Positions 1 through 64,000 of a DNA stretch of 64,000 nucleotides are shown here, one piece after another (within the stretch, counting starts at the first letter, position 1; each line of letters starts with the position of its first letter). Both the position numbers and the translations under genes were made by a program. The stretch covers positions 992,001 through 1,056,000 of the forward strand of contig NW_027191452.1 in the NCBI RefSeq assembly GCF_011745625.1. Direction: 5' to 3'. Under the pieces are notes generated by a model. The model ran no database searches. It saw only the letters and a list, made by a program, of their open reading frames with translations, and was not told the DNA's origin. The DNA is from Cladosporium halotolerans (taxonomy: Eukaryota).

Positions 1-489
1 AAATCCAACAGCTCCTCAGGAGAGCTTTCCCATGGCACACTATTTGATGCTCATCAGAGATCATGCATCCTACAAATTTCTAGGCCAACGATTAATCTGT
101 GCTGCCAAGCAGTGATCCGCTTTCCTGATTGTACGTTGTCAGCACCGGCATACAAATATTGCTTCCTATTCTCAACATATGGCGATCAATTAAAATTGAT
201 CGCCCGCGCCGTTACGTCCACGTGGTGATAAGGCGCCCCAATAAGCACAGACTCAGCGAACTCGAATCCTTATTCGAACGCCATTATCTCGAATGGTGCC
301 TGGAGGCTGGCGGCTGGCTTCGCGACTGCTTTTTGTTATCCTGAGGAACGCGCTGGAGAAGGCAATATTGCCGCGCGGCGTGGCGCTCCAACAGAGACGA
401 GGCTGCGATTGTGCAGAAAAGCTTATTGCAGCCGCCAGATGCCCAGCAATCTGTGCGCCCGGTGGACTGCTTGAGACCGCGTCGATCGG

Positions 490-522
490 AAACTGACCGC
501 AAACTGACCGCAAACTGACCGC
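490..522. repeat. Perfect tandem repeat, 3 x 11 bp (AAACTGACCGC)
   Basis: Copies at 490-500, 501-511 and 512-522, followed by a (CCCT)n/(CT)n tract at about 547-571. Confidence 0.95.
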
Positions 523-1393
523 CTCACGCGAATGTCACTTCATGGCCCTCCCTCCCTCCCTCTCTCTCTCTGATCCTCTTGCCGCTCAGGCGTTCAGGCA
601 CACGCGCTGCAAAGGGTACGGAGTAGCGGAGCTCAACAGGCTGGGGTTGGGCTCCTGAGTTCCTGACTCGTCTGATGCACCCACTCTCGCCGACCACTCG
701 CGTCGAGCTGTCACATGTACATGCCAATAAATGTGAGGCGGCTCGCTTCCGTGTGGAGTCGAAAACCACACAAGCCTCACGCGGTTTCCGTGCCCAGCCG
801 CCGCATCCGACTCCGGTCGGATAGTAGCAAAGAGGATTGAGCGGCTCGGACTGCACATGCCGGAATGACAGCGCAAGGGCGTCTCGACCAAAGCCACCGT
901 CGAGACAGGAATCCCACAGGCACCGCCGTCGTGCGTGCACGCAGCCGTTCAAGTGACGGGGACAAGGCGCTCGGGGAGATTGCCGAGTCGAAACGGCCAT
1001 CCCGACAGGCCAGGACACCCCAGCCGGGCGTTCGAAGTCTGTCGCCTTGCCCCAGTCATTCTCGCCACCAGCCAGTCTGTGCGCGGAAGGCGAGATCGGG
1101 ACCAAACGGCAGACTCTGCCACCACCCTTGGAGCCGCATGTACTTAATCACGGCGCAATTCGACCAATTGTTCTAGCGAGGGTCAATAAATTGCCGACTG
1201 CCCGCGGCCCTATCCAGTCCCCGAGCCGAGCTTCTTTGCTACACGACAGTTGTGCCTGGCGCGCGCCTTAAGGCCGGACTAGCCCCAGCACTTAATTTTG
1301 ACAAGCCGTCTAAGAATAGTTCCGAGAGGCATGCTTAAACGTCACTCTTCCCTCTGTTTGCTGCAACTCTAGTCGCCAGCTCTCACCGCGACA

Positions 1394-3264
1394 ATGTTAC
1401 GCCCGGCGTCGTTCTGCCTCGCGGCAGTGCTCCTCTCGGTCTTCACCCTCACACATGCAGCACACGAGGACGTATGGCGGGGCCGCACAATCTACCAGGT
1501 CTTGACCGACCGCTTCGGTCTCGCCAATGGCACAGAGGTGGCGAAATGCGACCCGACTTTGGGTGTGCATTGCGGTGGAACGTGGAAGGGAATCACGGAA
1601 CATCTGGATTATATTCAGGGCATGAACTTCGACGCTATCTGGATCTCGCCTATCGTCGCACAGATGTCGGCATGGACAGGTGACGGTGATGCGTACGCTG
1701 GATACTGGCAAAACGACATCTACGAAATCAACCTGTCTTTTGGCAGTGAAGAAGACCTCCGTGAGCTCATCGATGAGATTCACCGCCGCGGCATGCTGCT
1801 CATGCTTGACGTCGTGGTAAACCACATGGCTGCTCAAGGGCCTTTGGAGGATCTGGACTATTCCAAGCTGCGTCCCTTTAACGATCCGAAGTATTACCAC
1901 TCATACTGCCCGAATCACTACCAATGGACGGAGCTCCAGAACAGCCAAGATTGCTGGCTTGGCAGCAACGAAACGATGTTAGTGGATTTGGACACCGAGA
2001 ACGACGAGGTCAGGCAGATGTTTGCTCTCTGGATCAAGAACCAGATTTGGAAATGGGGTGTGGACGGTCTCCGAATCGATGCCGCATTGAACGTGCCAAC
2101 AGACTTCTTCCCGGACTTCATGGACTCTGCCGACGTCTTTGCGACATCAGAGGTCTCAGCTCCAGATGAGACGCTTGTTTGCAAGTGGCAGGATACCATT
2201 GGCAGCGTGCTCAATTACCCGCTTCTTTGGCCCTTGGTCTACGGCTTCGAAGGTCCCGATGGCAGCATGCAGAAACTTGCAGACATGATTCAGTCCCAGA
2301 GGAACGTTTGCAAAGACCCGACTACCCTTGTTACTTTCAGCGAGGTACGTGGGCTTCCTGCCAGGTATTCCAACGGTTCCGACTCGAGATGACTGACTTC
2401 TTCTAGAATCACGATACCGTACGTTTCAAAAACTACACCACCGATCTCGCGCGTGCCGAGAACGTCGCAAACTTCGTCATTCTCAGTGACGGCATTCCGG
2501 TCGTATACTACGGCCAGGAGCAGCACTTAGACGGCGGCACCGAGCCTTACACCAACCGCCAGGCACTTTGGGAGGTCGGCTACCACGAAGATGCAACGCT
2601 TTACCAACTTTTTGCCAAGCTGAACCTCTTCCGCCGTCACCTTGCCCGCAAGTATGATCAATACACCAAGGCCCTCAGTGACACCATTCACATTGATTCG
2701 AACTCAATCGCGTTCGCAAGAGGCGCGGACGGCGACCCGAAGATGGTTCTAGTGCTGAACAACAAGGGTGAAGAGGCCGACGACTTCAACGTCGAGCTAT
2801 GTGACGGACATGGATACTCTGCGAACGACGAGCTTCTTGAGGTCAACACCTGTTCGACCGTGAAGGTGGGCGGCAATGGCTGCCTCGAGGTAGCAGTCAG
2901 CAAAGGTGGACCCCGAGCTTTCTTCAAGAAGGATGCTCTCCAAGGATCCACGATCTGCGACCTTCCAGGAAAGAGCGACGTGGGCTACGAAGAATTGACG
3001 ATCATCTCGACCACTTACACTACGACCGTAAGCGGTACTGTTTCCGTCGGACACTCTGCTTCAACCATACCTTTGGCTAGTGCAACTGTCACATCCTCTC
3101 CTACGCCATCTGGAGGATCTGGTGGCTCCGGCGGCTCTGGCGATAACGGAGACACCTCGTCTGCCTCGCACGTCGTCGGTTCGCAGCATTGCAGCTTCTT
3201 CAACCTCTCGCTTCCCACGGCTTTCCTCATCGCATCATTCGTCACTGCGGTCTTAGCACTGTGA
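1394..3264 (+). CDS. Secreted, probably GPI-anchored GH13 alpha-amylase / alpha-glucanotransferase (2 exons: 1394-2344, 2407-3264)
   Basis: Signal peptide. Taka-amylase-like motifs IYQVLTDRF, GGTWKGI, DVVVNH, GLRIDAA and SEV. The GT..CTGAC..AG intron 2345-2406 joins FSE|NHD to restore region IV. Ser/Thr/Gly-rich C-terminus ends in a hydrophobic tail. Confidence 0.93.
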
Positions 3265-5083
3265 TCACCTTACGATGAGCTTGCCAGGTGGCGCCCTCCC
3301 ATTTGAGCATTGGAAATCTGTCGAGATAATGGAGCCTCACCCCACTCGGCAACCATGAAGGCGCTCATTGCGCCGATGCGCAGAAAGCCTGCGGCATCGA
3401 AAAGCAGCCACCCCATATTGCTGCAAATCAACATCGCTCGAATCCCCCTCCCGATTAAAGGGGCGACACACAGTGAATAGGAGACCACCCTCTCCACTCA
3501 GACGATCGAACTTCGGACATAGCGCCGAAACAATTCTCAGGGGCAGTCCCGGGGCTTGAAACAACACCAATAAGCGGGCAACACGCCTTGCGAAGCAGCA
3601 CCATTGGGCTCTAATCTGCAGGTCCAAATCTGGAGACGGATTTAATTGTGTATTTCGATATAAAGATACAGATAAAGATAAATGACGATAATGAATAATC
3701 ACCTACAAGATTCGACGCCTACCTGCACAAGCCTAGTTCAAAGGAATGGAGACTCGAAAACGATTATGCCACAAACGCTTCTTCCTAATTTACGACATCG
3801 ACTGTGTGCGCAGGTCGTAGGGGACGTCGTGCTATCGAGTGCGAGTCATCCAGCCTTGAGTGTCTCAAACGACGAAGCATATCATCTCATGCAACCCAAC
3901 GGTCTTCGCGCGTAAGGTAAGCGACTCTGCATCAAGCATGAAATGCCGTGCTGCGGTGATCATGCAACGCGCATCAATGTAGCTATCTCAGAGGGGGATT
4001 TCAAGTCGCCACTACTTGTGGTCAAACTGGCCTTGAACATCGGAGCGCGAATCACTGACATAATGCTAGTTTCACGGTGCCACATGATTAAATTGCAGTC
4101 AAAGTCTCGAGAACAACTCTCCACCTATCATAAACCTGGGATGTTCTCGAACGAAATATGCTCTTCATAACATTGGTTCGCCACGGCTATCTGCGCTGCC
4201 AGTGGCTCAAGAAGTCAGCTTCATCGCTTTATTCAACGCAGCTGTGGGAAGCAACCTTCACAAACGTTGGACCCTAGTCTTTGAGATGCCTGCTCCCAAA
4301 GGCTCAGCGGGATGTTTATCGACGGCGGATCGTTGCAATTTTTGGGTCTGACACCCTTTGGTCAATCTAACTCGATGAGATGGATGTTCGGTGAAATATT
4401 GAAGGGCTGAGCTTACGTGACCCCAAAATCGGGCGATCACATCGGGCATCAACATCATCCAAACTGGCGGACAAGCCTCCGTTGCATTAGAGAAACGAGG
4501 ATTTTTTCATGCGCACAGCATCCGCCAGGAATGGGATTGCCTGGCCAAGGAGTGACTTAGGGACTTGCCAACATTCGACTCAGAAGTCCACATGGGCACT
4601 TCTATATGCGGGCTGCCACAATGGGTACGATCTATTCCCCGAGCTGCAGGCAATACTCGCGTTGGCGCTGCGATCTGGAGTCAGCAGTATGCTGGGTTCG
4701 TCCCTTGCTTCGTCCAGCTGCTTAGCACTATTGGATCCAAGGCCCAAAGCTACTGCATCGGGCCATCCCTTCCACCGGTCCATGAAATTTTGGGTGGCAC
4801 AGCCGCTCGTATGCACACAAGAGCTGCGTGACAGCACTCATCTGCTCGTGCTCGCCATCAGTCGTTACACCACATCCGCAGCTCGCGCAATCACGTTCAC
4901 GCGATCCCACGCAGCGCGGCGTTTCCGAGGCGAGTCGATCTTCGTCCAAGCGGTGGTGGGCCACAGCAGCATGTGTGAGCCCGGCTGCCCCTTAGTCTCG
5001 GTATGTAATCATGCCACAAGCGCTCGCTTTGAGATGTGTCACTTTCAAGTCGACGGCTTGATATCTTTCGCTGCTCGGTACAA

Positions 5084-6121
5084 ATGTCTGGTTCTGGTGC
5101 CCGGATGAACTCGCCATATGAGACTCTCGACTTCACCAACGCGTGGCAGGAAGATACACCTTTTGGGGCGTCCGATGCTTCGAGCGGTCCATTTCCAAAC
5201 TTATCGAACGGACATCTCGAAGCTACTGGCTTCCCTCACGGTACTGAAGCAGCTTCTATACCGCGCGAGTGGCTCACTCTGCACTCGACATGGCTACAGC
5301 AAGACAATCTCCACGAGATTCCATCTTCCACAACCTGCGAGTATCCTTACACCTTTCCATCATATACAACGGCGCAGGGCTATGCATACGACGCCGACAC
5401 TACTGAGCCTTCGGACATGGGCCACTGCAACTCCCAATCGTCTTTCTCCGAGCGTGACTTCGACCATCTGTACAATAACATGAACAGTCCATACGCGCAG
5501 CCTCTCGCCATATCCACAGCTAGCCCAGCGCCACAGCCAACACTCGACAACATGTATGCCTCCCAAGCCATCCAGACGCCGCATTCACCCAGCGTTTCAT
5601 CTCCCATTCCCCCAAGCTTCCAACGCGAGATATCTCACCCGGCCCACGCACCACCAGCAAAAGACCTGGCCGCCAACAACCCTTCCCTCCCTCGCCAGCA
5701 GCCGACCCGCTGGGCCGGCGACCTCTACACGCCAACCTACGTCCGCGGCGACGGCTCGACGCGCGCCGGCTGGTGCGGCAACTGCGCCTCCTGGCTCACG
5801 CTGAAAGACAGCGCCTACTGGTATCACATGCACTTCGCGCACGGCATCAGCTGCGCGACCGGAAGCTACCTGCCCAGCCCGATCCGCTTCCGGCCGACGC
5901 TCGGCGCTGCTCGAGGCGTGGGAGACGCAGAGGCGCTCTGCGGAGGCTGCTCGCGGTGGGTGCTCGTTGTGATGGGCGAGAAGGGCCGGACGGCTTGGTT
6001 CAGGCACGCGTACCGTTGCCTGCTGAAGGCGCCGGCCGTGAGGAAGGAGAGGGCGAGGGGGAAGAGCGCGTCGCCGCGGAAGGTTGTGGCCAAACCTGCG
6101 CTTCGTGGAGCAGCTAGATAG
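5084..6121 (+). CDS. Rua1/DUF4451-like C-terminal Cys/His domain protein (putative transcription regulator)
   Basis: Motif DLYTPTYVRG..GWCGNC..WLTLKDSAYWYHMHFAHGIS..EALCGGC..WFRHAYRC after a low-complexity N-terminus. ATG at 5084, or alternatively 5105. Confidence 0.75.
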   Translation: MSGSGARMNSPYETLDFTNAWQEDTPFGASDASSGPFPNLSNGHLEATGFPHGTEAASIPREWLTLHSTWLQQDNLHEIPSSTTCEYPYTFPSYTTAQGYAYDADTTEPSDMGHCNSQSSFSERDFDHLYNNMNSPYAQPLAISTASPAPQPTLDNMYASQAIQTPHSPSVSSPIPPSFQREISHPAHAPPAKDLAANNPSLPRQQPTRWAGDLYTPTYVRGDGSTRAGWCGNCASWLTLKDSAYWYHMHFAHGISCATGSYLPSPIRFRPTLGAARGVGDAEALCGGCSRWVLVVMGEKGRTAWFRHAYRCLLKAPAVRKERARGKSASPRKVVAKPALRGAAR

Positions 6122-6779
6122 GCGGCCACATAATGTCGGAAAGGGGTGGACGGGCGTGCGTTCACGGATAGATTCTTAGGGGTATACCGTTCAAGCAGGC
6201 AAGTTGATAATTTGGGCTCCTGTTCTGAGCTCTTTTGTATGCGTACATTGGCGGTTTAGCGAAGGCGCAGGGAGATCGCACTGCGGAGAGGTAGAAGATG
6301 TCTACGTTCGTTTGGAAGATACCTTGAAGACGTTGTGATTGCGGTGTAACAAGCTTTTGACGTACCTGAATGAAGTCATGACCATGCAAAACTACGGACT
6401 TACGCACCCGCTGCAACTATGCATGTTCGTTTCGCAGAAAGAGGAGCATCACCGAAATAAATTCGATAATCGAGACGAGAGCAAAAGCCAATTTTATTCA
6501 TTCGTTCATGTATAGTACAATGCTTACAGCAACGCAACAGCGCCTCCATGGCTAAGCGCTCATTTAATCAGCCGGGAATGCCCATCTGAACGCCCCAAAC
6601 TCGCAACCAAAGCATGTTCCCTGTCCAGTTGATGTCGAAAGGTCGACACTCACAAACGCCGTCATGACAAGGAAAAAAGACAAGACAGTCGTACGAAAGT
6701 TACGCAGTGGCGGACAGCCACTGATTTGCAGGTCGCCAGCTTTTTGTGTTGGCAAGAAGAGCTTTTCGGTCTCGATAAT

Positions 6780-9399
6780 TCAGCCACGACGCTTTGGCAT
6801 GGCAAGAGCATTCAGGCGTGCCATGCTGATCGATGTGCTCGACTTCTTCTTCTCATCCTTAGCACCGCTGCCGCTGCTGTTGGCGCCAGCCTTGGGCTTC
6901 ACGCCAAGAGTTGGCATCCTGGACGCCTTCGGCGCGGGCTTCTGAGGGCCTTTGGCCGGTGCCGGCGCGGATTTGACACGCTTCTTGGGACGGCTGGCGT
7001 CTTCCTCTTGGGCATCCTCCGAGCCGCCGTTCTCCTTGTCGGAAGTGCTCACGCTCTCGGCAGCCTTTGCAACGGTGTCGTTCTCGAAGTTGAACTTGCG
7101 CTTCTTGCTGCCCGGGGTGACAGTCGGAGAGAGCTCAGCCGGGTTTGCGTTCAGCTTGTTCTCGAAGTCGAATTTGCGCTTCTTCTGACTTGCTGCAACA
7201 CCGGAGGGAACAATCTCTGGTTCAGCGGAGACATGGCGTATAGTTGACTTCGCAGATGCTGGCGGCGCGAGCGAAGGGTTTCCGAAGACGATGCCATCTC
7301 CAGCACGGAATGTAAAGTCGCCTGGCGCAATGGTCTGGCGGCGACGGTCGTGAGTCGGGTTGGCGACGGGGCTGAAGACGGTGGGAAGCGTGGGGTAACC
7401 TGCGTTTTCAGACACCGATTCAGATGCAGCATCTGCCTGAGAAGGAGACGAGGCTTCGTCAGATGGGGTGAGACTCTTAGTCGCCTCACGTGCTTTTGTT
7501 GAGGATGAGAAATCGACATGCTTTCTGACCGGAGCAGTCGCTGGTGGTGGTCCTGGAAGCTTGGATGCCTTGTCTCCACCAAGTTTCGGCGGCGTTGCGA
7601 AATGCGTCCCAGCCGCAATCTTGGACGGATCGTTAGAATACAGACGCTGAGGCGAGCGGAGAATTGATTTGATCGGCGATGAACGAAGGAGATTGAAACG
7701 ACCGACGAGACTGTTGCCGGTACTCTTGACTGCGGATTGGGTGGTTTTAGCCACGAAAGGATTGTGATCTTGCGATGCTTTCGAAGGAGATTGAGAAAGC
7801 AAGGGCATGCTTGGCTGCTTTTCGCCCGCCCCTTCGACGTCTTGATCCTTGGTCACAGACACCTTGAGATGGCTTCGAGAAAGTAGCGGCGCCTGGGTCT
7901 CCTTCTTCTGCGGTGAAGGGCTATTGTCCTGGTCTGGACGTGAAGGCTTGTGCATACCAGATTTGGCGGGCGTACGTGCCAGGGCTGCGTCCATCATAGG
8001 CTTGGGCGGATCTTGCTTGCCAGAAGTGCCAACGGTTTCCACCTTGTTGGTACGAGGAAATAGCTCACCCTTAGCAGGTGATTTTGCTAACAATGGCGTT
8101 GAGGTGTCTGGGTGATCTTTGCTCGGCTCGGTGACGTGTGCCTTCGTAGGTGAGCGCGTGAGACTGAGACCGGGAATCTTGCTTGTGGTCTTCGTTGACT
8201 TGACGCTAGCAGCGCGAGCGAGCGATGACTGAGTAGGTGTCGAGAGATGAGCTAGGTTGGGGTAGCTCGGCTGTGCGCGTGACTCCTTGAGATGCTGTGG
8301 TGTAGACGGCAGGGACTTCTCTTTGTCGCTGCTCGCGGGTCGGGTGTTCGAAACGTCGTCATTATCAGCGCGCTTGACACGCTTGGCTGGAGTAGCTTCC
8401 GCGGCAGTAGCCTCACGCAAATTCTTCATGGAGGGTGCGCGCCGCAGTTGGCTGCCAGGCTGGGCAAGGTTGGGCTTGGATGACACGCGAGGGATACTCT
8501 TGGACGGCGTTCCATCCGTCTTGTCCAACTCCGCTTTGGAGGGGCTGCGCTTGAGCGATTTGCTCGGTGTCTGCGACGCAAGACTACGGTCTGCACCAGA
8601 AGCAGCAAGTCTTGTAGGGTCCTTGCGGTATGCTGAAGCGTGTCCAGCAATCGAGTCCATCTTCTGAAACTGCGCATCGTGCAGCTCACTGAACCTGCCC
8701 TTCTTGCTCTTCGGCTGCGCAATCTTCCGGCTCAACGCTTCACCCGACCATGCAGATCCTTCGCCGGCGCTCTTCATCTGGTCTTTGATACGCAGCGCCT
8801 CAGCGCGCTTCTCATCCATCAGCTTTTTCGCTTCCGGGCTAAGTTCCAGAGACTGCTCGCGGCGAAATGTGAATGTAAAGTCCGGTGATCTGAATGCATG
8901 CTCTTGCTTGGTTGTGCGAGACGGAGTCGCCTGTGCCTCAGCAAGCTTGCTGTTGCGCTTCGGAGGTTCGGTAGCAGGAGGCATGTTAGAAAATCCTAGC
9001 CAGCGCGCCTCTTCGCGCGGCTTCGCGGTGGACTGGTGGAGGTGCTTCGGGTGCATCTCCTCGAGCGGAGCTTCGACAGGAGCTGCAGACTTGGGGGTTG
9101 CATCTTGAGGTTCCACGGTCTTGACGCGCTTTGACGGGATGGTCGGAGTGTCTTGTTCGTTGGGGGAGCCTGGAAATGCGCCGGGCATCTCATCATTCTC
9201 GTTCAGAGAGGCGAGCTTGGCCGGGACGGTACATGGAGCGCGCGTAGTTGGAGTCTCGTGAGAGAGGGAAACCCTCTTGATAGGCTGAAACACGGTCAAT
9301 GATTTAGCCTGGGTTGCCAGACTGACGTACACGTGCGATATGGCATACCTGCGGAGTGGTCGAGTTGCGGCTCGACAGCCTGGTCGAGCGGCGAGCCAT
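6780..9399 (-). CDS. Conserved basic Ser/Pro-rich protein of about 851 aa with a NuSAP-like motif and KEN box (exons 9399-9349, 9284-6780)
   Basis: ATG 9399 (MARRSTRLSSR). Intron GTATGC..TTTCAG at 9348-9285 splices in frame into the long ORF. C-terminus SISMARLNALAMPKRR. The ORF-track N-terminus from 9626 is upstream/intron sequence. Confidence 0.85.
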
Positions 9400-9566
9400 T
9401 GTTGCGTGTCCGCAATGCGAAGGGCTTTCGCTCGTCGGAAAGTGTTGGCAAAGATGGGATGAGACAATGTTCGATTAGCCAGGACAGGAATGGAACAGCG
9501 TTCGCTTAGGAAGGACGCTTTGACTTGACCCGCTCTGCGATGATGTTTGAGCGTTGCGCATGGACA

Positions 9567-9575
9567 GTAAACAAA
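9567..9575 (+). promoter_or_regulatory. Canonical forkhead site GTAAACAAA, about 170 bp upstream of the 9399 start codon
   Basis: Exact match to the Fkh1/Fkh2 consensus. Function is inferred. Confidence 0.4.
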
Positions 9576-10134
9576 CCCCACACTTTCGGCCTCAGGCCAA
9601 GAGGCGCGCACAGCACGGCCCACCAATCAAGGCTGCGCGTCGAGATACAACATATACTGGACCTTGTAGACGACCAACCGTCCGTACCGCGCATCCTGGT
9701 GGAGCTCCCGACCTCTTACGCTCACAGCGAGTTTCTTCTTCGCCACAAGCAGTTGGACTACCAGCACACTTGGCAGGGAGATTCACACCACGCTTTTCCA
9801 TGGCTTTCCCGATCCTCCGCCATTTCGAGGTAGCTTCTCCTATAGCTGTCGAGCTGCGGTCGAGGGCTCAGTAGTCGCGTCGTCTATGCAGTCTCTCACT
9901 TGATCACAAGATGGCATGAGCCATACTCGGATAACTACTTGATATGGTTTCGATTCTATTATTGTCTATCAGTCTGTTTCACTGGCCGTGTCTACAGGGC
10001 ATGAGGCTGGCTGCTGCTGCGAGCCATTGCTCCACGTCTGCAGCAATATAAAATATACACCAACACCTCCCGAACCCACTGACAACCGAGACTTTGACGC
10101 AAATTCACGCACGACACCTCCACACGCTCTTTCG

Positions 10135-11782
10135 TCATTTGCGCGACTTCTCGAGATATGACATGAGCCACTCCTCGGTCCCATCTTCGTAGACACGCTT
10201 GGCTGGCTCCTACACAAAAGTCAGCTCATTGATGCTATAGCGCAAAGCAAGGAACACAATTGACACAGTGACTTACCAGGTCCATGTAATGAGTGTCGCT
10301 GAACCAGCAATTGTCCGCGAAGCAACCCTTGCCGCCAAACTTGCAGTGATGCCCAAAGGTGCAATCGACCTCGCGGCACGTATATTTGGCTGGGCAGGTG
10401 ATGGAACGGGCCTTGTGCTTCAACACGAGAAACTCACCAGGACTCAGCCGCTCGCCGTGAATATAATCGCAGTACTCGCCAGACGCACACTGGCCTGTAA
10501 GGTGATAGCTGTTACAACATTTGCCTTGCTCTTTAATGCGAGTGAGGTAACGCTTCTCCGCCCCGGGATCTGGCCGCGGAAGCGGGGGGTCGAGTCTCTC
10601 ATCGTCGACGTTGAGGACAACGTGGCGACGAGTCGTAGCCTTCTTTGGTGCAATATCGATATTTTTCGGTCCAGTGCCTTTACCAACAGTAGCCCAGGTG
10701 CTGGCGTCCGTAGAAGGAGCAGGACTAGTAGGTTTCGAGGAATTCATAGTGCCTCCAGTGCTCGGTGGGACATAAGCGGAAGCTGCGTTCTGCTTGTTGG
10801 TATTCGTGCGGACTGGCAGAGACACTGCCGGTGGCGAGAACGCAGGAGTGGAGCTTTGCCTGAAGGGTAGGTTGGTGTCGCGAAATACTCGCGGAAATTT
10901 GACCCGGTTGAATCCTAGTGCGACAAAGCCTGGTTCCGCAGGAGTCGTTTCGACGAGTGTGATGCGAGACGATGTCGTCCGGTCGCGCTTGAAGGGCTCT
11001 AGAACCGGGAGATAGCCGTTATCGTGGCAAGGCCCGAAGAAGATATGCTTGCACTGAGGCATCGGTAGAAACAGACGGAGAGTCTCGCGGATTTTGTGGT
11101 CGGCGCGCTCTTTGCCACTGCCGACGTCTATGAAGTTGAAGAGGGGATGGGTCAGGCCGAAGGCTCGTCCAAAAGCTTGGAGCTCGTTGGGGTTATTAAT
11201 GATGCCGCAAGCTTGGAGTTTCGTTCCTAGGCCTTGAAGGTTGAGCACAATGTTGACAACGATGTTCCAGTCCGACGCCGATGATTCTGGGTACATCTGC
11301 TTTAGCTGATTCTTGAGCTCCGCGTGTAGCTGAGACGCAGCTTCGGCGCCTCCATCCTTTCCTTGGGCATAGAGATAATTTTCGAACTACTCTTGCGGTC
11401 AGAATTTCTCGTGAACGGACGTGATGGCGAGAGGCTTACTATCGCGCCGTCGCCATCCAGCAGTACCATTGCGAATGGATTACTTCCCTAGATGGAGAGG
11501 TCAGCCTGGAAGACGTGCTGTTCGAGCTGATGCGTAGCTTGCCGACTCCTGGCGCATTGCCAAAAGCTCATTCTCTTTGACTTTAGCAGCATTGTACCAA
11601 ATACGACGAGACTCGACCTCGTTCTCGAAGTCGCCACACTTCTCCTGGTAGAGGACTTGCAGCTCTTGGTACTTCTGGACAAGATCCGCCACGAAGGCCT
11701 CGCGTTCTCTATCAGACTGGCGGAATGCTTCGAAGCGTTCCAGATAGTCTGCGGTGGGAGCAGAACCCTGATGCCCGTTCAT
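10135..11782 (-). CDS. Coiled-coil + NYN/PIN-like domain + tandem CCCH zinc-finger protein (exons 11782-11543, 11487-11440, 11386-10277, 10209-10135)
   Basis: Spliced product contains FAMVLLDGDGAIF, GKERADHKIRE, HIFFGPCHDNGY, then CNSYHLTGQCASGEYCDYIH and CPAKYTCREVDCTFGHHC fingers. The last exon ends EEWLMSYLEKSRK*. Confidence 0.85.
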
Positions 11783-12456
11783 TTTGATGGTGGATGGCGG
11801 CCCGCGAGCAGGCTTTGGCGGCCGAAAGTTAAAGGAAGAACAGAAATGAACAACCAGACGCAGACGGCGTCGTTTGCGTCTGGATGGAAAGATAGCTTGC
11901 TTGGGCTGACGGTGAAATGCAGGGATTCGATTCCAGCCTGCGCACAAGCGACTGGGGAGCGCGTGTGGCGTGCCGCCGGTCAGCGCGCGCTATGTATGCG
12001 CTTGACTTGCAGCTCTGCTTTTCGTCTTTCACTTCATTGGTCCATCTCGTTTGCTGAGAGGAGTGTGCGACCGTCTGCAGTGGCATGCAGTGAGCGTTCG
12101 TTCTTGGACGAAAAAATTTCGTGTTCGCCAGGTTCGTTGCGTGCAGCTACCACCATCCGGAAGTTTGCAGGAACAACGGCTCTCTACTGGAAATCAATGT
12201 TAAGCTTCGCAAATGGCGAAGGTAGCGCGCTATTATATTTGGTAGATCCAGAAGACATTTAAAAGATGTTTCCAAGCATTCCTGACACATTTTCTCTAGA
12301 AACAATCAATAGGGTCTCATTGACCGCATTGTAATTAATTACACAAATGCTTCAAAGTGTGGGATCAGACCTTGCCTCTTGAACCCCTGCTACGTGACCT
12401 ATACAATGGCGAATTCGGCAGAGCTGGCAGGGCGCTGTCTCGCGTACATTCAAGCA

Positions 12457-13701
12457 CTACGCACCTCGCTTCTCAGCCTCCAATTTCCGAGCTCTCTCCT
12501 TGGCCGCCTTCTCGCGCTTGCCCAACTCTGCCTCAATCCCAATTCCACCAAAGACACATGCCACACCAACCCATTGCATTCCGCTAAGGCTGTGCCCAAA
12601 CCAGAGGACCGAGATAATCATGGTCAACATTTTCCTGGTCACAGTGACAGTCACTAAGAATAAAGATCCGAAAATTGACAGGGTGTAGACTGTCGAGCAG
12701 GGATTAGTCAAGCTAGATAGCATGGCACATGAGCAAGAGGGGGACTCACAAATGAAGAGTTGACCGACAGCTCCACAGACTGCGAAGCCGAGAACATCGT
12801 AGAGAATGGTAGGGTGCCTTTGATAGAAGGCAATAGCGCCGTAGAGCTCGCCGGCATTGTTGCCCATGCCCACGTAGGAGCCCAGACCCGTCTGTGCAAT
12901 GTATGGCGAAAGCAAAAGGAAAGCAGAAGTGAAAAGCGTCTGCATGGAGTTCAAAGCGCACATCATCTGCTGACCAGAGTAAGGCTTGAAAGTCGCATTG
13001 ATGTCATCCTGGGTTGAGTTCGTGAGGCCATCAAAGAGGAGGTTGATACCGAGCAGCATCAATCCGTAGGTCGAGTTACCGCTCTGACTGCCCTTCTTCT
13101 TTGAACCCGCTGGTTGATGCAAAGTGAAGATTGCCACGCCAGCTGTCACTAGCGCGACCACGGCGTATTTGTAGAAGGGGTACTTGCGTCGGTACAGAGT
13201 GACATGAAGGAACATGACCGGTAGAAGCTTGCAGGATTTGGCAAGGATAAATGTAATGTAGTCGACGTGAGCCAAGCTGGCATATCCAAACGGCGAGGAG
13301 AGGGACGATGTCAAAGAGACAAGCGCCAAAGGCCAGAAGATCTTCTTTGAAGGGAAGATAGGCTTGTCCGACGGTGACGTCCGGGTCTTCGCGGTGTAGA
13401 GCCATCCCAGAATCGCCGCGAATAATGACTGAATGGTGTTCACGACCACAGGAAATCTGAAAACTTCGGGATTTGCCTCGGTGCCATAGTTTGTCGTCGT
13501 GATTCTTTCTTGAAGAACACCCCAAGTCAAGAAAGCGGCATAAATTCCCGAAACGCAGATGACCAGATTCACAAGGCTTCCGCTGGATTTACTGTCTTCG
13601 GTTTGGGAGAGTGCAGCATTTTGCTTGTTTGATTTGAGATTGCCAGTCGTGGGCTCGGGCGCTTTGCCATTTCGTTGACGAAGACTGCCGTTGGCAGCCA
13701 T
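12457..13701 (-). CDS. HUT1: UDP-galactose transporter homolog 1 (UAA family, SLC35B1-like); one intron 12749-12690
   Basis: Motifs GIYAAFLTWGVLQERI, LAKSCKLLPVM, LLFDGLTNSTQD and VTVTRKMLT. Multiple TM helices. GTGAGT..CAG intron. Confidence 0.93.
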   Translation of the reverse strand: MAANGSLRQRNGKAPEPTTGNLKSNKQNAALSQTEDSKSSGSLVNLVICVSGIYAAFLTWGVLQERITTTNYGTEANPEVFRFPVVVNTIQSLFAAILGWLYTAKTRTSPSDKPIFPSKKIFWPLALVSLTSSLSSPFGYASLAHVDYITFILAKSCKLLPVMFLHVTLYRRKYPFYKYAVVALVTAGVAIFTLHQPAGSKKKGSQSGNSTYGLMLLGINLLFDGLTNSTQDDINATFKPYSGQQMMCALNSMQTLFTSAFLLLSPYIAQTGLGSYVGMGNNAGELYGAIAFYQRHPTILYDVLGFAVCGAVGQLFICESPSCSCAMLSSLTNPCSTVYTLSIFGSLFLVTVTVTRKMLTMIISVLWFGHSLSGMQWVGVACVFGGIGIEAELGKREKAAKERARKLEAEKRGA

Positions 13702-13884
13702 ATCCCCCTGGCGGACCTCGGTTTATGCGCGCGGATTCCTCGGTCTTCCGTCGTGGCTATCAACAGCAAAGAAAAGGGTGAGATAAGATGCAGTGAAGTG
13801 AGTGACGGTGCCGATTGCAGGCTTGTAATGAACTTGAAAAAGGAGTGGTGATCGGTCGTATTTAAATTTGAATGGTCGAGTGAA

Positions 13885-13912
13885 TTCCGGCCGCAAGCTT
13901 CCGGCCGCAAGC
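13885..13912. repeat. Tandem duplication 2 x 14 bp (TTCCGGCCGCAAGC) upstream of HUT1
   Basis: Copies at 13885-13898 and 13899-13912. Confidence 0.9.
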
Positions 13913-14282
13913 TGTCACCTCGAATCCGAAACGTCGTGCTGAAAGCTGCGTCCTCATTGGCCCCACACGCTTGCGTGCTTTCTGAGACCCCCTGATAGAA
14001 CAATAATGAGGACTATGCCGCAGTCAAAAATGGAGGCTTGAGAGATGGCATGTGCATAGCTATTGTGTTCGTCAAAGTCTTCCGCTCTACATTTCACGTT
14101 ATGTATAGCAACTTGAAGGAGAAAGAAATGGAGCCGCAGGCTCTAGTGGTATCTCTACTCCTGCCCCCTCAACCTGTCAATGCCAATGCCAATGCCACCG
14201 CCCTTGCGCAAATCCTCGAGCTATGCACACGAACCCAACTCATACGTCTGCATGTGTGCGCAGGTGCATGTCATCGATGCAA

Positions 14283-15216
14283 CTAAAAAGTCTCCTCTTC
14301 CCCTGCAAACTCTCCGTCGGCATCCTGGGGGATCTCAAAGCCCTCCTGTGAAGGAATGTCAGTGCGCCGTAATCTTGTCAGTGCCTAGAGTGCCTCAAAA
14401 GCCTGACTTACCTCGGTCGAGTAGAGGATGGTTTGGATTTGCTTGAGCAAGCTGCCCTCATCCTCCTCGAGCGACGGATCCGCTTCCATAGCTTGCTGAA
14501 TGAGCAGCTCGATGTCTCTCAGCTTGCTGAAGTAGAAATCGCGTTCGCGCTCAAGCCCTTGTACTGTCTCCATCAACTCTGTGTTCTTTGCCTGGAGAGC
14601 CGCACTTGCAGCACCACCAGCGCCAGCCTGACGGCTTGCGGTTCTAGGTGCGGCAGCAGACGCAGCCGGCCTGCGCGCCGCGCTAGTTGTAGTTGATGCC
14701 CTAGCAGATCCCATGCTTGGGGGTGCTGCGGCGGCAGCACCCTTTCGCCGGCCAACGGCATCGTAGTCACCGCCCGGGTAATACTGGTCCCAATATCTCT
14801 TGGTCCACTGCAGAAATTCGAGGTTGTCCTGCATCTTACACTTCACCAGAGATTCGGTCGGGAGGGGGCGGTCGACGGCATGTTTGCGAAAGACATTGGA
14901 GAGGATTTTGAAGTTTTCGAGGTACTGGTATTCGCTGGTCGCGTTGAACTTGACACGGCTCATGGGAACATCTAGAAAGATGCTGTCGTAAATTTGGCAG
15001 AGGGCGGACCTGCGGGAGACGCCTTGTTAGCAGGTTGCTCCTACAGCAGGGTGAAAGGCATCGCTTACCCAGTACCACACTGTTCGACTTTGGTCAAGTT
15101 GAGCTGCAGCAGCCCGTTAAGCCAAGCCAGAAGCTCCTGTCTGAAATTCGAAAAGCGTCAATTTGGATCTATCTAATCGAGGAGATGCGGCTGCATCAAT
15201 ACCTTGACTCGCCCAT
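14283..15216 (-). CDS. BIM1: EB1-family microtubule plus-end binding protein (Bim1/Mal3), 4 exons
   Basis: MGESR|QELLAWLN..KVEQCGTG|SALCQIYDS..CH domain with KMQDNLEFLQW. EBH domain LERERDFYFSKLRDIE. Last exon EGFEIP..EEETF* gives the EEY/F-type tail. Confidence 0.96.
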
Positions 15217-17038
15217 GTTGAGGTATGCGCCTGAGATTCCTCGCTTTTGCGGGAGCTTTGATGACGGAGATTCTCTTTGTCGTCGCTTGAAGTCTACCAG
15301 AAGATACTGGGCTGTGGTAATTTGTCTGGGTGCAGCAGAGAGGAAGTCGAGCGTTTTAGGCGGTGTTTGTTGACGAGCAGTGCCTGTAGTTTCCAGACCC
15401 CGCCGAAGCGGGCGTTTCTTGTGCTGGCGCAGGACCAGGCACAGCTCAGTACGTATCAGCACGGTCAAGAACTTGGGCAGCGCCACAGCTGGAGATCAGC
15501 CACGCCCGGCCACGCTGTTGTACCTTCTTTTGTTATCAAAAGTACTGATGATGTGTCGGATCACCAGAACGCAGAGATGCCTTGAATACACGCAAATTCG
15601 AACGTGGCGCGCCTTTTACTGGTTTTACCAGAGCTTTTGTCCGTCCAATATTGGTTTCGAGACACGTACGATTGCAATGCTTGCTGCTTCCACCGGGGCA
15701 CCACTTCGATGATGAGGACGGGGAAGGTAGGTGTGATTGTGCCTGGCAACGAGCGTTTTGCTTCGCTCCTCAATGGCAATCACTTCTGATTGTAAGTCTA
15801 GAGAAGCTGGTGGTAGGGCTCGAGTGCCCATCCGATATACCCTAGGTTCGGGCTGAGCTATCATTAAAGCCCGCCCGTAGCCTTTGAAGGACATCTCGAG
15901 GCTGCGTCCACGAACCTTACTTGCCTCTCGGTCACGATACGGAACAGTCAATGACGAGATATCCTCGCCTCTACGCGTTGAAGATTGATTTTCCATCCGG
16001 AGACTATGGACGATGCGAACATCCAGATACCTCATCTTGAGCAGTAGACCAGCGAAGTTGCACTCATCCTTGATTGTGCGCAAAATCGTGGAACTGCGGA
16101 GAATGCGGGATGCCTGCGATTGTGTAGCATCAATGCGCTTTGGAATCAGGTGGCGACTCGCCGGCTTCGGCAGTGAATTAGGCGCGTCGCGCGAACCGGC
16201 GGCAACGTGACGCCGCAAAATTACACGATTATACCACCCTTCTATCAAGAGGCGACATTTTCTCGACCCTGAGACCGAAGCCTCGGAGCGAAATGGACCG
16301 TGTTTCGCCCGGTGGGCCGCCGTCTCGAACATGTGTGGTTGGAAGGCGGTTTTCCGTAGCGCCCGGGCACGCACCCGTCGGCCATCACCGAAAATGGGCA
16401 GTCCCTCCGCGAAGAACAGGGTCTCACACGGCCAGACGAGCTCTGCCCGCGGACACTGTAAGGCTGTATGTTTCACTCAATACGAGCAGACTCGTCAAGC
16501 AGTGCTGCCGAGCATCCGTGGTGTGCGCAGTGAACATGAGCAGGGCAAGCAATATTCAAGACTTTGTCAAGGTCAGCCAAGCCGGTAGGCGGCCTTGTCA
16601 CACTGTGCGCGACAAGCTTAACCAGGCTCGCCAGGGACGTGGCGCGATGCGGCGTTGCATCGGGTGATGCTTAGCCCTTCTAGATGCATGGCACTCTAAA
16701 CCTAAAATTTGCAGATTATCTCGTCTGCAGAGCCTCATGATTCGTGGTTCACACGGCCGACCCTCGCACCGCTGCTCTAGCCTGTGGAGACCAGCCCACA
16801 TTCGCGTGGTCTCCGACCACAGGGCACAGATAACGGCAGCGGAGGGCACATCGGTTACCGAGGGAGGCAGGTCGTCGGCGGCCTCGCTCGACTCCGGGAG
16901 CGCGGGGGGAGAGTAATAGAAATGTAAGTACGGTTGCCGCCCAGTCATCCTCCTTCTCTTGTTGCTGTTGTTCTACCGCTCTCCTGCACGCACTGCACCT
17001 CCGCTCTTCCTCTTTCTTCGAGGTCCACATTGAGCAAC

Positions 17039-19026
17039 ATGGCGCAGAACCACGAGGATACCGCAGCAGAGCTGCACGCTTCCATCCAGCAACGCGCCCC
17101 CTCTGTGGACGAGAAGAAGCAACAGCCGGAAGATGCCACTGGAGCTCCTTTGCCTGTTGTCGAGAAGGGCGCATTCGAGGACACGGAGGCTGGATCTGCT
17201 ATTGATGGTGAGGAGCCGTCTGAGCACGAAAAGAAGACTCTGCGTCGGATAGGCGACAAGTTCCCTGCTTCGGCCTACTTGATTGCAGTCGTCGAGTTGT
17301 GCGAACGTTTTACCTGTAGGCTTCCTTTCCATCTCATTGGAGGAATCTCCCACTAACTAGTAGCATAGACTACGGCTGCCAAGGTCTGTTCCAGAACTAC
17401 ATTAGCCACCACCCTGACGGACGCGATGGGCCTCGTGGCCTTGGTCTCGGCCACGCCGGTGCCACGGGTCTCAACACCTTCTTCCAATTCTTCTGCTACA
17501 TCACGCCTATTCTCGGTGCCATCATTGCCGATCAGTACCTTGGAAAGTACAACACGATCTTGGTTTTCGCCGGTATCTACTGGGTTGGACTGATCATCCT
17601 TTGGACAACTTCTCTGCCGGTCGCCATCGAGCATGGCGCTGCGCTCGGTGGATATGTCGCCGCCATCATCGTCATCGGATTCGGAACCGGTGGCATCAAG
17701 TCCAACATTGCACCGCTCATTGCCGATCAGTACACCCGTAAGAAAATGGCGATCACTACAATTGCGAAGACCGGCGAGCGCGTCATCATCGATCCCGCGA
17801 TCACTTTCCAGAGGATCTACATGATGTTCTATGCTTGCATCAACGTCGGCTGCCTGTCTCTTCTCGCCACGCCGTTCATGGAGCAGTACGAGGGTTTCTG
17901 GACTGCATACCTCATGTGCTTCTGCATGTTCTGCATCGGTGTGGTCGTTTTGGTCCTTTCCAAGAAATACTATATCGTCAGGCCTCCTCAGGGCTCAGTC
18001 ATTACCGACGCTTTCAAGGCTATCGGTCTCATGATTGTGGCTCGTGACACCAACGCTGCTAAGCCATCTTGGCGCGAGGCCAACGGCAAGGTGAAGCCCG
18101 TCCCTTGGAACGATCACTTTGTGGAAGAGCTGAAGAGAGCTCTGCGTGCATGCAAAGTGTTTGCTTGTGAGTTGTCTTAAATGCCGAATGTCGGGTTGAA
18201 TTTGTATGCTGACGGAGTCAAACAGTCTACCCTATCTTCTGGGTTTGCTACTCTCAATTCTCTTCCAACTTTGTCTCTCAGGCTGGTCAAATGGAGGGAC
18301 ATGGCATGCCGAACGACTTGATGCAAAACTTTGATCGTGAGTTAAATCAGCCATCGCCTGGTTGACTTGCATTGCTTACAATCTCGCAGCCATCTCTATC
18401 ATCGTTTTCATTCCCATTCTGGACCGTGTCGTCTACCCGATCCTGCGCAAGATGAAGATCGAGCTCAAGCCCATCGCGCGCATTACCATCGGTTTCTTCC
18501 TGGCTTCTCTCTGTCTGATGTACGCTGCGATCGTGCAGCACATCATCTACAGCGCTGGACCCTGCTACGGATCGCCTGGCAACTGCCCTGCTGGCATGGA
18601 CGGAACCAGCTCGTTGCCCAACCATGTTCACATCGCCGTACAGACGCCTGCATACGTCTTTATCGGCCTGGCTGAAATCTTCATTTCTGGTAAGTCCCAC
18701 AGAGAACTTGCCTCTCGAGCGCATGTACTGACTTCGACGCAGTGACTGGTCTCGAATACGCCTACACCAAGGCCCCGCCCAGCATGAAGTCCTTCGTGCA
18801 ATCTCTCTACCTCTTCACCTCCGCCATTGGCTCCGCCATCAGCGAGGCTCTCGTTCCCGCCACTGGCGATCCCGCCATCATGTGGATGTACACTGGCGTC
18901 TGCATCGCTGCGGCCCTGACTGGTGTGATCTTCTATGGCATCTTCCACCACTACGACGCCCAGGAGGCGAAGATGAACGAGCTGGACGCCTACGAGCCTA
19001 ACGGCAACGAGAAGCAAGTCGATTGA
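17039..19026 (+). CDS. PTR2: Proton-dependent oligopeptide transporter (POT/PTR family), 5 exons
   Basis: ELCERFT|YYG (ExxERFxYYG motif), GAIIADQYLG, GTGGIKSN, EYAYTKAPPSMKS. Introns at about 17316-17368, 18167-18225, 18337-18389 and 18690-18742. Confidence 0.94.
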
Positions 19027-19839
19027 AATTGATCGAGCATTGATGGTGTGATGACTGTACAGTAGCAAATATAAATGAGTTCAAGACTTCCTAGACGACA
19101 TTGTCAAATCAGTGCTCCCGTTCAAAGCTGAAGTCGAGCCGCGTAGTCGTCGTAGTCAAGTCGTCGACCCTGCAGACTCTTAGGTGCACCGACCACGCCG
19201 GCTGCGTGCGATAGAAGGGATCTCAAAGTCGACATCATCCGACACACAGAGCCTCTATCTGTCCTAGCAACACTTGGACATACAGTGGAGCTCGTATCCC
19301 CAACCCCCAGAGTTGCATGTGGAGCAGCCGACCCGTCTCGCTTGTCGATCTCGGTTCTCACAATCCGTCGGTTAAATGGCCCAGGAAACGTCGGGTCGGA
19401 CTCATTCCTTGCCGCGTATGACGACTGGCGCGTAAACGATGTAATGCCCGTGGGGTACTGTAGCATTTGAATAAAACACAGCGCTCAGATGCATAAATCG
19501 CATAAACCCAACTCTTGGTTCGGCATCCACCCCGCCCCGGAAGCTTCCCACACTGCCTTCCGGAAGGATTCAAGATATAGTTGGCGCTCACCCGTTAGTG
19601 CTGCTTAGGCATATTTTACGGCCGCAGGGCGTACGGAAGATTGTATGTATGGCCTGGGAAATGTGGCGTCGCTCGTGATGAGCGAGCTCTAGAACACCTC
19701 GTCGCGTGCTGCCTCGGCGCGGGATTCTGGCCTGTGTACCTACAGGTGGAGTCGAATGTCCCAGCTGATAAAGCACAGGCATCTGTCTACTGTATAGAAT
19801 CCAGCGTTCCTCGACAACCCGAGCGATAAGATACTCGCG

Positions 19840-20855
19840 ATGCCTTTCACACTCGATCCAGATGTTGCAGCCGCGCTCGCCGCAGCTTTCCCAAACGGCC
19901 GTCCGGCCCCGTTGCCTGTATGATGAAGTAGGAACCCTTGTACACGGTCCTGTCCCTGACCAGGTTGTAGGTCGGTGATGTCGCGGCAAGGCGGCAAAGG
20001 CAGAACGCGATTTTCGACGGCCTCGCCTCCAGCTTCCCAGTCACCCCGAGCGTGCAGACAAAGGACTTCAGAGCGAAAGCCGAGGACGGCTACGAGATCC
20101 TGCTGCGGTGGTACTTCAAAGCCGGCTCCGATGCATCCTCCAAGGGCCCTGCGATCCTGCACATCCACGGTGGCGGCATGATTGGGCTGTCCGTGGAGAT
20201 ACTCGACGCCTTCCCTAAAGTCTACGTCGCGCAGACAGGCGTGCCCATGCTGAGCGTCGATTACCGCCTCGCACCCGAAGTGAAAGCCCCTGTTCCGATG
20301 AAGGACTGCTACGCCGGCCTCGAGTTCCTTGTCGCGCATGCGGACGAGCTGGGCGTCGACACCAGCCGCATCGCGGTCATGGGCGAGTCTGCAGGCGGCG
20401 GACTGGCCGCTTCGCTCACGCACTACGCCAAAGCCAAGGGCGGTCCGGCAATATGCAAGCAGGTTCTCGTCTACCCGATGCTGGACGACCGTACTCAAAC
20501 CATCGATCGGAACACAGCCCCGTATCTCATGTGGGACGTCAACGACAACATCACCGGCTGGCAGGCTATGCTCGGCGATGCAGCGGGAGGCCCTGATGTG
20601 CCTGCCATCCACGCGCCCGCACGCATGACAGTCGAAGAGGCGATCGGCCTACCACCTACGTACGTGGACGTGGGGCAGCTGGACTTGTTCCGCGACGAGG
20701 ACCTTGAGTACGTGCGGAAGCTCGGGCTGGCCGGCGTGGACGTGACCTTCCACTTGTATCCTGGCATGCCTCATGCCTTCGAGAGCATTGCCAAGGATGC
20801 GAAGACCACGAGATTTGCGATGGAGCAGAGAGTCAAGGCTCTCACGAGTTTCTAG
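19840..20855 (+). CDS. Alpha/beta hydrolase, HSL/GDXG esterase family (exons 19840-19917, 19971-20855)
   Basis: HIHGGG oxyanion motif, VDYRLAPE, GESAGG nucleophile elbow, DLFRDE and HAFE. GTATGA..CTGAC..TAG intron keeps the frame. Confidence 0.92.
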
Positions 20856-21379
20856 ATGATTTACAGTGGGAATAAACAGACCAGACGGCAGAGTCAGTTG
20901 AACAGATCTGTTCCGAGATCACAATCGCAATGGTGGTGACTATCAGGAAACTCCGATACACATATTTATGGGGATTTGCCTTTACACGCATCTCAATGGC
21001 CAAGGGATACTTCTGTCGCTTGATGTCGCTTACAGTAGCTTTGAGAGTAGCTTTGAGCTCGCAGAGAGAAAACTTACTGATAGTCTCTCATCGATGCGTA
21101 TCGTGACCAATGTCAACCGCCCGAGCTGAATGATGCCACAAGAAGGATATAAAACAGCAATTCGAATGCCTCTGGATAACGTGGCTGTTCATGTAAAAAT
21201 TCTAGGAACTGGTCCCGGCATCTAAGCTCCACAACCGATCAAGGACCAAGACTGCAGCTTCGCATGCCTCTTGCCTGCACAGGGCCTGCTTGGAACGCCA
21301 TTCTACACGAGATCCCACTACGTATCTGCATGAACCACCTACCTTCCAGCACAATCCCTCAGTCCACGTCTCATCCCTT

Positions 21380-24300
21380 TCAAGCTACATTGGTAGGTGC
21401 AGCCACACCTCTAGGAATCACACCTGGCGTCGCGGATCCCGGCAGGGCCTCAGATGTGATCAGTGGCTCGTCTACATCGCGCATTCCACCCAAGCCGCCA
21501 GCCTTAACCGGATAGTGATAAGGCGGGCCAGACACGGCACGAGGCTCAACGCGGGCGGACTCCGGACAATTCTCAGGCATCGTGAGAGTAGTCGCAGGCG
21601 CCTGGTTCGGGCAGACTGCTTGCCCGCAGACTTCTCGAGCCGGGAACACCAGCTGCCCGCCGGCGGCCCTGAAGCACCGGCACGCGTCGGCTTTGACGCC
21701 CTTTTCCCCGTCTTTGCGGTTTTGGATCAGAGTGCAGGGCCCGAGGTCGGTGTTCACGGGCACTGGGCATTTGCAGGTGGCCAGGACGGGTTTTGGCTGT
21801 TCAGTCGTGAGGTCGGAGCCATGAGTGTCTTGGGCAGAGCTGGTCGGTCTCGGCGCGTGTGACTCGAATGACGTGCCGCCATTCGGACACGCGGTCGTGC
21901 CGCAGATGGTAGTAGCCCAGACAGCTTGAGACTCCTTCTGAGACTCGCAGGAGCAAGACCACCGGACGTCAGGAGGGCTGCTACGCCTTTTAAGCCTGGC
22001 CGACTGCGCGGCCGAAGCTTCGTCTTTCAGTGATCTCGCGGGGTCCATGAAGTCGTCGCCGTGCTGCGAGGGCTCGGGGAGGTCGATCTGCGTCAGCAGT
22101 GATTTTGCGGGATCGATGAAATCGTCCATTGGTTCCGAGCTGGTGGTGGTAGGCGGAAGTGAGTTGGATGTGGGAGGGTGTGTTGTTTTCCGGCTGAAGG
22201 GTACTTCGGGAACCACAATAGTACACTTCCCCAGACCGGCGCTCATAGGTAGCATGCAGTGGGCACGGCGGTCTTCAGAGGTCGTCGAGGTGCCGCTAGA
22301 AGACGCTACGGTCAACGAGTGGTTTCGCGAGTGCGGCATGCCGGAAGGCGAAGAGGTTCGCGAATGTGTGCTCGAGGTCATGTTGCCCTGCGAATGGGTC
22401 GAACCAGCTTTCGTGGTATTACGTCGCGAAGAGGGTCTGATCCCGTTCTCGCCCTGGTTGTCGTCAATCTGCATGGTGATGTTGGTGCCAATGGGACAGG
22501 AACCCCCAAAATCGCCTTCCTCGCCTTGGCCGAGGTTCTCCAGATCGTTAATCAAATTTGCAGTCAGATTTGCGCCACGAAACCCGCAAGAAGGCACGGT
22601 CATAGTTGCATTCTCCAGGGCACCCAGAGACTCATCGCCTTGAATCAATGTGTTGTTCAACGGGCAGGACTCGGCGCGCACGGCACCATCCTCGGCGCCA
22701 TCTGGTCCTTGAATCAGCGTCGCGTTCGACGCAGGGCACGACAGCGTGGCATTATCATCAGGCATGGTGCCATTCCGTGATTTGCAGGCCTGCTGTTCAG
22801 AGCTCCCTTGATCATCATCGATCGAAGGCGTTGTGCCGCTGAAAAGCGGACAGGTCCCGTTATCCAGTTTCCCATCCCGGCCCTGGTCGTCAAGCACACT
22901 GACTTCTGCCCCTGGACAGGTCTCGTTCTTGGGCTTCTCGGGTGGCAGTGTGCCAAACTCGCCTTGCGGATCTCCCGGCGAGATAGTGACCATAGCCTGG
23001 CATGCCTCATCTACAATCGACGTCGTACTCGCGAGGACTGCACAGCCTTTGACGACCGAGCTGACGGTCTTCGTACACGGTGTGAACGTCGACCCGCCAG
23101 AGACAGACAGCGTACAGTATTTGGTGAGCTCGGTCGCCGTCGCAGTAGCTGAGCAGCTGTCATAATCCGTTGTAGTGGTAGCCATGACATCGCAGCCTTT
23201 TGTGGTATGCTTCTTCGTGCTGGTGCACGTCGTCCGGGCCAGCGGCATGGTGGATTTGTTTCCCATCATGCCGAATTGCGTGAAGATGTTGCACAAAGCA
23301 GTGACATCTGTCACAGTCCGGGTCTCGCATTCGCTTTTTGAACTCTCAGAGGCAGTTGGTGAATCGGACAGGAAGGGTACAGATCCCGTGGGCTTCGGAT
23401 GTTCTGACTCTTCGAGAAACGTCGGTTTTGGCCTATGGGAGGGTTCGGGAGTAGGGCGCTTTGGATCTTCCGGGTCTTCTGGATCTTCGGGCTCATCTGG
23501 ATCCTTGGGGTCTTCATCAGGATGCTCAGGATCCTTAGGTTCGTTCGAATCCTCAGGATCTTTGGGATCATCCCCACCAGGCGGAGGCTTCCCACCAGGC
23601 GGCTTAGGCGGTTTGGGCGGTTTCCCTCCACCGCCTCCTCCACCTCCACCTCCGCAACCAATCAAGCATATTTTCAAATCGCACAGCGGGCCTAAGCACC
23701 CTCCGCCACGGGGCACGATAATGTCGCACAGAGGACTATGGCAGCCCAGGTCGAGGCGCCACTCAAGAGGCGGACCAGGCAACCCGCAGGCGCCGCAGAC
23801 CCTTCCACCTGGGTGGTCGCGCGAGAAGCCGGCGATGAAGGGGCCTGCGGTGGGAGCGGGCCAGAGGGCATAAGGGCAATTTGATGTGGTTGTTGCTGGC
23901 GGGAAGACGACGGAGGTGGGAAGGAAGCTTTGCCCTTTGAGGTCCCAGCAGGAGCCGAAGCTTTTGCGGCAGCCTTTGTCGAGCGCGCAGGATTCTTGGT
24001 TGGTGCCGCTGGCGAGGCGTCAGTGGGGAATCGAGGGGAAGGGATGGATTCGACTCACCATGTGCCGTTGGCACTGCAACATTGCATATCGGGGCAGCTC
24101 TTCATGGCATCTGGCCCACACATGCCACCATTTCCGACTGGATACTTCTGTTTTGGACAGACGGTGCCAGAAGGCATTGCCACATTGCAGGAGTCGGTCG
24201 GATAGAGCGGAGCTACTTTCATCGTCTTGTCTGGAGCTCCGCTTGACATGGATCCCACAGCGATCGGTTGTAGCCCCAGCTCTGTCACAACCGCTGAAGG

Positions 24301-25698
24301 AATGGAAATGGTTGTCGCATATGTATAGACAACGCCATTGAGTTCCTTGCACACAGATGTCGTGACCGGAGGGTATTGAAGCGTTGCAGGCTTGTCGAAT
24401 GACAGTGGCGGGAGGGTCAGCTTACAAGGAGGCTTGCATTGAACACCCGTGGCGGCTTCTCGCCATTGGCCTGTCATTACGGTGACTTCTTCGCCAGCAA
24501 AGGAATAGTTTTGAGAACTAGAACGTGTGAGATGGTCGCCGGTGCTAGTCGTTATCGGTGGCCTGCTCATCCCCTTGCTTGTCTCAGAAGCTGTGACTGA
24601 CACTTCCATCCACCCTGCGCTGGCAGACCCTTTGGATGTCGTGAAGATCCAGGTGCTGTTCTGATGGGCTTCAGAGGGCATTCTCGTAGAGTCAATACTG
24701 CTGCCAGCTATGCCGTCACTCGCAACGCCGGTCTTAGATCCTGATCCGGTCACGCTATCGTTTCCCGTGGTGCCTTTCGAAGAACTTGTTGGACTGTCCT
24801 CACCTAGGCTGGTCATAGCAGAAACGCTTGCAGTGTGAGATCGCAGCTCCGATCTGGTATTGTTCCGGAGAGATGAAGACCTTCCTATGCTCGGTGGCAT
24901 GTTATCTGGCGCAGGTGAAGATGAGTTGATCCATTGGCTCGGCAAGACAGAATGGCTGGAGTGAAGTGATTCATTGAAGGTGCCTGGCGTAGTATGAGGG
25001 GCGAAGCCTGATCCATGCAAGACTGATTCAGAGGTGACAGACTTGCTGGAGACATCACTGCTGGGAACGCCTTGGTTAGACTTCCCTGGTTGAGATCGAG
25101 TAGTAATCGATGATAGAGACGAGCTCAAGCCGTTACTCCTGACAATGCTTTGACTAGAGGTGCCCAATTGAGATCCAGCAGCACTCAACGATTGAGATAA
25201 TCCCAAGAGATCACTCCTGGAAGTGCTCTGGCCATGGGCATCCGATATAGATCGAGCAGTGCTCGATGCTTGGGAAAACCCCGATGTCGTGGTCTCTCCA
25301 TCTGACACGGAAGGGACGTAATAAGGGTTCGGCGTAGCGGCATACAGCGTGCGACTGAATGTGTCCAAGCTGAACTGTGTCCCTCCCAAGGTCGTCACCT
25401 GTCCGGCTGTGAGGGGGACACGGTATGTGCCGAGAGGCCATAGGAAGCCTGATTCAGAAGCGCCTTCTATGGCGACCTTTCTTACCCAAGATGGCGCGAT
25501 TGAGTATGGCAAGCTAGTATCGAACGACCTTGCTTCAATGCGATTGGCTATCGAGGCAGGCGCTGTGACATCTTTGCTAACTTCGAGGCCGTGAACTGTG
25601 ATCTGTGTTGTAGTGACGTGGGTTTTGATGATTGTATGAGCAGCTACTTGGAATGTTGCAGAAAGCAGCAAGAGCCCAGTGAGCCAGTTTGGAGCCAT
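21380..25698 (-). CDS. Large secreted Ser/Thr- and Cys-rich protein with a hevein/CBM18 chitin-binding domain (about 1,422 aa; exons 25698-24059, 24008-21380)
   Basis: Signal peptide MAPNWLTGLLLLSATFQVAA. The 50-nt GTGAGT..CTGAC..CAG intron joins the 547-aa and 800-aa ORFs and completes CGPDAMKSCPDMQCCSANGT|CGTNQESCALDKGCRKSFGSC, the hevein Cys pattern. Confidence 0.85.
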
Positions 25699-27598
25699 GC
25701 TAAACGTCAGCGCCGTGGTACAGAGGCCTGCTGGGTCAGATTTGTAATCGAAATTGCTGCTAGTAGATGTTCTGAATTGAATCAGCTAGCAGATGATCGG
25801 TTGAGCCAGGTGATTGGCCTGCAACAGCACCAGCGAGCGACTTTATAGCGGGATGCTAACCTACAAGCAAGCAAACTATCACACATAATGACCTTCGCTC
25901 GTGCCATTTCGAATCCATGTGCTAGACGAATGCCAATGCGAGTGTGCTGGGCTGCAGCAAACGCGGCGACGGCCACGTCGATGGGTGAATCGAAAAGTGT
26001 CCTGGAGACGGGCAAATACATAGCTCAGCGTGCGGACGAGCAGTTGTTGTTATCTCTCACACATCGAGGGCTCAGTTCTAGGGGCTCTTGAAAATTCTCG
26101 ACTACGATACCTGGGGTGCAAGACCCACGTATCGTCGCAGACATTCTAATTGATAGCAGTGTGCGTTTTGTTTGCAGAACTTGGTGGACGACCGAAGAGA
26201 CGGTGATGTTGACATTTTGGCTGAGAAGACGAAGCCGGCAGCGCTTACGAGAGGTCTCCTGAGGATCATCGAAGCCGATTCGGCCATGTTGGACTCCCAA
26301 GGTCGTAGCATAGCTTTACCGCGCTACCAGCTCTGCCACGATCAGGAGACGATGAAGATCGCATTGAAACAGAAGCCAACTTAGCCATTGAGCCATCACA
26401 TAGCAGTCCCGTGACACAATTCGGTGCCCATCAACAAAGGGGTGGTGAACGCGGCACGCCAGCGTCGGCCGTTCGGCATGGCGGGGCTGAGCTGAATGTG
26501 TGACATGAAGTGATGTCGAGGTTGACTTCTCTAGTGGATCGCGGCACGAGCAACAACGGGCGGGTAAGAGGATCGGTGGAGGAGTAGCAGGGGGAAAGGG
26601 GGGCGTTGTGCACTGGCCGTTGCGGGCACGATGGCAGCGCATCGCTCGCTTATCGACAAGAGGCGGATCTTCAATTAGAACTCCATGTTTACGTACGTCA
26701 TGCACCGGCGATGGCGTGGCACCTGCTCGTGCGACAGCTGCGCGGCGCAAACGGCGAGGGCTGCGGTTGATGCCGGCTACGGGCGAGACTCGCGCGGAAG
26801 GGTTGGCAGATGCAGAGCAGAGGGACAGTAGGTACAGCAGATGCTAACCAGAACGGAGTGCTGACGCGCATGCGAACCGCTGGTCGGGGCCGGGTCAGCA
26901 GGCGAAGGTTTCTGCGCAGTGTTTTCGTCCTTCTCGAAAAGTCTGACGCCGGCTTGGCACACGCAGCAGCGCCCGGGAATCCCCAGCCGGAGCGCGGCCC
27001 ACACAGCAGAGCAGCAGCAGCCAGAGCGGGCAGCCAGCAGCGCCGCTCCGCCAGGCGCGTCCTGCCACTCCGTCGCCGCGAGCAGCGTTGTTTACCTGCC
27101 GCCCGCTGTGCTTGCTCGGCAGCGTCTTCTCATCATCGACACCACCCACAACCACACACCACCGCCGCCACCTCCCTCACCTCCCTCACCACCTCCACCA
27201 CCGCCTCCAACACTCGCTCCGCCCTCACCGCCGCCGCCGCCCGGCCGCTCGACCAGCCCGCCGGCTCCGAAACGCGCGACGGCCTGCGCACTGACTCGCC
27301 CGCCCGCGCGGCACCTGCTCGTCCACCGTATTTGCTCCAACGGTCACCACCTTCTTAGCGTCTCCAGGCTGCCTATATTCATTTGCCTGCGACAAATATC
27401 GCCTCAGCCACCCTCCTCCGCTATATGCCGTTGCCTCCTGGTCGTGACCTTGTCGCTCGCTGGTAGCGATCACGCCTTGCATTTGGGACGAGAGGCCTGA
27501 CGCCGCCGACCTCGCCCACGTCAGACGCCACGACCAAAACAACACCAACAACAACAACACCTCCTCCATCGCACGAACACACCCACGCCGCCAACGCG

Positions 27599-30344
27599 AT
27601 GCCGCCATCTAGTCGCAAGGGCAAGACCCGCGCGCGCCGCGGTGCTCCCGCCGCCGAAGTCAACGAGCCCTCCGACGCAGAGACTCCCGAGGCCATCGCA
27701 ACACCCACACGCGCTTCTCGAAAACGCACACGCGGCAACGATGCTCCGGCGCCTGCCGCTCGCAACACGCGTCGCAAAACCAAAGATACCCGAAATGTTG
27801 AAAGGGAGGACACCGAAGGCACCGAGCCTCACGACGTCAGCGATGATGGCACCGAGCCTGCGCTGCCCAACGAACTCGAGATCGTCGCCAGCTTGAAGGT
27901 CGCGGACAGACAAGTCAATGCCACAGAAGACTTCGCGAACGATCTTCTTGAGGGTCAGGAGAATGTGCCAGGCTATGGTAAGATCGCCGGTCGCGATTGG
28001 GCTTTCATTATTAGGAAGGTGGAAGTCAACATTGGTCGACCGGAGGCTCACGAGAGACTGCCCGCTGAAGATGTTGGCGGGCAAGCCGGCACACCCTCGC
28101 ACAAGACTGTCGTGGACATCGACCTTGGACCTGATCGTCAAGTGTCGAGATCTCACGCGATTATCTCGTACGACGGACCTTCCGGCAGCTGGTTTATCGT
28201 GGTCAATGGCCGCAATGGATTGCGTGTCGATAATAACCTGCTGAAACGCGGCGCCAAGTCGTTCCTCAGGAATGGAAGTGTGATTGAGATCGCAGGAACG
28301 CAAATGGCTTTCATCACCACTCCAAATGACGACGGCGACGGCCCCGTCTGGGACGCGTCGATCATCCGACAGGCGCAAAGGTCTTCCGAAGAAGATGACG
28401 ACGGATACGACGACTCGAGACTCAACGGTCGCCCGCCGCACGCCCACCCTCAGCACCGCGGACAACTACAGGATGCCAACCGTCAACCGCCTCAGTACAA
28501 CACCCAACAGCAACAGCAGCCTCGTACGCACCCACACTCACAGCGTGCCTCGGGACTGCACAGTGGCCCTGCCGCCGTGCCACCCGGTACTCCTCTTCGT
28601 GCCACAACGGGGACTATTTCCAAGTCTTCTCCGTCTGCGAACTATGCTCGCGGCATCACCATGGAGTCGACCGAAAGCATCGATTACTCGTCCAGCACCG
28701 CTAAGGATTTGAAGCCACCGCACTCGTACGCACAGCTTATCGGCATGGCTATCCTTTCCACACAGGAACAGCAGATGACGCTCAACAATATCTACAAATG
28801 GATCATGGCGAACTATGCTTTCTATCGCTTCAACACTGGCGGCTGGCAGAACAGCATCCGCCACAACTTGAGCTTGAACAAAGCTTTCACCAAGATCGCC
28901 CGTCGGACTGATGAGCCTGGAAAGGGAATGAAGTGGATGATTGAGCCGACCGAGTTCGACACATTTGTTCAGCAAGGCATGAAAGGCTGCCGTCGTCCGG
29001 CCGTGCAGGTTCCGATTGGCGCAGCTGGATCTCCCTCCAGCCCGATTCACCCTGTTCGCAACCCGCCGAGTAGCGCCAACGGTGTCAAGCGCAGAGATGA
29101 TGAGACAACACCGCCATTGCCTCCACCGTATCCACGACCAAACCAAGCTTTTACGCCTGACCGTGGCTCCAGGCGAAAGGATGTGGATGGCTCCAACATG
29201 GGCCTGGGCATCAACGAGAATGCCATTGACGCTGCTGGACAGGAGGCAGCGTACAATCTCGACTATCTCCGTTCCACTCCTCGCAACGGACTGACAGCCG
29301 CTGCGAATGCTGCTGGCTCCCCACCTGCCCTTTACGTGAACGACGAGGGACGCGTTGGACCTATGGATACCCCGTTCCCGCTCCGTCCGACTGCCCGCTT
29401 CGCGCCACCAAGCACCTTGCGCCGACCTAGCGACTTCATTCAATTCTCCTCACCCGCGCCTTTCTGGAAGATGGAAGGCCTGGTTGGCAGCACGCCCTTC
29501 AAGCCCTACGACATGAGCCCTCTGAAGACGCCGTTCCTGAGCCTCAAGCCCAAGATCGAACCTGCCAGTGACGAGGATGAGAAGAAAGTCATGGAGTATG
29601 ACGAAGACAAGGCTACCAGCACCGCCGACATCAAGTCGCCGACGTCAGCTGAGGGCGGTGCAAAGTCAGCCGTCGACGAGAAGCCCACCGGCCGTCAGAG
29701 CCCCATCATCCCTTCGTCCTCGCCACCCCGTCCCACCAGCGAGGGTCGCTTTGCTGGTGCTGAAAGTCCGACCGCCGCCCGACCCAGCACCTCTGGCTCC
29801 AAGGGACTCAGCTTGCTCGCTGCAGCAACGAAAGAAGCAGAAAAGCTCCCCGAGTCATCTGAATCTGGCGCCGCGGATTCGCAGCAGCCCGCTCAAGGTG
29901 CGAACGGCTATGCCCACGGCATGCCAAGCGCACACCCTCTCGCTGCGCCCCCATCCCTCCGTCCCAGCCCCATCATCCACAATGGGTTGAACGAGATGCA
30001 CCCGAGCGGCGGCCAGGCCGGTTACCAGCAGTTGCCGCCACCTCCCCACGCCGCGCAGCAGCAGCAGCAGCACCAATACCAGCAACAGCCACAGCACGGC
30101 TACCCCGGAATGGGCGCCGGCGCACAGGACGACGACGACGAGGGAATCGATCTAGCCAAGTGAGTCCCACCTCCTCCCACCGTGTCCGAACTGCACGATG
30201 CTAACTAAATATCACAGGGGCTTCCAGCCAATCGGCTCCTTCCACCAGCGCAACCACATGGGCATGCACAACATGGGCAGCTCGCACCCTCTCGGCGTCG
30301 GCGTCGGCGCCCCCGCTCCCAGAGCTGGCTCTTTCGGCCGTTGA
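27599..30344 (+). CDS. FHA + forkhead domain transcription factor, Fkh1/Fkh2-type (exons 27599-30159, 30218-30344)
   Basis: FHA: NIGR..VSRSHA..NGRNG. Forkhead: KPPHSYAQLIGMAI..GWQNSIRHNLSLNKAF. The intron joins DLA|KGFQPIGSFH. Confidence 0.95.
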
Positions 30345-31190
30345 GCTACGCATGCCCCCCGCCGTAACCGGTCCTCCGCAGGACCCTAATGATTTTTTCC
30401 ACGTACCGAAATCCAACCCAGGATGCTGAACGCGATACACGATTTGGCGCGCGTGAGCACTCGGGCTCATCGCTTCACGGCCTCGAGCCTCGAGTCGCTC
30501 AGCCGCTTTGTTTTGGTTTTTCCCGCTTGGAGTCTGTTTCTTTGGCTTGCTTGCTTTTCATTCTGGGCGCAACAACTGGGCCCGGGCAACCGGGCCGGAT
30601 AGATGGGCACCATTAACCTAACGCGCTGCACGACTTTGATAACGGCAATGGCAGGGTGTTTTTTGCTTTTTGGGAATTTTCGGCGCTGAGAGAGGTTGCT
30701 TTGCTTTTTATCCACTGTAGGAGTATTGGCTTGGCTTGGTCGGGACTATGGATGTATATAAGAATGAATGACGCCAGCTCTCTCTTTCACACACACACGC
30801 TTTGGATTTATGTCTCTTTCTCCCTGTCCTTTGGAATTGTATTTGGGCGGGGTCCGGTGCTGTACTGGTTCCCGCTGAACGATGCCACCAGTGAAGTGGG
30901 ATGTGTTCCAGCGGACATCGCGCATGGCCAGCCAGCTCGTGATCGCGTGAAGTCCCTTGGGAATTTGAAAGGTAGAATTCGGATATGCCGACGCCGGAAA
31001 GCTCCGGGATTGTAGATGTATGATATAAGTAAAGTAGGAAAATGCCCAGCCGCCCCGAACGCCCGAGGTATGATCCGATCCAATGCCATTCCATGTCCTT
31101 CCCTCTATATACGCCCCTCGCGAAGCTCGCAAACCTCAAGAATGAAATTGCAAACCTCACGCCAATGGGAACCAAACCACAGACAGCCCT

Positions 31191-32651
31191 TCAAGGCCTC
31201 CGCCTCAGGTTCCGCCTCAGCCACTCGACGGTCGGCGGGTTGACGATCTCGTTGAACAGCGCGGTGCCCCAGACCAGCAGCGCGAAGCCCAGCACCTGCA
31301 GCCACTTGAACGTCTCCCAGCCCAGGCCCAGCGAGACGAGCCAGATGAAGAGCGTGCGGCACGTGTCGATCGTGCTGCGCGCCGTGGCGGAGATTTGGCG
31401 CGTCACGGAGAGGCCGAAGAAGTTGAAGCCGCTGGTGGGAGGGAGGGAGTGTTAGCTAAGGTATGGGCGATGGGGACGGGGAGAGGGGAGAGAGGAGGGG
31501 GTCTTACCCGATGGAGATCATGATCAGCACGGATGTCACGGCGATGGTGCGGTTGGTGAACATCTCGTGGAAGCCCTCGCGCGCGTCGAAGTAGCCGCCC
31601 TTGCCGCGCGGCGTGCGGCCGATGGCGGCGTGCAGGACGCCGGTCCCCACGAGCGTCACCACGAAGCCGAAGACGCCTTCCCAGCCAACGACTTGGATCG
31701 GGTCCATGCTGTAGCGCTCCATGATCGATTCTTCGAGCACGAACTGCGAGGCGGTGAAGATCTGCGCGCCGGCGATCATGATCACGCCGAGGATCGTTTC
31801 GGCGGGCGTGTGCACCTCAAGAGCGCCAGCGGCGGCGCGCGCGTAGTTGCGGATCAGGTTTCCGTGCATGTCGGGTTCAGGGCTGGTGTCGCCGGGGAGA
31901 GTTGGGGGAGCCTTCTCGAGGGCGCCTGCGAGGCCGACGAGGGCAACACCAGCGACGACGATGAAGAGGGAGCCCCATTTCCAGGCTCCGAGGTGGCGGC
32001 GCAGGAAGATGACGGAGAAAAGGCCGACGAAGAGGACAAGCGCGCCGCGGGTCATTTGGTAGATGCTGGCTGCGACAAAAAGCAGGCCGGCGTTCATGAG
32101 GGTCGTGCCAAGGATATCGCAGATGGCTGGGAGAGCGAGCAGAGTCACCCGCCATCCGTTCAAGGGCATACGCTCGATATTCTCCTCTTGCGCATCGGCA
32201 AATGGCTTCGACGGCAAGTTCGTAGGGTCGACCAGCGTCTGGGAAGCGGAGAGCTCGCCGTGGGCTATCTCGTCATCGAGGTCGGAGCCCGCATCCTCCT
32301 CCAAGTCGCTGCTATCTCGGCGCGGGACTGGTGTGTATTCCGTCTCTTCTATGCTGTCCCCGCCCTTTCCTGTCAAGCGCTTGACCAAGTATGTTCCAAG
32401 TACCACTAGCCAGCAGCCGCTCTCGCCGACGAACATCTGAAGGGTTTGGAGGACGGGCTGCTCGAAGTTCTTGGGTTTGGAGGTGTCGCAGTCGGCTACA
32501 CATTGCATATCCTGCACTAGTTTGTCAATGGCTATTCACGCCTCACTTGTCTCAGGCTCCTACGTACCTGATACTTGGTAAGTAACGTGTTGCAGACGCC
32601 GGTCAACAGCATCATCGCAACCAGGAACGGGACGAAGCCTTTGGTCGACAT
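31191..32651 (-). CDS. SLC35F6-like nucleotide-sugar transporter family membrane protein (introns 32567-32512, 31507-31432)
   Basis: MLLTGVCNTLLTKYQ|D, QTLQMFVGE, LPAICDILGTTLMN, SIYQMTRG, VGWEGVFG, ATARSTIDTCRTLFIW. Confidence 0.9.
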
Positions 32652-33598
32652 GATGGCGTTTCTAATCTGATGTCGCCGGGCAATAGAGACGATGGTCGTA
32701 AAGGTCGCAGGACACTTTCCCTCACCCTCGTCTATCGCAAGAGGGGAGCAGGGTGGAGATGGAGTGAGTCGTAGCAGCACGTGCTCGTGGTCAAGTGAGG
32801 TATGAGCTCACGCGCGCGCGAGCTGATACGCATTGACCTCCCGATTCGGCCGAGGCTGTGACGCTAGCGCATCGGTGAATGAGATGGCATCCAACAGCCG
32901 CATCCTTTGTTCTCGGCTATCGAAAGGCTGGCTATATCTCGTCGAGAGAGACCCATGGCTGACATGGTGATTGCAAGCGCTCCGAGTGGACGTTTCGTGC
33001 ACCTTCTGGCATATAGTAGGTTCTCAAGCCCGAGATCCAATTCCGAGACCAGAAAATTGCGAAAGCCCCAAACAGGTCGGTCGCGATTGATAGTTGCTAT
33101 GTACCTAGGTAGACCGTAACCGCACGAAGCCTAGACATCGATTTGATAACGTTCTAATTTACTCAGACTGCATGGTCAACATGCTACATGCTACATTCCC
33201 AGCTGTCAAAAACGCACGCTCATCGACCTGGGTTCCGGGTGAACATTGGGAACATGTATCTCAGCCCTAACCCTAAGAACCCCAAACTTTGGCGGGGACC
33301 AGAATTACGACATCTTCATCATTGTCCTCGCGTTCAGATTGCCGGACATATTGAACGGAAAATAGCTAAATACTCTGGAAAACCGAAAAGACTACGCTCT
33401 GGCGCTCACCCAGGAAAGTCAGCAATTATCCTGGGCGCACGTCCGGTCAAGCCTACCAGCAGACACTGTTCAACACGGTTCACAAGCAGGCGACATGTCG
33501 TAACAAAATCCCGCCCTGCATTCAATATCCGAACACTGGAATCACGAGACCTCAAAACACACCTAAACGCACTACCCAACCTCACCAACCAACCTACC

Positions 33599-34323
33599 AT
33601 GGACGCCTCCACCCCCGCCTCCACCCGCGTCCTCGCCACCCCCGAACTCCTCGAACTCATCCTCCTCCCCCTGCTCTCCCAACTCCGCGACCCCCTCGAA
33701 AGAGAAGACCCACGGTCGCCCAAAACCCGCCAGAACGCCACCGTCCTGCTCTCCCTCCTCGCCCTCCGCGCCACAAACCGCACCTTCTCCGCCCTCCTCA
33801 CCACCACCTCCCCCCGCCTGCGCCGCGCCCTCTTCCTCGCCCCCGCCCACCCCCAACCCGCAGCTGGAGCTCCGAGTCCGCCGGCCACCTGCCCGCCCCC
33901 CTGCGCTCCTTCTACCGCTGCCCGGCCCTCAAAGCCCCCCCTCTCCTCAACCCCATCGCCCAAACGACTTTCCCCGCCTACCACTTCCGCTTCTGGCACC
34001 TGGCCCCCGAGGCCTCAGGGAACAGGTACTGCGCGTACCTGATCGTCTCGCGCGACGACCTGCGCGCGTACCGCGCCGTCGTGGCGCGCGGCCCGAAAGT
34101 GCTCGACCGGATGCTGCTGGCGCAGCCGCCGGCGGTGGCGCTCGAGGCGCGGATCTGGGACGAGCGCGACGAGACGCGGGAGTATCTGGGGCGGACGGCG
34201 GAGCTGGCGGACCCGAGGATCGAGAGTCGGGAGGGGCTGACGGTGGGGGAGGTGCATAGGCGGGTCGGGGAGATGTTCGATCGGCATGCGGATGTGGTTG
34301 CTATTAAGCTGACGACTGTGTGA
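33599..34323 (+). CDS. F-box-like protein whose reading frame is broken by an apparent 1-bp frameshift at about 33841-33858 (sequencing error or pseudogene)
   Basis: N-terminus RVLATPELLELILL is a fungal F-box-like start and runs to LRRALFLAP. The protein-like continuation (PLLNPIAQTTFPAYHFRFWH..GLTVGEV..AIKLTTV*) lies in another frame with no GT-AG intron between them. Confidence 0.65.
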
Positions 34324-35262
34324 GGGGTGGCGGGAGGGGGTTGGTGTTTGGGGGAGCGATGCGCGGTGCCCTTGTTCGCGGAGGGAACCGTGGTGGGACT
34401 CATTTTGGGGGATCTGTCCGTTCTGGTCACAGGGCGTGTAGGCGTCTCCTGAGAAAGCCCGGCAAGGAGGGGAGATGTCAACGCCCGCGGGCAAAGGAGC
34501 CAGACAGAGCCGGCGGGGTAGAGAGAAAGCGCGTGGGCCGAGCTGAGGGTGAAGGAGGTGCTGTGGAAGAAGGCAGCTTCACCTCAGGTATCGCAAAACA
34601 TGTGGTGAGAGCCAAGAGGCTCGCTAGCAGGGCCATTACTGGTCAAGGCAATAGCGAAAAGAGGGTGGTCACGAGACTGTTGGTAATGAAGACATCGAAG
34701 TAATTAAGTGCGCGGTCATATGGAAGGCGTACGGAGTGAATAATAGAGGAGAACAGAATAGGCATGCATAGCGATTTTCTTCCATTAAGCCTAGAAACCT
34801 ACCACACGTCCCCTTGCTGTCCGCAGCGATACCAGTCTTCTTGTTATTGTTGTGAGCCTCCCCCTAATAGAACACCTTATTCAAATCAAACAGCAAAAGA
34901 CCCCAGACCTCCCAGAAACTCCTCCCAAACAAGCAAAAGCGAAAACGAACCCAGAAAACAAAAAACCAGAGCAATGCATACGCCTTGACTTTCCACTTCG
35001 CGGTGGATGGGCGTGGGTATCGTTACAAGCATTCCCCCGCCGGAAGACGCAGTCTCGGAGCGGGGAAAAAAAGCATTAAAATCAAAGGGCCGTCAGGGGC
35101 CGTTGTGTGCTGAGTTTGGAGGAGTGTGTGTGGCTGGGTGTTTCCAGAGTCGGCTAGGAGTTGTGGAGTTCGGGTGGCGTTGTGGTCAAGTCGGGTGATC
35201 AAGTCGGAGGTTGACATACTCTTGCGACCGAGTGCAAGTGCTCCAATGGCCCTTGAAGCCGA

Positions 35263-36393
35263 TCAATCCTCCCAGATCGTCTCCAAATCAAGATCCGCCC
35301 TCCTCTCGCCGCCGCAAACACTCCACCGCTTCCTCTCCCTGCCAGAACCGCCGTTCCGACCAAAGCCGAAGCCTCTCGGCACGTCCAGACTCCGCCGCCT
35401 CGGTCCGTCCTCCTCCTCGTCACTCTCCGCAATCAGCTTAAGTCGCTGTGAATCCTCCTCGGCGGCTTCGGACTCGAGATCGGGCACGTCCTCGATGGTG
35501 TCAAGGGAGCTGATAGAGGGCGAGCGGGAGCGGACTGAGGATGGAGTGGAGGAGATGGAGCTGAAGGAGCTGTTGCTGGCGTGGTGGTGGAGGGCTAGAC
35601 CGGAGGGGAATGCCTCGTTGTATTTCTGTGGACCGAGGCTGGGGCTGGAGGATGCGGAGCCGGAGCTCATGTTCAGAATGGTGTTCTGGTCGATCACGTT
35701 GGCGGGGAAAGAAGTCGGGGCCTGCTGCGCGTTTGTGGGCGCATTGGCGAAACTGTGCAGTGGTGAGGCGGGCCGGCGTCTCAGAGAGCCAGAGCGCGAG
35801 AAGGATGCACTTGCAGCTGCGGCAGGTTGTTGGCGGGGAGTGATATCCAGCTCGCTGTCCTCTTGAATGATCTCGATCGCCCCACCAGATGTAGCGGTGT
35901 TGTCATACCAGCTGGGCGACCGGGGAGGCGGTGCGTAGGCCTCTTCTTGTCCTGGCTTGAAAGGCGAGCGTACTCTCGCGGGCGAGCGGTGCGCCGGTGA
36001 GGGAGACAGTGAGCCGCTAGAAGGAGGGCTGGCAGACGATAGTTCGAAGGCTCGGTACGCTGAGTTTGCGGTAGGCAGGGAGTGTGCTCGGGCCATAGGT
36101 GGTGCTGCTAGCGGAGAGCCGCTGGAGCGAGATCGAAGGTGGGAGCGGGCGTAGGGGGATCGGTTGCGGTGGCTTGAGGTCGGGCGACTGGCGGGTGGGC
36201 TGGAGAAGTATGTCTGCAAGAGGGCGGCGGGCGAGGGTTCGGTGTGACTACGTGAAGAGTCTGGGCGGAGTTTAGGCAGGGCGTGTGCTATGTCCATGTC
36301 CACGGCGTGGGTGGGTGGTGTCGCAGGCTCTGCGGACTCGACGGAGCGGTAAGGCAGGGCCTGATCGGGGTTGTCGGGGCGGTTGTTGTGCAT
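35263..36393 (-). CDS. Conserved fungal disordered Ser/Pro/Arg-rich protein (about 376 aa) ending RKRWSVCGGERRADLDLETIWED
   Basis: First plausible ATG at 36393 (MHNNRP) within the 632-aa ORF. The compact C-terminal motif looks conserved. Start position is uncertain. Confidence 0.75.
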   Translation of the reverse strand: MHNNRPDNPDQALPYRSVESAEPATPPTHAVDMDIAHALPKLRPDSSRSHTEPSPAALLQTYFSSPPASRPTSSHRNRSPYARSHLRSRSSGSPLAAPPMARAHSLPTANSAYRAFELSSASPPSSGSLSPSPAHRSPARVRSPFKPGQEEAYAPPPRSPSWYDNTATSGGAIEIIQEDSELDITPRQQPAAAASASFSRSGSLRRRPASPLHSFANAPTNAQQAPTSFPANVIDQNTILNMSSGSASSSPSLGPQKYNEAFPSGLALHHHASNSSFSSISSTPSSVRSRSPSISSLDTIEDVPDLESEAAEEDSQRLKLIAESDEEEDGPRRRSLDVPRGFGFGRNGGSGRERKRWSVCGGERRADLDLETIWED

Positions 36394-38375
36394 GACGAGG
36401 GATGTGGGCGGTGTTTTGTGAGGAGTCGGGCCGCAGACCAAGCAGGGTTGTTTGGGTCGAGGAATGTGCCGGGGTCCAGAAGGATCGGGCTGCAGTGATG
36501 GCCAGCAACACTGAGCGACGCAGTCGGCGGGGGAATGAAGCGCAGTCGTAGGGTCGGGTTTGGTCGCAGAAAGGGGAGGGAGGGTGCAGCAGGGCGTGGA
36601 GGAGGGCGAATGGCAGACGGCAGGCGTCGCTGAGGCCGAATGGGATTGCAGGTGAGGGCAGAGGGTGCGAGGGCGGCGTGGACAGGCACTGACAGGCGAG
36701 ACAGGCAGACCCTGGGCGGGCGTGTGGAGACGGCGGCGCTGTAGGGCGGGCGATCGTCCCAAGCGCAGATGCAGATCGCACGCAGGTGTTTGCGGCGGGC
36801 GGCGGGATTGGTGCTTTGCTGGGGAGGACGAGAGGAGGGAGGCTGCACGCAGGGAGTGTTCGTGGATATAGCAAGCAGGCAATGCTCCTTCAGGCATCCG
36901 GCCAGGCAGTCCAGGCGACTGGCGGCCGAGGCGTTCTAGAGCCACCTGCACGCGCTCGCCGGCGCGGTGGGGCGATGGAAGACATGTGGCCTGCACCGCG
37001 GCGTAACGCACCCTCCTCTCCACGCCTGACTCGCCGTTTGCCTCGCAAAACGCGCCAGCCTCGTCTCGCCCGAGAATAGCTGCCGTCCTGCAATCATTCG
37101 AGCCATGCCTTGACCACACCTGGGCAGAGACTCCCCCTAACCGTGCACAGCATCGCCACAACAGACTTCATCTCCCATCCTTAACGACCGCACCGCAAAG
37201 ATCATCCACGCGCAGGTGACCACGGGCTCAGGCGGAGCATTCCCCAGAGAATCCACACGGGGACGGCGAGCGCTGCAGGAACCGCGTCTGCTGCGGGCCA
37301 CAACGGCGCCGCTCATCCACCCATCCATCGACCGGCAGCGCCTCCACTCGGCGCCACGCGCCTAAAGCGGCTGCATGGCCTCGTATGCAAACCATCTCTG
37401 CCCGGTGCCGGTTGCGGTCAATAATGCAGGTGCAACGCAACCCACATGCCGCCGTCAACAATGCCGGCGCGCTCAGCCTGTCAGCCGTCTTATTACCTGC
37501 ATTTGTGTCGCCAGATCTCAGCCTGCGGACGACCGTGACGTGACGTATGCTGAAATAACATCATGATAAACCAACGGCGTCGCCGCATCTCAAAACCGCC
37601 ACCAACGCTCGCCGATTACACTCTCCACGCGAAGCGTAAGCAAGCGGCAAACGCCTATAGCAATCTCTCCGCTATACCTACCTACGCCCCCGCGCGGCCG
37701 CTCGAAAGCGCAGCGATCTGCGACCGCCGTCGTGTAACCCGCTCCCCATAGGCTGCTTGCACACCTCACGGTCAGTGATCACTTCCTTGGCACGGCCTAC
37801 AACACCGACAGTCCGCCCTCGTGAACACCGCGCATGAACAGACACCCGACGGCAGGACTTCCTGTCTTCAGCCCTCGCGGCCGTGTCTCAGTCCGCCGGA
37901 GCACATGCTTCCCGGGCGCTGCCGCCGGCGGACGCGCAACCAGCAGCGTGAAAAGTCTGAATCGTGGGATGCGCTTCTTTGTCCCAACGGACGGGAGAGA
38001 GGGATGGAGCGGCTATTCGCGTTGCACAAGCTGCTTGCGTAAGGTACCTTGCCTGGCGTCTTTCGCAGCGCGGGACGGAGGGAGCCGGGTTTGCGTTTTC
38101 GCGACGATGATCGGCGTTCTGCACGACTTGTAGCGTGCCAGAGGGCGCGAGCGGTGAAGATGGGAGTTTGTATGGATACTTTGGGACTCGGGCGGAGTCT
38201 AAATCTCACGTGAAGACTGAGAGCGCGTTTTGCGAGATTGCAATTGTTCTCCAATGGCTGGGTGTTCTGTGCTATGGCTTCACACACTTCGTATTCAATT
38301 GACTTCACTTCTCCCAAAAGTCCACGCTCTACCCAGCAGCTGTCCGCCGACACCTCGTGATCGAGCGGGCTTCGC

Positions 38376-40469
38376 TCACTCCTCCAAAAACTCCACGCTC
38401 GAGTCGGCGCCGTCCGCCTCGTCGTCCCCGTCGTCCGCCCCGTCCAACCCGCCGACCGTCTTCCCTCCCCCTCCCAACCCCCCCACAGGCGCCTTCGGCA
38501 CCTCGTCCTCGAAAACCCACCCCTTCGCCTTCATGTCCCGCCACTTCCACGCGACCTTCAGCCGCAGCAGGTCGCCCGTCGCGACCGCGTCCTCGAGCGA
38601 GTCGTGGCCGCGGTCGCCGCCGGCCTGCACGTCGCGCTCGAGGTGCTTCTTCGCGAGGGCCTTGAGCCCGTTGCGGAAGGGCAGGCCGCGCGGGTGCGGG
38701 AACAGCAGGATCGTGTCGACGATGGCCGGGTGGCAGAGGCGCGTGGCGTTCAGGTCGTTCTCGATCGCGTGCCCGACCAGCGGCGTCGAGGGCGTGAGGT
38801 AGGCGCACAGCAGGGCGCGGGCGTCGGCGGGGGAGTCGACGATGGGCAGCGCTCCTGCGCGGGCGGACGCCGGGTCCCAGGCGGCGTGCGGGATGGCGGC
38901 TGCGAAGTGCTCGGGCCAGACGCCGGAGAAGCGGCTGTTGAGGTCGATGATTGTGCCGAGCGGGCGGACGAGGACGTCGAGCAGCGGCTCGTGGTCCGGC
39001 CAGCTGACGGCCGTCAGGCGGATGAGCTCGAAGCCGAAGGCGGTGTGGGCCATTTCGCAGTCGAAGCCGACGGCGCCGGGGACTCTGCCGTTGCGGTCTT
39101 TGGCTGGGCTGGGGTTGTCTGGGGTGGTGATGAAGGGGAGGACTGCGGCGAGGCGGGCTGGGCTGGTGGGTTTGAAGACGTGGTCCTCGGAGCTGGTGCA
39201 GCCTGGGGCGCCCACTTGCTCCATACAGCAAGGATAGTAAGGTTGGGTGCCGCCTGTGTAGTGGTCTGTTTTCTGTTTTGGAGGGAAGATTCTCTTGCTG
39301 GGGTGGTGCTTGCAAGGTCCGTTGGTTGTGAGCTTGCCCTCCTCGTTGCGGTCTGGGAAGACGCGGAAACGGGTGCCACAACGACTACATTCTTCGTAGT
39401 TCATGCTCATCTCGACCGCCTTGGCGGCTTCCTCAGCCTCTGCAGCAGCAGGTGGTACTGGGATGTACCCGTACTCAGCGAGTTTGCTTTGGTCGGAAAC
39501 AACAAGGAGCTGCGCAACTTGAACCTCTTGGGCAGAGGTGAGGCCTGTAATGATCGTCCTCCCCTCTTTCTTGGCCTGCGGTTTCGGGGCATTGTTGAAG
39601 AACGAATCCTTGACAATGCTGAGAAAAGCCTCCACCTTCATCTTACGGTATGCCGCGATGCGATTCTTAATGACGTTCGGGTACACTTTAGGCTGTTGGC
39701 GAGCCGCTTTCTCTTCTTCATCCAAAGCCAATTTGATGACCTCCTGATCACTAAGCGCATACATCTGCAATCGACCCGGTGGCACATTTTGAATCTGCTG
39801 AGTGCTTGATTTGAGCTCCTCGTTCAAGCGTACCATGTCTTTGTGGAGATGCTGAATGAAGACTGCACGCTTGGCGTGGGATTCAGGCGCGTTCGGCAAC
39901 ATTCGCGGATTCAATGATTCTTTCTTTTCAGGCGAAGCCTTTTTCAGCTCTGCGAGAGGGGTTGATGGGCTGTCGTTTGTGTTTGCTTCTTTCGGGGTTG
40001 GCTTCGCTCCAGCTCTCGGTGGCGGCGAGACTGGTCTGGAAAGGCTGGTGGGTGCATGCACCTTCGTTGCCTCCGGAGTCGCTGCTGCTTCGATGGAAGA
40101 CGACAGCGGCGAGCTCTTCGGTTCGCTTTTGCGAGACCTCTCTGCTTCCAGGTCCTCCTTGATCTTCTCGGCGCGGCTCAGTGGCTTGTCCGCTAGAGTC
40201 TCGTACGTGACTCGACGACGCTTTGCAACCGGCTCGGTGAGCCTGTCTGAGGACGCCTGTGGCTGAGTACGATCCCCGTCGGTTGCTCCATTCGATCCTG
40301 AGAGTGGCTTCTCTGGATTTGTGGTTGGAGTCAAAGTCGCTGCAGGCGTTGCCGATGTTTCGGCTGCTTGCAGCGCGGGCTCATGCCCAAAAATGCAGTT
40401 TGTGAGTTTGCATTGATCGCCTGCAGGGCAAGGCATGCTCTTGAAGAAAGTCGTGGTGGTGAATACCAT
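38376..40469 (-). CDS. REX3: RNA exonuclease 3 (DEDDh 3'-5' exonuclease with N-terminal CCCH-like finger)
   Basis: CPAGDQCKLTNCIFGH, CSRCGTRF..CKHHP..YPCC..GC..HVFK, then catalytic FDCEM, GHAIENDL and GHDSLEDA. Confidence 0.92.
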   Translation of the reverse strand: MVFTTTTFFKSMPCPAGDQCKLTNCIFGHEPALQAAETSATPAATLTPTTNPEKPLSGSNGATDGDRTQPQASSDRLTEPVAKRRRVTYETLADKPLSRAEKIKEDLEAERSRKSEPKSSPLSSSIEAAATPEATKVHAPTSLSRPVSPPPRAGAKPTPKEANTNDSPSTPLAELKKASPEKKESLNPRMLPNAPESHAKRAVFIQHLHKDMVRLNEELKSSTQQIQNVPPGRLQMYALSDQEVIKLALDEEEKAARQQPKVYPNVIKNRIAAYRKMKVEAFLSIVKDSFFNNAPKPQAKKEGRTIITGLTSAQEVQVAQLLVVSDQSKLAEYGYIPVPPAAAEAEEAAKAVEMSMNYEECSRCGTRFRVFPDRNEEGKLTTNGPCKHHPSKRIFPPKQKTDHYTGGTQPYYPCCMEQVGAPGCTSSEDHVFKPTSPARLAAVLPFITTPDNPSPAKDRNGRVPGAVGFDCEMAHTAFGFELIRLTAVSWPDHEPLLDVLVRPLGTIIDLNSRFSGVWPEHFAAAIPHAAWDPASARAGALPIVDSPADARALLCAYLTPSTPLVGHAIENDLNATRLCHPAIVDTILLFPHPRGLPFRNGLKALAKKHLERDVQAGGDRGHDSLEDAVATGDLLRLKVAWKWRDMKAKGWVFEDEVPKAPVGGLGGGGKTVGGLDGADDGDDEADGADSSVEFLEE

Positions 40470-41160
40470 GGTTGAAATGTTGATTGCGAACGCCTAGTGC
40501 GAGCACTTTGGTGAACAGGAGAGGGTGAGGGTGAGGGTGAGCTTGAGCTTTTGTTGTGGTGACAACCGACGCGCAGGCTTCACTTTCGAAAATGGCAGGC
40601 GCGACCTTAATCGAGAGTCATGGCACGATTTCACATGTCCAGGATAGATTTGCGGCCAGCTGCTCAAGCCGTGAGTGGCACGCTTGCAATCCTTATTCCA
40701 ATTGTTTTTGCACGTATTCGTGCAGCCAGCCGACCAGCTGACAGATCCGAACGATAGACCGTGGAAGGCCAGGCAAACGACCAAAACTCCGTATTGAATC
40801 GCCAGTCGATGGATTTGACCACGGAGTAGCTAAATACTGGCGTCACAAAACAAAGGCACGTGAAAGGGTCAGGCACTTGGCTAGCGGGAATGCGGTTCCT
40901 TGCATGCATCCACCGATGCCCCGGACCGGATCTTCGCGAAGGCGTTGACCCGCTCGCCGACCGCAGCCCTCGCGCTTGATTCCCTTCTGGCTCGTTGATG
41001 GCGTCATCTGGCCGGACTGCGAGATTCCCTATCGCTAACTCCGTCCGCCGCTAGGCTGCGACAAAATCTCCCACCTGCTATCATGACAGCCATATTACAG
41101 CAGCCTTCCGCGCAATTGCATCTGCCTCTAGCATATCATACACCCCTGCGATAGTCCACT

Positions 41161-42489
41161 ATGGAGACTGGCGACGCGACCAAGGCCGAGCATCTTTGTG
41201 TGCTGGTCCACGGCTTATGGGGCAAGCCATTACATCTCAACCACCTCAAGGATACACTTCTCGAGCATCACTCGGATGGCCGACTGTACGTCTTGGTGCC
41301 GCACAGCAATGCCGAATATCTCACCTACGACGGAATCGAGCTTGGAGCCGAGCGCATCACGAACGAGATAGAGCAGAAAGTCGAGGAGCTGGAGAAATCA
41401 GGCGCGAAGCTAGGCAGGATCAGCATCGTTGGATATTCTTTGGGAGGGTTGATTGCGCGCTATGCGGTTGGCCTGCTATACAAGAACGGCCTCTTCGATA
41501 AGTTGCAGCCCACGAACTTCACGACCTTTGCCACACCACATTTGGGAGTCCGGTCGCCTACAATAGGATACGGCGGAAACATATGGAACACGCTGGGCGC
41601 AAAGACTTTGAGCACGAGTGGCGCGCAGATGTTCCTTGCAGATTCGTTTCGCGATACCGGAAAGCCGCTCCTGAGCGTGCTTGCAGAGCCCAGCAGCATA
41701 TTCCTTCAGGGCTTGCGAATGTTCAAGAACAAGTCAATCTATGCGAACACGATCAATGACCGGAGCGTGCCCTTCTACACTGCTGGAATCAGTAGAGTCG
41801 ACCCGTTTGTTGATCTGGATGCCATTGACTTGCACTACCAGTCAGGGCAAGAGCCCGAGAAGCAAGTCATTCTGGAGCCCTCGAAACCTGTCACCCCACG
41901 GCAAAGCGCAGAAGCTACTCGCTCGCTTTACGAGCGTATATCAGCGGCATCCAGCAGTGTCCCCTTCTACGCGGCTATCACGCTTCTTCTTCCCATTGGC
42001 GCTACTTTCTTCCTTCTGAACTCGGGAGTGCAAACGTATAGATCTGCACAGCGCGTTCGCATGCACGAAGAAGGTCAATCCGGCTTCAAAATCGACCGTT
42101 ATCGAATGCCGCTACTCGAGAACGCGCAAGCAATGCAAGATCGCATGTACAGGAGCCTGAGCGAGCAGAAGGAGCAATATCTCCCCACACCCCCTCCCGA
42201 GCCTTCTTCAGACCCGGCTTCCTCTTCCTCCTCAACTGTCATGACAGAAGGCAAAGAGCTGGCTCGCGAGGAATCAAAGAAAGAGGGTTCGCCGTTTCCC
42301 ATCTTGGCCTTGACGCCCGAGCAATTCGCCATGATCGACAACTTGAATGATGTGGGCCTGACAAAGTATCCCGTGCACATCAAGAATGTCCGGCATACTC
42401 ATGCCGCGATCGTGGTACGCACTGCTAGGGAATCGTTCTGGGAAGGCAAGCTGGTTTCGGCGCATTGGGCGAGTAACTTTGAGTTATGA
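41161..42489 (+). CDS. DUF676 putative serine esterase/lipase (Rog1/Lpl1 family)
   Basis: HLCVLVHGLWG, GYSLGG nucleophile elbow, FATPHLGV, YANTINDRSV, HTHAAIVVR, plus one internal hydrophobic segment. Confidence 0.9.
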   Translation: METGDATKAEHLCVLVHGLWGKPLHLNHLKDTLLEHHSDGRLYVLVPHSNAEYLTYDGIELGAERITNEIEQKVEELEKSGAKLGRISIVGYSLGGLIARYAVGLLYKNGLFDKLQPTNFTTFATPHLGVRSPTIGYGGNIWNTLGAKTLSTSGAQMFLADSFRDTGKPLLSVLAEPSSIFLQGLRMFKNKSIYANTINDRSVPFYTAGISRVDPFVDLDAIDLHYQSGQEPEKQVILEPSKPVTPRQSAEATRSLYERISAASSSVPFYAAITLLLPIGATFFLLNSGVQTYRSAQRVRMHEEGQSGFKIDRYRMPLLENAQAMQDRMYRSLSEQKEQYLPTPPPEPSSDPASSSSSTVMTEGKELAREESKKEGSPFPILALTPEQFAMIDNLNDVGLTKYPVHIKNVRHTHAAIVVRTARESFWEGKLVSAHWASNFEL

Positions 42490-42892
42490 GGTGTTTTTTA
42501 TTTGGTTCGTTTGATTTACAGCGTCAGCGTGGTGCACAGGACAATATTTTTGGCCAGAATTGCTTCATGTGGTAGAGGTCATCTAGCGAAGGTGTTACAA
42601 TAGGATCTGCATGGACATTTTCAGAAAAGCCAACTTTGATCAGACCTCCATGTCACACCAAGATAAAGAAATGCGCCCTATGAACATTTGTGGAGAAAAG
42701 ACCAAGATCAAGATCAAGCTAGTGTACTGTCATGCTCTGTATTTTACAATATGGAACGCTATCACATGAATTGAAGCCGCCCATCAAGGTTTGCCCCGCC
42801 AAACGTGGGCAAGGGATCAGTGACGTCCCTCCACTTTGAAGCAGCAGCCGCCTCGAATCTCTTAACATACACGAAACAACAACACTCGCAAA

Positions 42893-44173
42893 ATGCCTTC
42901 CGCAACACCCATCCCCGATTCGGCCATTCCAGCAAATCCTCCCGACCTCTCAAAACAGCTACCTAAACTCACACCGCGCCGCCGCCCACAAGTCGAACAG
43001 AAACCTTCAAATCCGCCGCCTCCCACTCCTACGTTGCCTGCTGCACCGAGTCTCAACAACCATGCATTCGCTGCACCCTCACGGCGCATTCTCTCAGAGG
43101 AAGACCACAAGACGTTCCTCGAGTCCGACACGCACAACTTGATCGTCAGCTTTGTCTTCACCCTGTCCGACTCCGTCCGCCAAAAGACCGTAAGCGACGT
43201 CAAGAAGTCAGATGCAGCGCAGGATGCTACAATACTCGCGCTCTTAGCAGTCCTAGACGATGCCGATGAATTGCTCAAGCAATGTCCTCCCCTGGATACT
43301 GGATCGCGGTTCGGCAACCCCGTTTTCAGGACATTCCTTTCAGAGGTGGAGAAGAAGCAAGGAACATGGCACGAGAAGGTCGGTGTGAAAGACGCGTCGG
43401 CGGTCGCAGAACTCTCAACATACCTGTCCAATTCCTTCGGCAACGGCACGCGCATAGACTACGGATCAGGCCACGAGCTGAACTTCATCCTCTGGCTCCT
43501 CTGCCTCAGACAATTGAATCTGATCCCCGACTCGGCCTTTCCGGCTCTCGCGCTCATAGTCTTCCCGCGCTACTTGAAGGTCATGCGCGACGTTCAGAGC
43601 ACGTATTACCTCGAACCGGCGGGCAGCCACGGCGTCTGGGGCCTGGACGACTACCAGTTCCTACCTTTCCTTTTCGGGGCGAGTCAGCTCGTGGATCATA
43701 AGCATATCCGACCTCTCAGCATCCACAACCAGATGATCGTGGAGGAATGCGCGAAAGACTACCTGTATTTGGATCAGATCCAATGGGTCAACGCCACCAA
43801 AACCGTGCAGGGACTTCGTTGGCATAGTCCCATGCTGGACGACATCAGCGCTGCGAAGAACTGGGGCAAGGTTGAAGCTGGTATGAGGAGGATGTTTCTC
43901 GCAGAGGTGCTAGCGAAGCTACCGGTTGCTCAGCATTTCCTGTTCGGCAGCTTGCTTCCTGCGGCGCCTGATATGAGCCAGGATGCTGAGGCTAAGGTGG
44001 GCGACGAGGATGTGGGTGAAGTGGAAGTCACGGTGGATGGCATGAAACATAAGCATAGCGCGAACAGCTGGGGCGATTGCTGTGGCATCAAAGTACCTTC
44101 TGCGATTGGTGCTAGGCAGGAGGCGAAGAAGCACGGTGAAGATGGCGGATTGAGACGCCTGCCTTTCGACTAA
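42893..44173 (+). CDS. RRD2: PP2A phosphatase activator (PTPA family), Rrd2/Ypa2 type
   Basis: SRFGNP, SFGNGTRIDYGSGHELNF, YYLEPAGSHGVWGLDDYQFLPFLFG, HSPMLDDIS, and C-terminal WGDCCGIKVPS. Confidence 0.93.
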   Translation: MPSATPIPDSAIPANPPDLSKQLPKLTPRRRPQVEQKPSNPPPPTPTLPAAPSLNNHAFAAPSRRILSEEDHKTFLESDTHNLIVSFVFTLSDSVRQKTVSDVKKSDAAQDATILALLAVLDDADELLKQCPPLDTGSRFGNPVFRTFLSEVEKKQGTWHEKVGVKDASAVAELSTYLSNSFGNGTRIDYGSGHELNFILWLLCLRQLNLIPDSAFPALALIVFPRYLKVMRDVQSTYYLEPAGSHGVWGLDDYQFLPFLFGASQLVDHKHIRPLSIHNQMIVEECAKDYLYLDQIQWVNATKTVQGLRWHSPMLDDISAAKNWGKVEAGMRRMFLAEVLAKLPVAQHFLFGSLLPAAPDMSQDAEAKVGDEDVGEVEVTVDGMKHKHSANSWGDCCGIKVPSAIGARQEAKKHGEDGGLRRLPFD

Positions 44174-44454
44174 GGGACAGGCAAGGGAATTAAGTAGCAA
44201 ACTCGTCAACTCCGGGACGTTCTGAACACATCGACAAATCGGTTCTGTAAAGTATACGCCTCACTTCAGTGACCTTGAACATGCATGAACCGATCGACCG
44301 GCCCGCCCACGTGGCGTGAGCCGCTAGCGCCTGTGATGCCACCTCTCAAGTGAATGTGCCAATGCAAGTGCATCATTGCAATGCAACCAAACACACATCC
44401 GATAACAAGCATCTCTCAACAAAAGAAATCGGATGCTAAACTAAGCTTCCGACC

Positions 44455-45318
44455 ATGGATCCCTCACAAACCCTCACCCTCAACCGCCTCCTCCAACGCC
44501 TCGACCTCAACCTCCTCTCCGCCGACGCAGACCCCAAGCTCCGCTACTCGCAATACGAGCGCAACCGCGTCGGCGTCAATATCGAGCACGCCCGCAACCT
44601 CCTCCTCACCCTCGAAAAGCAAAGCGCCTCGACCCGCGCGCAAATAGCCCAGAAGCAGCAGGTCCAAGCCGACCTGCAGCGCAAACGCGAGCTGGTCAAG
44701 AAGCTCAATGCCCGGCTACAGGAGCTCAACGAGCTGAAAGAACTGGACAGCGAGAGCGAGGAGGACGATGACGAGGAAGATGTAGCGACGCGGCCCTCAT
44801 ACGCGCCTGCGCGGCCGGATGTGGACGGTGGGTTGGATGCTGGGAGCCAGGCCGAGACCGCACCACCGGAGCCGCCGAGCCAGCAGGAGATGCGCTCTCG
44901 GAAACCGCTGTCCGCGGCGGATAATAGGAGTGCGGCTTCGACTACGGCGAGGGAGAATCTGTTCGCGGGCCGCAAGCAGCATCCGGACCTCGAGACTACG
45001 GAGGCGCTCATGTCGCACAATCGCTCTGAGCAGGACGCTTTGACGAATGGGTTGTTGGGACTTGCGAGGGCGCTGAAAGAGAGCACAGTGAACTTTGGCT
45101 CAAGTTTAGAGCAGGAGAAGGAAATCATGAAGCGGGCTGAGGGCAGTTTGGAGAAGAGCAGCGTGGGAATGGAGGCGGCGAGTCGCAGAATGGGCACATT
45201 GAGACGCATGAGTGAAGGGCAGGGCTGGTGGGGACGGGTGAAACTGTATGGGTGCATTTTCGCACTATGGGTCTTCTTGTTCCTCATCGTCTTCCTTGGG
45301 CCGAAGCTTAGATTCTGA
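44455..45318 (+). CDS. Tail-anchored ER SNARE, Use1-like
   Basis: N-terminal helical bundle, acidic linker, SNARE-like coiled coil (HNRSEQDALTNGLLGLARALKES..), and a C-terminal TM ending PKLRF. Confidence 0.8.
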   Translation: MDPSQTLTLNRLLQRLDLNLLSADADPKLRYSQYERNRVGVNIEHARNLLLTLEKQSASTRAQIAQKQQVQADLQRKRELVKKLNARLQELNELKELDSESEEDDDEEDVATRPSYAPARPDVDGGLDAGSQAETAPPEPPSQQEMRSRKPLSAADNRSAASTTARENLFAGRKQHPDLETTEALMSHNRSEQDALTNGLLGLARALKESTVNFGSSLEQEKEIMKRAEGSLEKSSVGMEAASRRMGTLRRMSEGQGWWGRVKLYGCIFALWVFLFLIVFLGPKLRF

Positions 45319-45505
45319 TCCCGTGGGAGACATCCCTCCTTAACGACTTCGAAATGATCATGACTACGTTCCTGCTGGGCGCGGCACAAAACCCGCCGGC
45401 GCATGGCAATGCTCCTCCCTACGCTTTTCCTTGCAATTTCCTTATTTTGACTCCTTGAACGCCTTCTCGCTTTATGATACTCTTCCATCTTGTCACTCAA
45501 GCTGC

Positions 45506-46468
45506 TCAAGGCTCAAACTTCGGGTTGTACTTCGCCATAGCCGCTTGGAAAGCCTCCCTCTTAGCCGTGAGATCAGTCAGAATCTCGTTCTCCTTGTCCA
45601 CGCTTTGCAGCTTCGCGTGTGTCTCACTGGCGTCCTTGCCGGCGATCGTCTCCAAGACGAACTTGTTGGCGATCGCAGTGCTGTTGTTGGGCTCCAGGGT
45701 CAGAGCCTGGTTAAGGGCAGTCTCCGCTTCCTCAATGCGGCCCATGTGGAGCTCGGAGACGGCCTGGGCGACGAGCGAGGTGGCAGCTGCGGAGGAAGGT
45801 GCCTGTGCGAGCTCTTCGAAAACGTAGAAGGATTTCTGGTAGTTCTCACCGCCCTGATTTCATGCGTTAGCTTCTCATCTCTACACCCTAGTGGGTTGGG
45901 CAGGCTATCATACCTGTCGAATACCGATCCAGCTCTCCGCCAGGTTCACCAACAGCGCATCCTGTGCAAAGCTCCTTGCGCCCTTGGCCTCCTTGACCGC
46001 AAGGTCTGTCCTGTTCTGGCTCAGGTGAATCTGCACAATCAATGCGACAGCATCGAGGCTGCCCTGGTGCTTCGCCAACAGCTGCAATGCCTGCTCCTGC
46101 TTTGCTGCCCTCGCCAAAACGGTGCCGCAAAGCAGCTGGACCGTCAGATTGTCTCCTTGCTCTTCGCTGAGCTTCTCTGCTTCCGCGACCACCTTCTCAT
46201 CCTGCGCACCCTTGCCGAGAGACGATGCATATGTCCTGACTGCTGCGAGGTCGGGGCTGCCAGATGCGTCGGCGGTGGAGATTGCGGACAGAACCTCAGA
46301 GGCTTGGCCGAGTTCACATTGTGCGCGGTACTGTAGAACCTTGACCGGAAGGCGATTGCTTTCCGAGAAGGAGCTCGGGTCGAAGTCGGAGAGGACCAGC
46401 TGGTATTGACCCTGGATGAAGGCCGTGTGGATGTTGACGAGCTCGCCGTCGGCGCTGAAAGGATCCAT
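45506..46468 (-). CDS. SEC28: Coatomer (COPI) epsilon subunit (intron 45913-45854)
   Basis: MDPFSADGELVNIHTAFIQGQY, TPR-like helices, QDALLVNLAESWIGIRQ|GGENYQKSFYVFEELA. Confidence 0.92.
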
Positions 46469-46899
46469 GATTTCAAGTGTTTCTCTTAATGATCTTCTAG
46501 TCGAATTGACCCAACAGTGTATCGGGTAGGGCTCTTAGTTGTGTCTGGCTGAAGTTGGAGGTCGCGGTTGTAGATCTATGGACCCAACAGGTGGTCCCTG
46601 GGGAGACTTGGCATTTCCGCTCGGCTTCAAGACGAGGACGCTCGTGACGACGTCCTTGGATAGCAACTCCATCGAGATCAGAAACGCCTGCGCTGCTTCC
46701 ACTCAACATGATGACAACATCTTTTCTTGTGCCATTGAGACTGATCGTCAGCAATGGCCAGATCGTCTGTGAATCCGTTAGTGCTAAGGTCTCGTCGGTA
46801 GTGGAAGCACGACCTACTTCCCGTGATAGAGACATACGCACCATTTGCATTGTCTTCAAACCTGGGATCTCGGACACTGAGGTCTGACGATCATAATGC

Positions 46900-47202
46900 C
46901 TAGATTTTGATCGTGCTGCTATCCTCCACTCCCTCCTCACTCGTCCTGCACTTCCGTAGAGAGCTCGCCTTCTTCGGCATCGTCTTCTGCCACGGCCGCA
47001 TGTCTTGAAATGCTCGCGGCTTCCAGGTGTTGGCGCCTTTGAACATGCGGTCGGGTACCGCCACAAGCCAGGCGCCCATTGAGTCGAGAGCCTCGATGTC
47101 TCGCTCGTTGTAGAGGCGGATGATGTGGCTGGCATCACCCTTTCTCGTCTTAATCTTGACAGAGTACTTCTTCGAGATCTTGCGGGACTTCTTCTTCGCC
47201 AT
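46900..47202 (-). CDS. Possible orphan Lys-rich small protein (100 aa, MAKKKSRKISKKYSVKIK..)
   Basis: ATG in a good context (GCAATGG) after a C/A-rich leader, with coding-like composition. No family recognised. Confidence 0.35.
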   Translation of the reverse strand: MAKKKSRKISKKYSVKIKTRKGDASHIIRLYNERDIEALDSMGAWLVAVPDRMFKGANTWKPRAFQDMRPWQKTMPKKASSLRKCRTSEEGVEDSSTIKI

Positions 47203-47878
47203 TGCGATTGAGGGTGCTGTGTATGATGGTGATGGTATTTGCGTAGCTTTGGAGTGTTGGTTTGGAGAGGCGATGGTGGTAGGTAATGACAACGAGGCCG
47301 AGGAAATCTGTAGGGGCTATATGGCCTACTAACAATACTATTGGAAATTACAATACGACAATAGGATGCCTTTTCCGAAACACGGAGTCGGGGCATGCGT
47401 TTCAGGTGCAGAAGACTAAGTGAATAGCATGTGAGTAGAAGCTCTGATGCGCGCCAATCAGCTACCACGAATCGTCGAGCCTTCAACGAGCAAGGGCCTC
47501 AAAGTGACGTCGTGAGAACACCCGTGTCACTCCTAACATGGAGCCATTGAGAAGGGTACGTTGCAAATCGCCACTCAGACAAGTACGCTGGTGTCCGGGG
47601 CCAGGCTTATTCCCAAAAGGGCGGTTCCTCGAATAGAAGCCCGCTATTTTAGGCCTTGTGAGATACCGTATGCGCATGCTGAAAGGATTGGAGAACTTCG
47701 TTCGAGAAAGATAAAGTATGTTGGTACTCTAATGGGGAACTTGCAATCTGCATGCTAAATGTATCGAAAGAAAATCAATCCCTCTTGGAACGTTCCCGAT
47801 ATGCCAACCCCATTATGGTTCCCCAAGTATTCCGAACTCCGACGCAAATGCGAAAGGCATCTCAAAAGCAGGCCGGCA

Positions 47879-50152
47879 TCATCGTGAAATAGCCTGACGT
47901 TTACTTCTGTCCGTGTCCGGCAAGTACAGAGGCATTGGTGACTCGGGAGGCGTGAGCATCGGATCATTGGGCTCGTAGTGACAGGAGAAGAGGCAAGGCC
48001 TGTCCTCGATCGGTGGCGGAGTCAGAGGGAATTCTGCCGGAACGTGGAATTCCAGCACCTTCTTGCTCGCGCGGGTATCGCCGTTGAGATGTCCGTTCGC
48101 CATCGTCCCTTTGATCTCGGCCATGACAGAAGCCCGAAGACTCGCCAGTAGACTTTCCTCTGCGCGCAGTCTGTAAATGTCCACGTTGTCGAAGTCCGAT
48201 GTCTCTTCTTCGTCTGGGCTTGCAATGAGGCGACGGTGAGTCGCGAAGCGCAGCGGCGTGCTTGCGACCTTGGTTTTGCGAACAAAGTCGAAGCGTCGCG
48301 TATGGTAACGAGTGGAGCGCGGCGACCAGAAGTCTTTACTCATCTCAGCCAGCTCATTCGCTCGCGCGGCCGCGAGGGCCGAGAGGGAAAGATCGACATT
48401 GCGTTTCCAATGGCCTTGACGGACGATGCCGTCTTTGAGGAGGATGGCGACATGGCTCGTGATGTATTCGTCGAGCTCGGCTCCAGTCCCGGGGAAGATG
48501 AAATCGATAAGACCCAATCGGCGGGCTTGCAAGGGGCTCATGGGTAACATCGCTGTTAACATGTTCCTCGCAGCTGCTTCGCCACATCGGCCGTGGTAGG
48601 AAATGGTATGATACTCCGATCCATAGAGACCGACGGCGCGATAAGCAGGGTTGAGAACGACTTCCGCTCCTGCGATGACAAAATCGCAAGCTGTTGCCAG
48701 TGCCACGCCACCTGCAGCAGCGTTGCCTCTCATAGCTGCGACGGTGAGGATGTTGCGAGATGGAAACTCATGCAAGAGGTACTGCACGACATCATCAATG
48801 CGATTGATGTTGAGCCAGGACTCTTGCGCTGGGTCTACAGCTGCTTCGATGACGTTCAAGGCAATGCCGTTGCTGAAATATGAGCCACCCATCAACACAA
48901 CAGCACGAATGCTGTCATCAATAGCTGCTTGGTTCAAGATGTAGTCCATCGCTTCAATAAGTCTGGAACATTGGCTTGTACTCATAGCTCCGTTGTAGAA
49001 CTCGAAGTGGAGGTAGGCGGTCTTGTTGAGGTATTCGTCAACAGCAAAGCGCACCCAGACTTCTTGTTGAGTACTTCCTAGTGTCGGAGCGAAATTGGCA
49101 GGAGACGAGATGGTAAGCTCGTCGACGATGTCAGAGCTCAGTATACCCATCTCCATGAGACCCGAAACAGCTGGAACTTTGGGCCAAAGTGACTTGTCGT
49201 TCTTGGTCTTGGGCCGACGAATGTGAGAAATCCAGACACCCTTACCGTCAGCCGCAGAGATGCAGACGGCACCATCACGGACGGCCAAGAGCTTGGTAGA
49301 AGTCTTGTTCAGAGTGATTGACCTCACATCTCCCAGTGTGTCGTCGATCAGACCACCGTACAGGTACACATTGGGGCCGAATATTTTACTCATGGTGCCC
49401 GGCTGTGAATCTGCACATCTAATGCGACGAGAGATCTGCTGAGCGGTGTGTCGGGTAGTATCGAAGCTGGCAAAGGATGCTCGCAGAAGAGGCCTGACGT
49501 GCGTGGCACCGCCTTGAAACGGAGTGCGGTCGGAGACAGACAACTGTCCATACTCGGGCTTGGCCTTCAAACCGGGACCGTAAGGCTCAAGAAACCTTTG
49601 ACCTTGTTTGAGTGATGATGAGGCCTGCTCGATACGCTGAATAGCTGCCAGTGTTGCCGCAATCGCTGCTTGAGTGACATCACCTCGATAGAGAGAGGAC
49701 TTGGTCAATTTCGGGTCGTTGATGTTCACTGAGAACTGATCGAAGGCCCAGATTGGCCCAGCGTCGAACTCTTCAATTGCTTGTAAAACCGTCACCGCCC
49801 AGTGCGACCGACCAGTCGAGAGGGTCCCTTCTTCGAAACGTCGCAGTAGAATCGCAGGGTCTTCGATGGACCCGTCGTCTCCCAAAAGCAACCATTCGAT
49901 CGAACTTGGACCTGCATCCCCAGGCGCTCCTGGGTGAACGATGAGGGTCATGAAGTTTTCATAGATCTCCTTTGGTACTAATGTGGTAAGGAAAGGACAA
50001 AGGACAAGGTCAGGTTTGGCGAGCGCCACAGCCTCCAGCATGATGTCGTCAGATAGCGCATACTCGATGGTAACTTCGTGAGACCTCGAAAGAGCAAGGT
50101 AAAGGCGTTGCGAAAGTGAGTTGTGCGCCGTGCACAGAAAGAGGATCTTCAT
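47879..50152 (-). CDS. hypX: HypX/HoxX-like protein: N10-formyl-THF formyltransferase domain + enoyl-CoA hydratase/crotonase domain (757 aa, intronless)
   Basis: MKILFLCTAHNSLSQRL start, IVHPGAPGDAGPSSIEW, VTVLQAIEEFDAGPIWA, KSSLYR, IRCADSQPG, FYNGAMSTSQC, FSNGIALN, NAAAGGVALA and LNPAYRAVGLYGSEY, all characteristic of HoxX/HypX. Confidence 0.9.
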   Translation of the reverse strand: MKILFLCTAHNSLSQRLYLALSRSHEVTIEYALSDDIMLEAVALAKPDLVLCPFLTTLVPKEIYENFMTLIVHPGAPGDAGPSSIEWLLLGDDGSIEDPAILLRRFEEGTLSTGRSHWAVTVLQAIEEFDAGPIWAFDQFSVNINDPKLTKSSLYRGDVTQAAIAATLAAIQRIEQASSSLKQGQRFLEPYGPGLKAKPEYGQLSVSDRTPFQGGATHVRPLLRASFASFDTTRHTAQQISRRIRCADSQPGTMSKIFGPNVYLYGGLIDDTLGDVRSITLNKTSTKLLAVRDGAVCISAADGKGVWISHIRRPKTKNDKSLWPKVPAVSGLMEMGILSSDIVDELTISSPANFAPTLGSTQQEVWVRFAVDEYLNKTAYLHFEFYNGAMSTSQCSRLIEAMDYILNQAAIDDSIRAVVLMGGSYFSNGIALNVIEAAVDPAQESWLNINRIDDVVQYLLHEFPSRNILTVAAMRGNAAAGGVALATACDFVIAGAEVVLNPAYRAVGLYGSEYHTISYHGRCGEAAARNMLTAMLPMSPLQARRLGLIDFIFPGTGAELDEYITSHVAILLKDGIVRQGHWKRNVDLSLSALAAARANELAEMSKDFWSPRSTRYHTRRFDFVRKTKVASTPLRFATHRRLIASPDEEETSDFDNVDIYRLRAEESLLASLRASVMAEIKGTMANGHLNGDTRASKKVLEFHVPAEFPLTPPPIEDRPCLFSCHYEPNDPMLTPPESPMPLYLPDTDRSKRQAISR

Positions 50153-52306
50153 GTTGATCGATGATGTAGAGGCGTAAGAAGATGAGGTCTGATACAACAG
50201 TCCTAAGGACTTGGAGCTTGCAGATGAGGAAATCGAAGATCAGCGAGCGTGAAAGGGGTTTAAATTTTGGTCTGGGACTCGGCCGCGAGATACGTCCAGG
50301 ACCAGCGAGATTCCGCAGACACTCCACATATGTCAGAATAAGGCAAAATTGCTCGGCAACTCAGATATACACTGAGTCTCGTGGTTGCCTTGTGCCGTTC
50401 CAGATCGCCGATTCAAAGGTTGATTCAAGCAAAGTATCGAATACGTACTAACATGGACTCCATCCCCGGGAGACACACGGGGACCTAGTCCCGTAGCGTT
50501 GTGTATCTCGCAGCTGCAAAGGCGAACAGGAACGATAGGCCTGGGCCCATGAGGCAAAAAAGGCGACACTGAGGACAGGAGTCAACATGTGAGATTTTTG
50601 CAGAAGTGCTACTTCCCATGCTCGTGTAATTGCAGCAGGTGTTACAGTTGATGCCTTCGTAGTTCGTGCTAGGCACGATATGTCCAGGCTCGAAGGTCGA
50701 CGCATTTGACCGACGCGTCGATGAGGTTTACGATCGAACATCAGATCGAAGTGTGCATTGCCGGACGGATCGGCCGTGTGCGCTTTCATCGCTGATGTTT
50801 CAAGATTTCATGGAACGTGACCTTCGGCCATATTCAGAGTTCTCATCGCGTTGACCCACGTGTCCAGAATTCGTGCGATGGCCTTCGCTGAGCCTTGTGC
50901 GTTGTGATATTCAGGTGAGCCCTCGGTGAGAACCTAGACAAATGCCGATGATATGGCCAGTATTAGAAGAAGACGCACAAAGTCCCTGATGGCATCGCCA
51001 CACATGCTCGGTGTCGTCGAATGATCGCCCCGAAAAGGGCAATGCGGCAAAAGGAAGCGATTGGAAGACGTGGTATCTTGATCTGGCTGGACTCCCTATC
51101 AAGTATCCGGAGTACAATTGGGGTCCTTGCATCGTGAAAGGTGAGCATGTGGACACCTGGGAGTGTCACTGCGGACCAGACCTAACTCGAAAGGCTTCGA
51201 CCGGCATGGACAAGCAGCGGAAAGGTGTTCCCCGATAGCACTATGACCTGGTGGTGTGGTGGGTTGATCGCCTCATTTCGACCAGAACACGGAAGGTGTA
51301 GGATGGCTCGCATCCTACCAGAAATGTGTCATGGCTGGGTATCATACTCGACTCTGACTACACGGAGCTCGAGCGGTAGGTTTGACGCAGTATGTCTCAT
51401 ATGTAGCGCTATTCCAACAACGGCTCCGACGAGTATGTTTGACCTTGCTATCCGATCATTCAGCAAGCGAAAGGAATAGCGGTGGTGGTTGGAATGCGCT
51501 GGTTCCCATGTCGTGGAACTGGAACACGGTGGCGAATCCGGCCTGGATGTCCCAGTCAAAAGCTGAGTTGCGAATTCTAGGTGAGAGTACCAGGCGTCTT
51601 TCGTGTCCATTGCGCGTGAGCCTCCGCCCTCACGAAAAGCAGAGAGTCGAGCAAGTTTTTGCGTGTTCGTAGGAGTGTGGTGGTGGTGGCTGAGGTTGTC
51701 AGTCGTCTGCCTCCCCCACACTCTTCTGCTGCACATGCCCTGCAGCCGACGCCTTGTGGGCTGGGCTGCGGTCAACACGCGTGGCCAAGGGGACATTCGA
51801 AAGTAAGACGTGGTTGCCTTCAACATCTTGGTTCTCCGGAGCTGCTCGAAGGCGAGATATTGATAGTCTCCAATACCTTCCAGAACATACGGCCAAGATT
51901 CGTAGAATCATCTGGCATTGCGATGGGACCGCGGCCATTTGCCAACATCCAGCGAAACTTGGTTCTGTGTGGCGGTCAAACTTGAACAACACATCCAAAT
52001 TGCAACCATACCTCTTCTCACTGTGTGAGGTCGGCGAGCCTCGGCTTCGATTGAGGAATGGCATCTTCAGCATGTGACAGTGTTACCACCGCGAGGGCCG
52101 CCATAGAATGACGCGAGTGATGCCTTGATTTCTTGGACTCCCAAGCTTCCGAGGCCCGTCACGATCGAGGATTGTGGACGTAAGAACTGGAAGTGATCGA
52201 TTGATGCGCTTCGGCATGTATGCAATATGTATTATGTAATGATCCATCATTTGTTAAATCATCGCTCGAACGCTCAACCATAGTCGCTGGAAACATAATC
52301 TTAACT

Positions 52307-54086
52307 TCATTTACCATCGAAAGTCTCCGCCTGTGTCGTGACTCCATGTTTCCTGTCGACCGATGTTCTGCTCCCATTGACACTCTCCGTAAACACGTCG
52401 ACCTCAGTCGACGCAAACTTCCTCGCACTAATCCTGCGCTCGAACAGCAGGTCCATCTCTGCGAACGTGCGACCAGCGGGCTCAGGCAGGCGGAAGTAGG
52501 CGTAGATGATGCAGCAGAAGCAGATGCCGGCCCAGAAGAAACCGGCGTAGTTACCCCAGTTCCATGCGCTGGGGTTGAGCATATACGGCGTGAGGACGCT
52601 GTTGATGATTGCGACCACGTTATAAGCGTTTCTGCCCAAAACGACGGTCTTGATCTGTAGTCGTCGGGTAGACATCTCGGCTACGAGGCTGTAGCAGACT
52701 GTACCAACTGTGAGCTGGTAGACGAGAGCCCAGACGATCATCATACTGCCAGTCGCGATAGCGGAGGAGTCGCGCTGCGAATCGGGCGTTAGACCGAGGA
52801 AGCCCATTATGAAGAGCATGATGCATAGGCCGCAGAGACCATAGACGTATAGAGAGCGGCGGCCAAGCCCGAAGGTCATGAGAAACCAAGCGCCGAATAC
52901 GCCAACCATGTTGATAGCGTATTGACCCATGGCGAAGGAGTAAGACGACTTCTCGTCAAGGCCGGCCTGCTGAAGGAAGTATGTGGAATAATTGCTGAAA
53001 CTGTTGCCGCTGAGGTTTTGAATTGCCCAGGTCATACAGACAATTTCGGTCCTCCGGAGGTCGATGCCTTTGAAACAGTCGAGGTACGAAGCACCACTTG
53101 TGATCTTCTTTTCCAGCGTCGTCGTGTGCACCATCATAGAGATCGTCTCATCTGCGTCGAAGTCGGTCTCGCGGTTCAAACTTGTCAAGCGGAGAAGGGA
53201 TTTCTTTGCGTCTGCGATGCGACCCTTGCGGACAAGCCACCAAGGAGATTCGGGAGCGAATGCAATGCCGAGACCCAGGGGTAGGGGCCACATCCACTGC
53301 AAAGCGAAAGGGATTCGGTAGGCCCAGTGGTCGTGGCGGTCCAGCATTGCTCTGATCACGCCGATCGCGATGAGCTGACCAAGACCCCAGCAGAAGTTGA
53401 CGTAAGTGGTAAGGTAGCCTCGAAGTGCGACGGGGCATCTGTCAGATGATTAGCATACCTGCTCATGCCGTGTTCGATGCATGGATGACTTACACTTCTG
53501 ACGCATAAGTGACAGTGAGAGTCTGGAACACACCCCAAGGGATGCCGCACAGGATCTCTGCCACTAATAGTGTTTGGACGTTCTGTGCCGTGAAGAAGAT
53601 TGCCGTGAAGCCCGTGATCAAGACCAAGCAGCCAAGCACCGTGTACTTGTATCCGAGACGCTCAGAGATGATACCGTTCATGAACAGACCAATGATTTCG
53701 CCCACATTGGCACCGTTAGAAAGACCCGCTTGCCATGCAGCAGGAATCTGCCACGAGCCATCTGGCTGCTGGACGCCGAACTTCTCGTTGAAGGCCTGGA
53801 AACCGTAGAGATTGTTGATGAGGGCGATATCGAACCCCTCCATAACGATCAGGGTAGAGATCAAAACCGACCAACCGATAGCTTTCGGGTACAGCTTGAT
53901 GCCTTGCAGAAGGGTCATACTTTGTTCTTTCTCGGTGGCGGACTTGGCGTTGAGCATGGTTTCCGTTTTGATGTTGTTCGGCTCCAGCTCGTCGCCAGTG
54001 GGCACCCTCGAAGGCGCTCCATAGTTCTCAACATCACTATTCGTGGTTTCGTGGTTGGGCTGGGCACGCCCGGCCAGGTCTGCCAT
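52307..54086 (-). CDS. MFS sugar porter, maltose/alpha-glucoside permease (MAL31/MalP-like; intron 53493-53439)
   Basis: LYPKAIGWS..MEGFD, GIPWGVFQTLTVTYASEV|CPVALRGYLTTYVNFCW, PESPWWLVRKG, RRTEI and ISARKF. First ATG at 54086 (54101 is GTG). Confidence 0.93.
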
Positions 54087-54924
54087 CGTGTGGTTTGCCA
54101 CAAGTCCGAACGATGCTTCCCACCACGATCAACGCCAAGAAATGCTGGTGACAGGCTCAAGAGATTATGGAGGGTATCAAAGACGTGGAGGCACGGGGTG
54201 AAATGAGCAATGTGGAGAGGTGGAGAGATAATAACTACAATGCGTGAGGAGCGGCGACTCGAAGTCTTTTGAGCGCGGATGCGTCGGCGTGCTAGGGGTC
54301 CCGTCATCTGGACTTGAAAGCGGTGGGGTGGAATGGAAGAACATGCTTGCGAGATTGCTGGCCAGCTTCACGCCGATGAAGTCTCAAGAGCTTCCAAACA
54401 TGCTTGTAAACCCTTGCGAGCGTGCCAATGCCATGCAAAGATCTGAACTATCATACCCGACGGCAATTTCAGTGACGAGGCCTGGTGCAAATCGTTACAT
54501 GAAGGAAGTAGTGGTGGAGGAGTGTTCGACGCGGAGAAACCCTGCGGTCGGACACTGCCCAATTCACGTGCACTGGCCAAAGAATGACCTCACGCTCGCC
54601 GCCCAACGTTCATTAGCGCTTGGAGAGTAGGATCGCGGCCATACGTTTTTCCGGGCCTCCGAAGCAGATGTGCAGCAGAGACGAAGGCCGGATAGAACGG
54701 ATGTTGCGTGGGAAAACTGATAATGACGAAGTGATCTAACATGGATCCAGCCATGCGACAGTATCAGTAATGGTACTACTAAACGACGAGAGAGAAGGCG
54801 TCAATTCAGGCAAGGCAAAAATAATAATGTTGCATGTTTGTTCAAGTATCGACTTCTGTAGCTGCTGTTGAGCTCGCTGCACTCAAGCCCGCAAGACACC
54901 CGGTCTTTGCCATCGAAGGAATCA

Positions 54925-57480
54925 TCAGATTTTTCTTCTCTTCTTCTTTGCCTCATCCTCCCCGTCATCGGCGTTATTCAATGCCAAATCTCTCTCTGCG
55001 CCCCTCCAGTCTCGCATGCGAGCCTCGACATCATCGAACATCTCTCGTGTATCCGCGACCATGCCGTCCTCGCCGGGGTTGAACATGACGGCATTGGCAA
55101 GCATGTGCATGACTTCTCGCTCCAACTGCGAACCGTTGACGATGGCCTTTGGCGGCATGTGGTCGACCGAACGCTCAAGCTCCACAGTCGTGCTGCTGCT
55201 GTCTGCGACCCGTGCGGGTGTTCCTGTAGGTGAATCTTCTACATGGCTCGTGGTCGCGGCGGTGATAGCACGGGTACCAGCTGTGATGGCGGCGCGAATG
55301 GACTTGAGATCGCGGGGTTTCTTGATAATCTCACTGTAACCAACAGCATGCTTGTCACGCACAGGGACCGAGAAGCGAGAGCCGTGTTTATGGCTGCTGA
55401 TGTCGTTCATGATAGTCGAAGACATCTTGCTGAAGTTCCGGGTGGCCGTGATCGTGGCTTTGCGAGGTGCGGGCTCTGGAGTCGCATCCTCATCCTCATC
55501 GCGAGATTGTTGTCGCTTTCGTTTCGGCTGCGCCGGAGGTTGAGTAAGAGTGCCGCGGCGAGTGCGTTTCGTGCTGCCAGTGACAGAAAGTCGGTCCGAA
55601 TCTTCGACCTCGTGAAGCCCGTCTCCGAGGGCTGAAGGTTCATTCTTGACGCGGCGCCGGCTAGCCGGTCGATCTTCTGATGCGGGAATAGAGCTGACGG
55701 ACTGACTCCTAGTCGCCCGCATAGAACCCTCAACCGCCGAAGATGCGACACTACTTTCACGAGCCTGGCGGTTGCTTTTCCGCGTTCCTTTTTTGGGCTG
55801 CGCAGATGCCGGTTCCAGGGGCTCCAACATTTGGTCTTTGACTGAGGCAGTTGATCGCACAGGAGATGCCGCGCGGGGACGTGGCGGACTAAGAGGCTCA
55901 ATATCCCTGACTGGACGCTTGGGAGAACCTGGGGCCTTGAACGACGGGGGCGGTGGTTTTCTCTCGCTCTTCCAAAGCCGCTGGCGGATCGGCTGAGGGG
56001 GAGTACCAAGTTTTGTGAGGATATCAGACAGCAGTTGACGATTTTGAGGTGGCTGCAAACGCGGAGCCGTAGCCGGTGCGACCGGTTGTTGGTAAGGGTA
56101 GACAGGTGCTCTGCCACCGTATGGTGGTGTCTGTTGTCCTCGCGATGCTTGTTGGACCATGGCCTGCTGATGGGGCGTCTTTGCTGGCTCCTGCGGGGCG
56201 ACTTGGAAGGGAGGCAACATGTATCCTCCGGCGTGAGGAGGCTGTCCAGGGTAGACATGCGCAGGATGTCCAGGCGGGGGGTTATGGTAAGCGGTCCGGC
56301 GGTCTGGGTATGGCTGCTGTTGGTAGTAGCCTGGCGGCGCGGGGTGATGCTGCGCGGCATATGGCCGTTGCTGACGATCAGCTGTTGGAGTGCCCGTTGG
56401 CGTTTGGAAGCGATGCTGTGGGGAGTACGGCGAGTGTTGTTGGGGATACTGCGGTTGTGGTGGCACGTTCGGAGGTGGCCCGTGATGCATATTTGGCGAG
56501 CCAGGATGAGGCGCGCCCTTCATTCCGGGTGGCGGAGGCAGGACTGGCCGTGGAGATGCAGAGGCCCTGTTTACAGCTTCTTGAACACGCGGGCTGCTGA
56601 CAGCGCTGGAGGGCTGATGAGAGTGATTTGGTGGATACGGAGCCGGGTGGCCAGTTGGTGGCGAAGGTTGCACGCCATGATTAGCATGATACTTGGGTGG
56701 AATGCCGAACCTAGGAGACTGCGGAGCCATCTCTGACAAAGGCGGCAACGGTGTGTTTGACGACGTTCTACGATGTCCTGCGTTGGCATCCTGAGATTCA
56801 GGTCCATGGTTGATCACTGCATCGATTTTCGCATGGGAGTAGCGTTTGGGCTGGTCTTGAACATTCAAGTCCTTAGAGACCTGAGGCGAGCTGGGACTGG
56901 CGGCTGCAGAAGCCTGGACCTGTGAGTGTTCGCGAGGATTGGGAGCGTCCTGAGAGGGCACAGTCGAAGAAGGCCTCGGGCTTTCCGCCTTCGTCGCAGC
57001 TGTCGACGATTCCTGTGATGCACCAACGTCACCAGCGGCATCGTGTTCCCGTTCGTACAATCGAATGTCCTTGACTGCATTTTCCCGGTACCGTGCATAA
57101 AGTCTCATGACCAGCTGTGGAATGAGATGCACATGCTGAGCAGCATCGCGCACTGTCGGCAGGCTCGGGCTGGGAGCCTTGCGCTTGCGCGAGATGGGTG
57201 TCGTGTCGCCATTTGGTGTCGCATGATTGCTGTTGTCGCCGGACGCTTGATCGAGGTCGCGCTTGACCTCTTCCTTCAACAAGCCGAGATACAGGCCCTG
57301 CAACGCGTCGGGTCCCAGGCGGGCAGGGTCATAGGATTTGTCCTGGGTCACGAGCGGTATGGCCTGCAGGTCTTGTGATATTTTCGAGAAGCTGGTGGAG
57401 TCGAAGCCATCGGCGCGCAGAGCCTGGAAGAGGAGCAACGACTCAAGCGGCGTGTAGGCAGCGGGGAGTGTTGCGTTCAT
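54925..57480 (-). CDS. Bromodomain-containing protein, BRD8/Bdc1-like (putative NuA4 subunit)
   Basis: N-terminal YTPLESLLLFQAL SANT-like segment, long Pro/Gln-rich middle, and a C-terminal bromodomain with an insertion (HKHGSRFSVPV..GYSEIIKKPRDLKSI..MLANAVMFN). Confidence 0.85.
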   Translation of the reverse strand: MNATLPAAYTPLESLLLFQALRADGFDSTSFSKISQDLQAIPLVTQDKSYDPARLGPDALQGLYLGLLKEEVKRDLDQASGDNSNHATPNGDTTPISRKRKAPSPSLPTVRDAAQHVHLIPQLVMRLYARYRENAVKDIRLYEREHDAAGDVGASQESSTAATKAESPRPSSTVPSQDAPNPREHSQVQASAAASPSSPQVSKDLNVQDQPKRYSHAKIDAVINHGPESQDANAGHRRTSSNTPLPPLSEMAPQSPRFGIPPKYHANHGVQPSPPTGHPAPYPPNHSHQPSSAVSSPRVQEAVNRASASPRPVLPPPPGMKGAPHPGSPNMHHGPPPNVPPQPQYPQQHSPYSPQHRFQTPTGTPTADRQQRPYAAQHHPAPPGYYQQQPYPDRRTAYHNPPPGHPAHVYPGQPPHAGGYMLPPFQVAPQEPAKTPHQQAMVQQASRGQQTPPYGGRAPVYPYQQPVAPATAPRLQPPQNRQLLSDILTKLGTPPQPIRQRLWKSERKPPPPSFKAPGSPKRPVRDIEPLSPPRPRAASPVRSTASVKDQMLEPLEPASAQPKKGTRKSNRQARESSVASSAVEGSMRATRSQSVSSIPASEDRPASRRRVKNEPSALGDGLHEVEDSDRLSVTGSTKRTRRGTLTQPPAQPKRKRQQSRDEDEDATPEPAPRKATITATRNFSKMSSTIMNDISSHKHGSRFSVPVRDKHAVGYSEIIKKPRDLKSIRAAITAGTRAITAATTSHVEDSPTGTPARVADSSSTTVELERSVDHMPPKAIVNGSQLEREVMHMLANAVMFNPGEDGMVADTREMFDDVEARMRDWRGAERDLALNNADDGEDEAKKKRRKI

Positions 57481-58429
57481 GTGGATGTGGGCGTGGACGT
57501 GGTCACGACGGGCGTTCGGGCGCAAGATGGCGGCAGCTGGGGAGCGAGCGGCGAGGCAGCCCTGCTCATCGTCCAGGCCGGTGGGCGCGCGCGGTAGGGA
57601 AGTCGGGTGTATGTCTCAAAGAAACATTGGATGGCGCTTTGCACGAGCCGGCGCGACCGATTGATGGAGGCGATGGGGGGAAGAGGCGCGGTGGTGGAAG
57701 GTGGTCGTCGCGACAGCGGTGCACGGCGCGATCGCTTGGTGGTCGCTTGGGCGTCGGCGCTGCCGCAGCCAGCCAGCCTGCTCAGGCACGTCAGGCACGT
57801 CTGGCTTTTTCCTACACGTCGCGGCCGTGGAGCGCCCGCGTCAGGCATCAGCCCGTGCAGGCCTCAGGCAGCCACAGGAGACCACCACAGCACTGGAGCT
57901 CGGCCCATGCGAGGGCAACTCCCAAACTGCGCGCCGCGGACACAGGAGCGTGACAGGGTCCAGCTAGGGAGCACAAGGCCCGGCAGGGCAGCGTGAGATC
58001 GGAACACGCCAGCTCGTGTGCTGCCACGCCCAATACCGCATCACACTTCCCACCCGCCCGCCTGAACTCGTGCTCTCCCCTCACCCTCCGCCCTTCCGTC
58101 TTCACACCCTCCTCCTATCCAGCCCTACCATACCACTCGTCCCTGCTCTTGCCTCGTGCACTCGCGCCCGCTCGACCTTGTCCCGGTGGGGCCTCCTTGC
58201 TTGAGCGCTCAAGACTGATATTACCCCCCTTCTCCTTAAACGGTAGCCGCCTGCTTTCCGGTATTACCTGATCATTGCTTGTGATCTGCTCATCTCCACA
58301 ACCACCGCTGCCACTACTCAAGCTTGCTCTATCTCCAACCGCTTTCCATTCCCTCGCCGCCAGCTCACCCGCGACCCCGCCGACACAGCCTTATCCCCTT
58401 CCACGGCTGCCGATTCACTACCCGCAAAC

Positions 58430-59037
58430 ATGTCTGGCGGAAAACGTCCCGAATCGTGAGAAATAGTGTTACCCATCTTAGCATGTGTCATTGGTTGACC
58501 AGTCTTGCAGCTCCATCGCTCAGAGCTTCGCCGCAGACCTGGATAGCATGTTTGGCCTGTCTACCGAAGGTAGCCTTGGATCCAGCGACCTTTCCCAGGC
58601 TTTGCAGGAGCAGTATGTGTCATGAGTTGCGCCAATCGTACAATTGGCAATTTGCTTACACGTCCGCCCGCAGGAAGCAAACCCTCACATCTAAAGCCGC
58701 TGAGCTCGAGGAGCTCGAGGCTAAGCTCAAGGCCACGGAAGAGCGTCTCGCGAAGTCCCGCAACGCATCTCCTGCACGGCAAGCAAATGTAGGCGCGCAC
58801 CGCCTGCCGCCCTCTCAGCAACCCGCAGACCCCACCCAGAAATCCGGTCATCCTCTCGCACAAAAGCCCAGCTACCCGCCTGACAGGCCGCCGACTGCCA
58901 GAGCAGACACACAGGCTTTGATGTCGGGAATGCCGGGACACATGCCGCCGCCAACTCCGCAAGAATACAACAGCGGCAACAATGAATACGTGGTGGTGGA
59001 CAAGAACGCTAGCGGTTATGGGCAATCAGTCCGGTGA
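58430..59037 (+). CDS. Small conserved fungal coiled-coil protein (3 exons; introns about 58456-58510 and 58613-58673)
   Basis: MSGGKRPE|SSIAQSFAADLDSMFGL..QALQE|QKQTLTSKAAELEELEAKLKATEERL, joined by GTGAGA..CAG and GTATGT..CAG introns. Confidence 0.7.
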
Positions 59038-59370
59038 AGACGGAGGAGATACGAGGTAACATGGAATCATAAGGGGCATCATGGAGTGCACGTCAGGTAT
59101 CTGCAAATGCGATCAAAGCGTGACTAAGAGCTGCGGTGGCATTTTTGCATGACGAAAATCGGGTCGTCCGAGGCGCGGGAAGAATGTTCATGGCGACGTG
59201 CGGCCACGTGCGGCCAATTGCTTAGCACAGATCTAGCTACATCATAATACGTTCGAACATGCTGGGAGAAGACACCTGCAGCATCGAATTGACCTTGAAA
59301 CCACAAAATTCAAAGTACCTGGAACGCCTCGGCGCCACGCTGAAAGATCACATCCACCATAAGGTCCTTC

Positions 59371-59926
59371 TCAAGCCAGCTTGGGGCCAGCCTCATCCAA
59401 CCCTTCGAGTCCTTGCATGGGATTAGCGGCCTTCGCGTCCTCCTCGACGACCATCCTGTCTTCCTCGCTGACGTTATGTTTCGCCGCGTAGCCCTCCTGT
59501 GAACGAAGGTCAGTAGGGCAATTCGTTGCCACAAGACGGTAGTCGAAGACATACCTGCTCCCAGATCGCCGTCTTACTACCAAGCTTCTCACTCGCTTGC
59601 TTTTGCGGTTTTGCTTTGTTGACTTTGATCACACGGCCGTACAACTCAGCTTGGTCCATGTTGTCGATGGCTTCTTGCGCGTCTTCGGGCAGCGAAAATT
59701 CGACATAGCCAAAGCCTCTGTGAGGATCTCGCGAGGACTTCCTGTACTGTTGTCAGCTTGTAAATAGGCTTGAAAACGATAATCAAGCGTACAATTCTGG
59801 TTTCGGTAAAGAAACGTCTGCAATCTCGCCAAAGGGAAGAAAGGCATCGTGTAAGGTCTCTGCTGTGACCTGTTGGTCAAGGCCGCCAACAAAGACGGTC
59901 GCTCGATCGCGTGATTGTTCTGACAT
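59371..59926 (-). CDS. Single-RRM protein similar to the RRM of cyclophilin E (PPIE/Cyp33), without a cyclophilin domain (introns 59792-59742, 59554-59497)
   Basis: RNP2 [17 protein letters not shown]1 [31 protein letters not shown]. Confidence 0.88.
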
Positions 59927-60300
59927 GTCTCTGAGTATGTCGTGGGTCGTGATTGGGCTCTTGAATGTCTACACAGTACTAGGCGCAAAAAGTGGAATCC
60001 GATATCACGTGTCAAGGACCCCTCCTTCCAGCTCCCAGGTTGCGCGCGCTGCTGCCAAGAGCGACGTCGAAGTTACTACGTAGCTTTGGGGAAAGGGACG
60101 ACTCCGGCTCAGACAGGAGGCAGGAGGCTGTACCGGCTTTACAACGTCACCATCGACTGATTACTTTTCTCCTTCCTGCCTCGATCTAAGTCCTCGCCTA
60201 ATCTTCGTTTACTCTTGGTCTACCCTCCCTCTCTGCATGTCCTCGCCTTGAACGGCACTTTCCTCTTCCGACCCATCTCCCAAACAACAGCCTGACGACC

Positions 60301-63300
60301 ATGGTCCGCTTAAGGGAGATTTCGCGGACGGCGGTCTTCGCCTGGTCGCCCGGCAGCGGTGCCCCATTGATTGTCACTGGCACTCGTACCGGTGCCCTGA
60401 GCGACGACTTCTCCAGTGAAACGAAGCTCGAGCTGTGGGATCTGGGCCTCGACCGTCTCGACGCCGATGCCGAGCTCACGCCTGTAGGCAGCCTGACCAC
60501 CGACGCCGGTTTCAACGATATCGCCTGGAGCGAGCCGACCGACGAATACCCGTTGGGTGCCATTGCTGGCGCTCTTGAGAATGGCTCCGTTGACGTATGG
60601 GACGCCGAGAAGCTGCGGTCAGGCAGCGGCGAGGCGTTGATCTCGCGGACCAGCAAGCACAGCGGCGCGGTTAAGGCGCTGCAATGGAACTCCTACCGAC
60701 ACAACCTCCTCGCATCTGCGGGCGCTAAGGGCGAGATCTTCATTTACGACCTGAACAACATGGCCAACCCGTTTAGGCTGGGCGGCACGGCTGCGAGGGC
60801 GGACGACATCGAGTGTTTGGACTGGAACAAGCAAGAAAAGACCGCGCACATTCTGGCTACTGGCAGCAGCGGAGGCTTTGTCACAGTATGGGACGTGAAG
60901 CAGAAGAAGGATATCTTGACCTTGAACAACCAAGGTCGCAAAGCGGTGAGCGCAGTCGCTTGGGATCCCGAAGAATCGACCAAGCTTGCTACTGCGACAC
61001 CCAGCGACCAAGAACCTTTGATTTACCTCTGGAGCCTGCGTAACAGCAGTGCACCGGAGAGGACGCTGCAAGGCCACGAGCTGGGTGTGCTCGGACTGAA
61101 CTGGTGCCGACAAGATCCGGAGCTTCTGCTTTCCTGCGGCAAGGACAACAGGACAATCTGCTGGAACTCGAGGACCGGCGAGAAGTACGGAGACTTTGCA
61201 GCAGGCTCGAACTGGGCGTTTGAAACTCGATGGAACCCGCACAACCCCAGCATCGTCGCGAGCGCGTCTTTCGACGGCAAGATTCTCATTGCTTCAATCC
61301 AGAGCACCAACTCGAAGCCAGAGGACCAGGCTGCTGCGAACCAGGCGCTCGACGACTCAGACTTCTTTGCAAAGGCTCAAACACAGCCGCAGGGTATCAC
61401 TTTCTCAATTCCAAAAGCGCCAAAGTGGACCGCAAGGCCCAGCAGTGTGTGTTTCGGCTTTGGCGGCAAGCTTGTGAAGCTCAGCACCGATGCGTCGAGG
61501 AAGAGCAAGGTCAGCATTGAGACATTTGCTGTGGAGTCGGGCATTGGCGACAGCACAACCAAGTTTGAGGAGAAGTTGTTGTCGGGCGACTTGAATGGCA
61601 TCTGCGAGTCGAAGATACAGGATGCGAAGACGGATGAGGAGAAGGCCGACTGGCAGGTGATTGAGACTCTCAACACTGGAAAGTCACGCAAGAAGCTGCG
61701 CGAGTACCTGGGCTTTGCTGACGAGACCGATGACGCGCTTGCAAAAGAGACTGAGAAGCTCGCCGTCAACGGTGATGCTGACAAGCCGACCACTAATGGC
61801 GACAAGGACGACGATGACTTCTTTGGAAGCGCCGGTGACAGTGATAACTTCCTCTCCGATCTCGCAGCCACCAAGGGCACAAAAACCAACAACCCCTTCT
61901 CTATTCACACCGGCGAAGAGTCTGAAGCTGACAAGGGCATTACTCAAGCACTCATGCTAGGCAAATTCGAGGCTGCTCTTGACATTTGCTTGAAGGAGGA
62001 CCGCATGTCAGACGCCTTCATGATCGCCGTGTGTGGAGGTCAGAGCTGCATTGACAAGGCTCAAACCGCATACCTCAAGAAGCAGTCCAAAGGCCCGAAC
62101 TACCTTCGTCTTCTGGCCAGCATTGTTGGCAAGAATCTGTGGGACGTTGTGCACAACGCAGATCTCAAGGACTGGAAGGATGTGATGGCGACGCTATGTA
62201 CATACGCCGACAACTCTGAGTTCTCAGACCTTTGCGAAGCCCTTGGTGATCGCCTCGAGGAGGCCTACCAGCGTGATGACAGCGTCAAGGCCTTCCGCCG
62301 CGACGCTTCGTTCTGTTACCTGGCTGGCTCTAAGCTCGAGAAGGTTGTCATCAACTGGGTGCAAGAATTGCAGGAGCATGAGAAGTCTGCGCTTGAGGCT
62401 TCTGAGAGCGAGAATGACTTTGCTGTTCACGCAAAGGCCCTCCAGGAGTTCGTCGAGAAGGTGTCTGTCTTCAGACAGGTCACCAACTTCGAGGACGCAG
62501 ACAAGTCAGCCACTGCCGACTGGAAGCTTGCACCCTTGTACAGGCTGTATGTCGAGTATGCTGATATCCTTGCCGCTCATGGGCAACTGGTCAGTGCAGA
62601 GCGTTACATCAGCCTCCTTCCCGCACAATTCGAGGGCGCTGAGAGCGCGCAGACTCGTCTGAAGCAAGCAACACGCAAGGCGACCGCCAATGCAAGGCAG
62701 CCTGCGGCGACAACTCAGCGCGCAGGCGCACGTCCGGTGTCTGTCGCGCCTCAGTTCCAAGCTGCTGCTCCTCTCATCAACCAGGCCACCAATGCCACTC
62801 CCCTGGGAACAGCATCCCCTTACGCACCTGTAGGTGTCACTCCCGCGGCTCCGGCAGCTCCTGCAGCGCCTGCTCAACGTGGTCCCTATGCACCGGCTGC
62901 AAACAGCTACACTCCCTCAGGCTATCAGCCCCCCAACGCGGCGCCCGGCCCATATGCGCCTTATGGGGGTGGCTATCAGGCTCCCCAACAGCAAGCTCCT
63001 TTGCCGCCGCCACCTCGCGCAGGGACAACCTCGCCATCCGGACCTCCACCATCTGCTGCGAAAAGCATGACCAACTGGAATGACATGCCCGACAACTTCA
63101 TTAAACCCCGTGACCCTACACCTCGCCGTGGTACACCTGCCCAGCAACCCATCGCCTCACCGTTCCCCAATGCTGCGCAGTCAATGATGTCCCCTCCGCC
63201 CCCTGGAGGCCCGCATTTCAACAAGCCCACGCCGCCTCTTCCTCCACCCCCTAAGGCAGGAGAGATGCCGCCCAGGGTGTTGTCTCCACCCGTCCAGCCC

Positions 63301-64000
63301 CCCATTCAAAGGCCGACATCTGCTGCAGCGAATGCTTACGCGCCTCCGCCACCTGCAGCGAACTCCACCTTGCCTACACCCACCGGTCCACCTGTCCAGC
63401 GCGGTGCCTCGCCGTTCCAGCCACCGCCTGCCGTGTCTTCCGCTGCGCCTTCAAACCGTTATGCCCCGGCACCAGGCTCTGCACCCTCTCCGGCCCCTAA
63501 CATGCAAGCTCCTCGCCAGGTTGCACCTAACCCATATGCAGCCCAGGGAGGTCCCAGCCCTTACGCGCCGCAAGGCCAGCCCCAGGCTCCATACGGTCAA
63601 CCGCCCGCTGTTGCGGCACCACCTCCAACCGGTCCGCCTCCGCAGAGGACAGGCCCGCCGCCCCAGGGTCCACCTAGAGCTGCCCAGACGCCGGTTGGGC
63701 CTCCTCCTCAAGGTCCTCCCAGAGGCGGTCCTCCACCCATGGCGCAGGCGCCGCCCCCAGTCCAGCCCACTCCTCCACCTCAGATGGAGCGCGCGACCAC
63801 GCCGGCAGCTAAGACGAAATACCCTCGTGGCGACCGATCTCACATCCCTGCCAACGCTCAGCCTATCGTTGACCTGCTCTCGCCTGAAGTCGCCCGCATC
63901 AAATCCGTGGCCCCGCAGGCGTTCAAGCCCCAAGTCGACGACATGGACAAGCGCATCAACATCTTGTTCGACCACCTCAACAATGAGGAGCTTCTCAAGC
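60301..64000 (+). CDS. SEC31: COPII outer coat protein Sec31 (3' end lies beyond the window)
   Basis: MVRLREISRTAVFAWSP start, WD40 repeats, PKAPKW..FGFGGKLV, helical solenoid, Pro-rich region with WND motif, and KRINILFDHLNN at the window edge. Missing from the ORF track because there is no stop codon in the window. Confidence 0.96.
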   Translation, partial: MVRLREISRTAVFAWSPGSGAPLIVTGTRTGALSDDFSSETKLELWDLGLDRLDADAELTPVGSLTTDAGFNDIAWSEPTDEYPLGAIAGALENGSVDVWDAEKLRSGSGEALISRTSKHSGAVKALQWNSYRHNLLASAGAKGEIFIYDLNNMANPFRLGGTAARADDIECLDWNKQEKTAHILATGSSGGFVTVWDVKQKKDILTLNNQGRKAVSAVAWDPEESTKLATATPSDQEPLIYLWSLRNSSAPERTLQGHELGVLGLNWCRQDPELLLSCGKDNRTICWNSRTGEKYGDFAAGSNWAFETRWNPHNPSIVASASFDGKILIASIQSTNSKPEDQAAANQALDDSDFFAKAQTQPQGITFSIPKAPKWTARPSSVCFGFGGKLVKLSTDASRKSKVSIETFAVESGIGDSTTKFEEKLLSGDLNGICESKIQDAKTDEEKADWQVIETLNTGKSRKKLREYLGFADETDDALAKETEKLAVNGDADKPTTNGDKDDDDFFGSAGDSDNFLSDLAATKGTKTNNPFSIHTGEESEADKGITQALMLGKFEAALDICLKEDRMSDAFMIAVCGGQSCIDKAQTAYLKKQSKGPNYLRLLASIVGKNLWDVVHNADLKDWKDVMATLCTYADNSEFSDLCEALGDRLEEAYQRDDSVKAFRRDASFCYLAGSKLEKVVINWVQELQEHEKSALEASESENDFAVHAKALQEFVEKVSVFRQVTNFEDADKSATADWKLAPLYRLYVEYADILAAHGQLVSAERYISLLPAQFEGAESAQTRLKQATRKATANARQPAATTQRAGARPVSVAPQFQAAAPLINQATNATPLGTASPYAPVGVTPAAPAAPAAPAQRGPYAPAANSYTPSGYQPPNAAPGPYAPYGGGYQAPQQQAPLPPPPRAGTTSPSGPPPSAAKSMTNWNDMPDNFIKPRDPTPRRGTPAQQPIASPFPNAAQSMMSPPPPGGPHFNKPTPPLPPPPKAGEMPPRVLSPPVQPPIQRPTSAAANAYAPPPPAANSTLPTPTGPPVQRGASPFQPPPAVSSAAPSNRYAPAPGSAPSPAPNMQAPRQVAPNPYAAQGGPSPYAPQGQPQAPYGQPPAVAAPPPTGPPPQRTGPPPQGPPRAAQTPVGPPPQGPPRGGPPPMAQAPPPVQPTPPPQMERATTPAAKTKYPRGDRSHIPANAQPIVDLLSPEVARIKSVAPQAFKPQVDDMDKRINILFDHLNNEELLK

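What the first reader, a model, noticed from the sequence alone, without database searches (positions are those of the whole stretch)
6780..9399. Probable unrecognised fungal counterpart of the mitotic spindle protein NuSAP
Seen: RFSELHDAQFQKMDSI (8649-8696), a KEN box (DKEN, 7029-7037), duplicated NLS-like KKRKF(D/N)FEN, a very basic disordered chain, and a repeated L-x-x-(S/T)-P-x-K unit (LTRSPTK, LAKSPAK, LARTPAK, LSQSPSK, LRSSPIK), which is the full CDK1 consensus. Established (recalled): the most conserved block of vertebrate NuSAP1 is FKKLHEAHFKEMESI, the same F-x2-L-H-x-A-x-F-x2-M-[DE]-S-I pattern, and NuSAP is a CDK-regulated, APC/C-degraded microtubule bundler. Inference: this 'hypothetical' family is a fungal NuSAP-like spindle microtubule-associated protein.
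Basis: partly seen in the sequence, partly recalled or inferred. Interest (0 to 1): 0.75.

Follow-up and report, generated by a model that had tools for sequence, protein, structure and literature searches.

The report
Fungal link between NuSAP and She1
This mould gene, mislabelled in databases as an antibiotic-cutting enzyme, most likely encodes a cell-division spindle protein whose relatives tie the animal spindle protein NuSAP to the yeast spindle protein She1, which had no known animal counterpart.

Summary
The gene is real: 851 aa, two exons, spliced, Cladosporium halotolerans WHR41_00364, misnamed 'erythromycin esterase'. Only its motif fragment hits Pfam NUSAP (E 3e-4, 21 bits, below the 26-bit cut-off); the whole protein does not. 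Mushroom-fungus relatives close the gap: 57 of 79 hit NUSAP (best E 1e-7), and full-length ones carry an N-terminal SAP domain as NuSAP does. New here: 13 of the 79 also hit Pfam Msap1, budding-yeast She1, on the same motif in the same register; every other family hit 1 of 79. She1 is a proven spindle cross-linker and dynein inhibitor; Zhu 2017 says no animal homologue had been found by sequence. Best reading: NuSAP, She1 and this family share one conserved helix in otherwise disordered spindle proteins. The mould form lost SAP and gained a conserved PP1 site (SILK/RVxF; complex model 0.65 versus 0.00). Limits: the link rests on about 30 residues; the She1 hits are sub-threshold and indirect; no animal NuSAP or She1 sequence was retrieved; I could not search papers for She1 plus NuSAP.

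The parts
9349..9399 (-). Exon 1, residues 1-17
   Evidence: equals start of P0002
9285..9348 (-). 64-nt GT..AG intron
   Evidence: skipped in contigs of 2 of 4 runs
6780..9284 (-). Exon 2, residues 18-851 and stop
9198..9215 (-). LxxLxE, possible PP2A-B56 site (41-46); weak
   Evidence: pattern in 94 of 120 homologues but 56 expected in shuffles
9174..9188 (-). MPGAF motif (50-54), partner unknown
   Evidence: 100 of 120, shuffles 0.9; similar words in mushroom relatives
8769..8837 (-). Conserved helix 167-189; positional equivalent of the mushroom helix that aligns to She1 profile 27-37 (inferred PISH1)
   Evidence: best-predicted element; alignment; She1 match seen only in relatives
8622..8711 (-). 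NuSAP/She1 motif helix, F-x3-H-x3-F-x-K-M-[DE]-S-I core at 8649-8693 (215-229); inferred PISH2 equivalent
   Evidence: Pfam NUSAP profile 21-50, E 0.005 to 3e-4; helix 217-230; unique in window
8535..8555 (-). LKRSPSK (261-267), basic CDK site after the motif
   Evidence: nearly invariant in A4; aligns to mushroom KKRKSS in hhalign
8214..8252 (-). L-x-x-P-T-x-S-S-L-A motif (362-374), candidate microtubule contact (resemblance recalled)
   Evidence: strict pattern 65 of 120; similar motif in 4 of 5 long mushroom proteins
8172..8183 (-). SKIP (385-388), EB1/Bim1-type SxIP motif
   Evidence: SxIP in 100 of 120, shuffles 30.9
7668..8162 (-). Five L-x-x-[ST]-P-x-K CDK repeats (392-556)
   Evidence: 6.7 per protein versus 0.1 shuffled
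7590..7670 (-). Nearly invariant block 556-582 that starts with the SILK-type PP1 motif SILR (7656-7667)
   Evidence: 118 of 120; docks on PP1 residues 53-59 in the complex model
7509..7526 (-). RKHVDF (604-609), RVxF-type PP1 motif
   Evidence: 119 of 120, shuffles 15; 36-50 residues after SILK in 112 of 113; not among the confident contacts of the model
7161..7184 (-). First KKRKF NLS-like copy (718-725)
7083..7106 (-). Second KKRKF NLS-like copy (744-751), the conserved one
   Evidence: K745-R746-K747 invariant in A4
7029..7040 (-). DKEN box (766-769), APC/C-Cdh1 degron candidate
   Evidence: KEN in 119 of 120; invariant in A4
6792..6818 (-). C-terminal R-L-x-x-L-A-x-P-K helix (840-848)
   Evidence: 115 of 120; also in L015, L024, L049

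Best explanation
The gene encodes the filamentous-ascomycete member of one family of disordered, basic mitotic spindle proteins that also holds animal NuSAP/Mink and budding-yeast She1. Shown: gene, motifs, and profile matches. Inferred mechanism: in interphase it is held in the nucleus by its basic signals; in mitosis the long basic S/T/P-rich region after the motif binds and cross-links spindle microtubules, with SKIP for plus-end tracking; CDK1 phosphorylation of the repeats tunes or blocks binding; PP1 docked at SILK/RVxF reverses this at anaphase; the KEN box removes the protein at mitotic exit. The shared helix is not the lattice-binding part but a docking site for a conserved partner, most likely the Aurora B/INCENP complex, as reported for the She1 PISH motifs.
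For: Window fragments hit Pfam NUSAP first of 24,736 models (17.1-21.1 bits); of 15 tiles only the 2 with the whole motif do. 6 of 8 fungal locus fragments hit NUSAP, 3 above the cut-off, while 0 of 5 unrelated frames matching the same DNA pattern do. 57 of 79 mushroom-type relatives hit NUSAP and 13 of 79 hit Msap1/She1; 15 other families hit 1 each. Register agrees: motif F is NUSAP position 27 and Msap1 position 77; the upstream helix is Msap1 27-37. One ascomycete-type motif (L077) hits only Msap1, E 0.038. Ascomycete and mushroom families link through the motif: hhalign E 5e-5 and 1.6e-6; cross-HMMs score 120 of 120 and 66 of 67 above the best shuffle, up to 47.7 bits. Mushroom proteins have SAP at 14-47; NuSAP has it at 10-44 (PMC12173916). 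In both NuSAP (fragment 141-240; PMC2172854) and She1 (1-212; PMC5584168) the N-terminal part does not bind microtubules and the part after it does. PP1 model: score 0.65, best of 3 controls 0.00; mark reached by 51 of 78 solved and 2 of 108 mismatched pairs; runs agree in at least 75% of contacts; partner pLDDT at least 48.
Against: The match covers about 30 residues. The Cladosporium protein is below the NUSAP cut-off, and 0 of 27 whole ascomycete proteins hit NUSAP or Msap1. No fragment of the window protein hit Msap1, so the She1 link is transitive. All Msap1 scores (12.4-21.7 bits) are below its 27-bit cut-off. Three searches from fungal motifs returned no sequence identified as animal NuSAP or She1. 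A mushroom fragment searched in the own genome returned another locus (E 0.04), not this gene. No SAP in 120 ascomycete proteins or window 6001-12500. The 5 long mushroom proteins have no KEN, no SILK and only 3-5 full CDK sites. The PP1 model put 576-580, not RKHVDF, at the second site, and such passes may come from memory of solved PP1 complexes. Fission-yeast Nsk1 has an RVxF that proved non-functional (PMC3226469). No localisation or binding data exist here.
Confidence: 0.7

Rival explanations
1. Shared module, different job: the helix is a short docking motif reused or converged on in several mitotic proteins, and this protein is chiefly a PP1-targeting, CDK-regulated nuclear scaffold in the manner of Fin1, RepoMan or Ki-67, not a NuSAP or She1 orthologue.
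For: Similarity between ascomycete and mushroom families is significant only at the motif. SAP is absent. The most invariant block is the PP1-docking region, which mushroom proteins lack.
Against: The motif scored in one gene only among the window and 9 own-genome loci tested, and the core has no paralogue in the genome search. Mushroom carriers have NuSAP's SAP-then-motif order. Helix-then-motif order matches She1. The two jobs are not exclusive.
Confidence: 0.2
2. NuSAP link real, She1 link spurious: the Msap1 hits are weak matches of a yeast profile to any basic helix.
For: All Msap1 scores are below cut-off, 13 of 79 only, none from the window protein; the 13 are related to each other.
Against: Hits share one register on two separate conserved elements; background families hit 1 of 79; an ascomycete-type motif hits independently; She1's two conserved N-terminal motifs lie before residue 89 and at 90-126, in the same order. 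This rival overlaps the best explanation in its NuSAP part.
Confidence: 0.15
3. Chance resemblance: a basic disordered nuclear protein with no spindle role.
For: Single-protein scores are sub-threshold; one E of 3e-4 picked after the fact from a 64-kb window is modest.
Against: Relatives exceed the Pfam cut-off and carry SAP; KEN, CDK, SxIP and PP1 motifs are conserved far above shuffles.
Confidence: 0.07
4. The database name is right: an erythromycin esterase or glucosidase.
For: UniRef and Atlas cluster names.
Against: No enzyme domain in Pfam, no PDB match at E 10, 83% of residues low-confidence with no globular fold.
Confidence: 0.01

Closest known systems
Vertebrate NuSAP1 / Drosophila Mink (Pfam PF16006)
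   Same: The motif helix at profile positions 21-50; basic (pI 10.1 versus 9.9 for mouse NuSAP, PMC2172854); KEN box near the C-terminus; CDK sites; NLS-like clusters. Mushroom relatives also share the N-terminal SAP domain.
   Different: Twice as long; no SAP; no match to most of the profile (hits end by position 123 of 297); no ChHD-like charged tail; adds a SILK/RVxF pair, SxIP and tandem CDK repeats.
Saccharomyces She1 (Pfam PF17077 Msap1), with PISH1 and PISH2 motifs
   Same: Relatives match the profile at the helix (27-37) and the motif (from 75-77); disordered basic region follows; She1 cross-links spindle microtubules through that region (PMC5584168).
   Different: She1 is 338 aa; the window protein does not hit the profile directly; dynein inhibition and Sli15 binding untested; mapping of helix and motif onto PISH1 and PISH2 is inferred because Fig. 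S1 could not be read.
Agaricomycete 'SAP domain-containing' hypothetical proteins (e.g. Psilocybe KAH9474702.1, Gymnopilus PPQ97269.1)
   Same: Helix plus motif plus basic cluster; L-x-x-P-T-x-S-S-L-A motif; PG[AG]F and YPxL words; long basic tail with SxIP.
   Different: They have SAP and a charged helix; they lack KEN, SILK and the CDK repeats. Uncharacterised, although 13 of 79 carry an automatic PF16006 label.
Budding-yeast Fin1 and fission-yeast Nsk1
   Same: CDK-regulated spindle or kinetochore proteins with PP1-binding motifs (PMC3226469 passages).
   Different: No sequence link tested or seen; functional analogues only.

Membership tests
NuSAP | Match to Pfam NUSAP above the 26-bit cut-off | tested here: not met
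   Window fragments 15.1-21.1 bits, whole protein none; met by relatives, up to 30.9 bits
NuSAP | Conserved motif helix (profile 26-45) | tested here: met
   Top Pfam hit of motif fragments; cross-HMM tests
NuSAP | N-terminal SAP domain | tested here: not met
   Best 2.6 bits in 120 ascomycete proteins and window 6001-12500; present in mushroom relatives
NuSAP | KEN box toward the C-terminus | tested here: met
   Residues 767-769; 119 of 120 homologues; absent in 5 long mushroom proteins
NuSAP | C-terminal charged helical domain (ChHD) | tested here: not met
   No profile match from C-terminal tiles; only a short helix 838-845
NuSAP | Reciprocal search recovers animal NuSAP | tested here: inconclusive
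   None identified among 3, 10 and 79 hits; word-index and E 0.001 limits make a 30-residue match hard to reach
NuSAP | Nucleolar then spindle localisation; microtubule bundling | not testable with these tools
   Needs imaging and co-sedimentation
She1 | Match to Pfam Msap1 above the 27-bit cut-off | tested here: not met
   No hit from the window protein; relatives 12.4-21.7 bits
She1 | Two neighbouring N-terminal conserved motifs (PISH1, PISH2) | tested here: inconclusive
   Helix and motif of relatives align to profile 27-37 and from 75-77; PISH sequences not seen
She1 | Microtubule cross-linking, dynein inhibition, Sli15 binding | not testable with these tools
   Shown for She1 in PMC5584168 and PMC5732302
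PP1-interacting protein | SILK motif | tested here: met
   118 of 120; modelled on PP1 53-59, score 0.65 versus 0.00, possibly by likeness to solved complexes
PP1-interacting protein | RVxF motif downstream of SILK | tested here: inconclusive
   Sequence and spacing conserved; not among the confident contacts
Erythromycin esterase | Folded hydrolase domain | tested here: not met

The most novel reading that the evidence does not exclude
She1 is the budding-yeast orthologue of NuSAP. One spindle cross-linker with SAP, the motif helix and a basic tail predates the animal-fungal split; mushrooms keep the full layout, ascomycetes lost SAP, and filamentous ascomycetes added a PP1 dock and KEN box. 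NuSAP's best-conserved helix is She1's PISH2, so NuSAP may restrain Aurora B through INCENP and may slow dynein on microtubules as She1 does.
Probability: 0.5. Interest if true: 0.88.

Novelty: new variant of a known kind. Interest (0 to 1): 0.76.

Why it matters
NuSAP was described as vertebrate-specific (PMC2172854), later with a fly homologue (PMC4659922). [quoted passage not shown] If they are one family, that open question has a candidate answer, and the best-conserved piece of a widely cited cancer marker becomes testable by yeast genetics: does it bind INCENP, and does NuSAP regulate dynein? It also gives a likely function to a misnamed family of filamentous fungi, where spindle stability and nuclear positioning in hyphae depend on dynein.

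Tried and rejected
Whole-protein Pfam, PDB sequence and Atlas searches gave nothing useful. Pfam NUSAP and Msap1 against the own genome found no candidates at the first look, and nothing rang in controls, so these are uninformative. Attempts to fetch animal NuSAP failed: a 43-residue region gave 3 fungal hits; phmmer of a 36-residue motif gave 10 rows, 9 mushroom-type and 1 bacterial surface protein with no matched stretch, which I dropped; a motif-weighted alignment gave 79 hits, the named ones all agaricomycete. Most of the 102 metagenome pattern loci are chance matches with stops or unrelated frames. A better SAP-bearing candidate in the own genome was sought: none of 8 SAP-like loci has the motif within 1.5 kb. 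AlphaFold models of the window protein and a mushroom relative show isolated helices only (pTM 0.23, 0.25), so no fold search was run. The LxxLxE B56 site is too close to chance to claim. C-terminal fragments gave no Msap1 hit. Runs X14 and X10 did not show the splice joint. The scan's earlier findings held nothing relevant.

Full report
The gene. The finding is a two-exon minus-strand gene: 9399-9349, a 64-nt intron, then 9284-6780. Its 851-aa product equals Cladosporium halotolerans WHR41_00364, a dothideomycete. Contigs of 2 of 4 runs laid skip exactly the intron, and one spans 6479-9500. A search of the own genome with the core found only this gene. UniRef calls the family 'Erythromycin esterase', but there is no enzyme domain, no PDB match, and 707 of 851 residues are low-confidence in AlphaFold, with short helices at 167-189, 217-230, 369-376 and 838-845.

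The observed motifs. All are present. I counted them in the 120 listed of 246 homologues (the named ones are mostly Dothideomycetes) against 100 shuffles each (the script's header says 200, it ran 100). Core motif 98 of 120 (0 expected); KEN 119 (13.4); L-x-x-[ST]-P-x-K 6.7 per protein (0.1); full CDK sites 16.1 (2.9). Shuffles ignore relatedness, but these words sit as conserved islands in otherwise variable sequence. A more distant unnamed locus, L015, keeps SILR, KHVDF, DKEN and the C-terminal motif; L024 and L049 keep the core and C-terminal motif but show no KEN or SILK. The motif class names are from established knowledge and PMC6363451 (passages).

Link to NuSAP. The whole protein does not hit Pfam NUSAP, nor do any of 27 whole ascomycete proteins. 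Fragments with the motif do: 17.1 bits E 0.005, 20.6 bits E 4e-4, 21.1 bits E 3e-4, always first and always under the 26-bit cut-off. Of 15 tiles only the 2 with the whole motif hit. A DNA pattern scan of metagenomes gave 102 loci, mostly chance, some fungal. Of 8 fungal fragments 6 hit NUSAP, 3 above cut-off; of 5 unrelated frames that match the same pattern, none did. Searching outward gave Agaricales proteins and 79 mushroom-type relatives, of which 57 hit NUSAP at E 0.1 or better, best 1.2e-7. Five of the ten rows have SAP at residues 14-47 (E 2e-4 to 0.02, under the cut-off; four are named 'SAP domain-containing' by UniRef), and five motif-bearing loci have it upstream. NuSAP has SAP at 10-44 (PMC12173916, passages; PMC2172854, passages). 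Two elements in the same order make chance unlikely for the mushroom proteins. The mould and mushroom families join at the motif: hhalign finds it as the only match (probability 67% and 90%); a mushroom-only HMM scores 120 of 120 mould proteins above the best of 2,520 shuffles, 117 of them on the motif; a mould-only HMM scores 66 of 67 mushroom proteins above 2,077 shuffles, up to 47.7 bits (12 of 79 without a pattern match were left out).

Link to She1. Unexpectedly, 13 of the 79 also hit Pfam Msap1, the family of budding-yeast She1 (best E 1.2e-4, 21.7 bits, cut-off 27); 15 other families hit one member each. The register is fixed: the motif's first F is NUSAP position 27 and Msap1 position 77, and the upstream helix starts at Msap1 27-28. 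L080 hits both profiles. The ascomycete-type motif of L077 hits only Msap1 (E 0.038), while its relative L024 hits NUSAP. The window protein never hits Msap1. Zhu et al. 2017 (PMC5584168; passages and the first of nine parts of the text; supplement not readable) define two conserved N-terminal She1 motifs, PISH1 before residue 89 and PISH2 within 90-126. They are needed for spindle stability, for keeping Ipl1/Aurora B off the metaphase spindle and for normal Sli15/INCENP binding; She1 1-212 does not bind microtubules and 194-338 binds and cross-links. That helix equals PISH1 and motif equals PISH2 is my inference from order and profile position. NuSAP is built alike: fragment 141-240 does not bind microtubules, 243-367 is the minimal binding region (PMC2172854, Table I passage). 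That the motif lies in 141-240 is inferred from its place at 27-41 of a 297-position profile.

PP1. With the genome's own PP1 supplied as three exon chains, residues 548-620 scored 0.65 against 0.00 for the best of 3 controls; the mark was reached by 51 of 78 solved and 2 of 108 mismatched pairs; runs agree in at least 75% of contacts; partner pLDDT is at least 48. SILR 557-560 sits on PP1 53-59, the known SILK surface (recalled). The second contact was 576-580, not RKHVDF. The job is unlike the calibration set, peptides were untested, and the pass may reflect solved PP1 complexes. Nsk1 warns that an RVxF can be inert (PMC3226469, passages).

Mechanism. Most likely a nuclear-stored, CDK- and PP1-switched, APC/C-degraded spindle microtubule cross-linker, binding through its basic tail, with the conserved helix as a docking site for a regulator. 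Every functional step is inferred from NuSAP and She1. I put this at 0.7.

Against. About 30 residues carry the case. SAP and ChHD are missing, so strict NuSAP membership is not met and I file it as a variant. KEN, SILK and CDK repeats are not shared with mushroom proteins. No animal NuSAP or She1 sequence was obtained, so there is no direct reciprocal test. A mushroom fragment did not find this gene in the own genome.

What is in print. PF16006 occurs in 0 papers of the library. Listings for NuSAP with fungi, orthologue, Mink, AlphaFold or yeast-homologue terms and for erythromycin esterase with mitosis showed no title or abstract on a fungal NuSAP; I saw listings only, and one search was swamped by fungal terms. 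Three She1 papers contain no mention of NuSAP (term searches: PMC5584168, PMC5732302, PMC3374750), nor do a Cryptococcus deletion atlas and a microtubule-regulator survey (PMC11526942, 10.1101/2024.01.08.573270). Zhu's Fig. S1 may already list filamentous homologues. Automatic PF16006 labels on 13 of 79 mushroom proteins mean a fungal NuSAP match already sits in databases. The trypanosome 'NuSAP1-4' are named by location (listings). Also read in passages without bearing on the link: PMC4659922, PMC12669969, PMC13045467, PMC10093842.

Verdict. Observation confirmed; interpretation supported and extended. New variant of a known kind; interest 0.76. The boldest reading, She1 as the yeast NuSAP, is about even odds and would merit 0.88.

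Noticed in passing
window 5033-6118 (+): Convergent neighbour with a Rua1 C-terminal transcription-regulator domain (PF14616, E 7e-18).
   Followed up: no
window 10238-11386 (-): Upstream neighbour with DUF7923 and tandem CCCH zinc fingers.
   Followed up: no
P0002 family in UniRef and the Atlas: The whole family is misnamed 'Erythromycin esterase' or 'related to glucan 1,4-alpha-glucosidase'.
   Followed up: yes
window 9174-9188 and P0122-P0134: PG[AG]F and YPxL words recur in both mould and mushroom families; binding partner unknown.
   Followed up: partly
window 7590-7670 (-): The nearly invariant block after SILR is predicted to form a small ordered element (pLDDT 71-84) and touches PP1 in the model; it may be an extended PP1-binding module.
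   Followed up: partly
P0217: The Zymoseptoria tritici IPO323 gene model MYCGRDRAFT_78381 is only 70 aa while sister strains have 799-831 aa: probably a truncated annotation.
   Followed up: no
L024 and L049 C-termini: These ascomycete-type members end in a basic tail with a terminal W-K after the RLxxLAxPK motif; worth comparing with the She1 C-terminus.
   Followed up: partly

Follow-up and report, generated by a model that had tools for sequence, protein, structure and literature searches.

A HypX/HoxX-type protein encoded among fungal genes in Cladosporium halotolerans and its candidate function outside hydrogenase maturation

The gene and its chromosomal setting

On the minus strand at positions 47879..50152 of the window, by which we mean the whole 64-kb stretch of C. 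halotolerans DNA that was analysed, there is a single ATG-to-stop reading frame of 757 codons plus a stop, intronless and with an uninterrupted translation. Upstream of its ATG the stop-to-stop frame adds only 29 codons, none of them an ATG, and alignment showed that the initiating Met is the same one as in the fungal relatives; the chain has no N-terminal presequence and opens directly at strand 1. The first-pass annotation had described this ORF as having the two-domain architecture of HypX, and translation, phmmer, an AlphaFold2 model and Foldseek all agreed with that description. The codons it had named for the catalytic His (49934-36) and the two Asp residues (49916-18 and, within EEFDAG, 49763-65) were verified, and the crotonase Tyr..Glu motif is also present, although the span given for it was too short: 48611-48643 encodes YRAVGLYGSEY, and the full motif, PAYRAVGLYGSEY, occupies 48611-48649. 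The features of the gene, from the N-terminus onward and each followed by its evidence, are as follows.

47879..50152, minus strand: fungal HypX/HoxX-type protein, complete 757-aa ORF (translation, phmmer, homologues, model, Foldseek)
49202..50152, minus strand: formyltransferase-like half, residues 1-317, a Rossmann-type subdomain and a Formyl_trans_C-like barrel (phmmer, Pfam, Foldseek)
49934..49936, minus strand: His73, equivalent to Aquifex His74, of the formyl-transfer triad (alignment, codon verified)
49916..49918, minus strand: Asp79, equivalent to Aquifex Asp80 (alignment, codon verified)
49802..49882, minus strand: fungal-clade insert, residues 91-117 (gap in Aquifex alignment, family alignment, model)
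49763..49765, minus strand: Asp130 (in EEFDAG), equivalent to Aquifex Asp109 (alignment, codon verified)
49403..49408, minus strand: Ser249-Gln250 (in ADSQPG), equivalent to Aquifex Ser194-Gln195, putative CoA 3'-phosphate tether (alignment)
48227..49066, minus strand: crotonase (enoyl-CoA hydratase/isomerase) fold half, residues 363-642 (Pfam ECH_1, phmmer, model)
48992..48994, minus strand: Asn387 (in FYNGAMS), equivalent to Aquifex Asn306, putative CoA 3'-phosphate contact (alignment)
48641..48643, minus strand: Tyr504, equivalent to Aquifex Tyr416 and C. necator Tyr439, putative decarbonylase site (alignment, codon verified)
48614..48616, minus strand: Glu513, equivalent to Aquifex Glu426 and C. 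necator Glu449 (alignment, codon verified)
47882..48226, minus strand: C-terminal tail, residues 643-757, absent from Aquifex HypX (alignments, model)

A domain scan of the long ORFs of the window (sets of 16 and 28 with one in common, 43 in all besides the HypX ORF) revealed no hyp/hox or hydrogenase family, confirming what had been noted on first inspection. The genes that were identified are eukaryotic and include those for an alpha-amylase, a forkhead/FHA protein, PTR2, EB1, a DUF676 esterase, PTPA and Use1, together with an intron-bearing sugar transporter, a bromodomain protein and WD40 proteins. The ORF has a GC content of 0.54 and a GC3 of 0.59, with adjacent genes at 0.54-0.59. A metagenome scan retained 80 loci, among which four close (67-68% identical) and two distant (40-45%) loci were of fungal type; in the contigs of the approximately 68%-identical relatives the sugar transporter was matched in two loci and the bromodomain gene in one, and the downstream genes had no match in the fungal-type loci, which thus offered no informative conserved partner. 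In sequencing run X2 of a close relative (95.6-97.4% identical), one contig was spliced across the intron of a neighbouring gene (53439-53493, GT..AG, minus strand), and two others covered 47778-50050 and 50106-51687, with no joint within the ORF. These contigs are a weak sign of transcription in that relative, as they give neither level nor strand and may reflect DNA carry-over.

These data bear on the possibility that the fungus has no working gene here, the sequence having come from contaminating bacteria or by recent horizontal insertion, or being a relic in decay. The intronless ORF would fit such an origin, as would the fact that none of the listed sequencing runs is recorded as RNA. However, eukaryotic genes lie on both flanks, one with a spliced intron; GC and GC3 are like those of the neighbours; two of these neighbours recur beside the orthologue in metagenome contigs of relatives; the ORF is full-length with all catalytic residues and has orthologues across Ascomycota and Basidiomycota; and the nearest bacterial proteins are only 32-38% identical. 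Contamination and recent transfer were rejected on these grounds, in keeping with the earlier judgement that contamination was improbable, and we regard a non-working gene of any kind as extremely improbable. The locus is chromosomal and fungal.

Family membership, fold and catalytic residues

A phmmer search of the PDB matched the Aquifex HypX/HoxX structure 6J0P with an E value of 4.2e-92 over two stretches of the query (residues 1-177 and 228-642), the top solved match among plain crotonases being 1UIY (E = 2e-10); judged from sequence, the two-domain resemblance to HypX is far beyond chance. With the AlphaFold2 model as query (mean pLDDT 91.8, pTM 0.89), the first eight Foldseek matches in the PDB were all Aquifex HypX entries, 31-33% identical to the fungal protein (target-normalised TM 0.89-0.91, rmsd 3.8-4.1 A), followed by FDH hydrolase domains and crotonases that each matched one half. 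The Cladosporium protein is thus a HypX/HoxX homologue, and relatives found in the homologue search do carry HoxX as an automatic database name, as had been suspected.

Pfam ECH_1 (PF00378) was matched at residues 395-591 (E = 3.4e-19; 69.6 bits, above the 27-bit gathering cut-off). Formyl_trans_N (PF00551; E = 0.013, 15.7 bits) and Formyl_trans_C (PF02911; residues 235-317, E = 5.7e-4, 20.5 bits) scored below their cut-offs of 26.1 and 21.1 bits, so that the formyltransferase kinship of the N-terminal half is drawn from its homology to HypX and its structural match to FDH, ArnA and FMT domains. An NCBIfam scan gave generic crotonase models alone, all far below cut-off (best 56.8 against 300 bits), and no HypX-specific model. 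Accordingly, although the C-terminal half shares the ECH_1 domain, above the Pfam cut-off, with monofunctional enoyl-CoA hydratases/isomerases, it differs from them in these low NCBIfam scores, in its fusion to a formyltransferase-like half and in having the Tyr/Glu of HypX as its active-site pair.

In bacteria, HypX decarbonylates formyl-CoA in an N10-formyl-THF-dependent manner and provides O2-tolerant NiFe hydrogenases with their CO ligand; ascomycetes, and fungi in general, are not known to have [NiFe]-hydrogenases. The fungal protein has in common with HypX/HoxX of Aquifex aeolicus (6J0P, 6J1E-6J1J) and Cupriavidus necator the domain order, the fold, the His/Asp/Asp triad, the Tyr/Glu pair, the Ser-Gln and Asn contacts and the lack of any extra Pfam domain. 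It differs from them in its two inserts and 115-residue tail, besides the low identity given above, and its gene stands among housekeeping fungal genes rather than beside hyp/hox genes; binding of HypC/HypD is not expected.

Conservation was counted in 121 fungal relatives and, separately, in 84 sequences family-wide, the Aquifex residues H74/D80/D109 and Y416/E426 and the CoA contacts being those named by Muraki et al. 2019 (PMC6802093). The triad residues His73 (118/121 fungal, 81/84 family-wide), Asp79 (119/121 and 82/84) and Asp130 (121/121 and 81/84) were retained, as were Tyr504 (121/121 and 83/84) and Glu513 (121/121 and 80/84), and the first-pass claim that both catalytic sets are intact was upheld by the Aquifex and family alignments and by Foldseek. 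The spacing between Tyr and Glu is one residue shorter in the Cladosporium protein than in Aquifex, but this was rejected as a defect because many bacterial members have the same spacing. Contacts to the CoA 3'-phosphate were also kept in the fungal relatives (S249 in 119, Q250 in 121 and N387 in 120 of the 121). At the contacts to the 5'-diphosphate (Aquifex Arg9, Gln15, Arg131 and Arg542), Q15 and R156 are kept, and R9 and R542 are replaced by Ala and Lys, which are the residues of the family majority (57/84 and 65/84, respectively); according to PMC6802093, CoA binding does not depend on these contacts, a quadruple Aquifex mutant still having bound CoA. In addition, the motif NSLSQR begins at residue 11 in 98 of the 121 fungal relatives, as it does in Aquifex HypX. 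Ascomycota and Basidiomycota alike have kept an intact HypX copy under purifying constraint.

The hydrolase domain of FDH/ALDH1L1 (4QPD, 2CFI, 1S3I) is a second known system with which the N-terminal half can be compared (Foldseek E = 1e-13 to 1e-14). According to PMC6802093, it uses the same His/Asp formyl-transfer residues and passes the formyl group to a phosphopantetheine thiol. FDH clears the folate pool of formyl groups, as we propose for the fungal HypX, but it delivers them to an ACP-bound arm, and its aldehyde-dehydrogenase domain oxidises them to CO2 by means of NADP+, whereas the partner half of the fungal protein is a crotonase and its CoA is predicted to be non-covalent. Asp79 stands in place of the Ser of the FDH triad, as in HypX.

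Phylogeny, eukaryotic relatives and fungal-specific segments

In an IQ-TREE phylogeny with SH-aLRT support that included 22 named bacteria, the fungal sequences formed one clade (SH-aLRT 100) with two halves, one containing all four named basidiomycetes and the other all seven ascomycete rows, including the Cladosporium query. Such a split means that the gene has been inherited vertically from the ancestor of Dikarya onward. The fungal clade lies outside every sampled bacterial group, its stem is long, at 0.83 changes per column, and the closest bacterial proteins show only the 32-38% identity noted above. The wording of the first-pass annotation, by which the enzyme was derived from bacteria and repurposed in a fungus, is unsupported as it stands. 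Its identification of a fungal HypX homologue in a window free of hyp/hox genes holds.

A second, sister-type eukaryotic clade (SH-aLRT 97) comprised cnidarians, amphioxus, Trichoplax, a tardigrade, a moss, Chara, a brown alga, a rotifer and Plasmodiophora, and fell with the fungal clade on the same side of a starred branch of the tree, apart from all 22 named bacteria. These HoxX-like proteins, for example those of Nematostella, Oculina, Branchiostoma, Trichoplax, Hypsibius, Ceratodon, Chara, Plasmodiophora, Ascophyllum and Rotaria, have the architecture and catalytic residues of the fungal HypX but form their own clade and lack the fungal inserts. Most of them bear N-terminal extensions of 20-110 residues rich in Arg, Ser and Thr, which look like mitochondrial presequences, and several are fused to FolD, whereas the fungal protein has neither extension nor fusion partner. 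These eukaryotes are not known to have a NiFe hydrogenase.

The fungal protein has three segments of its own. The insert at residues 91-117 (27 residues, after the GD.GP loop) is missing from Aquifex and from bacterial-type sequences and contains a confidently modelled helix at 99-107; a second insert near residues 177-215 has no match in solved HypX; and the 115-residue tail (643-757) has an acidic segment (DEEE..FD), a long helix modelled with confidence (657-686) and then a low-confidence end bearing an F-S-C-H-Y type motif that is common to some relatives. In the fungal alignment the conservation of the tail drops from 0.60 to 0.03, and pLDDT is below 50 from residue 723. Together with the long stem, the inserts and tail point to a possible change of substrate or regulation in the fungal clade.

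Such a change might have produced an enzyme for formyl-CoA or another acyl-CoA: one that donates formyl-CoA, one that decarbonylates formyl-CoA made elsewhere, by oxalyl-CoA decarboxylase or by 2-hydroxyacyl-CoA lyase, or one that acts on a different acyl-CoA with a folate site that is vestigial or regulatory. Besides the fungal segments, all missing from solved HypX, the sub-threshold match to the Pfam formyltransferase N-domain would agree with this, as would a difference in the THF pocket, where K59 of Aquifex aligns with L58. Yet the triad is kept in 118-121 of the 121 fungal sequences, which argues that the folate site is not vestigial, and elsewhere in the pocket Aquifex Leu56 aligns with Leu55, in a column at least 90% conserved in both the 23- and the 84-sequence alignments, and Tyr108 with Phe129. 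HypX, moreover, is described in PMC6802093 as keeping CoA as a prosthetic arm, with no release of acyl-CoA. We therefore consider a new substrate of this kind quite unlikely.

A candidate function outside hydrogenase maturation

The reading that we favour, with moderate confidence, is that the fungal protein is a functional, probably cytosolic HypX-type enzyme which converts 10-formyl-THF via formyl-CoA to CO and works without a hydrogenase; its substrate, its release of CO, its location and its physiological role are all points that we infer. The N-terminal half would use His73, Asp79 and Asp130 to move the formyl group of N10-formyl-tetrahydrofolate to the thiol of a CoA that the protein holds tightly; the formyl-CoA arm would then swing through an internal cavity to the crotonase half, where Tyr504 and Glu513 would decarbonylate it, so that CO and free THF are formed and CoA is regenerated. 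In vitro, HypX has been described as transferring formyl from N10-formyl-THF to CoA and then converting formyl-CoA to CO (PMC12134894). In the fungus this would amount to releasing free CO, or in other terms to ridding the folate pool of excess formyl groups by a redox-neutral route, and not to supplying a NiFe ligand.

Two further clues come from other lineages, not from the fungi. FolD, the enzyme that makes 10-formyl-THF, is fused to HypX (as THF_DHG_CYH plus THF_DHG_CYH_C) in 14 relatives (8 of 8 in one scanned set and 6 of 19 in another), C-terminally in 13 and N-terminally in one, so that fusion has occurred on more than one occasion; in the fungal clade, 12 long proteins were scanned and had no extra Pfam domain. 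Among 45 HypX-bearing bacterial genomes, seven had no match to PF00374, the NiFe large subunit, although drafts and MAGs are included and a missing match is not proven absence; in five of these seven a gene for an MHYT protein adjoins hypX, and an MHYT-type neighbour occurred at 15 of 80 hypX loci overall. In CoxC, MHYT is reported to respond to CO (PMC11347149). The FolD fusions and the MHYT neighbours in NiFe-less bacteria support a hydrogenase-independent chemistry of HypX, and strengthen the case for a role of the fungal protein in CO production or C1 disposal.

The same enzyme could instead serve as a one-carbon overflow valve, in which the N-terminal half loads CoA and the crotonase half, in eukaryotes, hydrolyses formyl-CoA to formate rather than CO, with a net regeneration of THF like that of PurU or FDH. 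Crotonase-fold enzymes do include thioester hydrolases, the fungal clade is divergent on its long stem, and the FolD fusions are compatible with any role that consumes 10-formyl-THF; the N-terminal half is, besides, similar to the FDH hydrolase domain, both in Foldseek and in the account given in PMC6802093. Two observations weigh against formate as the product: the Tyr/Glu pair, mutation of which left C. necator HypX-minus in phenotype (PMC6802093), is invariant in 121/121 fungal sequences, and the MHYT neighbours in hydrogenase-less bacteria point to a gas. On this evidence we rate a formate-producing valve as unlikely, though it deserves more weight than a new substrate, and retain CO as the favoured product.

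A literature search, to which most subscription journals were closed, found no functional description of a fungal or eukaryotic HypX, in line with the first-pass remark. Two apparent hits were set aside: in PMC4374905 "hypX" is a variant typing of hmgX, which belongs to a tyrosine cluster, and HoxX appears in PMC5491491 only as an entry in the reference list.

As far as we are aware, no enzyme other than HypX is known to make CO from 10-formyl-THF, and descriptions of HypX have dealt solely with the maturation of hydrogenases in aerobic bacteria. That both Ascomycota and Basidiomycota conserve it intact, and that it has a sister clade among animals, plants and protists, implies a second role for this chemistry, unrelated to hydrogenase. 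Candidates are the production of endogenous CO without haem oxygenase and a redox-neutral outlet for surplus formyl-folate, and the FolD fusions and hypX-MHYT gene pairs yield independent, checkable predictions. More tentatively, and in our view less likely than not, HypX-type enzymes may represent a eukaryote-wide, haem-independent source of CO from the folate pool. They would be cytosolic in Dikarya, whereas those of cnidarians, amphioxus, placozoans, mosses and algae, some of which are fused to FolD, would probably be mitochondrial, and counterparts would feed MHYT gas sensors in hydrogenase-less bacteria; CO would then be a deliberate signal or a respiratory modulator, and the Cladosporium gene the fungal member. 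Either of the two candidate roles, if true, would extend eukaryotic one-carbon metabolism by a reaction and provide a gasotransmitter with a new source.

The HypX gene and its surroundings

We found that the gene consists of one ATG-to-stop ORF with an uninterrupted translation of 757 aa, and that it is intronless, since its alignment with orthologues runs end to end; the first-pass annotation had proposed the same from the sequence alone. A codon check also confirmed the positions which that annotation gave for the His and two Asp residues. Its range for the crotonase motif encodes YRAVGLYGSEY, but the full motif extends further.

47879..50152, minus strand: HypX ORF
49934-36, minus strand: His codon
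49916-18, minus strand: Asp codon
49763-65, minus strand: Asp codon of EEFDAG
48611-48643, minus strand: YRAVGLYGSEY, part of the crotonase motif
48611-48649, minus strand: full crotonase motif, PAYRAVGLYGSEY

The stop-to-stop frame holds 29 further codons upstream with no ATG among them, and the motif NSLSQR begins at residue 11 in 98 of 121 fungal relatives, as in the query protein (P0001), indicating that the start codon is correct.

A scan of 43 long ORFs of the window besides that of HypX identified genes for an alpha-amylase, Rua1_C, a CCCH zinc finger, UAA transporters, EB1, PTR2, forkhead/FHA, a DUF676 esterase, PTPA, Use1, a two-exon sugar transporter, a bromodomain protein and WD40. 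None of the 43 resembled hyp, hox or hydrogenase genes, as had been claimed at first reading, and the same scan revealed no secondary-metabolite cluster; ascomycetes are not known to have a NiFe hydrogenase or hypA-F. The HypX ORF has a GC content of 0.54 and a GC3 of 0.59, in line with neighbouring genes. In two metagenome loci, L081 and L084, the sugar transporter gene adjoins a HypX orthologue (68% identical), and in L081 a bromodomain gene lies beside it as well. Because GC matches the neighbours and the neighbours recur in these relatives, contamination or chimeric assembly is not credible, and the probability that the gene is an artefact is negligible. The sugar transporter in L081 and L084 is about 90% identical, so HypX evolves much faster than the adjacent gene while keeping its active-site residues. 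Elsewhere, both strands of the G+C-rich segment 35266-40493 (0.60-0.64) carry long open frames (634, 705 and 482 aa) with no Pfam matches.

No sequencing run among those listed was on record as RNA. We compared contigs of four runs with the window, and one run from a close relative, X2, was informative at the following positions.

53439-53493, minus strand: sugar-transporter intron
50448-50789, minus strand: ORF upstream of HypX, no Pfam match
51329-51907, minus strand: ORF upstream of HypX, no Pfam match

An X2 contig (depth 58.7) omits the 55 bases of the first segment, joining 53438 to 53494. The segment has CT..AC ends on the plus strand, that is, GT..AG on the transporter strand, so X2 contains spliced RNA of the relative's sugar transporter, and the intron is confirmed. 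Over the HypX ORF, contigs 47778-50050 and 50106-51687 were 95.6-97.4% identical with no joint within the ORF, and an adapter-like loose end lay at 47778, about 100 bases past the stop; these contigs weakly suggest a transcript without splicing, DNA carry-over being possible and level, strand and true ends not being given by contigs. The second contig (1.58 kb) takes in the start codon of HypX together with 1.5 kb of upstream sequence, and may represent either a long 5' leader or a transcript that is not annotated.

Fold, active site and proposed reaction

Pfam matched ECH_1 at residues 395-591 (E 3.4e-19), with Formyl_trans_N and Formyl_trans_C below threshold, and NCBIfam gave only generic crotonase models, all far under cut-off. 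The top matches among PDB sequences were Aquifex aeolicus HypX/HoxX (6J0P, E 4.2e-92, stretches 1-177 and 228-642), compared with 2e-10 for the best plain crotonase. An AlphaFold2 model built from an 84-sequence alignment, A2, had a mean pLDDT of 91.8 and a pTM of 0.89, with disorder confined to the final ~35 residues. In a Foldseek search of the PDB its eight best matches were all Aquifex HypX (target-normalised TM 0.89-0.91, rmsd 3.8-4.1 A), followed by FDH hydrolase domains and crotonases, which each covered a single half. The alternative that the protein has another acyl-CoA or formyl-CoA role is one we consider quite improbable.

According to excerpts of Muraki et al. (2019, PMC6802093), Aquifex HypX has a formyl-transfer triad, His74/Asp80/Asp109, and a decarbonylase pair, Tyr416/Glu426; R9, Q15, R131 and R542 contact the CoA 5'-diphosphate, and S194, Q195 and N306 the 3'-phosphate, with CoA binding retained in a quadruple mutant at the former four. 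By HMMER alignment (the PDB chain carries a 20-residue tag), the equivalents of the catalytic residues are H73, D79, D130, Y504 and E513, and Q15, R156, S249, Q250 and N387 are predicted CoA contacts. The sole differences among these residues are Ala for R9 and Lys for R542, which are also the family majority in those columns (57/84 and 65/84). In a fungal set of 121 (the query and 120 matches listed in the protein search), D130, Y504 and E513 were invariant; H73 was present in 118 (otherwise two gaps and one Tyr), D79 in 119 (two gaps), S249 in 119, Q250 in 121 and N387 in 120. Family-wide, the five catalytic columns were intact in 80-83 of 84 rows, the deviants being eight unnamed representatives that grouped with bacteria (FastTree). 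The likeness to HypX and the catalytic residues noted at first reading thus held up, and in sequence, fold and active site the query clearly belongs to the HypX family. It differs from HypX/HoxX in the lack of hyp/hox linkage in the window and in clade-specific additions missing from solved HypX: an insert (residues 91-117) whose helix at 99-107 is modelled with confidence, a poorly conserved insert at ~177-215, and a tail (643-757) with an acidic stretch (DEEE..FD), a confidently modelled helix (657-686) and disorder at its end. No further Pfam domains were found in 12 long fungal-clade proteins scanned.

Bacterial HypX, in an excerpt of a review (PMC12134894), transfers formyl from N10-formyl-THF to CoA and decarbonylates formyl-CoA to CO. 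We somewhat favour the same reaction for the query: formyl would move from N10-formyl-THF onto bound CoA, and formyl-CoA would then be decarbonylated to CO, uncoupled in the fungus from any hydrogenase. Hydrolysis of formyl-CoA to formate instead seems unlikely. If the HypX reaction does proceed, its purpose may be either to make CO or to dispose of formyl units, between which sequence cannot tell. No study of fungal or eukaryotic HypX was found in the literature searched, most subscription journals lying outside it.

Distribution and descent of the family

Of 8000 candidates in a word-indexed search, 6636 proteins matched at E <= 0.001. The 120 relatives among the matches listed were 52-97% identical to the query; about 40 carried an organism name, all ascomycetes (Cladosporium, 68-69%, Zasmidium, Zymoseptoria, Cercospora, Fulvia, Colletotrichum, Orbilia and others), eight of them automatically named hydrogenase maturation factor or HoxX. 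At E <= 1e-3 an exhaustive profile-free search counted 2071 representatives, of which 290 reached E <= 1e-30. Searching from a divergent representative, P0146, recovered basidiomycetes of all three subphyla (Cutaneotrichosporon, Kwoniella, Cryptococcus amylolentus, Rhizoctonia, Ustilago, Sporisorium, Tilletia, Melampsora, Cronartium), and from another, P0182, relatives in Hypsibius, Bradysia, Nematostella, Oculina, Branchiostoma, Trichoplax, Ceratodon, Calypogeia, Chara, Plasmodiophora, Ascophyllum and Rotaria, many auto-named 'HoxX-like'. Across 185,579 prokaryotic species genomes, 594 of 601 candidate stretches encoded a relative, the best 80 of the 594 being 32-38% identical to the query and from many phyla. 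Hundreds of public genomes carry such a gene, automatically named.

In a FastTree analysis of 149 rows, all 13 named fungal rows fell within one 37-row clade (support 100) opposite all 29 named bacterial loci, the deep split being weak (39). An unrooted IQ-TREE (LG+C20 PMSF, quick search, SH-aLRT only) used 63 rows picked for names and spread from ~440 proteins and 29 translated loci, the others being omitted; no result rests on row L026, from a genome flagged unpublished. It resolved three clades: one of 16 fungal rows (support 100, stem 0.83), to which the unnamed P0159 attaches (98); one of non-fungal eukaryotes with 21 rows, of which 17 are labelled and 4 unnamed (97); and a third with all 22 named bacteria and three unnamed rows (98). 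The fungal clade, five of whose rows lack a name, splits into seven rows (88) including all four basidiomycete-named ones and nine (98) including all seven ascomycete rows, of which the query is one. The bacterial derivation suggested earlier was not supported in that form by this comparison: wherever the root lies, the fungal gene has descended vertically from the Dikarya ancestor onward, and recent import from bacteria is ruled out. If the root lies among bacteria, all eukaryotic HypX sequences share one origin. Hypsibius (tardigrade) and Bradysia (fly) grouped with moss, liverwort, Chara and Plasmodiophora, apart from the cnidarian, amphioxus and Trichoplax group, which may reflect gene transfer, assembly contamination or poor resolution.

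Functional clues from relatives

The domains THF_DHG_CYH and THF_DHG_CYH_C, the FolD dehydrogenase/cyclohydrolase that produces 10-formyl-THF, were fused to HypX in 14 relatives (8/8 and 6/19 in two scanned sets), at the C-terminus in 13 (P0327, P0378, P0299, P0331, P0334, P0317, P0338, P0371, P0215, P0224, P0193, P0181, P0221) and at the N-terminus in one (P0226). Ascophyllum, a brown alga, and Rotaria, a rotifer, were the named carriers, and two fused rows grouped with bacteria (IQ-TREE). Of the 45 bacterial genomes with these hypX loci, 38 had a match to PF00374 (NiFe hydrogenase large subunit); the match was missing from seven (Peribacillus huizhouensis, Marinomonas transparens, three Nocardia isolates and two MAGs), though absence from a draft genome is no proof. 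In five of the seven a gene with an MHYT domain, of the gas-sensor type, directly adjoins hypX (L014:11736-14156, L057:9167-9967, L063:11854-12693, L073:11741-12565, L075:11764-12642), the Peribacillus neighbour being MHYT-PAS-GGDEF-EAL. By tblastn, an MHYT-like gene lay within ~1.8 kb of hypX in 15 of 80 loci (also L005, L012, L023, L028, L036, L041, L047, L049, L052, L056), from Actinomycetota, Bacillota and Pseudomonadota. An excerpt of PMC11347149 reports that the CoxC MHYT domain is CO-responsive, and no literature linking MHYT with HypX was found among the matches listed. The FolD fusions and the MHYT neighbours in hydrogenase-less bacteria are two independent functional clues.

Fungal HypX begins at strand 1, like Aquifex HypX, whereas most non-fungal eukaryotic proteins (P0189, P0321, P0309, P0180, P0327, P0155, P0235 and others) have N-terminal extensions of 20-110 residues in which Arg, Ser and Thr abound and which resemble mitochondrial presequences. 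Because only the non-fungal proteins have them, a cytosolic location is probable for fungal HypX and a mitochondrial one for the others.
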